IMG/VR virus record: IMGVR_UViG_3300037722_000191
Coordinates: 1-51,359 of that record
DNA from: a virus
Lineage: Duplodnaviria; Caudoviricetes
Strand: one strand, 5' to 3'
Length of the DNA stretch: 51,359 nucleotides
Shown here: piece by piece, positions 1-51,359 of the stretch
Layout of the letters: each line of letters begins with the position of its first letter
Position numbering within the stretch: position 1 is the stretch's first letter
Notes under the pieces: generated by a model
What the model was told of the DNA's origin: nothing
The model's input: the letters and a program-made list of their open reading frames with translations, nothing else
Database searches by the model: none
Translations under genes and position numbers: made by a program

Positions 1-127
1 AAACCAGCGGGAACGAGCGGTTTTCGGGCGCCGCAAAATGAGGCGGAATCCCAGTATGTGCGGGGCTTTGCGCACTATACGCGGTCATCGCGGAAGGCGC
101 CAGTGTGCCGGGGACGGGACTCGAACC
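1..127. repeat. Terminal direct repeat, copy 1 (identical to 51233-51359; likely k=127 assembly overlap)
   Basis: Exact sequence identity of first and last 127 nt. Confidence 0.97.
105..127 (-). other. attP core: 3' end of a tRNA (probably tRNA-Leu)
   Basis: Reverse complement GGTTCGAGTCCCGTCCCCGGCAC = T-loop plus 3' acceptor strand; lies between Xis and the integrase region; contig overlap ends exactly here. Confidence 0.85.
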
Positions 128-136
128 ACGGCGCGC

Positions 137-448
137 TCAGTGGCTCTTGCGGGTGCGCGGGGCATTTTTGGGACGCTGCCGCTCGGCCCACGCCATAATC
201 TCCGCGGCCTTCCAGCGGTGCTGGCCGCGCCCGGAGGCAGACGGCAGTCGTATCGTATCAGGGAATCCGACCATCAGCGCGTAGCGCTCGGACACCTGGC
301 GGGCGCTCACGCCCAGGTAGGCGCCGGCCGCCTCGGCGTCCCATAGCACCTTGTCGGCGGGGATGACTGGGCGGGACAGGACATCGATGAGCCTGTCGAG
401 TTTGTCGGCGATATCGTTCATCGGGGATTTCTCGGTGGTGGTGTTCAT
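137..448 (-). CDS. Excisionase / AlpA-like HTH protein
   Basis: LWDAEAAGAYLGVS...GFPDTIRLP...RWKAAEIMAW signature; adjacent to attP; alternative start at 421. Confidence 0.8.
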   Translation of the reverse strand: MNTTTEKSPMNDIADKLDRLIDVLSRPVIPADKVLWDAEAAGAYLGVSARQVSERYALMVGFPDTIRLPSASGRGQHRWKAAEIMAWAERQRPKNAPRTRKSH

Positions 449-453
449 GATGG

Positions 454-717
454 CTAGTCCGTTCCAACCGCCGCGCGCACCAGATCCATCTGCGTGCGCA
501 ATTCGACGAGCTCGTACAGTTGTTCGCGATACACGTCCATGTGCCGCTCCAGTTGTTCGCGCAGCCGCTTTGTCTCGGCTTCGAGGCGGCGCAGCTTGTG
601 CAATTCCTGTTTGGTCATCATCATTTCCAGTGACGCAGTCCGCGCCGGAGTTATGCGGCAAAGCTGCGCCATAACATTTACGTCAACCGGACTTTGCGCA
701 ACAACCGCCTCGTCCAT
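454..717 (-). CDS. Hypothetical coiled-coil protein (5' end runs through an attC-like site)
   Basis: AGGAGA SD upstream of ATG 717; operon packing; alternative start about 624. Confidence 0.55.
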   Translation of the reverse strand: MDEAVVAQSPVDVNVMAQLCRITPARTASLEMMMTKQELHKLRRLEAETKRLREQLERHMDVYREQLYELVELRTQMDLVRAAVGTD

Positions 718-762
718 TCTCAATCTCCTTCCAGCGCAAGGCCGGTTAGCTCTGCGCTGGAA
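669..762 (+). repeat. attC-like site (chimeric/degenerate)
   Basis: R'' CCATAAC, L'' GT[C]AACCGG...TTGCGC pairing with GCGCAA...CCGGTTAG, R' GCTGGAA. Confidence 0.7.
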
Positions 763-765
763 TGC

Positions 766-1071
766 TCACGCACTCCGCTCAAGGTTTTCGGCCAGTTGGG
801 CGAGCACTCGTTTCGTCCATTCGACTGTGCCGTCGCCGCTTTCCAGCGACTCGCGCAGGTGTCTGATTACCGCCTGCGCATTGCGCACCTTAGCGTCTGC
901 AATGGCCGCGAGCTTGCCGGGGTGATCTTGAAGCGGGCACCACGGCGGGATTTCGCAACTCGCCGGTAGCGGTGCTCCATCCATGCTTCGGCACTCGTAC
1001 TGGCCGCCGCTGTAATAGGATCGCTGCGGGCATTCCTTGCAGTTTGTGACCGTCTTGACGATCTTCAGCAT
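766..1071 (-). CDS. Cys-rich hypothetical protein carried on an attC cassette
   Basis: CKECP...C...C..P.WCPL motif; GGAG SD lies within the attC; flanked by GCTGGAATGCT (756) and AGCATTCCAAC (1067). Confidence 0.7.
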   Translation of the reverse strand: MLKIVKTVTNCKECPQRSYYSGGQYECRSMDGAPLPASCEIPPWCPLQDHPGKLAAIADAKVRNAQAVIRHLRESLESGDGTVEWTKRVLAQLAENLERSA

Positions 1072-1128
1072 TCCAACTCTCCAATGCAGCGGATTCGCTG
1101 CGCTCACCGCTGATTTCCAGCGTTACCC
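1071..1128 (+). repeat. attC-like site (58 bp)
   Basis: R'' TTCCAAC, spacer, AAT[G]CAGCGG / CCGCTGATT with extrahelical base, R' GTTACCC. Confidence 0.8.
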
Positions 1129-1174
1129 CGCTCGATCTCCCACCATTGATCGTCTGTCATGGCTGCGTTTGGTG

Positions 1175-1705
1175 TCAATTCACGGCCTCGCAAAGCCGTT
1201 CCATCTCCTGTCTTGGAACAGGCTGAAATGGATGCATATCGCGCTTTGCATCTAGGTACGCCTTGTACGCGTCGCTTGGTGAGTCAAAGGCGCCAAGGAA
1301 AGCCCTGTTCCCGTTGGCGCATATGCGCGAATACCATTTCTTGTGTTTATTGTTCCAATGCACTCCAACAAACCCAGAGGTGTTTTTGGAGCTACGCTTC
1401 ATGTTTTGCCCATTCTCTGCTGCGCTTGCATGGCGCAGGCTGGTGGCACGGTTGTCGTTGCGCACCCCGTTTATGTGGTCGATACCGCTAGGCGGGAATG
1501 AGCCTTCAAGGAAGGCCATAGCCAGCCTGTGCGCTTGGTATCGTTTCCCTTGAAACGAAATTTGGACGTAACCGGAATGGAGCAATAAACCTGCAACCTT
1601 GCCGACAATCTTTTGACGGTGAGGATTTTTTACCCAAACGAATTGGCCGCTACTAGGGTTGTATTCCAGATACTGGCGCATCATCGCAATTAGGTCAGGC
1701 TCCAT
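1175..1705 (-). CDS. HNH homing endonuclease with AP2-like C-terminal domain
   Basis: YQAHRLA...IDHINGVRNDNR..L HNH motif; NTSGFVGVHW...LGAF..P.DAY.AY; lower GC than flanks. Confidence 0.9.
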   Translation of the reverse strand: MEPDLIAMMRQYLEYNPSSGQFVWVKNPHRQKIVGKVAGLLLHSGYVQISFQGKRYQAHRLAMAFLEGSFPPSGIDHINGVRNDNRATSLRHASAAENGQNMKRSSKNTSGFVGVHWNNKHKKWYSRICANGNRAFLGAFDSPSDAYKAYLDAKRDMHPFQPVPRQEMERLCEAVN

Positions 1706-2174
1706 AGATACCCCCGATATCTTGCATTGCCCATGAAATCTTCGTCGTCGTGATCGCGCTCAGAATCGCCCCGTCCGCTAGCTCAGGTATCCGCCCGATG
1801 GTCGCCTCGAATTCCTCGCGTGCCTGCTCGACGAGCCGCGGCGTCACCGCCTGACCGCGCTCCAGCCGGTCCGCAAGTACGCCCATGTGATAGAGCCGGA
1901 TGTCGGCCGCGATGCGTGCCCAGCAGTCGCACCACCCGCGAATGGCTGGGGCGATGGCGCACCACTCCGCGCGCTCGGTCACGCCGTCGTCGCACTCGGG
2001 CATGCGCATGACGGGCAGGCCGTCGAGCTCGTGCACCTCGCCGGTGGCGAGCAGGGCGAAGAGGGCGCGCATGGGGCTGGCGATGACCGCGGCCTTGCGC
2101 TGCTTCTCGGCGCGGTGCAGGCCGGCGGCGATGAGCGGATGCAGGCCGACGCAGCGGCTGGCGCGCTTTCTCAT
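1695..2174 (-). CDS. Hypothetical phage protein
   Basis: ORF in tightly packed leftward operon. Confidence 0.6.
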   Translation of the reverse strand: MRKRASRCVGLHPLIAAGLHRAEKQRKAAVIASPMRALFALLATGEVHELDGLPVMRMPECDDGVTERAEWCAIAPAIRGWCDCWARIAADIRLYHMGVLADRLERGQAVTPRLVEQAREEFEATIGRIPELADGAILSAITTTKISWAMQDIGGIYGA

Positions 2175-2461
2175 TTGCGCAACTCCTCGGCCTTGGCGCG
2201 CAAACGTGCGGCCAGGTTTGTGCATGTATTGATTCCGGCTTCGCGTCGTTCAGCGCCGATGATGTACTCGCAGCTAACGTGCTGCACTGCGTCGGCGCAC
2301 ATCTCCGCCCCCATGCGCAGCCCCTCGGCCATGGCGAGGCGGACGAGGCGCTCGATATGCTCGGTGCCGGGCATGGCTTGCACCCAGAGCACGCCTTCCC
2401 GCTGTACCAGCAGGCCCACGTCGAGCGCCAGGCGCAGGGCGAGTGCTCGGGTGTCGGTCAT
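2171..2461 (-). CDS. Hypothetical phage protein
   Basis: ATGA overlaps with both neighbours. Confidence 0.6.
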   Translation of the reverse strand: MTDTRALALRLALDVGLLVQREGVLWVQAMPGTEHIERLVRLAMAEGLRMGAEMCADAVQHVSCEYIIGAERREAGINTCTNLAARLRAKAEELRK

Positions 2462-2952
2462 TGCGCGTCTCCCATGGCTCTGATCGCGTCCGCCGTTCGC
2501 TGCGCCACGTTGTCGCTGTCGCACTGGCCGAACACGATGGCGATGCACCGCTCACGCTCTTGCGCCAGTCGCGCACACAGCGCGGTGTCGTCGGCGGGCG
2601 GTTTCGGTGCGGCGGCGAGCATGTAGGCCCACACGTGCTCTGTAACGCCGTAAGTCGTATGGGCGTCGGACAGGCGGATGTCGTCGAACGCGCCGTCCAT
2701 CATCTCGATGGTTGGCTCCACCGGGACCAACTGCCACCCTTCCGGCACGCCCTGCGCCCGCAGTGCGGCGAGTTCGGCGACGGCTTTGTTTCGTTCGTCA
2801 GCCGCCCGGTTGCACGCTGCGCTCGCATCGGCCCAGCCTTTCTCTGCGCGCTCGTATGCGTCAGCGACGACGATGCGGGCGATGCGCACGGTCTCGACGG
2901 TATGCCCCCGCGGATTCCGCGCGACGTGCAAGGCTTCGTTGGTATCCATCAT
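2458..2952 (-). CDS. Phage protein with VPEGWQLVPVEPT...MLAAAP motif (Ea/Ead-type accessory)
   Basis: Motif common in lambdoid accessory genes. Confidence 0.7.
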   Translation of the reverse strand: MMDTNEALHVARNPRGHTVETVRIARIVVADAYERAEKGWADASAACNRAADERNKAVAELAALRAQGVPEGWQLVPVEPTIEMMDGAFDDIRLSDAHTTYGVTEHVWAYMLAAAPKPPADDTALCARLAQERERCIAIVFGQCDSDNVAQRTADAIRAMGDAQ

Positions 2953-2954
2953 TC

Positions 2955-3197
2955 TCAGCGGCCTCGAATCACGGTGATTGCCTCGATCGCGAACTCCTGC
3001 GACCACGGGTAGCGCATGGCGCCAGACGCAGCGGCATACCAGCGCAGGGCGGCGAAGCGGATGATGCGCACGCGCGCGTCGTCGAGTTCGGCGCTAATGA
3101 ATTCGTCGACGGACGCGGCGCAGCCGTAGCCAGAGAAGATGGCTTCGAGCGCGCCGAGTTCGTCGCCGTCGCAGACGGCGTATAGATCGATGGTCAT
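2955..3197 (-). CDS. Hypothetical phage protein
   Basis: GGAG SD; ATGA coupling with upstream gene. Confidence 0.55.
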   Translation of the reverse strand: MTIDLYAVCDGDELGALEAIFSGYGCAASVDEFISAELDDARVRIIRFAALRWYAAASGAMRYPWSQEFAIEAITVIRGR

Positions 3198-3547
3198 TTC
3201 GCGCTCCACTCCAGCGTATTGCGCCCATTGACGAACGCCTCGCGCACGCTCACCAGCTCGCGCAGCTCCATCCGCTGCAGGCAGCGCCGCGCCGCGCTCG
3301 GGGTCGTGCCGACGAAGTGCGCAAGCGCGGTGGTGGTGCCCGGTCCGGACTCCAGCGCGGCGAGGAAGTCGTCCTGCATCCCGATCGGCGTGACTTGGCG
3401 ACAGGGCTTCTCGCGCGGGGCGGGGGTGCGCACGGGCTCCGGCAGCGGGTGCGGGGCGGCGTGGCCGAACAGCAGCGCCCAGTGGGTCGGCAGTGCGGCC
3501 GGCTGGGCGATGCCGTTGGCGGCGGCGAGTTGGGCGGCGAGGTTCAT
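3194..3547 (-). CDS. Putative winged-HTH DNA-binding protein
   Basis: C-terminal GTTTALAHFVGTTPSAARRCLQRME..ELV; GGAGG SD. Confidence 0.6.
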   Translation of the reverse strand: MNLAAQLAAANGIAQPAALPTHWALLFGHAAPHPLPEPVRTPAPREKPCRQVTPIGMQDDFLAALESGPGTTTALAHFVGTTPSAARRCLQRMELRELVSVREAFVNGRNTLEWSAK

Positions 3548-3774
3548 GCGACCTCCTTGCCGGCCCATTTCGCAAACGACGAGAGGTGCAGATTGCGCCC
3601 AATCCCGCGCTGCTCGAACAGCACGCCGGGCTCATCATGGTTCGGCGGCTCTCCGGTCGCGCTCCAAAACTGCGACGGCCTGAACTCCGGGCCAATTGCA
3701 ACCACGGTGCGCTGCGTCTTGCCGGCGCCGCGGTTCGTGTAGGTCTTGCCGACCTTGATCTCGTTCGGGCTCAT
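3544..3774 (-). CDS. Hypothetical phage protein
   Basis: MSPNEIKVGKTY start, AGGAGG SD, ATGA overlaps. Confidence 0.65.
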   Translation of the reverse strand: MSPNEIKVGKTYTNRGAGKTQRTVVAIGPEFRPSQFWSATGEPPNHDEPGVLFEQRGIGRNLHLSSFAKWAGKEVA

Positions 3775-4082
3775 GCGGCCTCCTTCGCGATGGCTTCCTT
3801 GAGCACTTCGATTTGCGCGCGCTCGCTCTCGATCATTGCCGCGTAGGCTTTCTTGATCCCGAGCATGATCATTTCCCGGCCGCGCACCATGCGCGACTGC
3901 CAGCCAAAGGAACGGCCGCCGTCCTGTGCAACGACGATCGCTCTGGTTGCGCCAGGGACGCACACGCTGATCGTGCCCTGGTGTCCGAGGTTCAGCGTCT
4001 CGGCCTCGGCTCGGAGTGCGATCAGGCTCTTTCGTGCCAGATCAAGATCCTTAGTCAGACTGCGGATAAGGTCGGTATTCAT
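3771..4082 (-). CDS. Hypothetical phage protein
   Basis: GGAGG SD, ATGA overlaps. Confidence 0.65.
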   Translation of the reverse strand: MNTDLIRSLTKDLDLARKSLIALRAEAETLNLGHQGTISVCVPGATRAIVVAQDGGRSFGWQSRMVRGREMIMLGIKKAYAAMIESERAQIEVLKEAIAKEAA

Positions 4083-5263
4083 GCGGCCTCCCGTTGGGCC
4101 ATGCCGCGCGCGAAGATCAGCACCTCGTGCAGATCATCGTCACTCAGCGTATCCAGCAGCGCGTCCAACTCGCCGCGTAGCGCGTTCGTCCTGGCGCGCG
4201 CCTCGGCAACCCGCTGGCGCTCGGCGTCTTCGATGGCGCGCAGGCGAGCGGCTTCGGCTTCCTGCGCGGCCCGCTCGGCGGCCAGGCGATCCGTCTCGGC
4301 CTGGCGGGCGGCCTCGGTTATGCGCTCCACTTCGGCGCGCGCTGCGGCCATCCGGGCGGCTTCGGCCGCGCGCGCCTGCTGCAACAGGGCGTCCACTTCG
4401 GCGCGGTCGGCTGCGGCTTGGCGGTCGGCGGCAGCGCGCTCCTGGGCCGCCCGGGCATCGGCGTCGCGGCGCACCGCTTCGGCCTGACGGTCAAGCTCGG
4501 CTTGCTTCTCGCGGGCGATGCGCTGCTCTTGCGCGAAGGCGGCACGTTCCGCGGCGAGGCGCGCGGCTTCGGCCTGCTGCTCGGCGGCGATGCGGATGCG
4601 CTCGGCGGCGTCGCGAGCTTCCTGTTCGGCGCGCTGACGGGCGAGTTCTTCGCGCTCGGCCTGCAGACGGGCGGCTTCGGCCTCGCGGCAGGTTGCGGCA
4701 TCGTGGATCTCGCGCAGGGCGGCGATGGTTTCGGACTTGGCCTTGTGGGCGGCCGGCGCGAATTCCTCGAACACGCCGTCACCCACATCGATGCCGCCGA
4801 GTTGATCGATGAGGTTCTGCACCTTCTCGGCGCACGCGCCGGATGCCTGGACGACGTGGAAGCGGATCGCCTCGATGCCCGCGCGGTGCCCGTCGATGCG
4901 CGTCTGCTCGGCTTGGAGCTTCGCCTGGCGCTCGGCTTCGCGCGCCGCATCCCATTCGTCCTGCAGGGACTGCAGTCGGGATTCCTCTGGCGCCAGGATG
5001 GCGATCAGGCGCTTCTCCTCGGCGATAACGGCATCCGAGAAGGATCGCGCATCCTCGCGCGCCGCCTTGCCCGTCTTGGTGATATCGACGCGCGTACCCT
5101 TGAGGCGCATGCGCGCGCCGTGCGCCTCGTGATAGCCGGCGGCGTTCTTGATCTCACGGATGCGCGCAGACTCGGACACCAGGTCAAGCAGTGCGATCTC
5201 GTAGGCGTTCGCGCCAAGGGCGACGGCGGCACGCTCGGTGATGGTCAGTGCGGTAGTGGTCAT
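4079..5263 (-). CDS. Long Ala/Glu/Arg-rich coiled-coil protein (DUF1351/TolA-like phage recombination-module protein)
   Basis: 394 aa heptad-rich sequence next to recombination genes. Confidence 0.7.
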   Translation of the reverse strand: MTTTALTITERAAVALGANAYEIALLDLVSESARIREIKNAAGYHEAHGARMRLKGTRVDITKTGKAAREDARSFSDAVIAEEKRLIAILAPEESRLQSLQDEWDAAREAERQAKLQAEQTRIDGHRAGIEAIRFHVVQASGACAEKVQNLIDQLGGIDVGDGVFEEFAPAAHKAKSETIAALREIHDAATCREAEAARLQAEREELARQRAEQEARDAAERIRIAAEQQAEAARLAAERAAFAQEQRIAREKQAELDRQAEAVRRDADARAAQERAAADRQAAADRAEVDALLQQARAAEAARMAAARAEVERITEAARQAETDRLAAERAAQEAEAARLRAIEDAERQRVAEARARTNALRGELDALLDTLSDDDLHEVLIFARGMAQREAA

Positions 5264-5760
5264 TTGATTTCGATCCTTTGCGTGCGCGCCAGATGGGCAC
5301 CGGGGATGACGAATCCATCCCTCATTGCAGACTTCATGGCCGCCTTATCGGGCTCGTGGCGTGCCGGGATTTCGCGCTGGTAATCGACCGGGATGGCGGA
5401 CTCGTCATCGATCACCACCGACTCTGGATTCGCGCGCACGGCGATCCTGAACCACGGCGACTCGATCTTCTGGATGCCGCACCGCTGCATGTTGCTCAAC
5501 AGGTACTCACGCAGCGAGGCGGCGCGGGCCTCGATCGCCTTACGGCGCCTCGCCATCTCCGCCTCGGCGGCCTTGATCTGGTCGGCGGCCGCTTCAAGGT
5601 TGCGGGCGAAGGCGGCGACGTTCGTGCATTTCTGCTCAAGCGGCTGGGCGATCGCCTCCAGGGTGTCGGCCACCACTTCCGGCGGCAGATCCATGTCGGC
5701 GAGCTGGTCCGCAACGGCGCGGAACTCGCTGGCCAGTTCGTACAGCGCAAGGCTGGTCAT
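5260..5760 (-). CDS. Siphovirus Gp157 family protein
   Basis: LYELA..F....L...DTLE...K..N....RNLEA...NP.SV.I.DE..IP..Y...PDK...K..G..IPGA.L pattern. Confidence 0.85.
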   Translation of the reverse strand: MTSLALYELASEFRAVADQLADMDLPPEVVADTLEAIAQPLEQKCTNVAAFARNLEAAADQIKAAEAEMARRRKAIEARAASLREYLLSNMQRCGIQKIESPWFRIAVRANPESVVIDDESAIPVDYQREIPARHEPDKAAMKSAMRDGFVIPGAHLARTQRIEIK

Positions 5761-5773
5761 GGCGGGCCTCATC

Positions 5774-6247
5774 TCAGATCACGCGCCACGACGCACCGGC
5801 GCCGAGACGGTTAAAAGGGATGTCGTCTTCCATGCCCGCGAACCCACTACCGGACTGCGTGGGGGCGCTGCGCTGCGGTGCGGCCTGGCTGCGCTCCTGC
5901 TGCGCGCCTTCCGGCTTGCCGCCGAGCATCTTCATCACATCGCCGCGAATCTCGGTCGTGTAGCGATCCTGCCCGTCCTTGTCCTGCCATTTGCGGGTGC
6001 GCAGGCTGCCCTCGATGTACACCTGACTGCCCTTGCGCAGGTACTGTCCGGCGATCTCCGCCAGCCGGCCATAGAATGACACCCGGTGCCATTCGGTCGC
6101 TTCGCGGCGCTCGCCGGTGGCCTTGTCCTTCCACGTCTCCGTGGTGGCCAGGCGGATATTGCAGATCGCGTCGCCTGACGGCGTAAATAGTTGCTCCGGG
6201 TCGGCGCCAAGATTGCCGATTCCGATCCATTTGTTCACTGAGGCCAT
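5774..6247 (-). CDS. ssb: Single-stranded DNA-binding protein
   Basis: [14 protein letters not shown]...TEWHRV...[19 protein letters not shown]...DDIPF. Confidence 0.97.
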
Positions 6248-6250
6248 GTC

Positions 6251-7120
6251 TTATGCTCCTGCCAATGCGGCTTGTTCGTATTCGGTGACGGCGGAATTGA
6301 TGCGGGCAACGTCGTCGGCGGCCGTGAAGCGATCGAGCAGCTTGAGCCCGCGGTTCTTTGCTTGATCGACCGTCAGGCTCGCGGCGATCCACGCCACCCC
6401 CTTGTCAATCTCGGACTGCTCTGGCTGCGGCGTCGCGCCCGAGCTAAGCCAGTCAAGCAACATGCGTCCGGTGTCCGCGGTGATCTGCTTCGGGTCGCCA
6501 CCGAACAGCCCGGTGCGGTCCTTGGAGGCCGCGGCAAAGTGCCCGTCATGGACGATGTCGAGTACCGTCGTGAATTCGTACTCCGACCCGTCGCGCTGCT
6601 CGGCCTTCATGCCGAGCTTGACGACTTGCTTCTTGCCGTTCGGCCCTTCCGTCTGCGCCGTTTCCGTCTTGCTGCGCATGGTTGCGATGATGTGCAGCGG
6701 CGAACGAAGAATTGCGTCCAGCACGGCACGGTGACGCGGGGTGATGTCGTTCCACGCGCTCCACGAGTTGCCCTTGTACTTGCTGCGTGCGACCTGATCG
6801 ACCAGTTCCAGGCACCCGCCAACGCCGCTCCACTCGTGCGTCAAACTGTCGATGATCAGCACGGCGTACCCGGCGTGCTCAGCGGACTTGATCGCCTCAA
6901 TGAACCGCTCGGGCGTATAGGGCGGGTCAAGGTCAAGCGCGTCGAACTCATGCACATGCGTGTAGAGACTGGCCGACCCGCGCTCGGTATCGATCAGCGC
7001 AACCTTGCCGCCCAACCCCTTCGCCAGCAACAGAGCGCCATACGTCTTGCCGCTGCCGCTCGGGCCGGAAAGCGCCAAGCGAAGTTTTGCTTGCTTCCTC
7101 ACAGCTTTAACGAATTGCAT
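6251..7120 (-). CDS. AAA_24 / Sak4-like ATPase (phage recombination)
   Basis: Walker A GPSGSGKT, Walker B VLIIDS; adjacent to ssb. Confidence 0.85.
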   Translation of the reverse strand: MQFVKAVRKQAKLRLALSGPSGSGKTYGALLLAKGLGGKVALIDTERGSASLYTHVHEFDALDLDPPYTPERFIEAIKSAEHAGYAVLIIDSLTHEWSGVGGCLELVDQVARSKYKGNSWSAWNDITPRHRAVLDAILRSPLHIIATMRSKTETAQTEGPNGKKQVVKLGMKAEQRDGSEYEFTTVLDIVHDGHFAAASKDRTGLFGGDPKQITADTGRMLLDWLSSGATPQPEQSEIDKGVAWIAASLTVDQAKNRGLKLLDRFTAADDVARINSAVTEYEQAALAGA

Positions 7121-7781
7121 GATGATCACCCTTGCGTGACTTGGTTGTAACGGCAGCATCGGGCGACCAGCCAAGCTGCTTTATTCTCTTGTGCGCACAT
7201 GAATAGGCGATTCCGTTCAGTTCGCACCACTCGGCAAGTGTTTTCTGCTCGCCGTCCACTTCGATCATGATGTTCGTGCGCTTGTTGTTTGCTTGGTCGA
7301 GCGCAGTAGCCCACCCGCAGTTTCCGGGCTCGTAGTTGCCGGCGGAATCTTTGCGGTCAATAGTCATGCCGACCGGTCGCTCGCCCATGTCAGCCAGGAA
7401 ATTCTCAAATGACTTCCATCGGTCGCACACTTGCACTCCACGTGCCCCATACAGCCGGTAGTTGTCATGCCCGTGGTCGCAGCAACGTTGAATCATTGAC
7501 CGCCATGACACATATGTCGGCGACTGCGATGCGCGTCGTTTGTGGCCGTGAATTCTCGCGTTCCCTTCTCGCTTAATGCAGCCGCAAGACTGGGTGTGGC
7601 CGCTCTTTAGGTGCTTCTCGATTACTGTCACCTCAGTCCCGCACTCGCACATACATAGCCACGTCGGTCGATTTTCCTTCCCCGTTCGCCCTGCATACTC
7701 CGAAATCCGAAGCCTCCCGAATTGGCCGGAAAGCGCCACCCGTGGGCTGGCCTGCTTCCTCACTGCCTTTTTGAACTCCAT
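7107..7781 (-). CDS. HNH-type (Cys-rich) endonuclease fused to a duplicated ATPase N-terminus
   Basis: WLCMCECG...SCGC...YGARGVQVCDRW..FENFLADMGERP...TIDRKD..GNYEPGNC.WAT..Q.NN; N-term MEFKKAVRKQ. Confidence 0.85.
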   Translation of the reverse strand: MEFKKAVRKQASPRVALSGQFGRLRISEYAGRTGKENRPTWLCMCECGTEVTVIEKHLKSGHTQSCGCIKREGNARIHGHKRRASQSPTYVSWRSMIQRCCDHGHDNYRLYGARGVQVCDRWKSFENFLADMGERPVGMTIDRKDSAGNYEPGNCGWATALDQANNKRTNIMIEVDGEQKTLAEWCELNGIAYSCAHKRIKQLGWSPDAAVTTKSRKGDHHAIR

Positions 7782-7851
7782 TGTCCATCTCCTCGAATTG
7801 CTGCCATTGCTGGTACTGCTGCTGGAACTGGGCGCCGCCGTCGTCGTCCAT
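7633..7851 (-). CDS. Small Gln/acidic hypothetical protein (overlaps endonuclease start)
   Basis: GAGG SD; MDDDGGAQFQQQYQQWQQFEE. Confidence 0.4.
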   Translation of the reverse strand: MDDDGGAQFQQQYQQWQQFEEMDNGVQKGSEEAGQPTGGAFRPIREASDFGVCRANGEGKSTDVAMYVRVRD

Positions 7852-7855
7852 GGCG

Positions 7856-8113
7856 TCACCCTCTGAACTTCGCCGACAACTCAACCTCCCGGCGAACCTG
7901 CTCGCTTGTTCGGCTGTCGTGCTCGACCGTCCGGCCGTCGTGCTTGGCCTTGAGCCGCTCCAGTTTCGTTGCGCATCCGGCGAGATACTTGTCGGCCTGC
8001 TCGCGCTGGGCCTCGATGAAGACTTCCAGGCGCGCGATCTTCACGGCCTCGCGGTTGCGGCGGCGGGCCTTCGCGGCGCGCAGGTAGTGGCGGGCCAGGG
8101 TAATCAGGCTCAT
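7856..8113 (-). CDS. Hypothetical basic protein
   Basis: AAGGAG SD; ATGA overlap. Confidence 0.6.
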   Translation of the reverse strand: MSLITLARHYLRAAKARRRNREAVKIARLEVFIEAQREQADKYLAGCATKLERLKAKHDGRTVEHDSRTSEQVRREVELSAKFRG

Positions 8114-8280
8114 TTCTTCGACTCCTTGCGGAACAGGAAGGCGATCAGCGGGCTCGGCTCCGTCTCCTCGTCAGCGATCGCGTCGGCGAGCAGGTCCATC
8201 GCTGTCAGATGGGGGTTGCATCCGTCGTGATGCCGACCAGTGACGAGCATCCCGAGGCTGTAGAAGTAGGGCGCCATCAT
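8110..8280 (-). CDS. Hypothetical protein
   Basis: ATGA overlaps with neighbours. Confidence 0.5.
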   Translation of the reverse strand: MMAPYFYSLGMLVTGRHHDGCNPHLTAMDLLADAIADEETEPSPLIAFLFRKESKK

Positions 8281-8501
8281 TTCGCCGACTCCACCTTCTC
8301 GATTGCGGCCCGCGCCCGATTCTTTGCCCACAACTCGAAGTCGGTCGGGTCGTCCCATTCGATGGTGTCGGCCATTGCGATGTAGCGCAGCTCCTGCAGG
8401 AGTTCGTCGCGCTGCTGCGTGATGTCCTGGCAGTGCATGACGAGCGTCGCATGGTCCATTGCCAACAGTCGCTCGGTGCGTGCTTTCGTGCTCTCGCTCA
8501 T
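8277..8501 (-). CDS. Hypothetical phage protein
   Basis: GGAGG SD; QRDELL..L....ARAAIEK motif common in phage accessory genes. Confidence 0.65.
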   Translation of the reverse strand: MSESTKARTERLLAMDHATLVMHCQDITQQRDELLQELRYIAMADTIEWDDPTDFELWAKNRARAAIEKVESAK

Positions 8502-8504
8502 CGC

Positions 8505-8738
8505 TCAATCCTCCGTACAGTCCGTTGCGTACTTGCCAATTTCCGCGATCGCGCTCATTGCCTTGCCGCGGTCGCCCGCCAGATCCGCTACGGCGGCAAT
8601 GCCGAGCCAGGTACGGATCTCTCCGATGATCTCGTCCATCCCGATGGCGCCGTCCAGATCGTCCCCGGCGAGGCGCGGATCGTCGCCAAGGTCGCCCGGC
8701 CCTGGCAGGTCGCGGCAGTTGCTGCTGTACGTGGTCAT
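8505..8738 (-). CDS. Hypothetical protein
   Basis: GGAGA SD; operon packing. Confidence 0.55.
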   Translation of the reverse strand: MTTYSSNCRDLPGPGDLGDDPRLAGDDLDGAIGMDEIIGEIRTWLGIAAVADLAGDRGKAMSAIAEIGKYATDCTED

Positions 8739-8748
8739 GGCCATCTCC

Positions 8749-9441
8749 TCAGCCCGTAACCGTTTCGCGGCGCATCGCATCGATGCACGGTGCGTCGGCG
8801 CTGCAAAAAACTTCGGCAAACATGGCTTTTTGGGCGGCCCGTGCGGCGTCCCATGCGGCGTCCCGTGTGGCGCCCCGTGTGGCGCCCCGTGTGGCGCCCC
8901 ATGCGGCGGCCCGTGCGGCGCCCCATGCGGCGGCCCGTGCGGCGTCCCATGCGGCGTCCCGTGTGGCGCCCCATGCGGCGGCCCGTGTGGCGCCCCGTGT
9001 GGCGCCCCGTGTGGCGCCCCATGCGGCGGCCCGTGCGGCGCCCCATGCGGCGGCCCGTGCGGCGTCCCATGCGGCGGCCAGATCTATGTCCGTCGCCTCG
9101 CCGTTCGCGTGCCGCTCGGCCACGTCCAGCGCGGCCAGGCTGCGCGGATCGGTCATCAGGTGCTGTACCTGGCGGGCGCACCACACCGCATACAGCCGCT
9201 CCGCACGAACCATCGCGGGCGTCTGCTCGCACGCCCGCAGCGCCCACAGCGCGTCGTCCAGGCCGTTCGATTCGAGGATCGTGGCGATCTGGATCGGCTC
9301 TTTGTACGCGATCCGGATGTAGGTCTCGCGCGCCTGGTCGTCGCCAGTAAAGGGCTTGCCCTGCAGGGCGCGGACCAGCTTGTTGTAGCCGTCGATGCAG
9401 GCGCCTTCCGTGCGCAGCGCCTTCAGTGTGGTGGTGATCAC
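8749..9441 (-). CDS. Phage protein with AAWDAA/AARAAA tetrapeptide repeats
   Basis: TTTL..LR...AC..GY.KL...L...I..ILESNGLDDALWALRA N-terminal domain plus repeat tract. Confidence 0.8.
   Translation of the reverse strand: MITTTLKALRTEGACIDGYNKLVRALQGKPFTGDDQARETYIRIAYKEPIQIATILESNGLDDALWALRACEQTPAMVRAERLYAVWCARQVQHLMTDPRSLAALDVAERHANGEATDIDLAAAWDAARAAAWGAARAAAWGATRGATRGATRAAAWGATRDAAWDAARAAAWGAARAAAWGATRGATRGATRDAAWDAARAAQKAMFAEVFCSADAPCIDAMRRETVTG
8833..9078. repeat. 12-bp coding tandem repeat, about 20 units
   Basis: Units such as GGCGCCCCGTGT / GGCGGCCCGTGC / GGCGTCCCATGC. Confidence 0.9.
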
Positions 9442-9689
9442 GTGCTATCTCCCTCGTGTGTTGTCTGGTCCCGGTCCCAGCTTCGGCAGTGGCTGCCACC
9501 GCGATCAGCCCGCGGCATGCGGGTGCAGGCGTTTGTGGCGGCCTGCCAGCGCAACAGCGCTTTAGGTGCGCTGCCGACCGTATGGCGTGGGTGCCGCGCG
9601 CTCTACCAGCCCGGAGCGATGGCACTCCGGAAGCGTGTCGGTCCAGATGAAACATCTGGCGCGGAACTCCGTCAGGCTTTCGCCTTCAC

Positions 9690-9770
9690 CCACACGAAGG
9701 ACGGCTGCACCGTCTTGGCTTCAAGCTCTGCGTTACGGGCGCACGCCCCGCACAGCCATCCTTCGTGTGG
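9690..9770 (-). other. 18-bp long-range RNA helix in the leftward transcript (RNase III-type site candidate)
   Basis: CCACACGAAGGACGGCTG / CAGCCATCCTTCGTGTGG; the single mismatch becomes G-U only on the minus strand. Confidence 0.55.
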
Positions 9771-9811
9771 CGACTCCTTACGGGAGCCAGTCGTCGTTCT
9801 TTGCTCGGGGG

Positions 9812-10009
9812 TCAGAGCGTCGTCGGTTGCGCCGCGCGCTTGGCGGCCTTGGCCTCTGCGCGCTCACGGGCGCGGCGCTCCGTGCGGGTCTCGTAGTGGT
9901 CGGTGCTGAGCATGCCCTGGCGCGGCTCTTCCGGGACGGGCTCCATGATCTTCCGGAGCATCTCGGAGGCGTCCAGGTGGTCAGCCATTGCGCGGTTGAT
10001 CTCTTGCAT
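9812..10009 (-). CDS. Hypothetical protein
   Basis: AGGAG SD; operon position. Confidence 0.6.
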   Translation of the reverse strand: MQEINRAMADHLDASEMLRKIMEPVPEEPRQGMLSTDHYETRTERRARERAEAKAAKRAAQPTTL

Positions 10010-10019
10010 GTCGTTCTCC

Positions 10020-10247
10020 TCAGAACGTGGTGGGTTGGGCCACGCCGCGGGTCAGCGCCATCAGGCCGGTTTGCAGGTCGGTTGCGCCGATGCTCACCCA
10101 CCTCTGGTCCAACCCCTCGGTTGCGCGGAGCTTCGTCACCAGTTCGCCGAGCTGCACGCCGTGCGCCTTGATCTCGTTCATCAGCACCGCCTCGGCTTCG
10201 TTGAGTTGCCGGTAGCCGGTGATCTTGGGTTGCGTAAAGGTTTCCAT
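10020..10247 (-). CDS. acb2: Anti-CBASS Acb2-family cyclic nucleotide sponge
   Basis: KITGYRQL.E.E...MN.IK..G...RW.SIG.TDLQTG.MAL.R.VAQP..F matches the recalled Acb2 consensus. Confidence 0.8.
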   Translation of the reverse strand: METFTQPKITGYRQLNEAEAVLMNEIKAHGVQLGELVTKLRATEGLDQRWVSIGATDLQTGLMALTRGVAQPTTF

Positions 10248-10438
10248 TTCATGTCCTTGTTCGTTGTCGTGTCGTCGGTTGCCACCATCCGCCGCTCGCC
10301 TATCGAGCCGTCACCCGTCGCCGGGCTGGTGTCGCGGTGCTCTCGGTCCCTGCCAGTTCCGCCGCCGATTCAGCGGGAGGTTCCGGTCATTTGCCCCTGA
10401 CCGGCGCCCGGGTGGGACGGGCGGTATGCGGGGGTGTG

Positions 10439-10597
10439 TTAGGGAACCTGCAGTGCCAGCGTGAAGGGGCTCGTCAGGTCGAGGCTCAACAGGCCCGCCA
10501 CCGCGACGATGCCGATGACGAACACGGCGAGGACGACCCAGGCCAGCACGTTGCTGGAGCGCTGCCGGTATTCCAGTTGCTTGGTGACGTAGCTCAT
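10439..10597 (-). CDS. Small single-pass membrane protein
   Basis: MSYVTKQLEYRQRSSNVLAWVVLAVFVIGIVAVAGLL...; AGGAG SD; below ORF-track cutoff. Confidence 0.6.
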   Translation of the reverse strand: MSYVTKQLEYRQRSSNVLAWVVLAVFVIGIVAVAGLLSLDLTSPFTLALQVP

Positions 10598-10606
10598 GGT
10601 CATCTC

Positions 10607-10726
10607 CTAGTGCGACTTCGGGGCGGCGGCCAGCGCGGCGGCGAGACTGCCGTGATACAGGATCGACATCGCGGCCAGGTAGGCGGCGATGCTCTGGTCC
10701 TTCGGGTGCGGGGCTTGGATCTGCAT
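10607..10726 (-). CDS. Small hypothetical protein, first gene after pL
   Basis: GAGG SD; 39 aa. Confidence 0.45.
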   Translation of the reverse strand: MQIQAPHPKDQSIAAYLAAMSILYHGSLAAALAAAPKSH

Positions 10727-10773
10727 GGCGGCGTCCTCTTTTCGCGGCTCCGGTGTCACACCGGCATGACTGA

Positions 10774-10824
10774 ATGATACCGGAACCCCGAAGGAAAGCA
10801 ACAGTTATTTTCGGTACTCCGGTA
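10774..10824 (-). promoter_or_regulatory. pL promoter with two operators
   Basis: TTGCTT-16-TATCAT on minus strand; two TTCGGN4CCGGTA boxes in inverted arrangement. Confidence 0.7.
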
Positions 10825-10836
10825 ATCGTAGGCAAC

Positions 10837-10857
10837 AAAAAGCCCGCCGAAGCGGGC
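10837..10857 (-). terminator. Intrinsic terminator of the cI transcript
   Basis: GCCCGC-TTCG-GCGGGC followed by T-run on minus strand. Confidence 0.8.
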
Positions 10858-10876
10858 GCTTGTGCGCGAGACCGGG

Positions 10877-11035
10877 TTACGCGGCTAACGTTTGTCGTAG
10901 CTCGCTGGCCGGGCATTCCTTGGAGGCGGGCCGACCGCACGGGGCGAACTGCTCGGCGGCGGGGTGGGGTTCGTCGGCCTTGGCGCCTGCTGCCAAGATG
11001 CGCTGCATGATGGATTCGAGGTCTTCGGTCTGCAT
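10877..11035 (-). CDS. Small hypothetical protein downstream of cI
   Basis: 52-aa ORF MQTEDLESIMQRILAAG..; TATTAT 7 nt upstream of ATG (leaderless candidate). Confidence 0.45.
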   Translation of the reverse strand: MQTEDLESIMQRILAAGAKADEPHPAAEQFAPCGRPASKECPASELRQTLAA

Positions 11036-11120
11036 GCGACAAATAATACAGGCAAGACGACGCCGCCTGTCTAGACGAAAGTCATAGAAACACCGCTAAA
11101 TATTTTTGCTGCGCCGTGAC

Positions 11121-11585
11121 TTATTGCCGCTGCTTGAATGCAACAAATGTGATCCAGCGATCCAGAAAGCGCCGCATCTGCTCGTCGGTCGCGCCCTCGT
11201 CGTGAAACATATCGTAGAGGCGGCAGGCCAGCGCGGTGCGATCAGGGGCGGCGGCGTAATCGGGCGCCCAGGCTGCGACGACGGTGATGCACCGGTGCAT
11301 GAATTCCGCACTGAGCACACGAGGCGCTTCGGCTGGCTGGTCGCTTGGGATGTCGCGCTCCCCTTCGCCGGTCTCCAGCCAGGTCAAGCTCACACCGAGC
11401 GCGCTGGCGAACCGCGGCAGCAGGACCATCCGTACCGGGACACCGCGCTCGTAGTCGGACACCGTATTGAAAGAGCACCCGGCGAGCCGGCCCAGCTCGG
11501 GCGCCCTCATCCCTTTCTCTGTGCGGACGGCGCGAATGCGCGCGCCGATCCGTTCCCGTTCTGGCGGGCTATGCGTTGTTTTCAT
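11121..11585 (-). CDS. CI-like repressor (XRE HTH, no S24 peptidase domain)
   Basis: IGARIRAVRTEKGM...ELGRLAG.S.NTVSDYERG...ASALGVSLTWLETGEG; divergent from cro. Confidence 0.85.
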   Translation of the reverse strand: MKTTHSPPERERIGARIRAVRTEKGMRAPELGRLAGCSFNTVSDYERGVPVRMVLLPRFASALGVSLTWLETGEGERDIPSDQPAEAPRVLSAEFMHRCITVVAAWAPDYAAAPDRTALACRLYDMFHDEGATDEQMRRFLDRWITFVAFKQRQ

Positions 11586-11658
11586 TCCCGAATTCTCCCC
11601 GAGGTTTACTTCGGGGTGCCGGTTGCCTTTTCTTCGGGAGCCCGGTATTCTTGGAGGC
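11586..11658. promoter_or_regulatory. oR/pR/pRM switch region
   Basis: pR TTGCCT(11623)-17-TATTCT(11646); operators TTCGGGGTGCCGGTT (11610) and TTCGGGAGCCCGGTA (11633) share the pL box consensus. Confidence 0.75.
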
Positions 11659-11877
11659 ATGATGCGCTCAAACGTAAAACCCAATTGGCAGGCGGTCATC
11701 GGGACGCTCCGCGGTAACGGCTGGCGACAGAAAGCGATTTGCGATCGCATTGGCCTGTCGCAGGGCACGCTCGCTGACCTCGAAGCGCGGCGCCACCAGG
11801 AACCGCGCTACGCGGCCGGCGCGGCGCTCGTGGCGCTCTACCGCGAAGTGATCGGCAAAGAGCCGCCGGCCGCATGA
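11659..11877 (+). CDS. Cro-like HTH protein
   Basis: NWQAVI..L...GW.QKAI...IGLSQGTLADLE....EPRY..G.AL.ALY. Confidence 0.85.
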   Translation: MMRSNVKPNWQAVIGTLRGNGWRQKAICDRIGLSQGTLADLEARRHQEPRYAAGAALVALYREVIGKEPPAA

Positions 11878-11914
11878 CACCCCTCTCCTCCCGCTGGCCC
11901 TCTGGCCGGCTTCA

Positions 11915-11955
11915 ACGTCCCGGCCGGCTCTGGTAGCCGCGCCGGGCGTCTTTTT
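11915..11955 (+). terminator. tR1-like terminator
   Basis: GC-rich hairpin followed by TTTTT. Confidence 0.55.
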
Positions 11956-11967
11956 ATGGGACCGCAC

Positions 11968-12222
11968 ATGGACGACCTGATTGACGACCTGACCGACGGG
12001 AAAAAGACGGGCCAGATCGGGCTGCGCTTGCCGGACGACATGGACCGCGCTTTCCGGATGGTGGCCGAAGAGGCGGGGGTGACGCCGCAGGCTCTGATGC
12101 GAGTGCTCATAGCGCAGCACCTCAAAGTGCAGCGTGACAAATATCACGCCCTCCGTTCCATTTTTGGCGACGGTGGCGCGATATCCAAGGATATCAAGGC
12201 TAGCAAGGGGACCGAGGAATGA
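11968..12222 (+). CDS. CII-position regulator, ribbon-helix-helix-like
   Basis: IGLRLPDDMDRAFRMVAEEAGVTPQALMRVLIAQHL; position after cro. Confidence 0.65.
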   Translation: MDDLIDDLTDGKKTGQIGLRLPDDMDRAFRMVAEEAGVTPQALMRVLIAQHLKVQRDKYHALRSIFGDGGAISKDIKASKGTEE

Positions 12223-12359
12223 CCGACCACGACGACGACGCCCGCGACGACGAAAGGTTTATGCACCGCGTTGCACTGCTGATGGTTGGCGCCCTGGCCG
12301 CAGCCGGCGCATCCGGGGTCGCCCTGATGACGTTCGCCGACTGGGTGGTGGCGCTATGA
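12219..12359 (+). CDS. Small membrane protein
   Basis: 46 aa, hydrophobic C-terminal half; ATGA overlaps at both ends. Confidence 0.55.
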   Translation: MTDHDDDARDDERFMHRVALLMVGALAAAGASGVALMTFADWVVAL

Positions 12360-12529
12360 CCGCGCACGTGCTGACCTTCGCCGCCTCCCTGCGCCCAGCC
12401 CGTCGGCGTGCGGCGTGCGCATCCATCACAGTGCTGGCCGAGCGCCGACGGGCCGCGGTCGCCGTGACGCTCGATCCGCTGGTCTTCGCTCGGTCGTGGC
12501 TGGATTTCTGGGCGGGGGTGCGCAAGTGA
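12356..12529 (+). CDS. Hypothetical protein
   Basis: ATGA/GTGA coupling with neighbours. Confidence 0.5.
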   Translation: MTAHVLTFAASLRPARRRAACASITVLAERRRAAVAVTLDPLVFARSWLDFWAGVRK

Positions 12530-13296
12530 AGCCGGTCGTCATCGGGAATGCGGAGCTTTGGCTAGGCGACTGCCGCGAAATCCTGCCGTCTCTGCCGAAG
12601 GTCGATGCAGTGATCACGGACCCGCCGTACAGCGAGCGCGCGCATGCAGGCCACGACACCGGCAGCCAAAGCGGACGCGATGACGCCGAGCGCAAAGACC
12701 TTGGATACAAGGCGATGACGCCAGAGGATGCCGAGTTCTTTGCTGGCGAATACGCGCGCATTTGCACCGGCTGGGTGATTTGGATGACTGACCACACGCT
12801 GGCGCCGACGATTGGCAAGGCGCTGGAAAAGCGCGGGCGCTACGTGTTTGCGCCGCTGCCGTTCTACCAGCCGGGACGATCTGTGCGCCTGTCTGGCGAC
12901 GGCCCGTCGAGCTGGACGGATTGGATTGTCTGCGCCAGGACAAAGGCGCAGATGAAGTGGGGAACGCTGCCCGGTGGGTACGTGGCCGGCCCCGGCTGGA
13001 ACGACAAGGCGCGCATGGGCGGCAAGCCGACGAAGCTCATGGAGGCCCTTGTCGCCGACTACTCGAAGCGCGGTGACGCAGTTCTTGATACGCACATGGG
13101 AGCGGGTACGACCGGGGTTGCGTGCGTGACGCTCGGTCGACGCTTTATCGGCTGCGAAATCGACCCGGAAGCGTTCGATCTTTCCTGCAAGCGCATTGAG
13201 GACGCACAGCGCGTCTCCGACATGTTCGGGCATGACGTGCGCGACGCCTACGAGATCACCGAGCAGCAAGCCGATTTACTGGAGGGCGTGCGATGA
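12526..13296 (+). CDS. DNA N6-adenine/N4-cytosine methyltransferase (beta class)
   Basis: GDCREIL...ITDPPY...KP..LM..LV...VLD.HMGAGTTGVAC...R.FIG.EID. Confidence 0.92.
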   Translation: MKPVVIGNAELWLGDCREILPSLPKVDAVITDPPYSERAHAGHDTGSQSGRDDAERKDLGYKAMTPEDAEFFAGEYARICTGWVIWMTDHTLAPTIGKALEKRGRYVFAPLPFYQPGRSVRLSGDGPSSWTDWIVCARTKAQMKWGTLPGGYVAGPGWNDKARMGGKPTKLMEALVADYSKRGDAVLDTHMGAGTTGVACVTLGRRFIGCEIDPEAFDLSCKRIEDAQRVSDMFGHDVRDAYEITEQQADLLEGVR

Positions 13297-13511
13297 GATC
13301 ACAGAACGATCGCCTGCTCGCCACGCTGCGGACCGGTGCATCCGTGACGCCGTATTACGCGCTGCACATGCTCTCGATCGGCCGTCTCGCCGCACGAATT
13401 CTTGAGCTGAGGCAGGCCGGCGAGGACATCGCCTCGGAGTGGGTCGAGGTGCAGAACGTGTATGGGGAGCCGTGCCGGGTGAAAAAGTATTTCCTGGCTC
13501 GGGCTGCGTGA
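13293..13511 (+). CDS. Small winged-HTH phage protein
   Basis: Q..RLL..L..G..VT...A.....I.RLAARI.ELR..G..I pattern. Confidence 0.75.
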   Translation: MRSQNDRLLATLRTGASVTPYYALHMLSIGRLAARILELRQAGEDIASEWVEVQNVYGEPCRVKKYFLARAA

Positions 13512-13711
13512 TGGACGCCATCGGCGTGACCCCGCTCTCGGATGCAGTCATCGCCGTGTGCGAAAAGCACTACGGGAAGATGGGGTCCGGCTGCGGGCGC
13601 TGCCCGATCCTCACCGAATGCACCGGCGGCATGCAGTGGTCGGATGAGGGGCTGCGCGAGTGGCGGGAACGGTGCAATGAGGCCGCGCTGCGGGCGGGCG
13701 AGGCCGCGTGA
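13511..13711 (+). CDS. Small Cys-rich protein
   Basis: C.RCP...C; TGATG coupling. Confidence 0.5.
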   Translation: MDAIGVTPLSDAVIAVCEKHYGKMGSGCGRCPILTECTGGMQWSDEGLREWRERCNEAALRAGEAA

Positions 13712-13890
13712 TGCTCATCCACCTCCGCGACATCCTGCACGAGCGCCTGATCGCCCAGGCGAAAGCCGCGCTGCTTGCCGCCAGGACGTTCGAGGAGCGC
13801 CGCCAGCGGGCCGCGGAGATGTGCGGGCTCATCAACAGCAGAAGTGCCGACAGGGTGGCGCAGATGGAACAACAGAAGGGGCTCGTCTGA
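13708..13890 (+). CDS. Hypothetical phage protein
   Basis: Coupled to neighbours; LI..RS...VA.ME..KGL motif. Confidence 0.6.
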   Translation: MMLIHLRDILHERLIAQAKAALLAARTFEERRQRAAEMCGLINSRSADRVAQMEQQKGLV

Positions 13891-14753
13891 TGCGCGACTA
13901 CGGCAAGGTTTCGCCGCGGTTCTGGACCGGCAAAACAGGGAAGTCGCTGCGCGGCGACCAGGAGGCGCAGCTACTAGCGCTGTACCTGATGACCAGCCCG
14001 CACGCCAACATGATCGGGGTGTTCCATTGCCCGGTGATGTACATGGCACACGAGACTGGAATGGCCATCGAAGGGGCTTCGAAGGCCCTTCGAAGGCTAG
14101 AAGAGATTGATTTTTGCACCTTCGACGCCGACGAAGAGATGGTGTGGGTGCGTGAGATGGCCGCCCACCAAGTCGGCGAGCGTTTGTCGCCCAAGGACAA
14201 GCAGGTCATCGGCATACAACGGCAGTACGAGCAGCTGCCGGAAGGCCAGATCCGGCGCGGCTTTCTGGCTCGCTACGTCGATGACTATCACCTGCCGAGG
14301 CCGATGGATCAAGAGGCCAACGACACAAGCCCCATGGAAGCCCCTTCGGAGCCCCTTGGAAGCCAGGAGCAGGAACAGGAGCAGGAACAGGAAGTAAACA
14401 ACAAGGGGGCTCGCGCCCCTGTCGCCAGCCTGCCGGCTGCCGACCCGTGTCCGCATCAGGAGATCATTGCTGCCTACCACGAGATGCTGCCGACCTGCAC
14501 GCCGGTTCGGGTATGGAACGACCAGCGGAAGGGTCTGTTGCGGCAGCGGTGGCGGGAGGAGGCAAAGCGCCAGCGGGTCGAGTGGTGGCAGAAGTTCTTT
14601 GCCTACGTCGCGCAGTCGAGGTTTCTGACTGGGCAAGCTGACTGCCAGCCTGGACGAGAACCGTTTGTGGCGGACCTTGAATGGCTGATCAAGCCGCAGA
14701 ACTTCGCCAAGGTCATCGAAGGCAAGTACCACCGCGAGGAGGCTGCGGCATGA
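13890..14753 (+). CDS. Replication initiator (O-like)
   Basis: MRDYGKVSPRFW...LALYLMTSPHANMIG; QEQEQEQE linker; C-terminal ADLEWLIKP.NF.KVIEGKY; upstream of DnaB. Confidence 0.85.
   Translation: MRDYGKVSPRFWTGKTGKSLRGDQEAQLLALYLMTSPHANMIGVFHCPVMYMAHETGMAIEGASKALRRLEEIDFCTFDADEEMVWVREMAAHQVGERLSPKDKQVIGIQRQYEQLPEGQIRRGFLARYVDDYHLPRPMDQEANDTSPMEAPSEPLGSQEQEQEQEQEVNNKGARAPVASLPAADPCPHQEIIAAYHEMLPTCTPVRVWNDQRKGLLRQRWREEAKRQRVEWWQKFFAYVAQSRFLTGQADCQPGREPFVADLEWLIKPQNFAKVIEGKYHREEAAA
14069..14364. repeat. Probable origin iterons inside the initiator gene
   Basis: 11-bp units AAGCCCCATGG/AAGCCCCTTCG/GAGCCCCTTGG at 14327-14359; inverted copies CGAAGGGGCTT etc. at 14069-14097. Confidence 0.7.
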
Positions 14754-16084
14754 GTCTCTACAGCCTCGCCGCCGAACAGACCGTCATTGGCTGCTGCCTG
14801 CAAGGCAACGTCATCGCTGACGATCTCGCCGGCCTAACACCTGGGCACTTCGCCGTCGAGTCTCACCGCGCGGCGTTTGGCGTGATCCTGGCGGAGTGGG
14901 ACAAAGGGCGCCCGCTTGATCCGGTGTCGATGGATGACCGCCTGTCCGCAACCGGCGTTACGCACGACGGGCTGGCCTACTGGGCCGAGTGCGCGGACGC
15001 CGGCTACAGCCGCGCGATGCTGCCGGCGCACATGTCGACGCTGCGGAACAAGGCTATGCGCCGGGAGATGCTGGCCGCTGCCGACCAGATCGCCCAGATG
15101 GCGCACAGCGAAGGGGACATCCGCGGGCAAGTCGCAAGCGCAGCCGGACTTCTGTCGAAAATGATCGATGGCACGGTGACGCGCGGGCCGCGCATCGTCG
15201 CCGACGTGCTGCGCGAGTACCTACCCGAGATCGGCGAACGCTGGGACGGCCGCAAGGACGGGATGATGACCGGCTTTGCGGATCTCGACGGCAAGTTGCG
15301 CGGCCTTCGGCCCGGCAACCTTGTGTTGATCGCAGCACGCCCGGCGATGGGGAAAACCTCGCTCGCCATGCAGATCGCGGCGCACGCTTCTGAATCAGGC
15401 GTCGTGGTGGCGTTCTCTCAAGAGATGGCCGACACCGAGCTTGTCGACCGCCTAATGGCCTCGCTTGGGCGCATCCCGCTTACGAGCATCATCGACGGAA
15501 AGATGAGCGAGTTCGAGCACGAGCGCTTTTCGAGCGCGATGCGCAAGGCGCGCGACCTCAGGCTCTACATCGACGACCAGCCGGCGCAGCGCATCAGCGA
15601 CATCCGCGCCAAGGTGCAGAGCATCCGACGCAAGCACGACATCTCGCTGGTGGTGGTGGATTACCTGCAGCTCATGACCGGCGACGGGGCAAACCGTAAT
15701 GCCGAGATCGAGCAGATCAGCCGCGGGCTCAAGGCGCTCGCGAAGGAGATCCAGTGCCCGGTGATCGCGCTATCCCAGCTATCTCGAGAGTGCGAGAAAC
15801 GCCCGAACAAGCGCCCGATGCTGGCCGACCTGCGCGACTCCGGCGCCATCGAGCAGGACGCGGACATCGTGATGATGATCTACCGCGACGAAGTCTATAA
15901 CCCGGACTCGCCCGACAAGGGCACCGCCGAGATCCTGATCCGCAAGAACCGGCAAGGCCAGACCGGCGACGTGCGCCTGACGTGGCTGGGCGAATTCACC
16001 TCGTTCGCCAACTGCGACTACCAGGGTTCCAGACAACAAGAAAACGCGCCGCAGCGCAAAAGGGGATTCGATGTTGATTTCTGA
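14750..16084 (+). CDS. dnaB: Replicative DnaB-like helicase
   Basis: AARPAMGKT, VVVDYLQLM, ALSQLSR, DLRDSGAIEQDAD, KNRQG. Confidence 0.96.
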   Translation: MSLYSLAAEQTVIGCCLQGNVIADDLAGLTPGHFAVESHRAAFGVILAEWDKGRPLDPVSMDDRLSATGVTHDGLAYWAECADAGYSRAMLPAHMSTLRNKAMRREMLAAADQIAQMAHSEGDIRGQVASAAGLLSKMIDGTVTRGPRIVADVLREYLPEIGERWDGRKDGMMTGFADLDGKLRGLRPGNLVLIAARPAMGKTSLAMQIAAHASESGVVVAFSQEMADTELVDRLMASLGRIPLTSIIDGKMSEFEHERFSSAMRKARDLRLYIDDQPAQRISDIRAKVQSIRRKHDISLVVVDYLQLMTGDGANRNAEIEQISRGLKALAKEIQCPVIALSQLSRECEKRPNKRPMLADLRDSGAIEQDADIVMMIYRDEVYNPDSPDKGTAEILIRKNRQGQTGDVRLTWLGEFTSFANCDYQGSRQQENAPQRKRGFDVDF

Positions 16085-16268
16085 CGATCACCGCCATGCC
16101 TGTGAAGTCCGCTGGTGCGTGCGCAACTTTTGGCCGTCCGGCGACCGCATGGCCGCACAGATCGCGCTCGTCGAGCGTCGCCGCGGCAAGGCGGCCGCCA
16201 ATCGACTGCGGGCCGATGTGCGCGAAGCCTGGCGCGCGGAGATGGCTGCGGCACGGGAGGCGGCGTGA
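16071..16268 (+). CDS. Small phage protein
   Basis: RH.CEVRW...VE.RRG..AA..L..D...W motif typical downstream of phage replication genes. Confidence 0.6.
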   Translation: MLISDDHRHACEVRWCVRNFWPSGDRMAAQIALVERRRGKAAANRLRADVREAWRAEMAAAREAA

Positions 16269-16810
16269 TGAAGGCAGCTTACGCAGACCCGCCCTACCTC
16301 GGATGCGGCCAGAAGCACTACGGCGACCGGCACGAGGCGGCAGCGGAGTACGACACGCCAGAAGCGCACCAGCGGCTGATAGAGCGCCTGTGCGACGAAT
16401 TCGATACGTGGGCACTGAGCCTGCACGAGCCGAGCCTGCGCACGATTCTGGCGATGTGCCCGGATGACGTGAGAGTGGCGGCATGGGTGAAGCCGTTTGC
16501 GGCCTTCAAGGCAAACGTGACGCGGGCCTGGACGTGGGAGCCGGTGATCTTCCGGTTTGCACGGAATCGCACGCGGGAGCAGGACACATGGCGGGATTTC
16601 GTCGCCGAGCCGATAGCGATGCGTCGCGGGTTCCCCGGAGCCAAACCGGACAAGTTTTGTTTTTGGGTTTTCGAGGGCTTGAACCTCACCCCAGAAGATG
16701 AGTTCCACGACATTTTCCCTGGCAGCGGTGCCGTGGGCGATGCGTGGGGCAAATGGTGTGCGGCGCAACAAACACCAGAACAGTTTGCGCTTTCAATAGG
16801 GGCCGCATGA
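16268..16810 (+). CDS. Compact DNA methyltransferase-like protein
   Basis: YADPPY at N-terminus; KP..F..W...DIFPGSG SAM-binding motif near C-terminus. Confidence 0.75.
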   Translation: MKAAYADPPYLGCGQKHYGDRHEAAAEYDTPEAHQRLIERLCDEFDTWALSLHEPSLRTILAMCPDDVRVAAWVKPFAAFKANVTRAWTWEPVIFRFARNRTREQDTWRDFVAEPIAMRRGFPGAKPDKFCFWVFEGLNLTPEDEFHDIFPGSGAVGDAWGKWCAAQQTPEQFALSIGAA

Positions 16811-17007
16811 GCAAGCTCATCATCCAAAACGACTCGTCACACAGCGACGCGCAGGCGCTGCAGTACGTGATGACGGTCATCCGCCAGGGGCGGGTCAGCG
16901 ATGAGGGCCGCGCGTACAACGATGCGCGCTTCGTCGATGGCGTCGTCGTCGCGTCCATGCGGAATGCGCAGTCCGACCGGTTCGTTGTGCGGGACGGTGC
17001 GGCGTGA
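16807..17007 (+). CDS. Hypothetical protein
   Basis: ATGA/GTGA coupling. Confidence 0.6.
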   Translation: MSKLIIQNDSSHSDAQALQYVMTVIRQGRVSDEGRAYNDARFVDGVVVASMRNAQSDRFVVRDGAA

Positions 17008-17426
17008 TGCTCGAGTTCGTCGTACCCGGCGAGCCGGTCGCCAAGGGCAGGCCAAGAGCGTTTCGCGCTGGCGCCGGAATCCGCATGCATACGCCACAGA
17101 AGACCGCGACGTATGAAAACCTGGTGCGCTTCTACTGCGCCAATGCTGCGGCAAGGCCATTTTGCGGGGCGCTGGCGGCCGAAATCGTGGTGGTGCTACC
17201 CATCCCTAGGTCATGGTCAAAAAAACGGCGCAGAGAGGCGCTAATCGGTTCCGTGCATCCGACCAAGCGGCCCGATGCGGACAACTACCTAAAAAGCGCG
17301 CTCGACGGCATGAACGGGGTCGCCTTCGCGGATGACAGCCAGGTGGTGCGCGTCAGCATCGAAAAGCGATATGGCGAGGAGCCGCGAATGATGGTGATCG
17401 TGCGGGAAATCGGGAGCGCGCTATGA
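17004..17426 (+). CDS. rusA: RusA-family Holliday junction resolvase
   Basis: VPGEPVAKGRPR...KRPDADN..K..LD.MNG..F.DDSQVV....K.Y. Confidence 0.92.
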   Translation: MMLEFVVPGEPVAKGRPRAFRAGAGIRMHTPQKTATYENLVRFYCANAAARPFCGALAAEIVVVLPIPRSWSKKRRREALIGSVHPTKRPDADNYLKSALDGMNGVAFADDSQVVRVSIEKRYGEEPRMMVIVREIGSAL

Positions 17427-17719
17427 CCACCAAGGCCGAGCGCGCCCACCTCGACCGCGTGGCCAGGCTTGGGTGCGCGCTGTGCAACCGACTCGGCTAC
17501 GGCGAGAGCCCGGCAGAAATCCATCATCCGCGCACCGGTACCGGGGCAGGGCGCAAGGCGAGCCACTTCGACGCCATCCCGCTATGCCCGGCGCATCACA
17601 GGCTTGGTAATGACGCGCTGCATGTGCGCGGGCGCAAGGCGTGGGAGCGACTGCACGGCGTCACCGAGCTGGAGCTTTTGGACGAGACGCGCAACCGGAT
17701 CTACGGGGCGACACGATGA
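17423..17719 (+). CDS. Ref-like / DUF968 His-Cys nuclease
   Basis: LGCALC...AEIHH.R.G.G.G.KASH...IPLCP.HH. Confidence 0.8.
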   Translation: MTTKAERAHLDRVARLGCALCNRLGYGESPAEIHHPRTGTGAGRKASHFDAIPLCPAHHRLGNDALHVRGRKAWERLHGVTELELLDETRNRIYGATR

Positions 17720-17762
17720 CCGCGATCCGCCGGCAGTACGCCGAGAAGCGCAAGGCGATTAA

Positions 17763-17816
17763 GGGGAGCGCAGAGCTAAGTGGCGCGAAGCGTCCCGCTT
17801 GAGCGCCGGGTATGCG
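17763..17816 (-). repeat. attC-like site (degenerate), top strand on minus
   Basis: Minus: CGCATAC-CCGGC-GCT[C]AAG-CGGGACGCTTCGCGCCA-CTTAGC-TCTGC-GCTCCCC; 19 nt identical to the element at 51167-51185. Confidence 0.7.
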
Positions 17817-17835
17817 CCGACATTGGAGAAATGAG

Positions 17836-18039
17836 ATGACCGTAGCCGAACTGATTGTTTTTTTGCAAACGCAGCCACAGGGCCTGCAGGTTGCGTACCG
17901 CCGCTGCAGCGAGCAAGTCTTGCTCGATGTCGAAGAAATTGAGATCGCGGAGAAGTGCGAGCCGCGCCCGGACGGCTGGATTCAGGACAAGCGCCCGGAC
18001 AAGCCGACGCAGACTTACCTACTGCTTCCTGGCAACTAA
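17836..18039 (+). CDS. Hypothetical protein carried on an attC cassette
   Basis: GGAG SD; MTVAELI.FL..QPQ.L.V; bounded by GGTATGCG (17809) and CGCATAAC (18067). Confidence 0.7.
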   Translation: MTVAELIVFLQTQPQGLQVAYRRCSEQVLLDVEEIEIAEKCEPRPDGWIQDKRPDKPTQTYLLLPGN

Positions 18040-18092
18040 GGGCCCAGTTGATATTCAACGACACGTCGCATAACTACGGAGCGCAGCGCGAC

Positions 18093-18563
18093 ATGACACC
18101 AACGTTTCATGGCGAGATGCAACTCGCCGGCTGGTCCGAGTCGCACACCTCCGGCGCGAAGCTCACATTCTGGCTACCGGAGACGAGCGACCTTGAGGTA
18201 TTCCGCGGCATGACCGCACGCAAGGGGCACCGGGCCGGCCAGCGCTTCGCGGTGGTGCTGGTGGAGATCGGCGAGGACGAGCGGCCAGTCGAGCCCGTCG
18301 CTCAGGAAGCGCCCGCCGAGGCGCCCGTCAGGCAGAAAGGCGGAGAACTCGCGCGTCTCTCCGGCTGGTGGTGTGGGGATGAACTGTTCCGGCACTGGCT
18401 CGGCGTCGACACCGCGGAGGACGCGGCGGAGAACGTTCGCATGGCGTGCGGGATCACGAGCCGTGCCGAGCTGGATCACAACGCAGACGCGGCGCAGGAG
18501 TTCCACCGCATATACCGGGAGCCGTTCCGGCAGTACTGCCGAGACGCGGGGATCGAGCTATGA
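18093..18563 (+). CDS. Hypothetical nin-region phage protein
   Basis: GGAG SD; C-terminal CGI.SRAELDHN..A...F motif. Confidence 0.7.
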   Translation: MTPTFHGEMQLAGWSESHTSGAKLTFWLPETSDLEVFRGMTARKGHRAGQRFAVVLVEIGEDERPVEPVAQEAPAEAPVRQKGGELARLSGWWCGDELFRHWLGVDTAEDAAENVRMACGITSRAELDHNADAAQEFHRIYREPFRQYCRDAGIEL

Positions 18564-18609
18564 ACGATATCAAATTCCGCGCACCGCGGCACGAATGGGA
18601 GATGGCTTG

Positions 18610-18822
18610 ATGAGCAGCATCTACGCGAACCAGATTGAAGGCCCGACGCACAGCGTCCGTATCCAAGTCATCGGGCGTTACCCGCACGGCGAGCGCCCCC
18701 ACGCAACCGTCGAGATCGCAGGCGACGGGGACGTGGCGCACATGCTCGAAGCGTTCCAGGCCTCGCTGGTGGCGGCGGGATTCTCAGTCGAGACCGCCGC
18801 ACGCCTTGGATTTAGCGAATGA
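18610..18822 (+). CDS. Hypothetical protein
   Basis: GGGAG SD; ATGA overlap with next gene. Confidence 0.5.
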   Translation: MSSIYANQIEGPTHSVRIQVIGRYPHGERPHATVEIAGDGDVAHMLEAFQASLVAAGFSVETAARLGFSE

Positions 18823-19001
18823 CAGACACCTTCCGCCGCCTGCTATCCGCCACCCACGGCCACCAGCCGCGCTACTGCTCGCAATGCCGCTGCCAGCGAC
18901 CGAGAGCCGGCGGGCGGGAGATCCCATTCAACGGCGGCCGCAATGCCCGCTGGGTGTGCGCGCTGCACGGTGAGGTGGAGTTGATTGCGCACCACAAATA
19001 A
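18819..19001 (+). CDS. Small Zn-finger-like protein
   Basis: CSQC...RWVCALH. Confidence 0.55.
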   Translation: MTDTFRRLLSATHGHQPRYCSQCRCQRPRAGGREIPFNGGRNARWVCALHGEVELIAHHK

Positions 19002-19004
19002 TGC

Positions 19005-19033
19005 TTGACCATCGTTTGATTGCGCACTACAAT
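19005..19033 (+). promoter_or_regulatory. Sigma70 promoter, module 1
   Basis: TTGACC-17-TACAAT; overlapped by a 17-bp direct repeat also at 18981-18997. Confidence 0.75.
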
Positions 19034-19067
19034 AGATACATCAGCTCAACAAACGAAGGGGATTGAA

Positions 19068-19229
19068 ATGAACAAGCAAGAAGCCGCCGAAGTTTTCAAC
19101 AACGCTCTGATTGGCGAAACCAACCCAGAGCGTATTGCCCAGGTGGAAATGATGCGCGAGTATTTTTGCAACCCGGATTTTCGCGCCTACATGGAAAACG
19201 AAATTGCCCGCCTGAACGGTGTGCAATGA
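19068..19229 (+). CDS. Small acidic protein (module 1 cargo)
   Basis: 53 aa; AAGGGG SD; downstream of strong promoter. Confidence 0.7.
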   Translation: MNKQEAAEVFNNALIGETNPERIAQVEMMREYFCNPDFRAYMENEIARLNGVQ

Positions 19230-19429
19230 CCAAAACCAAACGAGGTGGCCCCGGAAGGGGGCAGGGGCGCAAGCCCGTCAAACCCGGCGAGATCACGGTG
19301 ACGGTCTCGCTGCGCATGACCGAGGCGCAGCGCGAGAAGCTGGCGCGACTCGGCGGCGCAGAGTGGGTGCGCGGCAAGATTGATCGCGCAAAGGGGCCGA
19401 AGCGCGGCGAAGAACAGGGGGAATCGTGA
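19226..19429 (+). CDS. RHH-like DNA-binding protein with RGGPGRGQGRK arm
   Basis: TVSLRMTEAQREKLARLGGAEWVRGKID. Confidence 0.75.
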   Translation: MTKTKRGGPGRGQGRKPVKPGEITVTVSLRMTEAQREKLARLGGAEWVRGKIDRAKGPKRGEEQGES

Positions 19430-19701
19430 TGGATTGGCAGGCGATTGAGACTGCGCCGAAGGACGGCACGCGGATTCTGGTAGGCGGCAAGTCACCGAAT
19501 GGAAACGCTGCTTACGATGCGGTCGGGCAGGCGTACTGGCGGCGCGAAATTCAGTACGCCGAAGACTCGCCAAGATGTAACGAGCCGGCAGGGTTTTATT
19601 GGGCCTCAGACAACACACGGAACGGGCTGTGCCCGTTTTACATAACGCACTGGATGCCGCTGCCGGCCCCGCCTGATACGACCGATGACCCTGCCCGCTA
19701 A
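19426..19701 (+). CDS. DUF551-like phage protein
   Basis: WQAIETAPKDGT.IL...THWMPLP.PP. Confidence 0.8.
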   Translation: MMDWQAIETAPKDGTRILVGGKSPNGNAAYDAVGQAYWRREIQYAEDSPRCNEPAGFYWASDNTRNGLCPFYITHWMPLPAPPDTTDDPAR

Positions 19702-19906
19702 TCAGTACCGAAATCCAGAGCGATGACTCGAGCGCCGCGGCCAGGACTGCACGCACTGCGCGAGCCTCATCACGTGGCGGCTGTGCGGGACGACCCTGCA
19801 GAGCTGCGACAACCCGCAGGCACCGAAAACAAGACGCGAGCAAGCGCCAGCCAGGCGCTGCGACCAGTGGCGCCACAGCAAAGCGGACGGGGGCAGTGAT
19901 GGATGA
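19685..19906 (+). pseudogene. Cys-rich ORF interrupted by an in-frame TGA at 19724-19726
   Basis: MTLPANQYRNPER*LERRGQDCTHC...C...RRC..W; fills the gap between coupled neighbours. Confidence 0.5.
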
Positions 19907-20126
19907 GACCACCGAGACGCGTCTGTTGTTGCGAATCGCGGACCTGCAGTCGCGGCTCGGCCGGCTCCATGCCGCCGCGCACCGACTCATCTCGGGAATT
20001 GATATGCCTGCGCACGTCACGGCGCGAAGTTACAGCGCCAGCGACACAAAGCGCGTGCCGGCGCGACCGCTGGCGACGCTAAGAAATGTAGTCATCAGCT
20101 TAGAACAAGGGGATAGCGGTCAATGA
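19899..20126 (+). CDS. Hypothetical protein
   Basis: ATGA overlap with Q. Confidence 0.55.
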   Translation: MDETTETRLLLRIADLQSRLGRLHAAAHRLISGIDMPAHVTARSYSASDTKRVPARPLATLRNVVISLEQGDSGQ

Positions 20127-20500
20127 TTCGTGAGTCGATATTCGAGCAATTGCGCAGAATTCCGGAAGACCTGCGGGAGACGCACGAGCGGCTGGAAAAC
20201 TGGGCCAATTGGAGCAGGGACCGTATCCGTCGCGGGCATTGCCGGTCGATCGAGTACCGCTACAAGTCGTCGGACATCTGGCAGGACAGCGAGCCGCGCG
20301 CAGAGTGGGACAGCCTGGCCGCCGAGGCGCTGCACAGCCACGTGTGCGCGCTGCCGGACAAACAGCGATGGCTCTTGCACCTTCACGTGCTTCACCGTGC
20401 CCAGGAAGGCTACATCCGGCGCGTGTTGGCGATTCGGCGCGACGAGATGGTGACGGAGCTGCACCGGGCGATGCGGATGGTGCGGAATCGGGCAAGGTAA
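20123..20500 (+). CDS. Antitermination protein Q-like
   Basis: RLENWANW motif plus sigma4-like C-terminal HTH; last gene of the nin region. Confidence 0.65.
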   Translation: MIRESIFEQLRRIPEDLRETHERLENWANWSRDRIRRGHCRSIEYRYKSSDIWQDSEPRAEWDSLAAEALHSHVCALPDKQRWLLHLHVLHRAQEGYIRRVLAIRRDEMVTELHRAMRMVRNRAR

Positions 20501-20507
20501 ATTGTTC

Positions 20508-20535
20508 TTGTAATGTTTGTTTGTGGTGCTATAAT
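20508..20535 (+). promoter_or_regulatory. Sigma70 promoter, module 2
   Basis: TTGTAA-16-TATAAT with extended -10 TG. Confidence 0.75.
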
Positions 20536-20600
20536 CAAGTTAAGGAAGCACGGCAATCGCCAAACCGGCGCCTCGCGGGAATCAGGGGTAGGAGCAGAAA

Positions 20601-20966
20601 ATGGCCGACATGATCAACATTCCCTCCCATGTTGAAATCGACGTTCGTCGCCCGGATGGCACCATCGAAACCGTGAAGCCGCGCCACCCAATGAACCCCA
20701 GCGCGCAAATGACGATGATGTCAGAACGCGAATTCCAGGCCATGAAAAAGGCCACTGCTGCGGCAGGGCGCGGCGAGTTGATCGCGTATCGGAATGTGAC
20801 CAAGGCCGTCGAGGCGCCCAAGCCGAGCGCCGCGGATCTCGCCGAGATGGAATACATCCGCAAGACCAACGCCGTCTACCGCGCCAGCGCCGGTGGCGAG
20901 CCCTGCGACCAAGTCGGCGGCGCGAATGACATCGACCGAACCCCGCCCAGCCCGACCGACTACTGA
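20601..20966 (+). CDS. Hypothetical protein (module 2 cargo)
   Basis: AGGAG SD; downstream of promoter and conserved leader. Confidence 0.7.
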   Translation: MADMINIPSHVEIDVRRPDGTIETVKPRHPMNPSAQMTMMSEREFQAMKKATAAAGRGELIAYRNVTKAVEAPKPSAADLAEMEYIRKTNAVYRASAGGEPCDQVGGANDIDRTPPSPTDY

Positions 20967-20978
20967 GAGCGCGCGGCC

Positions 20979-21368
20979 ATGACCCACAACAACCGCGGCC
21001 GCGTTACCGTCGCCCTCGGCGGTAATTGGCGGCTCTACACCAACACCATCCCGGCTGGCGGCCGAGCTATCGGAACCGTCACGATGGATGGGTTCGACAC
21101 CGGGGCGCTCGTGTTGATCGCGGCAACTGGCATCTACGTCCAAGTCAACGCCGGTGCGGTGAAATCAATCGATCAGTGCAAGTCCGTTGCGGCCGTCTCA
21201 GAGGCGCGGGAAGGGCGCGGCGGTCCAGGTCGAGGGCAAGGCCGCAAGGCGGAAGACGGCGCAACGGACGTTGAGCGCGTCACCGTCCAGCTCACGCCCG
21301 CCCAGCGCGAGAAGGTGCGCCAGAACGGCGGCTCGGCGTGGGTGCGGGGCCTGATCGACGCCGCCTAA
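20979..21368 (+). CDS. Two-domain protein with C-terminal RGGPGRGQGRK + RHH-like domain
   Basis: C-terminus paralogous to 19226-19429 (VTVQLTPAQREKVRQNGGSAWVRGLID). Confidence 0.75.
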   Translation: MTHNNRGRVTVALGGNWRLYTNTIPAGGRAIGTVTMDGFDTGALVLIAATGIYVQVNAGAVKSIDQCKSVAAVSEAREGRGGPGRGQGRKAEDGATDVERVTVQLTPAQREKVRQNGGSAWVRGLIDAA

Positions 21369-21374
21369 TTTCTC

Positions 21375-21402
21375 TTGCAATGCACGACATCCGTGCTATT
21401 AT
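21375..21402 (+). promoter_or_regulatory. Sigma70 promoter, module 3, with palindromic operator
   Basis: TTGCAA-16-TATTAT; GCACG-N5-CGTGC in the spacer. Confidence 0.75.
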
Positions 21403-21458
21403 TGAACTGTCAGCACACAGCAGACACCGCGCCTCGGGAACAGGGGCTGGAGATTCAA

Positions 21459-21665
21459 ATGACCACCATTGCCACTCTCGCCGCTAGCCTCCGTAAAGAA
21501 TCCATGTCCGTCGTCGTTCCTCAGGACCTTGATGACGCGACTATTGCCGGTCTGCTCGCTGCTGATCTGATTCGCGTGTGCGACGACGAGGAAACGCGGA
21601 ATGATCGCCGCTACGAGGTCACTGAATACGGAATGGATGTTGTGTGGTGCCGTATTGATGCCTAA
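21459..21665 (+). CDS. Small acidic protein (module 3 cargo)
   Basis: 68 aa, D/E rich; GGAG SD. Confidence 0.7.
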   Translation: MTTIATLAASLRKESMSVVVPQDLDDATIAGLLAADLIRVCDDEETRNDRRYEVTEYGMDVVWCRIDA

Positions 21666-21882
21666 CCATCCGAACCGGGGGCCGAAAGGCCCCTCTGCCA
21701 ATCCGGCGCCAGATGAAATCCGGGCGGCGCGCGAGGCCGCCGGGCTGTCGCAAACCGCAGCCGCCTCGCTGATCCATTCCACCTTGCGCACCTGGCAGGA
21801 CTGGGAGGCCGGAAAGGCTCGCATGCATCCGGGGCTGTGGGAGCTGTTCCGCGCGAAGACGAAGCTGAGCGACGCCGCTTGA
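21658..21882 (+). CDS. Small XRE-HTH regulator (Aca-like)
   Basis: P.PDEIRAAREAAGLSQTAAA.LI..TLRTWQDWE.G...MHPGLWELF. Confidence 0.85.
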   Translation: MPNHPNRGPKGPSANPAPDEIRAAREAAGLSQTAAASLIHSTLRTWQDWEAGKARMHPGLWELFRAKTKLSDAA

Positions 21883-21907
21883 TCTGCATAGCGCAACGTG
21901 CTATAAA
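21879..21907 (+). promoter_or_regulatory. Probable late promoter pR'
   Basis: TTGATC-17-TATAAA (extended TG) followed about 80 nt later by a terminator-like hairpin. Confidence 0.6.
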
Positions 21908-21985
21908 CCGCGCAGAGTACAGCCACCACTGTAAAAGTGAGACTGGATGCCGAAGGCAGGCATCCGGCCCTCTGAACAGAATGAC

Positions 21986-22018
21986 CGCCCGCCATCTCGC
22001 AAGGATCGCGGGCGTTTT
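21986..22018 (+). terminator. tR'-like terminator
   Basis: CGCCCGC...GCGGGCG-TTTT. Confidence 0.6.
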
Positions 22019-22019
22019 G

Positions 22020-22068
22020 CTAAGCCTGATGAGTCCGGAGGGACGAAACGCAACGATGCGTCGCTTAG
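22020..22068 (+). ncRNA. Type I hammerhead ribozyme
   Basis: Stem I CTAAGC/GCTTAG; core CTGATGA; stem II GTCC-GGAG-GGAC; GAA; stem III ACGCA-ACGA-TGCGT; GUC cleavage triplet (after C22062). Confidence 0.92.
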
Positions 22069-22329
22069 GCCCATTACCGGCGCTGTGAATGGGACAAGGC
22101 CAGCCATTAGCCTTGAGCGTGTTCGAAATAGCACGCTCAAGGCTAAGACCGACCATGGCTGGCGTGGTAGTCGGATACGAAGCGCCGGACGAATAGACGA
22201 GCCAAGCCTAGAACGCTGGATCACCGGCAGTGCTGGCCCGACAGGGCGATGCTCAAGCCGGCGCGTCACGAACTCGCCGCACAGGGAGCGCGGTTTGTCC
22301 CCGTGGCAGTGAAAAGCTGCCGACCATTC

Positions 22330-22370
22330 AACGCCTCGCCTTCCTCACGGATCGCGGGGCGTTTGCTTTT
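22330..22370 (+). terminator. Second terminator-like hairpin in the late leader
   Basis: AACGCCTCGC...GCGGGGCGTT-TGCTTTT. Confidence 0.55.
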
Positions 22371-22510
22371 GGCGTCACCTCGAAGGAGCGTGATCCATAT
22401 CGGAGCCGGTGGAAGCCCGGCGAACTGCCGAGCAGTTCTCGGCTGTTCAAGCGCCGACGAGGCGACGCGTCCCGCAGCAGGATACCCGAACAACTACGGA
22501 AGGACAGACG

Positions 22511-23107
22511 ATGGCGCTCACGGCTAAGCAGCAGTGTTTCGTCGCGGAGTATCTGATCGATCTCAACGCGACGCAAGCCGCGACAAGAGCAGGGTACAAG
22601 TTCGCCGAAGCAGTCAGCTTCTATACCTACCTTCTGATCGATCCGCGTGACGGTCGCGTGTTCTACGTTGGCAAAGGGAAGGGCGCCAGGATGGCGTCGC
22701 ACGCTAAGCGCGCTGCAGCAGGGAAGGTCGATAACGCAGAGAAGCACAAGCGGATTTCCGAGATTCGCGCCGCCGGGATGAAGGTTTCTGAACTCGTGTT
22801 TGCTGCGTATGGCAACGAGCAAGATGCTTTCGCGGCCGAGTGTGAGCTTATCGAGCAGTTCCGCGACCATGGGATCACGAACATCGTCGGCGGGGTTGTC
22901 ACGAACGCCGAGCGCGCAAGAGAGCAGGCGAAGGTGATTCTCGGGCGCATGAAGACATTCGACCACTGGATGGAAACAATTCGCCCATATCAACTGGACG
23001 CGGTGACAAAGCTGGGTGGCGCGAGGAAGTTCTACGACGACTCGCTAGCATTCTGGAAGAGGATGGCAGAGCTTCCTGTGTCAAACGGTGATCGGAATGG
23101 CTGCTGA
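22511..23107 (+). CDS. GIY-YIG (LEM-3-like) endonuclease fused to a terminase small subunit N-terminus
   Basis: MALTAKQQCFVAEYLIDLNATQAA.RAGY followed by FYTYLLIDPRDG.VFYVGKG...R...H...A...E..LI......TN. Confidence 0.8.
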   Translation: MALTAKQQCFVAEYLIDLNATQAATRAGYKFAEAVSFYTYLLIDPRDGRVFYVGKGKGARMASHAKRAAAGKVDNAEKHKRISEIRAAGMKVSELVFAAYGNEQDAFAAECELIEQFRDHGITNIVGGVVTNAERAREQAKVILGRMKTFDHWMETIRPYQLDAVTKLGGARKFYDDSLAFWKRMAELPVSNGDRNGC

Positions 23108-23519
23108 CTGGCCTGCTATTCGCACCGAGTACGTGCATGGCACAAAGACCATGCGCGAGCTTGCAGATTCGCACGGCATCAAGGCGGCAGGGCTTATGCG
23201 GCGCGCAGCAAAAGAGGGCTGGGAAGCGGAGCGTAAGCAGAAGTCAGCAGAAGTCAGCAGGGTTGCAGGCGATTCCCTCACTGTGACGCGCATCGACGAA
23301 CTGGCGCAATTCAACGCCGCAGACCTCGAAATGGCGCGCGCGATTCGCAGCAAAGCGCAGACCATGCTCGATGAGGCCGCATCGCCCGCAGACCTCCGCG
23401 CACTCGCCTCTGCTGTGGATACGGCACAGAAGGTCGGGCGCCTGGCGCTCGGCGCGAGCACTGAGAACAGCACGGTCACGACGCGCGAACTCCCGGCCTC
23501 CGTCGATGACTTCGTATGA
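23097..23519 (+). CDS. Terminase small subunit
   Basis: DW.AIR.EY..G....RELA..HGI....L..RA.KEGW HTH; directly upstream of TerL. Confidence 0.8.
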   Translation: MAADWPAIRTEYVHGTKTMRELADSHGIKAAGLMRRAAKEGWEAERKQKSAEVSRVAGDSLTVTRIDELAQFNAADLEMARAIRSKAQTMLDEAASPADLRALASAVDTAQKVGRLALGASTENSTVTTRELPASVDDFV

Positions 23520-24745
23520 GCCTCACGGACACGCAGCGCGCGTTCGCGACGAGCCGCGAGCCGTTCCCGGCTTTCGTTGGCGGATTCGGTAGCGGAAAAA
23601 CTGCCGCGGCGATTGCCCGCGCGATGGCGCTCAAGTCGCACTTCAGGCAGTGCGACGTGGCCTACTACCTGCCGACCTATCCGCTGGTCGAGGACATCGC
23701 CTACCGGCGATTCCCAGACCTGTGCGAGCGCAAAGGCTGGGCCTACAAGATGAACAAGGCGAGCTCGTTCATCGAGTTCCCTGGCGCCGGCCGGATCGTG
23801 TTCCGCACGATGGAAAACCCGGCGCGCATCGTCGGGTATGAAGTCGCGCACTCGATCTGCGACGAGCTCGACACGCTGCCGATCGAGAAGGCTCGCGAGG
23901 TCTGGAACAAGGTTATTGCCCGCAATCGGCAAAAATGCAGCATGCCGAACACGGTCGGGGTGGCGACGACGCCGGAAGGGTTTCGGTTTGTGCATGAGCG
24001 GTGGGTCAAGCATCGCGCGCCGGGCTATGTGATGTTTCGGGCGCGCACGATGGACAACGCGGCGAACCTGCCGGCCGAGTACATCGCCAATCTGCGCAAC
24101 ACGTACCCATCGAATCTGCTGTCGGCGTATCTGGATGGCGAGTTCGTCAATCTGACGGCCGGCAGCGTCTATGCGGAGTTCGACCGGGCGCTGAACGCCA
24201 GTGGCGAGGCCATCAAGCCGGGCGAGCCGCTGCACATCGGAATGGACTTCAATGTGGCGCACGGCGCGGCGGTCATCCACGTGCTGCGCGGAGACGACCC
24301 GCACGCGGCGGCGGAATTGACCGAAGTGTTCGACACGCCGGCCATGATCGCGCTGCTAAAGCGCGACTACCCGAACCACCCGGTCATGATTTACCCGGAC
24401 GCCTCGGGCAACAACCGCAAGAGTAACAACGCCAGCGAGTCGGATTTGTCGCTGCTGCGCGCGGCGGGCTTTAGGGTGTGCGCGAATCCGGCGAATCCGG
24501 CCGTGAAAGACCGCGTGCTGTCGATGAACCGCATGGTGCATTGCGACGGCGCGCGGCGCTATCGCGTGAATCCGGAGCGATGCCCGCAGCTCGTCGAGTC
24601 GTTGGAAAAGCAGGCGTACAACAAGCACGGCGAACCCGACAAGGACGGCGGCCTCGACCACGTCATCGACGCGGCAGGCTACTTCATTGCGTACCGCTAC
24701 CCGATCCAGAGCCGCGCCGCCATCGTTGAACCACTGAGGATGTAA
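23516..24745 (+). CDS. terL: Terminase large subunit
   Basis: GGFGSGKT Walker A, ICDE Walker B, TTPEG, nuclease GMDFN...DH..DA. Confidence 0.95.
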   Translation: MSLTDTQRAFATSREPFPAFVGGFGSGKTAAAIARAMALKSHFRQCDVAYYLPTYPLVEDIAYRRFPDLCERKGWAYKMNKASSFIEFPGAGRIVFRTMENPARIVGYEVAHSICDELDTLPIEKAREVWNKVIARNRQKCSMPNTVGVATTPEGFRFVHERWVKHRAPGYVMFRARTMDNAANLPAEYIANLRNTYPSNLLSAYLDGEFVNLTAGSVYAEFDRALNASGEAIKPGEPLHIGMDFNVAHGAAVIHVLRGDDPHAAAELTEVFDTPAMIALLKRDYPNHPVMIYPDASGNNRKSNNASESDLSLLRAAGFRVCANPANPAVKDRVLSMNRMVHCDGARRYRVNPERCPQLVESLEKQAYNKHGEPDKDGGLDHVIDAAGYFIAYRYPIQSRAAIVEPLRM

Positions 24746-24751
24746 TCCCGC

Positions 24752-26122
24752 ATGACAGACGTTCGCACCGAATCCGCCGCAGTCACGGGCATGGCCGAGC
24801 AGTGGCCCATGATCCGGCATCTGCTCGGCGGTACGTCGGCGATGCGGTCGGCGGGGCGGGTGCATCTGCCGCAGTGGCCCAACGAGTCCGACGACAGCTA
24901 CAGCGCGCGCCTGAAGACGGCCACCCTTTACCCGGCGTTCGCGCGCACCGTCGAGATCCTGGCCGGCAAGCCGTTCGCGAAGTCGCTCACGTTGAACGAA
25001 AGGGTGCCCGCCAGGCTCGCGGAATGGATGGCGGACGCCGACCTACAGGGGCGCAACCTGCACACGTTCGCCGCCGAGGTCATGAGCGATTGCATCGGCT
25101 ACGGCGTCTCGGGCGTGCTGGTCGATTACCCGACCGTGCGCAACGTGCGCAACCTCGCCGAAGAGCGCGCGGTCGGTGCGCGGCCCTACTTCACCCGCTA
25201 TGCGCCCGGCACGGTGCTGGGCTGGCGGTCGATGCGCATCGGCGGCGCAACCAAACTGATGCAGTTGCGCCTGCTCGAATCGGTCGAAGTCGAGGCCGGT
25301 GAATTCGGCGCGAAGACGATCGAACAGGTGCGCGTCCTCACCCCCGGCGCGTGGGCGGTGTATCGCAAGGCCGAGAAAGCGTCCGCGGCCGTGCAGTGGG
25401 CGCGCGTCGATGAGGGGCGCACGACGCTGTCAGAAATCCCGTTCGTATTCTTCTACGGGCAACGGACCGGGTTCGGCGTGGGCCGCCCGCCGCTGCTCGA
25501 GCTCGCGCATCAGAACGTCGAGCACTGGCAGTCGTCGAGCGACCAGCAGACGATTCTGCATGTCGCGCGCGTGCCCATTCTGGCGATCATCGGGGCGGAC
25601 TCCAATACCGAGATCACGGTCGGCGCGAAGTCTGCGGTGAAACTCCCGCTGGGCGCCGAAATGAAGTTCGTGGAGCACACCGGCGCCGCGATCAGTGCCG
25701 GCCGGGAGTCGATCAAGGATCTTGAGGAGCGCATGCGCGCGACCGGCGCGGAGCTCCTCGTCATCAAGCCCGGACAGGTCACCGCCACCCAGACCCGCAG
25801 CGAGGACGACGGCAACAAGTCGGCCCTGCAGCGCATCGCGGAGGGCGTGGAGGACGCGCTCGACCAGTGCTTGCAGTTTGCGGCGATGTGGGTCGGCGAG
25901 GCCGAGGGCGGGAACGTCGCGCTCCACAAAGATTTCGGTGCCAACTCGCTGTCGGACGCCTCCGCACAGCTCGTCGTGACGATGCAGCAGAGCGGGCTCA
26001 TCTCACGCCAGACCGCGATCCAGGAGCAGCAGCGGCGCGGGATTCTGTCGCCCGACCTCGTCGCGGCGGACGAAGCGGAACGGGTGGCGGACGAAGGGCC
26101 GGCGCTTGGCGCTACTGAGTGA
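24752..26122 (+). CDS. Portal protein (DUF4055-type)
   Basis: LLGGT.AMR.AG..LP..P.E....Y..RL; PPLL.LA..N..H; position after TerL. Confidence 0.9.
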   Translation: MTDVRTESAAVTGMAEQWPMIRHLLGGTSAMRSAGRVHLPQWPNESDDSYSARLKTATLYPAFARTVEILAGKPFAKSLTLNERVPARLAEWMADADLQGRNLHTFAAEVMSDCIGYGVSGVLVDYPTVRNVRNLAEERAVGARPYFTRYAPGTVLGWRSMRIGGATKLMQLRLLESVEVEAGEFGAKTIEQVRVLTPGAWAVYRKAEKASAAVQWARVDEGRTTLSEIPFVFFYGQRTGFGVGRPPLLELAHQNVEHWQSSSDQQTILHVARVPILAIIGADSNTEITVGAKSAVKLPLGAEMKFVEHTGAAISAGRESIKDLEERMRATGAELLVIKPGQVTATQTRSEDDGNKSALQRIAEGVEDALDQCLQFAAMWVGEAEGGNVALHKDFGANSLSDASAQLVVTMQQSGLISRQTAIQEQQRRGILSPDLVAADEAERVADEGPALGATE

Positions 26123-27195
26123 TGGCGCAGACGGCCAATGAGCGACTGGCCGACGCAGCCACCCAGCACGCGATGGATACCGCCCGGTACAGCAACGGGG
26201 TCGTCAAACGGCTGATCGCGTTGCTGAACCGCGTCGATGCCGACCTGTTCCGCGCCCTCATCGAAGCACTGGAGCGACTGCCCGCCTCGCAATTCACGGT
26301 CGAGCGCCTGGATGCGCTACTGCAAAGCGCGCGGGAACTGAACGCGCGGGCGTACGCGGCGCTGCGCAGCGGCCTCGAAGTCGAGATGCGCGACCTGGCC
26401 GGCTACGAGGCCGACCACCAGGCGCAACTCTTCGCCGCGACGCTGCCGGCCGAGGTGAGTTTCGCCCGCATCAACGTCGAGCAGACGTACAGCGCAGCGC
26501 TCGCGCGACCGATGCAGGGACGGTTGATGCGCGAATGGGCCGCCAGCATCGAGGCCGACAAGATGACGCGTATCCGCGACGCGCTGCGCATCGGCTACGT
26601 CGAGGGGCAGACGATTGACCAGATGGTGCGGCGCATTCGTGGCACGCGCGCCCGCGGCTACGAGGACGGCATCATCGAGATTGACCGCCGGAACGCGCAG
26701 GCGGTCGTGCGCACCGCGACACAGCACGTCGCCAGCGTGACGCGGAACCGGTTCTACCAGGCGAACACGGACCTCATCAAAGGCGAACGTTACACGGCGA
26801 CGATTGACGGCAGGACGACGCTGCGATGCGCCTCGCTGGACGGCAAGCTGTTCAAGCTGGGAGAGGGCCCGATGCCGCCGATTCACTGGAATTGCCGTTC
26901 CGTGCGAACGCCGGTCCTGAAATCGTGGCGCGACCTGGGGATAGATGCGGACGACCTGCCCGCATCGACCCGCGCGAGCATGGACGGGCAGATCCCGGAA
27001 GACACCACGTTCGGCGAGTGGCTGCGCGGCAAGCCGGCGGCATTCCAGGATGACTACCTCGGGCCCACGAAAGGCAAACTGTTCCGCGACGGAAAACTGC
27101 CGATTGACCGGTTTGTGAGCCGCAACGGGGACGAACTGACGATCAGGCAGCTGCGCGAGCGCGATGCCAAGGCATTTGCTGCCGCCGGGCTATAA
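26122..27195 (+). CDS. Head morphogenesis protein (SPP1 gp7 / Mu F-like)
   Basis: AT.D.RTT..C..LDG......PP.HWNCRS. Confidence 0.9.
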   Translation: MAQTANERLADAATQHAMDTARYSNGVVKRLIALLNRVDADLFRALIEALERLPASQFTVERLDALLQSARELNARAYAALRSGLEVEMRDLAGYEADHQAQLFAATLPAEVSFARINVEQTYSAALARPMQGRLMREWAASIEADKMTRIRDALRIGYVEGQTIDQMVRRIRGTRARGYEDGIIEIDRRNAQAVVRTATQHVASVTRNRFYQANTDLIKGERYTATIDGRTTLRCASLDGKLFKLGEGPMPPIHWNCRSVRTPVLKSWRDLGIDADDLPASTRASMDGQIPEDTTFGEWLRGKPAAFQDDYLGPTKGKLFRDGKLPIDRFVSRNGDELTIRQLRERDAKAFAAAGL

Positions 27196-27285
27196 TGCAA
27201 TCTGCTGCGGCTAGGGTAGCTCCCGAAAGCCTGAAACACTCGCAGGTTGCCGCGGCTTAACTCCGAGTGAGCATGGAGTGATGCT
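27191..27285 (+). promoter_or_regulatory. Promoter -10 plus structured leader of a moron
   Basis: TATAAT; GCGGC..GGGTAGCTCCC..GCCTG-loop-CAGGT..GCCGC; loop CACTCG complementary to CGAGTG and partly to the SD GGAGTG. Confidence 0.55.
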
Positions 27286-27561
27286 GTGTATTTTTCTTTT
27301 GAAACTGATGCGCATGGATGGGCCAGCGGAGATCGCAACTGGAAGGTTTGCGATCTTTTCGAGGATAAAGAGGAAGACTCTTTGTTCTTCCAAGCCGAGA
27401 TTGGTAAAGACGGTGATTGCGCTTTAAGGGTCGGTCGTTTGGACGTTCATTCTGGCGGGCGAGCAATAAACATATTTTTGGCGAAGAATCAGGTTATTGG
27501 GCTTCGAGACCTGCTTGATGTGGCTATAAAGAACTCGGCGCCAGATGAAGTCGCAGATTAA
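27286..27561 (+). CDS. AT-rich moron protein
   Basis: GGAG SD, GTG start; visibly lower GC. Confidence 0.6.
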   Translation: MYFSFETDAHGWASGDRNWKVCDLFEDKEEDSLFFQAEIGKDGDCALRVGRLDVHSGGRAINIFLAKNQVIGLRDLLDVAIKNSAPDEVAD

Positions 27562-27751
27562 GCTCATCTCCGACAACGCCGCGCCCGCCAAGCCGCCGAA
27601 GGTGCGCCGGGCGCCCAAAGTGAAGCCCTACTGCCCCGCGTGCGGTAGCTGCACCTGGACATGGGTCAATCAAGGGCCGGCCGATCTGCTCGAAGGCGCC
27701 AAGCCTCTCAGGCGGCGCGGGTGCTGGGAGTGCAAGCATGTGTGGGGATAG
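27545..27751 (+). CDS. Small Zn-ribbon protein
   Basis: CPACG...CWEC. Confidence 0.6.
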   Translation: MKSQIKLISDNAAPAKPPKVRRAPKVKPYCPACGSCTWTWVNQGPADLLEGAKPLRRRGCWECKHVWG

Positions 27752-27754
27752 GGC

Positions 27755-27973
27755 GTGTATAGAAGCGGACGTCCATCGAAGCCATCTGGGTTTTGGAGCC
27801 AAGAGCGTTACCTCGAAGCGCACAACCGCCGGGCGCGCGGCCTATCGCTCAAGCAGATTTGTGAAATTTACGGGGTCGGAATCGAGAGAACCCGCCAAGT
27901 GTGCGCAAAAGGCGCCCGCATCGAAGCGCGAAGCGCGCTCACTCTCGGAGAACGCGAGCGTGTCATTCGATAA
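27755..27973 (+). CDS. Small HTH protein (sigma4-like)
   Basis: RRARGLSLKQICEIYGVGIERTRQV. Confidence 0.55.
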   Translation: MYRSGRPSKPSGFWSQERYLEAHNRRARGLSLKQICEIYGVGIERTRQVCAKGARIEARSALTLGERERVIR

Positions 27974-28253
27974 GCTGGCAGAGTCTGTTTTCGGGATTGG
28001 CAATGCGCCCTCTGTTAGCGAGGATGAGTTTGTTCGTGACCTGCCCTTGGTTCTCAGTAACAACAAGGCAAGGTGGAACGCAGAGAATCTGGCGAAGGTG
28101 CTGATGATGCGTTACGGCATTGGCGGGCACGAGGTGACACGGATCACGGATATCGGACGTGAGTTTGCCATCGGCCCGGATGCTGCGAACAGGGCGGTCA
28201 TGATCGCAGTCAGAATGGCGAGAAAGTTCTACGTGATCCAAAATCCGCGATGA
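27960..28253 (+). CDS. Hypothetical protein with sigma4-like C-terminus
   Basis: GGAG SD; VL.MRYGI.G.....ITDIGREF.I. Confidence 0.55.
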   Translation: MSFDKLAESVFGIGNAPSVSEDEFVRDLPLVLSNNKARWNAENLAKVLMMRYGIGGHEVTRITDIGREFAIGPDAANRAVMIAVRMARKFYVIQNPR

Positions 28254-28292
28254 AGATGGCAGACATAGACTGACCACGAACAACTGAACATC

Positions 28293-28322
28293 AAGGCTCG
28301 CTCCGGCGGGCCTTTTTCTTTT
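28293..28322 (+). terminator. Intrinsic terminator ending the moron
   Basis: AAGGCTCGC-TCCG-GCGGGCCTT-TTTCTTT. Confidence 0.75.
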
Positions 28323-28432
28323 CCAGCCGACCCGGCGTGATGCCGCGGTCGGCTTTTTCATGTCCGCACCCGGATGGGTCGGAGTCGGCCGGACGGCCAA
28401 TCTTTCGGGTGGATGCCCAAAGGAATATCTCG

Positions 28433-29170
28433 ATGAAGCTCAAAACTGTCGAAGTCAGCGGCGTGACCTATGCCGAAATCAAGGATGGGAAGCCCGTCTA
28501 TGTCCACCCGGACGGCAAGGAAGTAGCGATGGATGTCGCGGACCTTGCGGGAAAGGTGACCTTCCTCACGGCGGAGTCCGAAAAGGCGTTTGCGCGGCGC
28601 GACGAAGCCATGAAAGCGTTGAAGGCGTTTGAAGGCATCGACGATGCTGAAGCCGCCCGCAAGGCGCTGCAGACGATCGCCAATATCGATGCAAAAAAGC
28701 TGATCGACGCGGGCGAAGTGGAGCGCGTGAAGGCGGAAATCGGCAAGTCCTACGAGGGCAAGCTGACCGAAGCGCAAACCCGCACCCAGCAACTGGAGCA
28801 GCAGCTCTACGGCGAGAAGATCGGCGGCAGTTTCAGCCGCTCGAAGCTCATCGCCGACAAGCTCGCGATTCCCGCCGACATGGTGCAGGCCCGTTTCGGG
28901 CAGGCGTTCAAGATCGAGGACGGCAAGACCGTCGCTTATGACGCACACGGGAACAAGATTTACAGCCGTGCGCGCCCGGGCGAACTGGCCGACTTCGACG
29001 AGGCCCTCGAATCGCTCATCGAGACCTATCCGTACAAGGACCACATCCTGAAGAGTTCCGGCGCCAGCGGCGGCGGCGCTCAAGGCGGCAGCGGTACGCC
29101 GTCCGGTCGCGACCTATCCAATCTCTCCCCCACGGAGCGGCTCACCGCCGCACGCGCCGGGAAAAAGTAA
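28433..29170 (+). CDS. Capsid scaffolding protein
   Basis: MKLK......YA...DGKPVYV..DGKE...; AAGGA SD; upstream of MCP. Confidence 0.85.
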   Translation: MKLKTVEVSGVTYAEIKDGKPVYVHPDGKEVAMDVADLAGKVTFLTAESEKAFARRDEAMKALKAFEGIDDAEAARKALQTIANIDAKKLIDAGEVERVKAEIGKSYEGKLTEAQTRTQQLEQQLYGEKIGGSFSRSKLIADKLAIPADMVQARFGQAFKIEDGKTVAYDAHGNKIYSRARPGELADFDEALESLIETYPYKDHILKSSGASGGGAQGGSGTPSGRDLSNLSPTERLTAARAGKK

Positions 29171-29185
29171 AAGGAATCACGCATC

Positions 29186-30112
29186 ATGGCTCTCACCCTT
29201 GTTGAAGCGGCAAAACTGGAAATTGGCGACGTTGTGCGTCAGGCCATCATCGAACTGTATGCCGGCTCGTCCGACATCCTGATGAACCTGCCGTTCGAGT
29301 CGATCTCGGGCAACGCGATGAAGTACAACCGCGAGTCGAGCCTGCCCGGCGTCGGCTTCCGCGGCGTCAATGAAGCCTACACGCCCTCGACCGGCGTGCT
29401 CAACCCGCTGACCGAAGCGCTGGTCATCGCGGGCGGCGACCTCGACGTCGACAAATTCATCATCGACACCATGGGGCCGAACCAGCGCTCCGTGCATGAG
29501 GCGATGAAGATTCGCGCGCTGTCGCTCGCCTGGACGCAGAAGTTCATCAAGGGTGACAACCAGTCCGACCCGCGCGAGTTCGACGGCCTGCAGACCCGCA
29601 TCACGGGCGCCCAGAAGATCGCCGCCGGCTCGACCGCCAACGGTTCCGCGCTGTCGCTGACGAAGCTGGACGAGGCGATCGACCAGACGTTGAACCCGAC
29701 CCACCTCGTGATGAACAAGGCCATGCGCCGGCGTCTGACGCAAGCCTCGCGCTCGACCACCGTGGGCGGCTTCATCACCATGGAAGTGGGCGCGTTCGGG
29801 CGGCGGGTCGAGTTCTACAACGGCCTCCCCATCATCGTGGTGGATCTGGACCACACCGGCGCCGCGATCCTCCCGTTCACCGAAGCGGCCACCTCGGGCA
29901 CCGATACCGCGACCTCGATCTACGTGCTCTCGATGGGCGACGGGGGCGTGCTCGGCCTGCAGAACGGCGGCATGAACGTGCGCGACCTGGGCGAGTTGCA
30001 GACGGCGCCGGTCTTCCGCACCCGCGTCGAGTGGTACAACGGATTCGCCGTGTTCAACGGCCGTGCGGCTACCCGCCTGTGGTCCATCGCTGACGCTGCT
30101 GTCGTCGCCTAA
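29186..30112 (+). CDS. Major capsid protein
   Basis: MALTL.EAAK...LPF..I.G....YNRE..LP...FR.VNE; 308 aa. Confidence 0.9.
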   Translation: MALTLVEAAKLEIGDVVRQAIIELYAGSSDILMNLPFESISGNAMKYNRESSLPGVGFRGVNEAYTPSTGVLNPLTEALVIAGGDLDVDKFIIDTMGPNQRSVHEAMKIRALSLAWTQKFIKGDNQSDPREFDGLQTRITGAQKIAAGSTANGSALSLTKLDEAIDQTLNPTHLVMNKAMRRRLTQASRSTTVGGFITMEVGAFGRRVEFYNGLPIIVVDLDHTGAAILPFTEAATSGTDTATSIYVLSMGDGGVLGLQNGGMNVRDLGELQTAPVFRTRVEWYNGFAVFNGRAATRLWSIADAAVVA

Positions 30113-30139
30113 CCAACGCCAACGAAAGGACAATCCATC

Positions 30140-30559
30140 ATGGCAAACCTGTATTCGCAATTCACCTACGACAACGCGCTGCTGCTCGAAGCGTCGGCGG
30201 CCCACACCACCGAACAGACCGATGTCGGCGCGACCATCCTGGACCTCGGCGCCGGGCTGGTGTGCGGTCATCTCGTCATCGACGTGACCGGCATCGACGT
30301 GGCCTCGACCGACGAGTACTACGTGATCTCGCTCGAAGGCTCCAATGTCGCCGCCATGACCAGCGGCAGCGTGGAGCTCGCCGTGTCGCGCATGGGCAAC
30401 GTCACCGCGCCGGGCGACGCCGACACCGCGGTCGGCCGCTTCGTGGTGCCGTTCCGCAACGAGCAAAACGGCACGGTCTATCGCTATGTTCGCCTGAGCA
30501 CCAAGGTCAATGGCACCACGCCGTCGATCACGTTCTCGGCCTGGCTGGCGAAGGACTGA
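30140..30559 (+). CDS. Capsid decoration/cement protein
   Basis: Follows MCP; beta-rich; YRYVRL motif. Confidence 0.65.
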   Translation: MANLYSQFTYDNALLLEASAAHTTEQTDVGATILDLGAGLVCGHLVIDVTGIDVASTDEYYVISLEGSNVAAMTSGSVELAVSRMGNVTAPGDADTAVGRFVVPFRNEQNGTVYRYVRLSTKVNGTTPSITFSAWLAKD

Positions 30560-30564
30560 TCGCC

Positions 30565-31185
30565 ATGACGCGCACCGTACAGATCGACGAGGCGGTCAAC
30601 GCCAACGTCAAGCGCACCCGGACCGTGGATCTGGACGCTGCGCCGTCCGGGTCGTATGGCGCGGTCCCGGTCGCGCTCGGGGCGACGGCGGTCGCTACCG
30701 AGGCGGGCGACGCGGTCGTGCATAAAACCACGATCACGCTCGCCAATCTCGCCGTCACCATGCGGGACACGGAGCAGGGCGGCGGGGTCAAAATCTACGA
30801 CTTCCCCGCCGGCCGCATCCTGCGTCTAGGGGCCATCGGCTCGATCGCCGTCACGACGACCTCGATCCTGGCGAGCACGCTCAATGCCAGCGTGACCTGC
30901 AACTGGGGGGTGGGCTCGACCACGCAGGCGAGCGCCACCGTAGCGACGACCGAGCAGGACATCGTCAACGTCACGGCCTTTACCGCATCGGCGACCGTTG
31001 ATGTGGCGGGCGCAGTGGCGAACGGGGTCGGGCCGGGTGTGCTGGCATCACTGGACGGCACCTCGACCGCGGTGGATGCGTTCCTGAACCTCGCCGTAGC
31101 GGGCGCGACCGACATCGACGCGGACGCGACGGTGCTGGTCAATGGCTCCGTGACGATTCACTGGATCAACCTCGGCGACCATTGA
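30565..31185 (+). CDS. Virion structural protein
   Basis: AAGGA SD; Ala/Thr/Val beta-rich. Confidence 0.65.
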   Translation: MTRTVQIDEAVNANVKRTRTVDLDAAPSGSYGAVPVALGATAVATEAGDAVVHKTTITLANLAVTMRDTEQGGGVKIYDFPAGRILRLGAIGSIAVTTTSILASTLNASVTCNWGVGSTTQASATVATTEQDIVNVTAFTASATVDVAGAVANGVGPGVLASLDGTSTAVDAFLNLAVAGATDIDADATVLVNGSVTIHWINLGDH

Positions 31186-31190
31186 TGACA

Positions 31191-31220
31191 AGGGGCGGCT
31201 TCGGTCGCCCCTGACCTTTT
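31191..31220 (+). terminator. Hairpin with cUUCGg loop, possible terminator
   Basis: AGGGGCGGC-TTCG-GTCGCCCCT...TTTT. Confidence 0.55.
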
Positions 31221-31230
31221 GGAGCATCAG

Positions 31231-31458
31231 ATGGCGCTCGTCACCTGTTACGACGCGGACGGCCTCCCGCGCGAAAAAGAGCCGGTCGATGCCCGCGAGT
31301 GCTGCCTGTATTGCGGCTTCTCGATGACGCCGCCGAGCCATGCCGTGGCGATCGTTGGCGATTCGGCGCAGACGCTGCCGGACGTGCCGGACGCCCCCGC
31401 CGCGCAGCCCGCCGCCGCGCCCGCAAAGCGCCCGTACCACCGAAAGCCGAAAGCCTGA
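31231..31458 (+). CDS. Small hypothetical protein
   Basis: GGAG SD; basic C-terminal tail. Confidence 0.55.
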   Translation: MALVTCYDADGLPREKEPVDARECCLYCGFSMTPPSHAVAIVGDSAQTLPDVPDAPAAQPAAAPAKRPYHRKPKA

Positions 31459-31492
31459 CGCGCACCGCGCCGCCAAGCCTTACCCAATACCG

Positions 31493-31521
31493 AAGCCCGC
31501 TCTGTGCGGGCTTTTGCTTTT
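31493..31521 (+). terminator. Intrinsic terminator
   Basis: AAGCCCGC-TCTGT-GCGGGCTT-TTGCTTTT. Confidence 0.75.
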
Positions 31522-31535
31522 CAGGAGCCTAGAAC

Positions 31536-31916
31536 ATGGCCGTCACCTACAGCACCGCAATGAAAACCCTTCGCATGCAGGCTGTCGCCGATGGCATCGA
31601 CGCCGGTGCCGGCGCCGGCACCCTCGAAATCGGCACGACCGCGATGGGCACCGTGCTCGCCGTGTTCCAGCTCGTCGAGCCGTGCGGCACGGTGGCGACC
31701 GACACCCTGACGCTCGACTTCGATCCGGACATCAGCGACACCAGCGCGGATGCCACCGGCACCGCCGCGGCCGCCCAGATCAAGAACGGCGACGGTACGG
31801 TCGTCATCTCCGGGCTCACGGTCGGCACCTCGGGCACCGACATCGTGCTCGACAACACGAGCATCACGGCGACGCAGACGGTCACGCTTACGGCCGGCAC
31901 GCTGACCCACGCCTGA
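31536..31916 (+). CDS. Virion structural protein
   Basis: AGGAG SD; A.ATGTA..A.I......V...TVG.SG.D..LD.TSI...Q.V motif. Confidence 0.75.
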   Translation: MAVTYSTAMKTLRMQAVADGIDAGAGAGTLEIGTTAMGTVLAVFQLVEPCGTVATDTLTLDFDPDISDTSADATGTAAAAQIKNGDGTVVISGLTVGTSGTDIVLDNTSITATQTVTLTAGTLTHA

Positions 31917-31918
31917 CC

Positions 31919-32149
31919 ATGTTCGGCCGACTGATTCGTGTGGGCGACGCGCTGTCGCAGTTCGTTAACGTCGTGCTGCTCAACGGCGACGCCAACGAGT
32001 CGATCAGTGGTCGCGCGTATCGCGAGGGATGGACGACTACGCGACGCGTGATTGATGCCTTGTTCGGCACGGGTCACTGCAAGGGCGCCTATCTCGCTGA
32101 TGTCACGCGGGCCGCGCAACTGCTCGCACAACACCAGAGGCGCGCGTGA
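31919..32149 (+). CDS. Small phage protein (N.....G...E.IS.RA family)
   Basis: LSQ..N..LLNG..NESISGRA.R...ID.LF...HC..AY. Confidence 0.7.
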   Translation: MFGRLIRVGDALSQFVNVVLLNGDANESISGRAYREGWTTTRRVIDALFGTGHCKGAYLADVTRAAQLLAQHQRRA

Positions 32150-32204
32150 GCATTCTGATAAGGGGTCGAGCGGGCGCGGCCTATGCACTGAGGGTAAATC
32201 TGTG

Positions 32205-32606
32205 ATGATGTGGTACGCCGTTTATAAATCCGACTCGGGCGAGTTGGCGAGCACCGGAACCGTCGTTGCCGACCCCCTCCCTGCAGGAATGGCATCGATT
32301 GCGCTGGCCGCCGAGCCCGACCCCCAAGCCGAACAATGGAACGCAATCACGCGGGCGTTCGAGCCCAGGCTGGCCGAGTCCGCACCACTGGCCCCGATCG
32401 ACTTCATGCGCCGCTTCGCAATGGCCGAAGAAGTCGCCATCCGTACGGCGGCAAAAACCGATGTGGCCATCGAAGTGTTTCTTGCCCGCCTGTTCGTGGT
32501 GCCGGCGGTGGGCCTCTCGCATCCGGAAACCACTGGCGGCATCAGCTACCTGATCGCCCAAGGGCTACTGACTGCCGAGCGCGGCACGGAGATCCTCAAT
32601 GGCTGA
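32205..32606 (+). CDS. Fibre-assembly-like protein
   Basis: F..RF...E...I...A...V.L....T..G...L...GLLT..R..EIL. Confidence 0.65.
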   Translation: MMWYAVYKSDSGELASTGTVVADPLPAGMASIALAAEPDPQAEQWNAITRAFEPRLAESAPLAPIDFMRRFAMAEEVAIRTAAKTDVAIEVFLARLFVVPAVGLSHPETTGGISYLIAQGLLTAERGTEILNG

Positions 32607-33441
32607 TTGGCCGGCAAGTCTTCCGGGAGGTGGTGGCAAACTATCTACCGCCACCGCTGTCAGCGCGGCAACCAGCGTGGCTGGAGTGTCAGTTGCTGGG
32701 TCGGCGACGCAAAACACCAAAGGGGCGTGGGTTGAACTGACTGCGGCCATTGAGAACGACTGCAACCAGATGTCGGTACTCATGCTCGCGGCCAGTGCGT
32801 ATGACCATTTGACGGATATCGCGATCGGTGCGGCGGGTTCTGAGGCGGTACTACTGCCGAATCTGCTGTTCGCCCGCGCCAACAGTGTCACCACTGGCAA
32901 TTTCTGTTACACGTTCCCAGTCAAAATTCCCGCCGGCACGCGCATTTCGGCGAGAAACCAGTGCAACGGCACGAACAGCGGATTGACGCGCGTACAGCTA
33001 CTGCTCGCGGCAGGCAATTTTCACCCGCATATCGCAGGCGCGGTGGCGACGTATGGCGCCAATACTGCCGATTCGGGCGGCACCAGAATCGATGCAGGCG
33101 CGACAGCCAATGCCAAGGGCCCGTGGTACGAATTAAGCAGCGCCGCCGTCCGCGCAGTCAAGGGGGTGATTTTCGCCCTTGGCCAGGAGTCGATCGCTAG
33201 TCGCGCCGCAGCGATGAACTGGCTGGTTGATCTTGGCATCGGCGCCGCCGGCAGTGAAGTGGTGCTGCTGTCGGACTACGGCGTGTCAGCGTATTCCGGC
33301 AATGAAATGACACCCCTGCCATCCGTTAGCCCGCTGTTGCCGGTAGACATCCCGGCCGGGTCGCGCATTGCCATGCGCTGCCAATGTTCGAGCAATGCGA
33401 CCAATCGGTGGCTCGACGCAATTCTTTACGGAGTCAGCTAA
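32599..33441 (+). CDS. Virion protein with internally duplicated beta domain
   Basis: KG.W.EL...D..IGAAGSE.VL...PV.IPAG.RI..R.QC occurs twice. Confidence 0.7.
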   Translation: MADWPASLPGGGGKLSTATAVSAATSVAGVSVAGSATQNTKGAWVELTAAIENDCNQMSVLMLAASAYDHLTDIAIGAAGSEAVLLPNLLFARANSVTTGNFCYTFPVKIPAGTRISARNQCNGTNSGLTRVQLLLAAGNFHPHIAGAVATYGANTADSGGTRIDAGATANAKGPWYELSSAAVRAVKGVIFALGQESIASRAAAMNWLVDLGIGAAGSEVVLLSDYGVSAYSGNEMTPLPSVSPLLPVDIPAGSRIAMRCQCSSNATNRWLDAILYGVS

Positions 33442-33768
33442 ATGACGGTCACGGTCGAATCAAGCGGCACGCAAACCGCCGTCATCAACACCGAGCACAC
33501 GCTGGCCACGCCAACCACTGCGAAGGTGTTTTCGCTATCGGTCGACACCAACGCGATGGTGAACGGCGATGTGCTGGAGTTGCGCATCAATCTGAAAGTG
33601 CTCTCGGGCGGCACGGAGCGGCTGCTGTTTTACGCGGTGTTCTCCCACGTGCAATCCGAACCAATCAAATGCAGCGTGCCGGTGATTGCCCCGTTCGGCG
33701 CGACGTTCACGCTGAAACAGACCGCCGGGACCGGGCGTAATTTCGACTGGGCCGTACTGAGCCTGTAA
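33442..33768 (+). CDS. Virion structural protein
   Basis: GGAG SD; beta-rich. Confidence 0.65.
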   Translation: MTVTVESSGTQTAVINTEHTLATPTTAKVFSLSVDTNAMVNGDVLELRINLKVLSGGTERLLFYAVFSHVQSEPIKCSVPVIAPFGATFTLKQTAGTGRNFDWAVLSL

Positions 33769-33771
33769 GCG

Positions 33772-34497
33772 ATGAGCGGGTTACGTTTTACCGCGCTGTA
33801 TGTGCCTACGACGGCCGGCGCCGCTACCGGCACGCTCGCCGCGACCGAGACAGGTACAGACACCGCCAGCCTGACCGGCGGCGTCCTTGTCGCGGGCGCC
33901 CTGGCGGCAACCGAGAGCGGCGCCGATACGGCCGCACTTGCGGGCGCCGTGCTAGTCAGCGGCACCCTCGCCGCACAGGAAGCGGGCGCAGACACGGCGG
34001 CGATCACGGGTGCCGTACTCGCGTCCGGGGCGCTCGCTGCGACCGAAAGCGGAGTCGATTCCGCCGCCATGACGGGCGCGGTACTCGTGCAGGGTTCGCT
34101 CAGCGCGGCTGAAACGGGATCGGATACCGCCGCCATCGCGGGGGATGCCAGCAACGCCATATCCGGCGCGCTCGCTGCTGTGGAGTCCGGCGCGGACACC
34201 GCAGCCGCCACCGGCACGGTGCTGGTGCGCGGCGCGGCGGCGATCACCGAGACGGGCGCCGACACCGCCATCGTGGTCGGCGCGGTGTTCATCGACGGCG
34301 CGCTATCGGCCGCGGAGTCTGGCGCCGATACCGCCGCGATGTCCGGGCTGGTCATCACCTATTCCGCCGCCCGCACGCTGCGGATCGCGGCCGAAAACCG
34401 CGTTTATCTCGCCGCCGCGGAAAACCGCGTCTATCGATCGCCTGCCGAGAATCGGGTGATGCGCGTGAATGCACAAAACAGGACGCTCGCCGTATGA
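33772..34497 (+). CDS. Repeat-rich fibre-like protein
   Basis: About 8 repeats of about 22 aa (G.LAA.E.G.DTAA..G.VLV) plus C-terminal AENRV repeats. Confidence 0.75.
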   Translation: MSGLRFTALYVPTTAGAATGTLAATETGTDTASLTGGVLVAGALAATESGADTAALAGAVLVSGTLAAQEAGADTAAITGAVLASGALAATESGVDSAAMTGAVLVQGSLSAAETGSDTAAIAGDASNAISGALAAVESGADTAAATGTVLVRGAAAITETGADTAIVVGAVFIDGALSAAESGADTAAMSGLVITYSAARTLRIAAENRVYLAAAENRVYRSPAENRVMRVNAQNRTLAV

Positions 34498-34799
34498 CCA
34501 CTGAAACCTACACGATCAGCGCGAGCGGCAAGGCGTCGATCCCGAAAGACCCGAACGCGGTCCTTGACTACTCGGTGGATCTGACGGACTGGCTCGCCGG
34601 GATCACCGATACGCTCGCCTCGCATAGCGTGACGGGCGAGGGCGTGACGATCGACAGCAGCGCCATTGCCGGCGACAAGGTGGTCGCCTGGATCTCGGGC
34701 GGCACGGCCGGCGAAACCGCCACCGCCACGTTTCGTTTCACCACGGCCGGCGGACGCACCGATGACCGCACCATCTACCTGAAAATCAAGGACCACTGA
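34494..34799 (+). CDS. Fibre adaptor-like protein (KDP...LDY..D..WL family)
   Basis: KDPNAVLDYSVD.TDWL...W.SGG..G......TT..GR.D.RT. Confidence 0.75.
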   Translation: MTTETYTISASGKASIPKDPNAVLDYSVDLTDWLAGITDTLASHSVTGEGVTIDSSAIAGDKVVAWISGGTAGETATATFRFTTAGGRTDDRTIYLKIKDH

Positions 34800-35290
34800 T
34801 GGCGCTCACGGCAACCATCGGCAGCGCCTCGGCGGACAGTTACGTCACGCTCGCGGAAGCCGCGGCCTACCACGAGCGACGCGGCAACACGGCGTGGGAC
34901 GCGGCGGACAGCGAGGCGCAGGAATGGGCCGCCCGCAAGGCCACCGACTACCTCGACAGCCACTACGCCTGGCGCGGCGGACGGGTCGCCAGCACGCAGG
35001 CGCTGGACTGGCCGCGCGCCGGGGTCACGGTCGATGGCTACGCGGTGGCGACGACCGTGCTGCCGGCGGCGCTCAAGGCGGCCTGCTTTGAGCTCGCGCT
35101 CAAGGCGCTATCGGCGGAACTGCTCACCGATGCCGACGCGCAGTACGTCGAGTCGGTCACGGTCGGACCGATCACCCGCAAGTTGTCGCCGCGCGGCAAT
35201 GGCGGGCAGAAACGGTATGCGGCGGTCGATGCGCTGCTGCGGGATCTGGTGCGCGGCGGGAATAGCTCGATCGAAGTGGTGCGCGGATGA
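34799..35290 (+). CDS. Head-tail adaptor (DnaT-like ssDNA-binding annotation family)
   Basis: ADSYV..AEA.AY...RG...ATDY.D....G.....Q.L.WPR. Confidence 0.8.
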   Translation: MALTATIGSASADSYVTLAEAAAYHERRGNTAWDAADSEAQEWAARKATDYLDSHYAWRGGRVASTQALDWPRAGVTVDGYAVATTVLPAALKAACFELALKALSAELLTDADAQYVESVTVGPITRKLSPRGNGGQKRYAAVDALLRDLVRGGNSSIEVVRG

Positions 35291-35643
35291 CCCTCTACAC
35301 CGAACTGGCTGCCGTCGCCGACGAACTGATCGTCGAGTTCGGCCAAACCGTGACGGTGCGCCACCGCACGGCTGGCGCATATGACCCGGCGACCGGATCG
35401 GCGGCGGTGGCGGCGACGGACGAGATCGGTAGCGGCGCGGTGTTCGACTACGCGACCAAGCAGATCGACGGCTCGATGATCCAGCGCGGCGACAAGTACG
35501 TACTGCTGTCACCGGCCGGCGTCACCGCCCCCGAGCCAGACGACCGCATCCTGGTCGGCGCGACCGAATACGGCGTGGTGAGCGTCAACACGACGGCGCC
35601 GGCCGGAACCGCGGTGCTGCATACCGTGCAGATCAGGCGCTGA
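35287..35643 (+). CDS. Head closure protein
   Basis: Y..LA..A..LI..FG......YDP.TG....IDG..I..GD. Confidence 0.75.
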   Translation: MTLYTELAAVADELIVEFGQTVTVRHRTAGAYDPATGSAAVAATDEIGSGAVFDYATKQIDGSMIQRGDKYVLLSPAGVTAPEPDDRILVGATEYGVVSVNTTAPAGTAVLHTVQIRR

Positions 35644-35644
35644 C

Positions 35645-36034
35645 ATGGCCGGCAAATTCTCGCTGGACCTGTCGCGGCTCATCGCCAAGGCGAACGGGCA
35701 GGCCGATACGGTGGCGCGCAAGATCATGCTGGAAACTTTCCGCAGTGCGGTGATGAAATCGCCCGTCGATACCGGCAGATTTCGCGCGAACTGGGTCATG
35801 GGCTACGGCGCACCGAACACTGCGACCAGCGACGCGACCGACAAGAGCGGCGGCGGGACGATCGGGCGCATTGCATCGGCCGTCGCGACGACCAGGCTCA
35901 CGGAGGGCGCCTCCATCTTCTGCACGAACAGCCTGCCGTACGCGCTCAAGCTCGAGCACGGCAGCAGCAAGCAGTCGCCGAACGGCATGGTGCGGCTCAC
36001 CCTCACCGAAATTTCCTCCAGGTATGGCGCATGA
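35645..36034 (+). CDS. HK97 gp10-like neck protein
   Basis: SPVDTGRFRANW...N.LPYA..LE.G.S.Q.P.GMV. Confidence 0.85.
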   Translation: MAGKFSLDLSRLIAKANGQADTVARKIMLETFRSAVMKSPVDTGRFRANWVMGYGAPNTATSDATDKSGGGTIGRIASAVATTRLTEGASIFCTNSLPYALKLEHGSSKQSPNGMVRLTLTEISSRYGA

Positions 36035-36444
36035 GTCAGAACTTGATCCGCACCGCCTACGAATCGCGCCTCGCGACGTGGGCGGCGGCGCACTCGCCGG
36101 TGCTGACGATCGCGTACCAGAACGCCGCCTTCACGCCCCCCGCGGCAACGCATTTGCGCTGTTTCTTGCTGCCAGCCGCCACCGGTAGCGATGACCTGAA
36201 AGGCGACCACCGGCAATACCTCGGCGTCTTCCAGGTGTCGATCGTCGTGCCGGACGGGGCCGGGCCTGCCGCCGCTGAAACGATCATCGGCGAACTGAAC
36301 ACGCTATTCCCTGTGAATCTGCGCCTCACCTCGGGCGCGATCACCGTCACCCAAACAAGCCCCGTGTCTGCCGGCCCCGGTCAGAACGAGCCGGGTCTGT
36401 ACGTCGTGCCCGTAAGTTTCAGGTACCTGTCCGACGTGATCTAG
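36031..36444 (+). CDS. Tail terminator
   Basis: A.QN..F.PP....LR...LPA.T....G.FQVSI..P.G.G. Confidence 0.8.
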   Translation: MSQNLIRTAYESRLATWAAAHSPVLTIAYQNAAFTPPAATHLRCFLLPAATGSDDLKGDHRQYLGVFQVSIVVPDGAGPAAAETIIGELNTLFPVNLRLTSGAITVTQTSPVSAGPGQNEPGLYVVPVSFRYLSDVI

Positions 36445-36471
36445 CACCACACCGCTGCCGCAACTGACCAC

Positions 36472-36494
36472 AAGCCGCCTTGAGCGGCTTTTTT
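36472..36494 (+). terminator. Intrinsic terminator
   Basis: AAGCCGC-CTTGA-GCGGCTT-TTTT. Confidence 0.75.
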
Positions 36495-36513
36495 CATTTC
36501 AGGAGATACACAA

Positions 36514-37164
36514 ATGGCATTGACTCTGCCGAACGGTTCGCAAATCGCCATCGCCAGTACCTACGGCGCCTCGAAGACCATGTCCGCCATCACCAACGCA
36601 GACCCCGGCGTCGCCACCCTGGCGACCGGGCACAGCGTCATCGTCAATGACATCCTGGAAGTGACCTCCGGATGGGAAGACCTCGAAGGGCGCATCGTGC
36701 GCGCCTCGGTGGTCGCCACCGACGACATCACCTTCGAAGGCATCGACACGAGCTCGACCACCATCTACCCGGCTGGCTCCGGCACCGGTTCCGTGCGCGA
36801 AATCACCGCCTGGACCAACGTTACACAGATCCTCAACACGCAAGGGTCGGCCGGCGAGCAGCAGTATTTCGAGTATCAACTGCTCTCCGCGCGCCGCCAG
36901 GGTCGCATCCCGACCGTGCGCGGGGCGTCCTCGCTGGAGTTGTCCCTGGCGGACGACACGTCGCAATCGTGGTATGCGGTCGTCAAGGCCGCCTCCGACA
37001 CCAATACCCCGACCGCCATGCGCGTGACGCTCCCGAACGGCGCCAAGATTTACTACAACGGCTACTGGTCGCTGTCGGACGTGCCGGAGATGACGGTCAA
37101 CCAGGCGATGACGCTCGCCTGCTCGTTCTCGCTGTCGGGCCTGATGACCCGTTACGCATCCTGA
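36514..37164 (+). CDS. Major tail (tube) protein
   Basis: LPNGS...IA..YG.....SAITNA.P.VAT...SGW..L; AGGAG SD. Confidence 0.9.
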   Translation: MALTLPNGSQIAIASTYGASKTMSAITNADPGVATLATGHSVIVNDILEVTSGWEDLEGRIVRASVVATDDITFEGIDTSSTTIYPAGSGTGSVREITAWTNVTQILNTQGSAGEQQYFEYQLLSARRQGRIPTVRGASSLELSLADDTSQSWYAVVKAASDTNTPTAMRVTLPNGAKIYYNGYWSLSDVPEMTVNQAMTLACSFSLSGLMTRYAS

Positions 37165-37166
37165 TC

Positions 37167-37481
37167 ATGTTCAAGATCAGTCCGCCGCAGACGTTCAAGG
37201 CGACGGTCAAGATCCCCTCCCCGGGCGGGGAGGTTCTTGACCTGTGCGTCCTCTACAAGCACCGCACGCGCGACCAGTTGAAAGTCTTCTGGGAAGACGC
37301 GACCGCCGGCAAGCAGGACGACTTGCACGCGACCCTCGACATGATCGCGGGGTGGGAGGGCGTCGATGCGGAATTTTCCGAAGCGGCGCTCGCCGACCTG
37401 CTGCAGAACTACCACGGCGCCGCCGCCGCGCTGTTCTCGGCCTACATCCAGGAACTGACGCAGGCCCGCCTGGGAAACTGA
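37167..37481 (+). CDS. Tail assembly chaperone (gpG-like)
   Basis: F.A.V.IP.PG...GW....FS......L..NY; ends G-GGA-AAC-TGA. Confidence 0.85.
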   Translation: MFKISPPQTFKATVKIPSPGGEVLDLCVLYKHRTRDQLKVFWEDATAGKQDDLHATLDMIAGWEGVDAEFSEAALADLLQNYHGAAAALFSAYIQELTQARLGN

Positions 37482-37801
37482 GGGCCGCCGCCCGTGCCTT
37501 GTACGCGAAGCAGCCGAGCGACGATGAGTTGCGGTCGTTCGGTCTCACGCGTGAAGACATCGAGACGGCGGTGGAGGTCTGGCCGGAAAACTGGCCGGCA
37601 GTCCATCTCTTCGCAGCCCTCGGGACGCAGTGGCGCATCGCCCATTGCGGGCGCACCGGGCTCGACTACAACGCCCTGCCGGTGGTGATGCGCCTGCAGC
37701 AGATTCCCCGCGCGCACTGGCCGGATCTCTTCGACGCGATCCGGACCATGGAAGACGCGGCGCTCACCGAAATGCACAAGGACGACACGAATGGCCAATG
37801 A
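37472..37801 (+). CDS. gpT-like extension reached by -1 frameshift
   Basis: Slippery GGGAAAC at 37472-37478; -1 frame VWPENW.AV.LF....TQWR......GLDY. Confidence 0.85.
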   Translation, partial: GKLRAAARALYAKQPSDDELRSFGLTREDIETAVEVWPENWPAVHLFAALGTQWRIAHCGRTGLDYNALPVVMRLQQIPRAHWPDLFDAIRTMEDAALTEMHKDDTNGQ

Positions 37802-40781
37802 GATCGCCACGCTCGGGATCGAGGTCCGATCCCATGGCGTGCAGCGGGCCGCGACGGACCTGCAGCGGCTCGATGCCGCCGGTGCGCGCGCAGAAGCCTC
37901 GACGGCGAGCCTGGCGCGCCACTTCACGGCGCTTGGCGCGACCATCGCCGGGCTCGGCATCACCGCCGTCGCCGGTCAGATGCTGCGCGCGGCCGACGAG
38001 ATGCAGAACATCGAGGCGCGCATCCGGCTCGTCACCGCCTCCAGCGCCGAACTGGCGATGGTGCAGGGCGAACTGTTCCGGGCGTCGCAGGCGTCACAGA
38101 CGAGCTTTCGCGCGAACGCCGAGCTTTACACGAGCATGGCGCGCGCGACCGATGGCCTCGGGGTGTCGCAACAGCGCCTGCTTGCACTGACGGACGGTAT
38201 CGGGAAAGCGCTCATCGTGTCCGGCGCCTCCGCGGCCGCCTCGGCTGGCGCGCTTACGCAGTTCTCCCAGGCGCTGCAATCCGGGACGCTGCGCGGCGAC
38301 GAGTTCAACTCGATGAGCGAGGGGGCCCCGCGGCTGATGAAGGCGCTCGCGGACGGCATGGGCGTGGCGCGCGGCGAACTCCGTGCATGGGCGGAAGCTG
38401 GCAAGCTCACGACCGATATCGTCCTGCCGGCGCTGGAAAAAGGGTTGAAGTCGGTCGATGCCGAGTTCGCGCAGATGCCGCCGACCATCAGTCGGGCATC
38501 GACCGCCATTGGCAACGCGTTCGACAAGCTCGCCTCCGACGCTAACAGGGCGACCGGCATCACCGCGACCGTCGCGGGCGGCATGACGGCGCTGGCGAAC
38601 AACCTCGACGCCGTGGCGAATGTGCTCGGGGTCGGGGTCGCCGCAGCGATCGGGAAATACGTCGCGGCGATGGGGCAAGGGGTCGCTGCCACGGTGGCGA
38701 ACATCGCGGCGCAGCGCGCATCGCTCGCAGCAGCCGCGCAGTCCGAAGCGGCCGAGGTGCGCCGCGCGGCCGTCAATAAGGCGGCGGCCGTCTCCGAGAT
38801 GGAGAAGGCGCGCGCGGCGGTCGCGGCGGCGCATCTGGAAATCGCCGCCGACCGCGAGCGGCTCGCCTCGACGGCGCTCATCATCCGCGCCGAGATCGAG
38901 CAGGAAAAGACCCGTCTCGCGGCGCAGATCAGCGACACCGGACGCGCGGCACGGCTGCGGGTGCTCGCCGACCTGTCGCGGCAACTGTCGGCGACCGAAT
39001 TGGCGGCGGCCGGCGTGGGCGCAAAGCTCACCGCCGTGCGCGAGGCGCAGACGGTCGCAACCAGTGCTGCGGCGGCAGCTACCGCGCGACTCACGGCCGC
39101 GACGGCCACATCGACGGCCGCCTCGACTGCCGCAGCGGGCGCAGCGGGCCTGGCGCGGGGCGCCCTGGCGCTCCTGGGTGGGCCGATCGGCATCGCCACC
39201 ACGGCGCTACTCGTCGGCGGCGCGGCGTGGCTCTCGTGGCGCGACAAGGCCGACCAAGCAACCGCTGCGGCAGAAAACGAATTCTCACAGCGCATTGACC
39301 GCATGGTGCAAAAGCTCGACACGCTCAATGCGGGGCTTGCAAGTACGTCGCGCATGTCGTTCGAGCGCACGTTAGAAAACAGCGAGAAAGAGCTAAGTGC
39401 GCTGCGCGCCAAGCTCAAGCCGCTGCAGGACGAGCAGGCCGGGCTTGTCGGGGCGTCACGGTACGGTGTGCGCGGCAGGCAGCTACAGAACGAGATTGCG
39501 CCGCTACTCAATGCAGAGGTTGACCTGCAAAAGCGCGTCGCAGAGGCGCGGGCGAATGCCGCACAAGTCGGGGCGGCCGCGCTGGATAACTACATTTCCC
39601 GATACGCCACCGGCGAACAGAGGCTAGCAAAGTCGCGTGAGGAAATCACGCAAGGGTTCCTCAAGGTCATCCAGCAGACCAGCCTGGACGGTGCGTTTGA
39701 CGCGGCGAACGCCTCGCACGTCGCGGCGCTGCGCCAATACAAGGCGGCGCTGGCCGAACTCGAAAAGAAAAACGAGCCGGCCAAGACGCGCACGCCGAAA
39801 GGTCCGCGAGAAGACCTGAACGCCGGCTTTGACGTGAATGCCGCGCAAGCCTACGGGCGCGCAGTGGAATCGATTGCGCGCACGAACATCGAAGCGGGCC
39901 GCAGCACGCTCGACCTGAATGCCGCGCAGGCGACGCTCTACGACCTGATGCGCTCGCCCGAGTGGGCGCGCATGCCCGAGCCGTGGCAACAGGTCGCCAT
40001 TGCGCAGGCCGCCTCCGCGAGCGCGGCGATTCACGCCGCGACCGAGCAGAAGCGCCTGAACGACCCGATCGCGGCCACCCCGACCGCGCAACTCGAAGCG
40101 CAGCGCCAGACGATGCAGTTCCTGGCGGACGCCTTCAAGGACGGCAGCATCAGTGCCGAGCAGTTCGGCGAAGCCGCCTCGACCGCGCTGGGCAACATCG
40201 CGCCGGAGGCCAAAAAGGCCACCGACATGATGGAGGAATTCACCAAGCAGGCCGCGCGCAACATGCAGGACGCCTTCGCCGACTTCCTCTTCGACCCGTT
40301 CGCGAATGGCCTCGACGGCATGCTCGCGGGGTTCGGGAAAATGTTGCAGCGAATGATCGCGGAAGCGGTCGCCGCCGATCTCGCCAACCGCATCATGGGG
40401 CCGAGCAAAAACGGCAAGGGCGGCTGGCTTGATCTCGCCTTTACCGCGGCCGGCGCCTATTTCGGCGGCGGCGCCTCGGCGGGCGCCACGAGCCCCGCGA
40501 ACGTCTCGCGCGGTGGCAGCTTCACCCCGTCGTTCGACGGGGGCGGCTTCACCGGTAGCGGCCCACGTATCGGCGGGGTTGATGGCAAGGGTGGCTTCAA
40601 CGCCATCCTGCACCCCAACGAGCGCGTGGTCGATTTCACCAAAGGCCAGCGCGCGGGCAGTCCGCCCATCAACATCGTCGTCAATGTCGCCAGCGGCACG
40701 CCGGCCGAGGTCAAGCGGGCGGCCGGGGCCGGGGCGCGTGAAGCGGTCGGCGCATTCAGCCGCGCACAGAGGTACGCATGA
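37791..40781 (+). CDS. Tape measure protein
   Basis: 996 aa Ala-rich helical; QF.QAL.SG.LRGDEFNS..E.AP; C-terminal FDGGGFTG...HPNE.V. Confidence 0.93.
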   Translation: MANEIATLGIEVRSHGVQRAATDLQRLDAAGARAEASTASLARHFTALGATIAGLGITAVAGQMLRAADEMQNIEARIRLVTASSAELAMVQGELFRASQASQTSFRANAELYTSMARATDGLGVSQQRLLALTDGIGKALIVSGASAAASAGALTQFSQALQSGTLRGDEFNSMSEGAPRLMKALADGMGVARGELRAWAEAGKLTTDIVLPALEKGLKSVDAEFAQMPPTISRASTAIGNAFDKLASDANRATGITATVAGGMTALANNLDAVANVLGVGVAAAIGKYVAAMGQGVAATVANIAAQRASLAAAAQSEAAEVRRAAVNKAAAVSEMEKARAAVAAAHLEIAADRERLASTALIIRAEIEQEKTRLAAQISDTGRAARLRVLADLSRQLSATELAAAGVGAKLTAVREAQTVATSAAAAATARLTAATATSTAASTAAAGAAGLARGALALLGGPIGIATTALLVGGAAWLSWRDKADQATAAAENEFSQRIDRMVQKLDTLNAGLASTSRMSFERTLENSEKELSALRAKLKPLQDEQAGLVGASRYGVRGRQLQNEIAPLLNAEVDLQKRVAEARANAAQVGAAALDNYISRYATGEQRLAKSREEITQGFLKVIQQTSLDGAFDAANASHVAALRQYKAALAELEKKNEPAKTRTPKGPREDLNAGFDVNAAQAYGRAVESIARTNIEAGRSTLDLNAAQATLYDLMRSPEWARMPEPWQQVAIAQAASASAAIHAATEQKRLNDPIAATPTAQLEAQRQTMQFLADAFKDGSISAEQFGEAASTALGNIAPEAKKATDMMEEFTKQAARNMQDAFADFLFDPFANGLDGMLAGFGKMLQRMIAEAVAADLANRIMGPSKNGKGGWLDLAFTAAGAYFGGGASAGATSPANVSRGGSFTPSFDGGGFTGSGPRIGGVDGKGGFNAILHPNERVVDFTKGQRAGSPPINIVVNVASGTPAEVKRAAGAGAREAVGAFSRAQRYA

Positions 40782-41419
40782 GCGCATTTCTCGAAGAACG
40801 CCTCCCGGTGAATATCCGGATCGGCGCGTCCTATGCCGACGACTACAACGTCGAGGTGACGCGCACTGCGGGCGGCAAGGAATACCGCCGCCTGGTGCAC
40901 GGCATCCCGCTGCGCCGTTTCCGGGTGTCGTTCGCGCGCGCCAAGGCGACGCTGTTCACCGAGATCCAGGCGCTCTACCACCGGACCTATGGGCGCTTCG
41001 CTGGGTTCCGCGTGAAGGCGTTCGACGACTACACCACCAACGGCATGACGAGCGCCCCCACGGCGGTCGATCAGGTCCTGCTGCGCGTGTCTGCCGGGGT
41101 GTATCAGCTGCGCAAGGAATACGGGGTGGGCGCCGCCGGGGTGTCCGGCATCGGGCGCCCCTATCGAACCCTCTTCAAGCCGGTTGCGGGCACCACGCGA
41201 GTGGCGGCGGACGGCATTGAGCTCATGTCCGGGGTAGCGGTGGATACCACCACGGGGCTGGTGACGCTCACCCCCGATCCGGGCGAGGGCGCGGTCGTGA
41301 CGGGCGGCTGCGAGTTCGATATCCCGTGCCGGTTTGATTCCGCCCTCGACGTGACGCCGGTCTCTACGACCTGGGCCGAAACGGCCGACATCGACATCGT
41401 GGAGCTCATCGACCTATGA
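40778..41419 (+). CDS. Distal tail protein (DUF2460-like)
   Basis: F.EERLP...G.E.R...GFR.K...D...FD.P.RF. Confidence 0.85.
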   Translation: MSAFLEERLPVNIRIGASYADDYNVEVTRTAGGKEYRRLVHGIPLRRFRVSFARAKATLFTEIQALYHRTYGRFAGFRVKAFDDYTTNGMTSAPTAVDQVLLRVSAGVYQLRKEYGVGAAGVSGIGRPYRTLFKPVAGTTRVAADGIELMSGVAVDTTTGLVTLTPDPGEGAVVTGGCEFDIPCRFDSALDVTPVSTTWAETADIDIVELIDL

Positions 41420-42249
41420 AGTCCACCGTCGCCGACTACCGCTACCGCGTGATGTGCCTGCGCATCGTGCCCGTGCTCGGGGCCGCCATTCGCCTGACGC
41501 ACCACCCGCGCGATCTCACCATGAGCAACGGGCAGATTTACAAGGCGTTTTCCGGGCACGACTTCACCGGCTACAGCGCCGGGGCGGGACTGTCGCCCTC
41601 CATGATCGACCTCGAAGGCGTCGTGGGGCTGGTCGGGATCACCCGCGCGGCGGTGCAGTCCGGCGTCTATGACGGCGCGCGCTGCTACCTGTACGCCACC
41701 ACCTGGGCCGCGCCGATCGAGGACGAGGAACCGGTCGTCGCCTCGATTCTCGGGCGCACCACGCTGATCGACGACCGCTTCCGCATCGAGGAAATGGCGC
41801 TGGTCGATGCGCTCAATCAGTCGGTCGGGGATACCTATTCGCCTGCCTGCAAAAAGGTGTTCGGCGGGCAGGAATACGCCGGCTGCAAGGTCGAGCTGGC
41901 CCCCCTCACCGTGACCGGCACACTAACCGGCGTCACGAGCGCCACCATGTTTCAGGATTCGACCAGAACTGAGGCGGCCGACCACTTCGCGGCCGGCACG
42001 ATCCGCTTCACGGCCGGGCCGAACGCCGGGCTGAGCCCCATCGAGGTGAAACGCTACGAGGCGGACGGCACGATTGAGATCTTCGAACCGTTCTACTACG
42101 CCGTCACCGCGGCCGATGCCTACGAGATCGTCCCGGGTTGCCGCAAGCGACTGGAAGACTGCCGCGACAAGTGGAGCAACGTGCTCAATTTCGGCGGCTT
42201 CTCGTTCGTGCCGACCGGCTCGACCTATGGCCAGGTGGGCACCAAATGA
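41416..42249 (+). CDS. Baseplate hub protein (BR0599/DUF2163-like)
   Basis: Cys motifs ...PGC.K....C..K..N..NFGGF..VP. Confidence 0.85.
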   Translation: MKSTVADYRYRVMCLRIVPVLGAAIRLTHHPRDLTMSNGQIYKAFSGHDFTGYSAGAGLSPSMIDLEGVVGLVGITRAAVQSGVYDGARCYLYATTWAAPIEDEEPVVASILGRTTLIDDRFRIEEMALVDALNQSVGDTYSPACKKVFGGQEYAGCKVELAPLTVTGTLTGVTSATMFQDSTRTEAADHFAAGTIRFTAGPNAGLSPIEVKRYEADGTIEIFEPFYYAVTAADAYEIVPGCRKRLEDCRDKWSNVLNFGGFSFVPTGSTYGQVGTK

Positions 42250-42653
42250 ACGTGGACATCATCCTCGCGGCGGCCCGGGCGTGTGTCGAGACCCCGTTTC
42301 GGCATCAAGGGCGACTGGTGGGCCTCGGCCTCGACTGCGCCGGGGTCATCGACCATGTCGCGCGCCGGCTCGGGCACGACCACACGGCCCCGACAAATTA
42401 CCCGAGGCTGCCGTATCAAGGGTTGCTGGAAGCCACTCTGGACGAACAGCCCTGCCTGGAGCGCGTCACGGACCTACGGCCCGGCGATGTGCTGCTGATG
42501 CGCTTTGGCAGAGAGCCGCAACATCTTGCGATCTATGCCGGGGCCACGATCATTCACGCGTATGAGGCCGCCGGAAAATGCTGCGAGCATGATTACACGG
42601 CCGAGTGGCAGCGGCGCACGGTGCGGATCTACCGCTTCAAGGATCACGTATGA
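42246..42653 (+). CDS. NlpC/P60 tail-associated peptidase
   Basis: TPF.HQGR..G.GLDCAG...PGDVLL.RF...PQHLAI. Confidence 0.88.
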   Translation: MNVDIILAAARACVETPFRHQGRLVGLGLDCAGVIDHVARRLGHDHTAPTNYPRLPYQGLLEATLDEQPCLERVTDLRPGDVLLMRFGREPQHLAIYAGATIIHAYEAAGKCCEHDYTAEWQRRTVRIYRFKDHV

Positions 42654-45600
42654 GCAGCACAGGTCAGGCAATTGGAGGCACCCTTGGCGCCATAGCGGGA
42701 TTCGTCCTAAGCGGCGGAAACCCGATGGGCGCGGTCTACGGCGCCCAGCTCGGCATGGGGGTCGGTGGCATGATCGACCCCCCGAAGGGTCCCAATATCC
42801 AGGGGCCGCGGCTCTCGGATCTGTCCGTGCAGAGCAGCACCTACGGTGCGCATATCCCGCGCGTATACGGCGCGATTGCCTCGGGGGGCAACGTCTTCTG
42901 GCTCGAGGGGGACAAGCTCAAAGAGGTCGGCAAAAAGCAAAAGTCTGGGGGCAAGGGTGGCGGGGGCGGTTCCAGCACCACGACCTACAGCTACTACGCG
43001 ACTTTTGCCGTGGGCATTTGCAAGGGGCCGATTGCGGGGGTGCGCAGGATATGGATCAGCTCGAAATTGGTTTTCGATGCCGCGGCCCCCACGGAAAGCG
43101 TGTCCCAGATCACCTCGAAGAGTGGGCAAGCATCCGCGCCGAACCCGGCGCACATTTACCTCGGCACCGAGGATCAGCAGCCGGACCCGCGCATGCAGGC
43201 GGATCGGGGCGTGGCCAATGTCTCGGCCCACCGCGGTTTGGCCTACATCGTCTTTTATGACTACCCGCTGAAAGATCATGGCAACTCCCTGCTGGGCGCT
43301 CAAGTCAAGGTCGAGGTGTGGCAGAACTCCACGGAGACGGACAACGTGCAGGTGTTTGACCTGTCGGTGTACGACACTTACCCCGAGTCCCTTGTATACA
43401 ACCCCCTGCTGAACGAGATTTGGACCCCTGATCATTCCCCGAACGGCCTCACGAGGCTGAGCGCGGACACGGGCGCGTTCATTGGGCACATATCCGCGCC
43501 AGGGCAGTGCTACAGAGCAATCAGGTATAACGCCAACAGCAAACAGGTGATTTGCGCGTCATCCTCCGGCGTCTACGTGTTTGATGCGTGGGGTGCGCAG
43601 TACATAACGTCACTGCCTATCGGCGGGTTTGACGATCTATACCTGATCGACCCCAACACCGGGGTTGGGTACTTCCCTTTGTTTTCTGGGTTCCTGAACA
43701 CGGGCCCCGGCGCGATATGGCAGGCAACAGGCGGCGCCAACCCTGGCGCCACCAATGGAACCCTGAAAAAACTCAATGCGGTTGACGGTACCCTTATCGA
43801 ACAGTACAGCATCGGCGTGGCTCCGCTGCGGATGGTGCTCGATAGTGTAGGGAGAATCTGGATGTACCGGTGGGGGGCTGACAGTGGCTGGGACGCGATA
43901 CGCCTGACGTGCTTTGACCCGAGTACGGGCTACATAACGGCCAGCTACAACCTGCCAAATAGCCTCGGGTCTCTCAACAATGATGGCATGGCGTACGACA
44001 ATGACCGTAACTCCATATGGCTGGAGTCTGGCCCCGGCATTGCAGGGACGGGGATAACCGAGTTCGATATAGACACCGGCACATTCGGATCGCCGATCAC
44101 ACTCCCGTACGTGTGGAGCGATGTGGACGCGGCTAATCCGATTGCTTACGACAGTTCGCGAAAAATGCTATGGGTGGGCGGGGTCGATGGGCATCTGATG
44201 GGGATCGATACGACCACTGGAGCGGTTCACACCATCGAGTTAGACCCAGCGTACAACTTCTGGAACATCTCTGATGTTGCGATAGTCAATGGGGATATTT
44301 GGCTGGCCAATGCCGGGGTCGGCTTGGTCGCCAAAATCTCCCCTTTTGGCATGACACTACAGACCGTCACGCAGGGCGAGATCGTGTCCGCGGAGTGCCT
44401 GCAGTCCTCGCAGCTATCGGCTTCTGACATCGACGTTACGGCGCTGACGCAGATCGTGCGCGGCTATCGCGTCACGCAAACCGGGGCGATCCGGGGGGCG
44501 CTCGATCCTCTCCAGGCGGCGTGGCCGTTCGACGCGGTGCAGGCCGGGTACAAGCTGAAGTTCATCCCGCGGGGCACGGCGCCGGTCGCGACCATCCCGG
44601 CTTCCGACTTGGACGCTCATGAGGACGGCAGTTCGCCCGGCGCGCAGATGACGGTGATCCGGGAGATGGATTCACAGCTGCCGCAGCGCCTCACGCTCAG
44701 TTATGTCGATCCGGCGCGCGAGTACGACCCGGGCGAGCAGCCCGCAGAGCGGCGCAACGTCGCGTCGATCAACGTGCGCGAGATCGAGCTACCGATCGTG
44801 CTGACAGCGACGGAAGGGGCACAGGTCGCAGAGCGGCTGCTGCGCCTGACCTGGCTGGAGCGCACCGAAGTCGGCCCGTTCCGGATACCGCCCACCTATC
44901 TTGGACTGGAGCCGGCCGACGTTGTTACGATCGTCACGGACGCCGCGTCGTATCGGGTCCGCCTCGTCTCGGTGAACTATCTCGCCGATGGTCGTTTGGA
45001 GTGCGCGGGGAAACTGGACGCCGCCGCCACGTACACCCCTGCCGCTCTCGGCGAGGAAGGCGCGAGCGTGGGCGCCCCCATCGTGTTGAAGGGTCTGACC
45101 CGCGCCGTACTGCTGGACATTCCGCTGATGCGCCAAGCGGACAACGTTCCCGGCTTCCCCGTGGCGCTCACCGGCTATCTGGCGGGATGGCCCGGGGGCA
45201 TCCTTTACCGCAGCCCGGACGCTGCGCAGACGTGGGACGCTGTGGCGACCAGCGAGCCGCCCGGCGCCACCATCGGAACCGCCACCAACAGCATCGGCAC
45301 GGGCCGCACTGACATCATCGACACCGCCTCGGCGCTGGCCGTGAGCCCGGTCAGCGGATCGGAGCTGAGCAGCGTCACGGAGCTGCATCTCTTTGAGGGC
45401 AGCAACCTATTTGCCTACGGCGCCAATGGTCGGTGGGAAATCCTGGGGGCGCGGGACTGCACGCAGCAGATCGACGGGTCCTGGGTGCTGACGAACCTGC
45501 TGCGCGGGCGCTTCGGCACGGAGTGGGCAATGACCTTGCACGCCACCGGCGACATGCTGGTGAAGTTGAGCGTGGACGATCTGAGCTTCATCAGCGTCGA

Positions 45601-46042
45601 GTCGAGCATGATCGGGGCGTCGCGGCTCTATCGTGCGATCACCGCGGGCGCGAGCATCGACAGCGACACCGACGCGGCGTTCGCCTACGCCGGCGTCAAT
45701 CTGGAGTGCCTCGCGCCCGTCTATCTCAACGGCAACCGCCACCCGAGCACGAACGACTGGACGCTGACCTGGCTTCGCCGCACGCGATACGGCGGCGAGT
45801 GGCGCGATTTTGTGGATGCGACGCTCGCCGAGACGACGGAATCGTATGAAATCGAGATTTACGACAGTGCCTACACCACGCTGAAGCGCACGCTCACCGC
45901 GACCAGCGCCACGGTCGCCTACACGAGCGCACAGCAGGTCACGGACTGGGGCTCAAACCAGAGCACCCTCTACCTGAAAATCTACCAGATGTCGGATGTA
46001 GTCGGACGCGGCTACCCGCTCACCACCAGCATCACGAGGTAA
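42650..46042 (+). CDS. Tail tip / host-specificity protein (GTA megatron-like) with beta-propeller insert
   Basis: GPRL.DL.VQ.S.YG..IP..YG; A.RGLAY.VF; L.NLLRG..GTE; L.W.RR.R. Confidence 0.88.
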   Translation: MSSTGQAIGGTLGAIAGFVLSGGNPMGAVYGAQLGMGVGGMIDPPKGPNIQGPRLSDLSVQSSTYGAHIPRVYGAIASGGNVFWLEGDKLKEVGKKQKSGGKGGGGGSSTTTYSYYATFAVGICKGPIAGVRRIWISSKLVFDAAAPTESVSQITSKSGQASAPNPAHIYLGTEDQQPDPRMQADRGVANVSAHRGLAYIVFYDYPLKDHGNSLLGAQVKVEVWQNSTETDNVQVFDLSVYDTYPESLVYNPLLNEIWTPDHSPNGLTRLSADTGAFIGHISAPGQCYRAIRYNANSKQVICASSSGVYVFDAWGAQYITSLPIGGFDDLYLIDPNTGVGYFPLFSGFLNTGPGAIWQATGGANPGATNGTLKKLNAVDGTLIEQYSIGVAPLRMVLDSVGRIWMYRWGADSGWDAIRLTCFDPSTGYITASYNLPNSLGSLNNDGMAYDNDRNSIWLESGPGIAGTGITEFDIDTGTFGSPITLPYVWSDVDAANPIAYDSSRKMLWVGGVDGHLMGIDTTTGAVHTIELDPAYNFWNISDVAIVNGDIWLANAGVGLVAKISPFGMTLQTVTQGEIVSAECLQSSQLSASDIDVTALTQIVRGYRVTQTGAIRGALDPLQAAWPFDAVQAGYKLKFIPRGTAPVATIPASDLDAHEDGSSPGAQMTVIREMDSQLPQRLTLSYVDPAREYDPGEQPAERRNVASINVREIELPIVLTATEGAQVAERLLRLTWLERTEVGPFRIPPTYLGLEPADVVTIVTDAASYRVRLVSVNYLADGRLECAGKLDAAATYTPAALGEEGASVGAPIVLKGLTRAVLLDIPLMRQADNVPGFPVALTGYLAGWPGGILYRSPDAAQTWDAVATSEPPGATIGTATNSIGTGRTDIIDTASALAVSPVSGSELSSVTELHLFEGSNLFAYGANGRWEILGARDCTQQIDGSWVLTNLLRGRFGTEWAMTLHATGDMLVKLSVDDLSFISVESSMIGASRLYRAITAGASIDSDTDAAFAYAGVNLECLAPVYLNGNRHPSTNDWTLTWLRRTRYGGEWRDFVDATLAETTESYEIEIYDSAYTTLKRTLTATSATVAYTSAQQVTDWGSNQSTLYLKIYQMSDVVGRGYPLTTSITR

Positions 46043-46046
46043 CGCA

Positions 46047-46706
46047 ATGGCCGACTCCACCACCAATCTGGACGCCCTTACGCAATCGCAGAGCAGCAAA
46101 GAAGTGACCGCCAATGCCGCGTTTGACGCCATGTCGCGCGCTGCGGACCTGAAGCGTCGCGCCTCGACCTGCTCCGGGCTGACGTTCGGGTTCTACGGCA
46201 CCCCGCGCTGGTATATCAACGCGACCGCGACCGTGAAGGCCAATGGGACGGTCACGCTCACCGCATCAAGCACGCGCTACGTCGCGGCGGACCGCGCACT
46301 GGCGGTCACGGAGTCGGCGACGGCGTTCCCGGCCGACAAGCTCGCCCTGTATAAAGCCGTCACCGGCACAGCGACCGTGACGAGCTACGAGGACCACCGC
46401 GACACGCATCACCAGGTGCGATTCCTCTACGGGCGCTTCACGCTCGCCATGGCGGATGCCAACAATACGCTGACCTATGAACAGGCCATGTGCGAATCCA
46501 TGGAACTGACCGGCGCGCTCACCGCGCTGCGCGATGTCGTCGTGCCGCTGGTGCCGCGCGCTTACACCGTGTTCGCAAATACGTCTGGCGGATTCGGCGT
46601 GCGCGTCATCGGCGCGAGCGGGACCGGCATCACCGTGGCGGACGGCAAGCGGGCGATCGTGGAATGCGATGGCACGAACGTCGTCCGGATTTCTGCCGAC
46701 GTGTAA
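46047..46706 (+). CDS. Short tail fibre/accessory tail protein
   Basis: Q..KEVT.N..FD N-terminus; C-terminal V.CDGTNV. Confidence 0.7.
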   Translation: MADSTTNLDALTQSQSSKEVTANAAFDAMSRAADLKRRASTCSGLTFGFYGTPRWYINATATVKANGTVTLTASSTRYVAADRALAVTESATAFPADKLALYKAVTGTATVTSYEDHRDTHHQVRFLYGRFTLAMADANNTLTYEQAMCESMELTGALTALRDVVVPLVPRAYTVFANTSGGFGVRVIGASGTGITVADGKRAIVECDGTNVVRISADV

Positions 46707-46823
46707 TCCCGGCTTCCCGGCTTCCCGGCATATCGCACCAGCCGCGAGGCGTTCGCGCGCGTCGCGCATGATTTCGACCACCCACAGGTAAGCACCGTGA
46801 CCCTTCCTGACAGGACATCAGAC

Positions 46824-47048
46824 ATGGACGTAGTGATCAAGGCATCGGCCGCAACCGGCTACACGGCGGCAGGGGGGACCGTGATCCTCGGGCTCACGAC
46901 CAACGAATTCGCGGCGCTCGGCGGCCTGATCGTCGCGGTGGTTGCCTTCGTGGTCAATGCCAGCATGAACTTCTGGTTCCGGCGCGAGCACCTGAAACTC
47001 GCACAGAAGCGCGCCGAGCAAGGCAAGCCGGCGCAGGACGAGGAGTAG
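46824..47048 (+). CDS. Holin
   Basis: Two hydrophobic segments, N.WFRRE charged tail; start of lysis cassette. Confidence 0.75.
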   Translation: MDVVIKASAATGYTAAGGTVILGLTTNEFAALGGLIVAVVAFVVNASMNFWFRREHLKLAQKRAEQGKPAQDEE

Positions 47049-47052
47049 CGCC

Positions 47053-47406
47053 ATGAGCGCCTACAACTGTCTCGGCGACGCGCTCGACCGCTGGCACACC
47101 CGGCACGGCTACATCGTGTTCCGCACCTCGGAGCACGCATGGAGCGAGGCGCAGCCGCGCTGGGTGTTGCCGCACGCGATGCACATCGACACCGCCGGGC
47201 GGCTCACGAGCTACGTGCCGCACGGCGAGCTGCCGCACCCGCTGCATGCGCTCTTCCCGGGCTTTGAGGGGCGCGTGCTCGACCATGATCCGGCCCCGGC
47301 GCCCCCCATGCCGTTGCGCGGGATCGTGATCGGGTCGTGGCTGCTCGCCATCGGCGCGACGTGCTGGGCGGTAGGCGTGCTGTGGCGCCGGTGGAGGGGT
47401 AAATGA
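47053..47406 (+). CDS. Hypothetical protein with C-terminal TM segment
   Basis: GGAG SD; between holin and endolysin. Confidence 0.6.
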   Translation: MSAYNCLGDALDRWHTRHGYIVFRTSEHAWSEAQPRWVLPHAMHIDTAGRLTSYVPHGELPHPLHALFPGFEGRVLDHDPAPAPPMPLRGIVIGSWLLAIGATCWAVGVLWRRWRGK

Positions 47407-47870
47407 TCCCGCCGCGTATCGCCATTGCGGCGCTGACGCTGTCGGCGTCCGCCTTGGTCGGCATTGCGCTGCACGAGGGATATTCGCCCGTCGCCTACGT
47501 CCCCGTTGCCGGCGACCGGCCGACGCTCGGGTTTGGCGACGCGCAAGGGGTGAAGCCGGGCGACAAGACGACGCCGGTGCGCGCCCTTATTCGGCTCAAT
47601 GCGCAAGCCGAATCGTTCCAGCGCGAACTTCGCGCCTGCATCGGGGACGTGCCCATGCATCAACACGAGTGGGATTCCATCGTGTCGTGGGCGTTCAACG
47701 TGGGCAGCAAGGCGGCGTGCGACTCGACGCTGGTGAAGAAGCTCAAGGCGGGCGACTACACGGGCATGTGCGCCGAGCTGCTACGGTGGGATCGATTCCA
47801 GGGGCGGCGTCTGGCGGGCCTGACCAAGCGCCGGCAGGCCGAGCACGCGAAGTGCATCGGGGCGCAATGA
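47403..47870 (+). CDS. Endolysin (GH24 lysozyme, SAR-type N-terminus)
   Basis: Hydrophobic N-term then HEG....Y....D.PT.GFG; FNVG...C.STL.KKL; GL..RR..E...C. Confidence 0.92.
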   Translation: MIPPRIAIAALTLSASALVGIALHEGYSPVAYVPVAGDRPTLGFGDAQGVKPGDKTTPVRALIRLNAQAESFQRELRACIGDVPMHQHEWDSIVSWAFNVGSKAACDSTLVKKLKAGDYTGMCAELLRWDRFQGRRLAGLTKRRQAEHAKCIGAQ

Positions 47871-48055
47871 TGGACGCCCGCCTGCTCGACACCGTCTCGA
47901 TCATCACCGCACTGGTGCTGCTGCCCATGGTCGGCGTCTCGGCCTACGCCTACATCAGCGGGGCGCTCACCTTCACCGAGTATGCCGCCATGTGGCGCGA
48001 GCCGCTGGCCCTGCTGCTCGGATTCTGGCTGCGCGGCGTGAAGAACGACGCATGA
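47867..48055 (+). CDS. Small two-TM membrane protein
   Basis: Hydrophobic; ATGA overlaps. Confidence 0.6.
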   Translation: MMDARLLDTVSIITALVLLPMVGVSAYAYISGALTFTEYAAMWREPLALLLGFWLRGVKNDA

Positions 48056-48231
48056 CCGCCCCCGTCACCCTGCCGCCCCCGCCGCGCTGCCTCGATTGCC
48101 GCAACTGCGACGCCCGGACGGTTGGCGGCCAGCAGCGTCTCATGTGCCGCGACGGGCACCTGTTGCACCCGGAATGCGCGTGGTTTTTGCTGCGCAGGCC
48201 ATCGATCGCCGTTGAACGCAGGAGGATGTGA
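48052..48231 (+). CDS. Small Cys-rich protein
   Basis: CLDC.NC...C...C; ATGA coupling. Confidence 0.5.
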   Translation: MTAPVTLPPPPRCLDCRNCDARTVGGQQRLMCRDGHLLHPECAWFLLRRPSIAVERRRM

Positions 48232-48359
48232 TGGACTTGAACCAAGCAGTGATGTGGTGGCCCGAGTTTTTCGCGCAGTTCGTGCGCAGCGTCGTTGCGC
48301 CCGAGCCGCTCTCGAAAAAGAACACCGAATTGAAGACCCCCGCACCGAAGGAGTTGTGA
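48231..48359 (+). CDS. Small hypothetical protein (42 aa)
   Basis: AGGAGG SD; TGATG coupling. Confidence 0.45.
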   Translation: MDLNQAVMWWPEFFAQFVRSVVAPEPLSKKNTELKTPAPKEL

Positions 48360-48360
48360 T

Positions 48361-48756
48361 GTGTCCCGCCTATATGCTGTGGCCGCTTGCGTTCTATTCG
48401 CACTGGTGTCTCTCGGCCTGGCAGGCTGGGGAGGCTATGCGTTTCGCGATGCTCAGTGCCGTGCGGCAGCGGCCACCGTGCGAGCGGACACTGCGGACGC
48501 CCTTGCTGTCCTTGCACGTCAGTACGCTCAAGCCGACGCCGAAGCCACTGCCGCACGAGCGCAGGCCCGGCGACTATCTCAAAGCCGTCTGAAGGGGCGC
48601 CAGGATGAAATCCGCGCTGCGCCTGCTCGCGATTGCGGCTGGAGCGAGTCTGAATACCGCGTGTTACACGGTGCCTATTGCGACCGCACCCCTACCGCCC
48701 CCGGGTGTGTGCCTGATGCGCTGCGACACGATGGCGGAGCCGCCAAGGCCCCGTGA
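48361..48756 (+). CDS. i-spanin (Rz-like)
   Basis: N-terminal TM, Ala-rich coiled coil, C-terminal Cys; AAGGAG SD. Confidence 0.75.
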   Translation: MSRLYAVAACVLFALVSLGLAGWGGYAFRDAQCRAAAATVRADTADALAVLARQYAQADAEATAARAQARRLSQSRLKGRQDEIRAAPARDCGWSESEYRVLHGAYCDRTPTAPGCVPDALRHDGGAAKAP

Positions 48757-48865
48757 CGACCTCGGCCGCAAACTGTGGGAGTTGCAGGCGATCGATGACT
48801 ACGCCAACTGCGCCGCGCTGCATGACGAGTGCGCCGACCTGTCGCTGCAGAGGATGCAGCGGTAG
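48605..48865 (+). CDS. o-spanin (Rz1-like lipoprotein), overlapped type
   Basis: Signal peptide with LNTAC lipobox; Pro-rich; overlaps Rz in another frame. Confidence 0.78.
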   Translation: MKSALRLLAIAAGASLNTACYTVPIATAPLPPPGVCLMRCDTMAEPPRPRDDLGRKLWELQAIDDYANCAALHDECADLSLQRMQR

Positions 48866-48871
48866 CGGCTA

Positions 48872-49099
48872 CTAGTCCTGTCTGTCGCGAAGGCGGTCGC
48901 GCAGGGCCGAGTCTGGCATGCGCAGGGCGATCGATTCGCGCGCGTCACGGCAAGCCGCTTCCCGCGCCGGCGCTGCTGCCAGTTCCGCGCGCAGTCGATC
49001 GATCTCGTCGGCGGCTTCATGGATGGCAGCATAAGTGCCGTCATCAAGCGTGCCGAGCATACTGGCGCGAGTACTGCGCAGTCGTTCCGTGATGTCCAT
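48872..49099 (-). CDS. Small phage protein (DI.ERLR...EAADEI.RLR family)
   Basis: GGAG SD; follows integrase. Confidence 0.65.
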   Translation of the reverse strand: MDITERLRSTRASMLGTLDDGTYAAIHEAADEIDRLRAELAAAPAREAACRDARESIALRMPDSALRDRLRDRQD

Positions 49100-49125
49100 G
49101 CGGTGCTCCATAGGTTGTGGGCGCA

Positions 49126-50097
49126 TCAGTCCAACTTGTCCGCCAGATCGCCCATGTTGGGGGCGTAATAAACGTTGAGCAACGTCGACAGATCCCGATG
49201 ACCGCTCATCTTCGCCAACTCCAGCACGGGCAGCTTCTTTGACAGCCGGGTAAGCGCCTCGCGCCTCAAGTCGTGGAAGCGCAGCCCGTCGACGGCCGCC
49301 TTGGTGCGCGCCTTCGCCCACAGCGCGGAGAGCGAGGCAGGCGCCACGGCGAAGTATCCGGCCGGCAACTGCCTGACGATGCGGATGGCTTCCTTCGACA
49401 GCGGCACGTCCCGCGCGTGACCGTTCTTCGACTCCGGGATGTGCGCCACCCGCCGCTGCAGATCGATCGTCTCCGGCCGCAGCCCGCAGATCTCGCTCGC
49501 GCGCATCGCCGTTTCAACGCCGAACAGGGCCGCCGCGGCGACGCGCGCATTGACCGTCTCCAGCAACCCATCGTGGTAGCCGAGCACGTGCAGCATGGCT
49601 TCCATCTCATCCCCTTCCGGGCGCCGCTTCCTGGCCTTGCCGCCGTCCGGGCGCTTCGCTCGTGTGAATGGGTTGTCGCGTAGCCAGTGCCATTCCTTGA
49701 TCGCCACGCTGCAGGCATGGGACAGGGTGACCCATTCGCGCGCCACAGACGCGGAACTCACCTCCTGCAGCCGCTTGTCCCGCCACGCCGCCACCGATCG
49801 TTCGTCGAAGTCCGGCAGCAGCACCCGGGCGATGTCGGTGCGCTTGATGCGGTTGATGCGCATCGCCTCGGGGCGGGCGCCTTTCTTCGTCGGCGTGATC
49901 TCGCGCGCGTAGCGGTCGAGCAGGTCGGCGAACGGAATCACAGGGATCTCACCGCGACGCTCGGCGTTGAGATTGGCCTCGAACTGCGTCGCCCACGCGG
50001 TCGCCTCGCGCTTCGTCGCGAACGACTCCGACCTATCTACCCCAGCCTTGCGGACGCGCGCCCGCCATTTACTGCCGCGCTTCTCGATGACCGCCAC
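49126..50097 (-). CDS. int: Tyrosine integrase
   Basis: Arm-binding N-term (KRG.KWRA.VR..G...S.SF.TK.EA..WA); catalytic ETAMR.SEI, SKNG, HDLR, SGH, YY. Confidence 0.95.
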   Translation of the reverse strand: MAVIEKRGSKWRARVRKAGVDRSESFATKREATAWATQFEANLNAERRGEIPVIPFADLLDRYAREITPTKKGARPEAMRINRIKRTDIARVLLPDFDERSVAAWRDKRLQEVSSASVAREWVTLSHACSVAIKEWHWLRDNPFTRAKRPDGGKARKRRPEGDEMEAMLHVLGYHDGLLETVNARVAAAALFGVETAMRASEICGLRPETIDLQRRVAHIPESKNGHARDVPLSKEAIRIVRQLPAGYFAVAPASLSALWAKARTKAAVDGLRFHDLRREALTRLSKKLPVLELAKMSGHRDLSTLLNVYYAPNMGDLADKLD

Positions 50098-50123
50098 GTC
50101 GTCCCCGCAATTAAACGCTGGGC
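50098..50123 (+). repeat. 3' half of an attC-like site
   Basis: GTCCCCGC...AAAC-GCTGGGC; R box exactly complementary to GCCCAGC at 51161. Confidence 0.55.
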
Positions 50124-50431
50124 GTCAGCCGATCCATCCGCTCGATCTCGGCCAGGATCAGTGCGGCCGCCTTCACGAGGTCTCGGCGCGCATTGACTGG
50201 CTTCCACCACTTCCGCGCCCATGGCCAGCCATAAGGTGCATCGCTGCAAAGTGTCGTGTCGCCGTCAGCCAGGGCTGTAGCCGCTCCGGCGTTGATGGCA
50301 TAGTTCCCGGCCGCCCGTGCCAACTCCCCGCCGACGTGCTGGTCGTCATGTGCCGGCGTCCATCCCTCTACATCAATCTGCCGTCGCCGCTCGGCAAGTA
50401 CGTCGGTCGCTGCTTTCGTCATGTCCATCAT
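50111..50431 (-). CDS. Conserved phage protein (AERRRQ..EGW...HDD.H family), cassette A
   Basis: DVLAERRRQ...EGWTPAHDD.H..GELA.AA..YA...WPW...WWKP...RRDLVKA.ALI.AEIER.DR; AAGGAG SD. Confidence 0.85.
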   Translation of the reverse strand: MMDMTKAATDVLAERRRQIDVEGWTPAHDDQHVGGELARAAGNYAINAGAATALADGDTTLCSDAPYGWPWARKWWKPVNARRDLVKAAALILAEIERMDRLTPSV

Positions 50432-50448
50432 TTCTCCTTCGGGCCGCA

Positions 50449-50504
50449 GCCCAACTCGTCATTCCAGAGCGGACCCTGCGGGCCGCTGAATTTGGTCGTT
50501 AGCG
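50449..50504 (+). repeat. attC-like site (56 bp)
   Basis: R'' GCCCAAC, 5-nt spacer, ATTC[C]AG(AG)CGG / CCGCTGAAT, R' GTTAGCG. Confidence 0.82.
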
Positions 50505-50677
50505 GCTTGGCGCTCTTGGGCAGCGGCCTCTTCAAGATCCTGGACCGTGCGTGGCTGGCATTCACACCGCGCCGCCCAGGCGTTTGTCCCGTTCCCGTCT
50601 GCATGTTTTGCCTCGCTCGCCGTGTAGCCGTAGCCCATGCACTTCTTGCATTCCTTCTGTCGCTGTTTCCAGTCCAT
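50459..50677 (-). CDS. Small Cys-rich protein, cassette B
   Basis: CKKC.G.G...CEC; GGAG SD; reads into attC. Confidence 0.65.
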   Translation of the reverse strand: MDWKQRQKECKKCMGYGYTASEAKHADGNGTNAWAARCECQPRTVQDLEEAAAQERQAANDQIQRPAGSALE

Positions 50678-50695
50678 CGCCTGCTCCAGGTAAAG

Positions 50696-50753
50696 CCGTT
50701 ACTATGCGGTCAAATCGGACGGGCTGCGCCCGCCGTTTACCGGGCCGTTCGGC
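50696..50753 (+). repeat. attC-like site (58 bp)
   Basis: R'' CCGTTAC (degenerate), GGT[C]AAA-T-CGG..GGGC/GCCC..CCG-TTTACC, R' GTTCGGC. Confidence 0.78.
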
Positions 50754-50941
50754 GTCAGCTTCCGTTTCCGCTGTGCCGTTGCTCGATTGTTCCTGCTCGC
50801 AGCCACGCCGATGGGCTGACCGTCCGCGCTGACGAATACGAAGTCATGCACCAATCCGCAGTCACAGCAGGCAATGCGGTAAATTTCGCCGCTTGGTACC
50901 GTGAAGCCTTCGCCATCCTTCCGCTGCGTGTATCTCGCCAT
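50702..50941 (-). CDS. Small CCDCGL.H protein, cassette C gene 2
   Basis: ACCDCGLVH.F motif; reads into attC. Confidence 0.7.
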   Translation of the reverse strand: MARYTQRKDGEGFTVPSGEIYRIACCDCGLVHDFVFVSADGQPIGVAASRNNRATAQRKRKLTPNGPVNGGRSPSDLTA

Positions 50942-50946
50942 GTCGG

Positions 50947-51144
50947 CTAGTGCTTCGTCGCCAAAACAATCCCACGACGTTGCGCCTCAAGTGCGTAGGT
51001 CATCAGGCCGGCGAAACATGCTTGGTGCCACTCGGATTCTTTTTCAGCTTCGGCCGCTGCTTCAAGGTCGGCCCTGGCGCGCGCCATCGCCGCGATCAGT
51101 TCCGCGTCGTTCAAGCTGTCAAGGTGCTCTCGTACTTCGCTCAT
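50947..51144 (-). CDS. Small helical protein, cassette C gene 1
   Basis: GGAG SD; 65 aa. Confidence 0.65.
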   Translation of the reverse strand: MSEVREHLDSLNDAELIAAMARARADLEAAAEAEKESEWHQACFAGLMTYALEAQRRGIVLATKH

Positions 51145-51160
51145 TTACATCTCCAAAATC

Positions 51161-51192
51161 GCCCAGCCCGGCGCTCAAGCGGGACTGTCGTC
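51161..51192 (+). repeat. 5' half of an attC-like site
   Basis: GCCCAGC-CCGGC-GCT[C]AAG-CGGGAC; 19 nt shared with the 17.8-kb element. Confidence 0.7.
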
Positions 51193-51222
51193 GGGACAGT
51201 GGTTTGGGACAATTTTTGACAC
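51180..51222. promoter_or_regulatory. Candidate integrase arm-type sites
   Basis: Direct repeats CGGGACTG, CGGGACAG, TGGGACAA, TTGACAC spaced about 12-13 nt; TGGGACG also at about 169-175 on the other side of the core. Confidence 0.55.
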
Positions 51223-51232
51223 GAGCCCCGTA

Positions 51233-51359
51233 AAACCAGCGGGAACGAGCGGTTTTCGGGCGCCGCAAAATGAGGCGGAATCCCAGTATGTGCGGGGCTT
51301 TGCGCACTATACGCGGTCATCGCGGAAGGCGCCAGTGTGCCGGGGACGGGACTCGAACC
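51233..51359. repeat. Terminal direct repeat, copy 2
   Basis: Identical to 1-127. Confidence 0.97.

What the first reader, a model, noticed from the sequence alone, without database searches (positions are those of the whole stretch)
50098..51192. Phage genes packaged as inverted integron-type attC cassettes: a three-cassette array between attP and the integrase
Seen: two full attC-like sites (50449-50504, 50696-50753) and two half sites delimit three units. Each has R''(AAC)/L''/L'/R'(GTT) geometry and an extrahelical base. Each unit's left R' roughly complements its right R'' (GCTGGGC/GCCCAAC; GTTAGCGGCTT/AAGCCGTTAC), which is the hallmark of real cassettes. Unlike ordinary integron cassettes, every gene is antisense to the attC top strand, and cassette A encodes a recognisably phage-type family. 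The phage has no IntI. Inference: a phage accessory-gene shuffling system that borrows a host integron integrase, and a possible link between phages and cassette genesis.
Basis: partly seen in the sequence, partly recalled or inferred. Interest (0 to 1): 0.92.

Follow-up and report, generated by a model that had tools for sequence, protein, structure and literature searches.

The report
Integron-type gene cassettes inside a phage
A complete temperate phage genome carries several small genes separated by hairpin sites of the kind that bacterial integrons use to move gene cassettes, but with the genes facing the opposite way from ordinary integron cassettes and with no integron integrase in the phage.

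Summary
With R2, 50449-50504 scores 41.8 bits and 50695-50753 scores 28.0 bits. R2 also finds two more sites across attP (1071-1128, 28.9 bits; 669-762, 25.8 bits). Real class 1 attCs score 24.8-65.9 bits, and 46 of 48 other phage loci (about 282 kb) give no hit.

All four sites have the attC bottom strand on the coding strand. This is the reverse of class 1 arrays (0 of 10 intervals same-strand) and of bacterial arrays (2 of 31).

Relatives swap genes at the R boxes. L004 and an independent soil contig replace genes B and A from 50746 onward, 2 nt from the predicted crossover. The closest homologue of gene A (L231) sits in another array between the same R boxes, GTTGGGC and GCCCAAC.

The phage has no IntI. 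Action of a host IntI in trans is inferred, not shown. Phage-borne attC clusters are already published (Qi et al. 2023). The reversed gene polarity also predominates in 11 attC arrays on IMG/VR viral contigs (69 of 75 intervals), and my searches found no description of it.

The parts
49126..50097 (-). Phage-type tyrosine integrase (323 aa). It is not an integron integrase.
   Evidence: Pfam Phage_integrase 76.4 bits. phrog_1 integrase E 6.6e-51. TIGR02249 13.8 bits against a cut-off of 265.
50119..50125 (-). Left half site. It is a 5' R-box remnant, bottom strand GCCCAGC (AAC mutated to AGC), and marks the end of cassette A.
   Evidence: Read from the sequence. It aligns with GCCCAAC, the 5' box of a full attC after the gene A homologue in L231. 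Its four variable positions are 4 of 4 complementary to the 3' box GTTGGGC of site 1.
50111..50431 (-). Gene A (106 aa), a widespread phage protein family of unknown function.
   Evidence: 9 PHROG families, best E 3.2e-42. 27 viral loci hold relatives. Only the closest (L231, 70%) is flanked by attCs.
The predicted crossover AA|C lies between 50499 and 50498.
   Evidence: R1 24.4 bits. R2 41.8 bits, E 2.5e-8. The minimum-energy DNA fold is an attC-like hairpin with T and G bulges in the 3' half.
50459..50677 (-). Gene B (72 aa). Its conserved core is residues 1-57. The tail is read through site 1.
   Evidence: 24 representative relatives. Their matched stretches end at query residue 43-65, in 17 of 24 at 55-60. 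P0001 diverges after residue 55.
The predicted crossover lies between 50748 and 50747. Its 3' box is degenerate (GTA).
   Evidence: R2 28.0 bits. R1 gives only partial hits of 7-8 bits. It shares a 20-nt identical core with the aadA5 attC of L062. Its counterpart in L004 scores 44.2 bits.
50702..50941 (-). Gene C (79 aa), a small phage protein with a CCDCGLVHDF motif. Its tail is read through site 2.
   Evidence: 23 viral loci hold relatives, with matches mostly covering residues 2-62.
50947..51144 (-). Gene D (65 aa), with no family match.
   Evidence: ORF list. No Pfam, PHROG or NCBIfam hit. Present in L004.
51161..51185 (-). Right half site. It is the 3' half of an attC, with R box GCTGGGC (GTT mutated to GCT).
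   Evidence: 51167-51185 is a 19-nt exact repeat of 17792-17810(+), with 0 expected. The same 19-22 nt occur in attCs of the arrays L105, L181 and L184.
51338..51359 (-). Putative attP core resembling a tRNA 3' end. It continues at 128 across the circular junction, because 1-127 repeats 51233-51359.
   Evidence: The terminal 127-nt overlap is shown. The resemblance to a tRNA T arm and acceptor end is my reading of the sequence; ARAGORN calls no tRNA. The same motif lies beside int in L005 and L006.
669..762 (-). attC-type site 4. A ribosome-binding site and an ATG sit in its loop. Its 5' box is TTCCAGC (AGC core).
   Evidence: R2 25.8 bits. 29 of 30 nt of its 3' half are identical to attCs in many arrays. 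A 27-nt stretch is 96% identical to the L032 attC. Sequence.
766..1074 (-). Gene between sites 3 and 4 (about 102 aa), with no family match.
   Evidence: The 3' box GTTGGAA of site 3 and the 5' box TTCCAGC of site 4 are 4 of 4 complementary at the variable positions.
1071..1128 (-). attC-type site 3. The predicted crossover lies between 1123 and 1122.
   Evidence: R1 23.9 bits. R2 28.9 bits. Its minimum-energy fold is two small hairpins, not the attC fold.
1175..1705 (-). HNH endonuclease gene upstream of site 3.
   Evidence: Pfam HNH_3 33 bits. phrog_99 E 4.3e-55.
17769..17810 (+). Partial attC-like hairpin without recognisable R boxes, lying between + strand genes.
   Evidence: R2 20.7 bits, model positions 7-64. 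Context.

Best explanation
The window is a complete, circularly assembled temperate tailed phage. Its accessory genes on both sides of attP are integron-type gene cassettes. These are D-C, B and A on the integrase side, and at least one gene between 669 and 1128 on the other side of attP, beyond a 97-aa ORF that I take to be the excisionase.

Each unit is bounded by a folded-hairpin recombination site of the attC family. Exchange happens at the conserved AA|C of the 5' R box on the bottom strand, so relatives carry different genes from exactly that point on.

The phage has no integron integrase, so this is a cluster of attC sites lacking an integrase (CALIN). Any excision or insertion would have to be carried out in trans by an IntI of the host. 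That step is inferred.

Unlike ordinary cassettes, each gene lies on the attC bottom strand. In this orientation the attC sits just upstream of its own gene, next to or around that gene's ribosome-binding site and start codon. The tail of the preceding ORF is read through the attC. The cassettes are probably transcribed together with the integrase gene as one leftward unit (inferred).

Several boundary boxes carry core mutations (AAC to AGC, GTT to GTA or GCT). These would be expected to freeze those junctions (inferred).
For: 1. Model scores. Two attC covariance models hit four sites at full length, all on the minus strand: R1 24.4 and 23.9 bits; R2 41.8, 28.9, 28.0 and 25.8 bits. The next full-length hit in the window scores 13.1 bits.

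2. Controls. 22 class 1 attC hits score 24.8-65.9 bits with R2, including attCs that were not used for either model (aadA5, qacG2, ereA, arr-2, arr-3, dfrA17). 46 of 48 other phage loci give nothing at E<=1. With R1, 44 of 46 phage loci give nothing at E<=10.

3. Structure is conserved through compensatory change. Over 12 sites from four viral contigs (the window, L032, L004, L076), 89.2% of cells are paired against 72.8% in shuffles (0 of 500 shuffles reach the observed value). 12 of 20 pairs change on both sides. Slid controls give 25-40% paired.

4. Sequence identity to genuine attCs. Site 2 shares a 20-nt core with the aadA5 attC. Site 4 shares 29 of 30 nt with many array attCs.

5. Breakpoints in relatives.
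- L004 (integrase 89% identical at protein level) keeps D and C at 92.7% DNA identity up to ...GCCSAACG (window 50746). It then has a different attC (44.2 bits) and a different gene in place of B and A.
- A 21.8-kb contig of an independent soil run shows the same joint at 50746.
- The gene A homologue in L231 is flanked by attCs of 43.4 and 49.1 bits and by the same R boxes, GTTGGGC and GCCCAAC. Its downstream neighbour is different and nothing upstream aligns.

6. The cassette hallmark. The 3' box of one attC complements the 5' box of the next attC across the gene. All 4 variable positions match in 7 of 10 class 1 intervals, 21 of 29 bacterial intervals and 69 of 90 IMG/VR intervals. Within one hairpin the figures are 1 of 15, 4 of 45 and 17 of 103. 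In the window, site 3 to site 4 gives 4 of 4. Site 1 to the left half site gives 4 of 4 by my reading of the sequence.

7. No IntI in the phage.

8. Published precedent. Qi et al. found 17 CALINs in 10,705 phage genomes, and IntI1 recombined 5 of the 6 phage attCs they tested (PMC9892861, section 3.4 read).
Against: - No recombination event was observed. No read or contig shows an excised or empty form other than the L004-type variant.
- Folding energies of sites 1 and 2 are only 1.2-1.6 sd better than shuffles.
- The minimum-energy folds of sites 3 and 4 are not the attC fold.
- Site 2 lacks the GTT of its 3' box. Site 4 and the left half site have AGC instead of AAC at the cleavage box.
- For cassette B, R-box complementarity across the gene is poor without a gap: 1 of 4 with R2's boundaries, or 4 of 7 with the 3' box read one base in. 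It reaches 9 of 11 only with one gap.
- R1 scores site 2 at only 7-8 bits.
- The relative P0001 of gene B diverges about 14 nt before the predicted crossover of site 1.
- The homology break with L004 at window 617 is not at an attC.
- The host is unknown, so it is unknown whether it has an IntI.
- Five near-complete array-bearing viral records have no match at all to the IntI model at E<=0.001. Such arrays therefore persist in phages without a resident integron integrase.
- My models are home-made. IntegronFinder's model and thresholds were not available.
Confidence: 0.66

Rival explanations
1. Fossil cassettes. The sites descend from genuine attCs, and the genes once arrived as cassettes. The set in this phage is now inactive. 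The hairpins survive only as intergenic spacers or RNA structures that also shape ORF tails and translation starts.
For: Core mutations occur in 4 of the boxes: AGC at 756-762 and at 50119-50125, GTA in site 2, and GCT at 51161-51167. The window's scores (25.8-41.8 bits) lie at the low end of genuine sites. Sites 3 and 4 do not adopt the attC fold at minimum energy. One site is only a half and another lacks its R boxes.
Against: Site 1 is intact in all the features examined and scores 41.8 bits. Close relatives differ by whole units at the R box, which points to recent exchange. Compensatory changes keep the stems.
Confidence: 0.2
2. Phage-native hairpin family. The elements serve the phage itself, without any integron integrase. 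They could act as intercistronic RNA structures that control translation, or as short conserved boundary sequences where general or phage-encoded recombination swaps modules.
For: The bias in gene orientation is the reverse of that in integrons. Start codons and ribosome-binding sites sit in or right after the hairpins. Five near-complete phage records with 9-12 such sites have no IntI-like gene. The short conserved box GCCSAACG could serve as microhomology.
Against: The arrays on viral contigs obey the same cross-gene R-box rule as class 1 and bacterial arrays (69 of 90 intervals against 17 of 103 within hairpins). That rule is the footprint of cleavage at one fixed position followed by circularisation, not of homologous exchange. 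Some of these sites are nearly identical to aadA-type attC bottom strands. One array (L121) abuts a true IntI that is 54% identical to IntI1.
Confidence: 0.1
3. The phage's own tyrosine integrase, whose gene directly follows the array, recombines the hairpin sites.
For: The array ends 21 nt before the integrase start codon with an R-box-like GCCCAGC. This mirrors the L121 array, which ends with GCCTAAC 38 nt before intI. A 39% identical integrase lies beside four attCs in L076.
Against: The enzyme is an ordinary phage integrase. It has a weak, below-cut-off match to an arm-DNA-binding domain, and TGTCCC repeats (arm-type sites, by my reading) lie beside a tRNA-like attP. It scores 13.8 bits on the IntI model. 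The relative L005 has the same integrase and attP but no cassettes. In L076 the geometry is different, with the array convergent on the integrase gene.
Confidence: 0.03
4. Chance. AAC...GTT pairs and GC-rich hairpins are common in a 62% GC genome.
For: Energy z-scores of sites 1 and 2 are not significant. Half sites taken as bare 7-mers are weak evidence.
Against: Four full-length model hits score 25.8-41.8 bits against none above 13.1 bits elsewhere in the window, and none in about 282 kb of other phage DNA. There are exact 19-20 nt identities to other attCs. Breakpoints in relatives fall at the boxes.
Confidence: 0.01

Closest known systems
CALINs (clusters of attC sites lacking an integron integrase) in bacteriophage genomes, Qi et al. 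2023, Front Microbiol 14:1091391 (PMC9892861)
   Same: A phage genome holds two or more predicted attC sites within a few kb and no IntI. The criterion there was an Infernal score of 20 bits or more and at least 2 sites within 3 kb (section 2.1 read). The window's four sites score 25.8-41.8 bits with my own model and lie about 1.9 kb apart across the circular junction.
   Different: The passages I read (abstract, sections 2.1 and 3.4, and a word search for orientation terms) do not mention genes lying on the attC bottom strand, start codons inside attC loops, or a position straddling attP beside a phage integrase. Their figures and supplements were not visible to me and may bear on this. My scores come from a different model from theirs.
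Ordinary integron cassette arrays (class 1 mobile integrons and chromosomal arrays)
   Same: The hairpin architecture is the same: R boxes, unpaired spacer, L boxes with bulged T and G, variable loop. The cross-gene R-box complementarity is the same. Gene replacement at the R box is the same.
   Different: There is no IntI and no attI. Genes lie on the bottom strand in the window. In controls, genes lie on the opposite strand in 10 of 10 class 1 intervals and 29 of 31 bacterial intervals. Several R-box cores are mutated.
Cassette insertion outside att sites (attG sites, isolated cassettes or SALINs), Loot et al., bioRxiv 10.1101/2022.09.11.507474
   Same: It offers a route by which IntI could place cassettes into a genome that has no attI, such as a phage (abstract and outline read).
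   Different: I did not test whether the phage junctions resemble attG sites. That route would not by itself explain why the genes lie on the bottom strand.
Phage morons and accessory-gene slots beside int and attP
   Same: This is a variable slot between the repeats I read as arm sites and the integrase start. It is empty in L005, holds one unrelated gene in L006, D-C-X in L004 and D-C-B-A here.
   Different: Here the units are bounded by attC-type sites and break at the R boxes. They are not bounded by promoter and terminator pairs: 0 promoter-like and 0 terminator-like sites were found in 49900-51359.

Membership tests
Integron attC recombination site | Scores with an attC covariance model in the range of genuine sites and above background. 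| tested here: met
   R2 gives 41.8, 28.9, 28.0 and 25.8 bits for the four sites. Class 1 sites score 24.8-65.9 bits, and 46 of 48 phage loci give no hit. R1 supports sites 1 and 3 only (24.4 and 23.9 bits). IntegronFinder's own model was not available.
Integron attC recombination site | R boxes with conserved 5'-AAC and GTT-3' cores that pair (consensus RYYYAAC / GTTRRRY, recalled). | tested here: inconclusive
   Met in site 1 (CGCTAAC / GTTGGGC) and site 3 (GGGTAAC / GTTGGAA). Not met in site 2 (3' box GTA) or site 4 (5' box AGC).
Integron attC recombination site | Bulged (extrahelical) bases on one arm, which mark the recombined bottom strand. | tested here: met
   In the model alignments, sites 1 and 2 have the T and G bulges in the 3' half of the minus strand, as in class 1 bottom strands. 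That these bulges direct strand choice is recalled, and is also stated in the listing of PMC2727003 and PMC5027507.
Integron attC recombination site | The single strand folds into the hairpin. | tested here: inconclusive
   Sites 1 and 2 adopt an attC-like hairpin at minimum energy, but with z of only -1.2 to -1.6. Sites 3 and 4 prefer other folds. Genuine attCs range from z = -0.3 to -5.7 in the same test.
Integron attC recombination site | Recombined by an integron integrase. | not testable with these tools
   This needs the attC x attI conjugation assay.
Integron gene cassette | The R box at the far end of the unit complements the unit's own attC box, which is the footprint of circularisation. 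| tested here: inconclusive
   4 of 4 variable positions for the 766-1074 unit. 4 of 4 for unit A against the left half site (read from the sequence; 7 of 7 in L231). 3 of 4 for D-C. For B, 1 of 4 with R2's boundaries, or 9 of 11 with one gap. The random expectation for 4 of 4 is about 14%.
Integron gene cassette | The same unit occurs in different contexts, with boundaries at the R boxes. | tested here: met
   L004 and the soil contig break at 50746. The gene A homologue lies in the L231 array with the same boxes and a different downstream neighbour.
Complete integron | An intI gene with an adjacent attI. | tested here: not met
   TIGR02249 gives 13.8 bits against a cut-off of 265 in the whole 51,359-base record. 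tblastn with IntI1 finds no hit in the window.
CALIN | Two or more attC sites close together with no integron integrase nearby (definition as used in PMC9892861, section 2.1). | tested here: met
   Four sites lie within about 1.9 kb across the circular junction, and there is no IntI.

The most novel reading that the evidence does not exclude
Phage-borne integron cassettes form a distinct reverse-polarity class. In them the gene lies on the attC bottom strand, so the attC precedes its gene and often supplies the ribosome-binding site, the start codon and the first residues. Arrays are read towards a recombinase gene. Such arrays are common in phage genomes that have no IntI of their own. They still carry the cross-gene R-box footprint of IntI-type recombination. 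This would imply a cassette pool that circulates through phages separately from the pool expressed from the cassette promoter (Pc) of bacterial integrons. It could bear on where cassettes and attC sites come from.
Probability: 0.4. Interest if true: 0.85.

Novelty: new variant of a known kind. Interest (0 to 1): 0.72.

Why it matters
How integron cassettes arise, and how they travel between lineages, is an open question. Phages were only recently shown to carry attC sites.

This phage, with its relatives, gives a concrete and testable case. The same slot beside attP and int is empty or filled with different units in close relatives, and the units break at the recombination box.

The reversed gene polarity is the more surprising part. 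It is 69 of 75 determinable intervals in arrays on viral contigs, against 2 of 31 in bacterial arrays and 0 of 10 in class 1 arrays. It means these units would be silent if they were captured by an ordinary integron, and that in the phage the recombinogenic strand is the non-template strand.

If IntI acts on them, temperate phages become both carriers and editors of cassette content. If it does not, attC-like hairpins have a second, integrase-independent life in phages.

Tried and rejected
- **Rfam.** A scan of 49900-51359 at E<=10 gave only five sub-threshold chance hits and no attC family.
- **Folding energy as a test.** I rejected it because genuine attCs span z = -0.3 to -5.7.
- **First automatic extraction of class 1 attCs.** It picked false sites inside genes. 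I re-extracted using only the intervals between genes. A first alignment that included long attCs was misaligned and was dropped.
- **First crude count of ORF polarity.** The longest-ORF count gave 57 same, 19 opposite and 9 undetermined. I replaced it with a count weighted by third-position GC content, with controls.
- **Relatives of gene B.** None turned up in viral, genome or metagenome contigs by pattern search. The gene at 766-1074 also had none.
- **Host.** The best integrase relative among species-representative genomes is 48% identical, so the host stays unknown.
- **Promoters and terminators.** The scan found 0 promoter-like and 0 terminator-like sites in 49900-51359.
- **Sequencing runs.** X1 may be the source sample and is not independent. 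X2 holds only fragments of the integrase gene and short attC-like pieces. Its lack of cover over 50185-50658 says nothing.
- **Paper supplements.** They were closed. Tables S1, S2 and S4 of Qi et al. may list the orientation of cassettes in their phages.
Full report
**What the window is.** The record is a complete, circularly assembled virus genome. Bases 1-127 repeat 51233-51359. It encodes a large terminase, portal, head morphogenesis protein, tape measure, tail protein, DnaB-like helicase, O-like initiator, endolysin and an HNH endonuclease. It also encodes a 323-aa phage-type tyrosine integrase at 49126-50097(-).

Read along the minus strand across the junction, the order is:
- HNH gene (1705-1175)
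- a 102-aa gene (1074-766)
- an 87-aa gene (717-454)
- a 97-aa ORF that I take to be the excisionase (430-137; no family match)
- a stretch resembling a tRNA 3' end, which I read as the attP core (ARAGORN calls no tRNA)
- three TGTCCC repeats
- genes D, C, B and A
- the integrase

**Testing the attC claim.** No attC family exists in Rfam, so I built models.

From 13 plasmid records with class 1 integrons I cut attC sites out of the intervals between cassette genes. I aligned 10 bottom strands and built model R1 with a hand-written structure.

R1 results:
- It found attCs that it was not built from: qacG2 42.3 bits, aadA5 33.4, CARB-2 31, ereA 26.6, dfrA17 13.4, dfrA27 12.8. It missed arr-2, arr-3 and dfrA16.
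- In the window it gave two full-length hits, 50449-50504(-) at 24.4 bits and 1071-1128(-) at 23.9 bits. The next hit scored 12.5 bits.
- In 46 other phage loci (276,602 bases) it hit only L032 (three sites) and L030. L030 lies on the same contig as the close relative L004.

A motif from these sites led to 116 stretches on IMG/VR contigs. 80 of these were returned as loci, and R1 found 276 attC hits in them. From 53 of those 80 loci I took the 147 best hits and built model R2.

R2 results:
- It is the better general model. It detects 22 class 1 attC hits at 24.8-65.9 bits, all on the strand opposite to the genes. These include arr-2, arr-3 and dfrA17.
- It gives nothing at E<=1 in 46 of 48 phage loci, about 282 kb.
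- In the window with filters off, it gives four full-length hits, all on the minus strand: 50449-50504 (41.8 bits), 1071-1128 (28.9), 50695-50753 (28.0) and 669-762 (25.8). It also gives a partial hit at 17769-17810(+) (20.7 bits). Everything else scores 13.1 bits or less.

**Further support that these are attC relatives.**
- Site 2 shares a 20-nt identical core with the aadA5 attC.
- The 3' half of site 4 is 29 of 30 nt identical to attCs in many arrays.
- Over 12 sites from four viral contigs (window 4, L032 3, L004 1, L076 4), the stems are kept through compensatory changes. 89.2% of cells are paired against 72.8% in shuffles (0 of 500). 12 of 20 pairs change on both sides. Slid controls give 25-40%. 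The alignment was fitted to the model, which favours the structure.

**Results that weigh against.**
- Folding energy is weak for sites 1 and 2 (z = -1.2 to -1.6).
- The minimum-energy folds of sites 3 and 4 are not the attC fold. Genuine attCs in the same test range from z = -0.3 to -5.7, so this test does not discriminate.
- Site 2 has GTA instead of GTT in its 3' box.
- Site 4 and the left half site have AGC instead of AAC.
- The right half site has GCT instead of GTT.

**Polarity.** The models represent the bottom strand. In class 1 loci the hits lie opposite to the genes. In the window they lie on the gene strand.

I checked how unusual this is.
- Between consecutive attCs, the best coding ORF lay opposite to the model hit in 10 of 10 class 1 intervals.
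- It lay opposite in 29 of 32 intervals of 19 bacterial loci, with 2 on the same strand and 1 undetermined. These loci came from an R2 search of 151 Gammaproteobacteria genomes; loci from the two unpublished genomes were left out.
- In 11 arrays on IMG/VR contigs it lay on the same strand in 69 of 85 intervals, opposite in 6, and undetermined in 10.
- Pfam confirms three of the same-strand ORFs as real genes: two N6_N4 methyltransferases and a DHHA1 protein.
- Two loci hold a true IntI (52-54% identical to IntI1). In both, the attC strand relative to intI is the canonical one. In L121 it is therefore the genes, and not the sites, that are reversed.
- Of 10 array-bearing viral records, 3 have a phrog_2 terminase match. 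Five are rated 90-100% complete, and none of those five has any match to the IntI model at E<=0.001.

After cleavage at AA|C, the last six bases of a unit should complement the far R box of the unit's own attC, and not the box next to it in the same hairpin. Counting the four variable positions:

| Set | All 4 complementary across the gene | All 4 complementary within one hairpin |
|---|---|---|
| Class 1 arrays | 7 of 10 | 1 of 15 |
| Bacterial arrays | 21 of 29 | 4 of 45 |
| IMG/VR arrays | 69 of 90 | 17 of 103 |

Random pairs give about 14%. The rule holds, and the reversed-polarity arrays obey it.

In the window:
- The unit between sites 3 and 4 gives 4 of 4 (GTTGGAA / TTCCAGC).
- Unit A gives 4 of 4 against the left half site (GTTGGGC / GCCCAGC; my reading).
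- D-C gives 3 of 4.
- B gives 1 of 4 with R2's boundaries and only 9 of 11 with one gap.

This rule is symmetric with respect to strand, so it does not test polarity.

**Relatives.** The slot between the TGTCCC repeats and the integrase start varies: it is empty in L005, holds one unrelated gene in L006, and holds D, C and a different gene in L004.
- Against L004, DNA identity of 92.7% runs through D and C to ...GCCSAACG (window 50746). That is 2 nt past the predicted crossover 50748|50747. From there a different attC (44.2 bits) and a different gene follow.
- A 21.8-kb contig of an independent soil run has the same joint at 50746, with 397 other letters in place of 677.
- Of 27 loci with gene A relatives, only the closest (L231, 70% identical) has attCs, and it has four. 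There the gene is preceded by an attC ending in GTTGGGC and followed by GCCCAAC, which opens the next attC. The window has GTTGGGC and GCCCAGC at the same two places. Nothing upstream aligns, and downstream the window has the integrase where L231 has another cassette.
- Gene C (23 loci) and gene B (24 representative relatives) are ordinary small phage gene families. Their conserved cores stop before the attCs, so the ORF tails are simply read through the sites.
- Not every joint is at an attC. The L004 break at window 617 is not. P0001 diverges about 14 nt before the crossover of site 1.

**Mechanism.**
- Shown: attC-type sites; reversed gene polarity; the cross-gene R-box footprint; unit replacement at the R box; no IntI in the phage.
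- Inferred: a host IntI acts in trans, as IntI1 did on 5 of 6 phage attCs tested by Qi et al.. Units leave and enter as circles. The cassettes and int are read as one transcript; no promoter-like or terminator-like site lies in 49900-51359. The mutated cores at the outer boundaries hold the block in place.
- The host is unknown.

**Comparison and novelty.** Phage CALINs are published: 17 in 10,705 genomes. The presence of attC sites in a phage is therefore a new member of a known kind.

The new features are the genes on the bottom strand, the start codons in attC loops, the position astride attP next to a phage integrase, and the prevalence of this polarity in arrays on viral contigs. Four full-text searches and a word search of Qi et al. 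found no description of these features. Figures and supplements were not visible to me.

Noticed in passing
Loci L071-L150 (IMG/VR contigs found with the motif), e.g. L137, L128, L129, L081, L105, L088: These contigs hold long arrays of 7-12 attC sites. In 69 of 75 determinable intervals the ORF lies on the attC bottom strand. This is the reverse of bacterial arrays (2 of 31) and class 1 arrays (0 of 10). The arrays still obey the cross-gene R-box rule (69 of 90). Five records rated 90-100% complete have no IntI-like gene, and 3 of 10 records have a terminase match.
   Followed up: partly
window 669-762(-); L032 3574-3671(+); L121 about 7100-7230(+); L076 6808-6922(-): In long-loop attCs, a ribosome-binding site and an ATG sit inside the hairpin loop. 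The 3' half of the attC encodes the first residues of the downstream protein. Recurrent N-termini include PVDVNV, GPVERPVG and GQVERSVRP.
   Followed up: partly
L121 788-8279: This locus holds a true integron integrase (54% identical to IntI1) directly downstream of an attC array and co-directional with its genes. The array ends with GCCTAAC 38 nt before the intI start codon. The cassette genes include two N6_N4 DNA methyltransferases.
   Followed up: partly
L076 4046-8126: An integrase 39% identical to the window's, preceded by an HNH gene like window 1175-1705, lies next to four strong attCs (53-71 bits). Small genes lie on the attC bottom strand and converge on the integrase gene.
   Followed up: partly
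window 50442-50454 and 50516-50528: A 13-nt inverted repeat (92% complementary) brackets site 1. One arm overlaps the 3' R box. The other lies in the conserved coding part of gene B (residues AAAQE), just where the relative P0001 diverges. The 91-nt stretch folds with z = -3.7. Its meaning is unexplained.
   Followed up: no
window 17769-17810(+): An attC-like hairpin without R boxes lies between + strand genes downstream of a 140-aa ORF at 17004-17426 that I take to be RusA-like (no family search run), followed by a ribosome-binding site and an ATG. Its 3' half is repeated exactly at 51167-51185(-).
   Followed up: partly
window 51178-51211(-): Three direct TGTCCC/AGTCCC repeats lie between the tRNA-like attP core and gene D. 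They are probably arm-type integrase binding sites. The third overlaps the right attC half site. Similar repeats occur in L005 and L006.
   Followed up: no
L064 and L065 (plasmids NZ_MT559998.1 and CP028952.1): Group II intron reverse transcriptase genes are annotated directly after the dfrA14 and blaIMP-4 cassettes, on the opposite strand. This fits the known class of introns that target attC sites.
   Followed up: no
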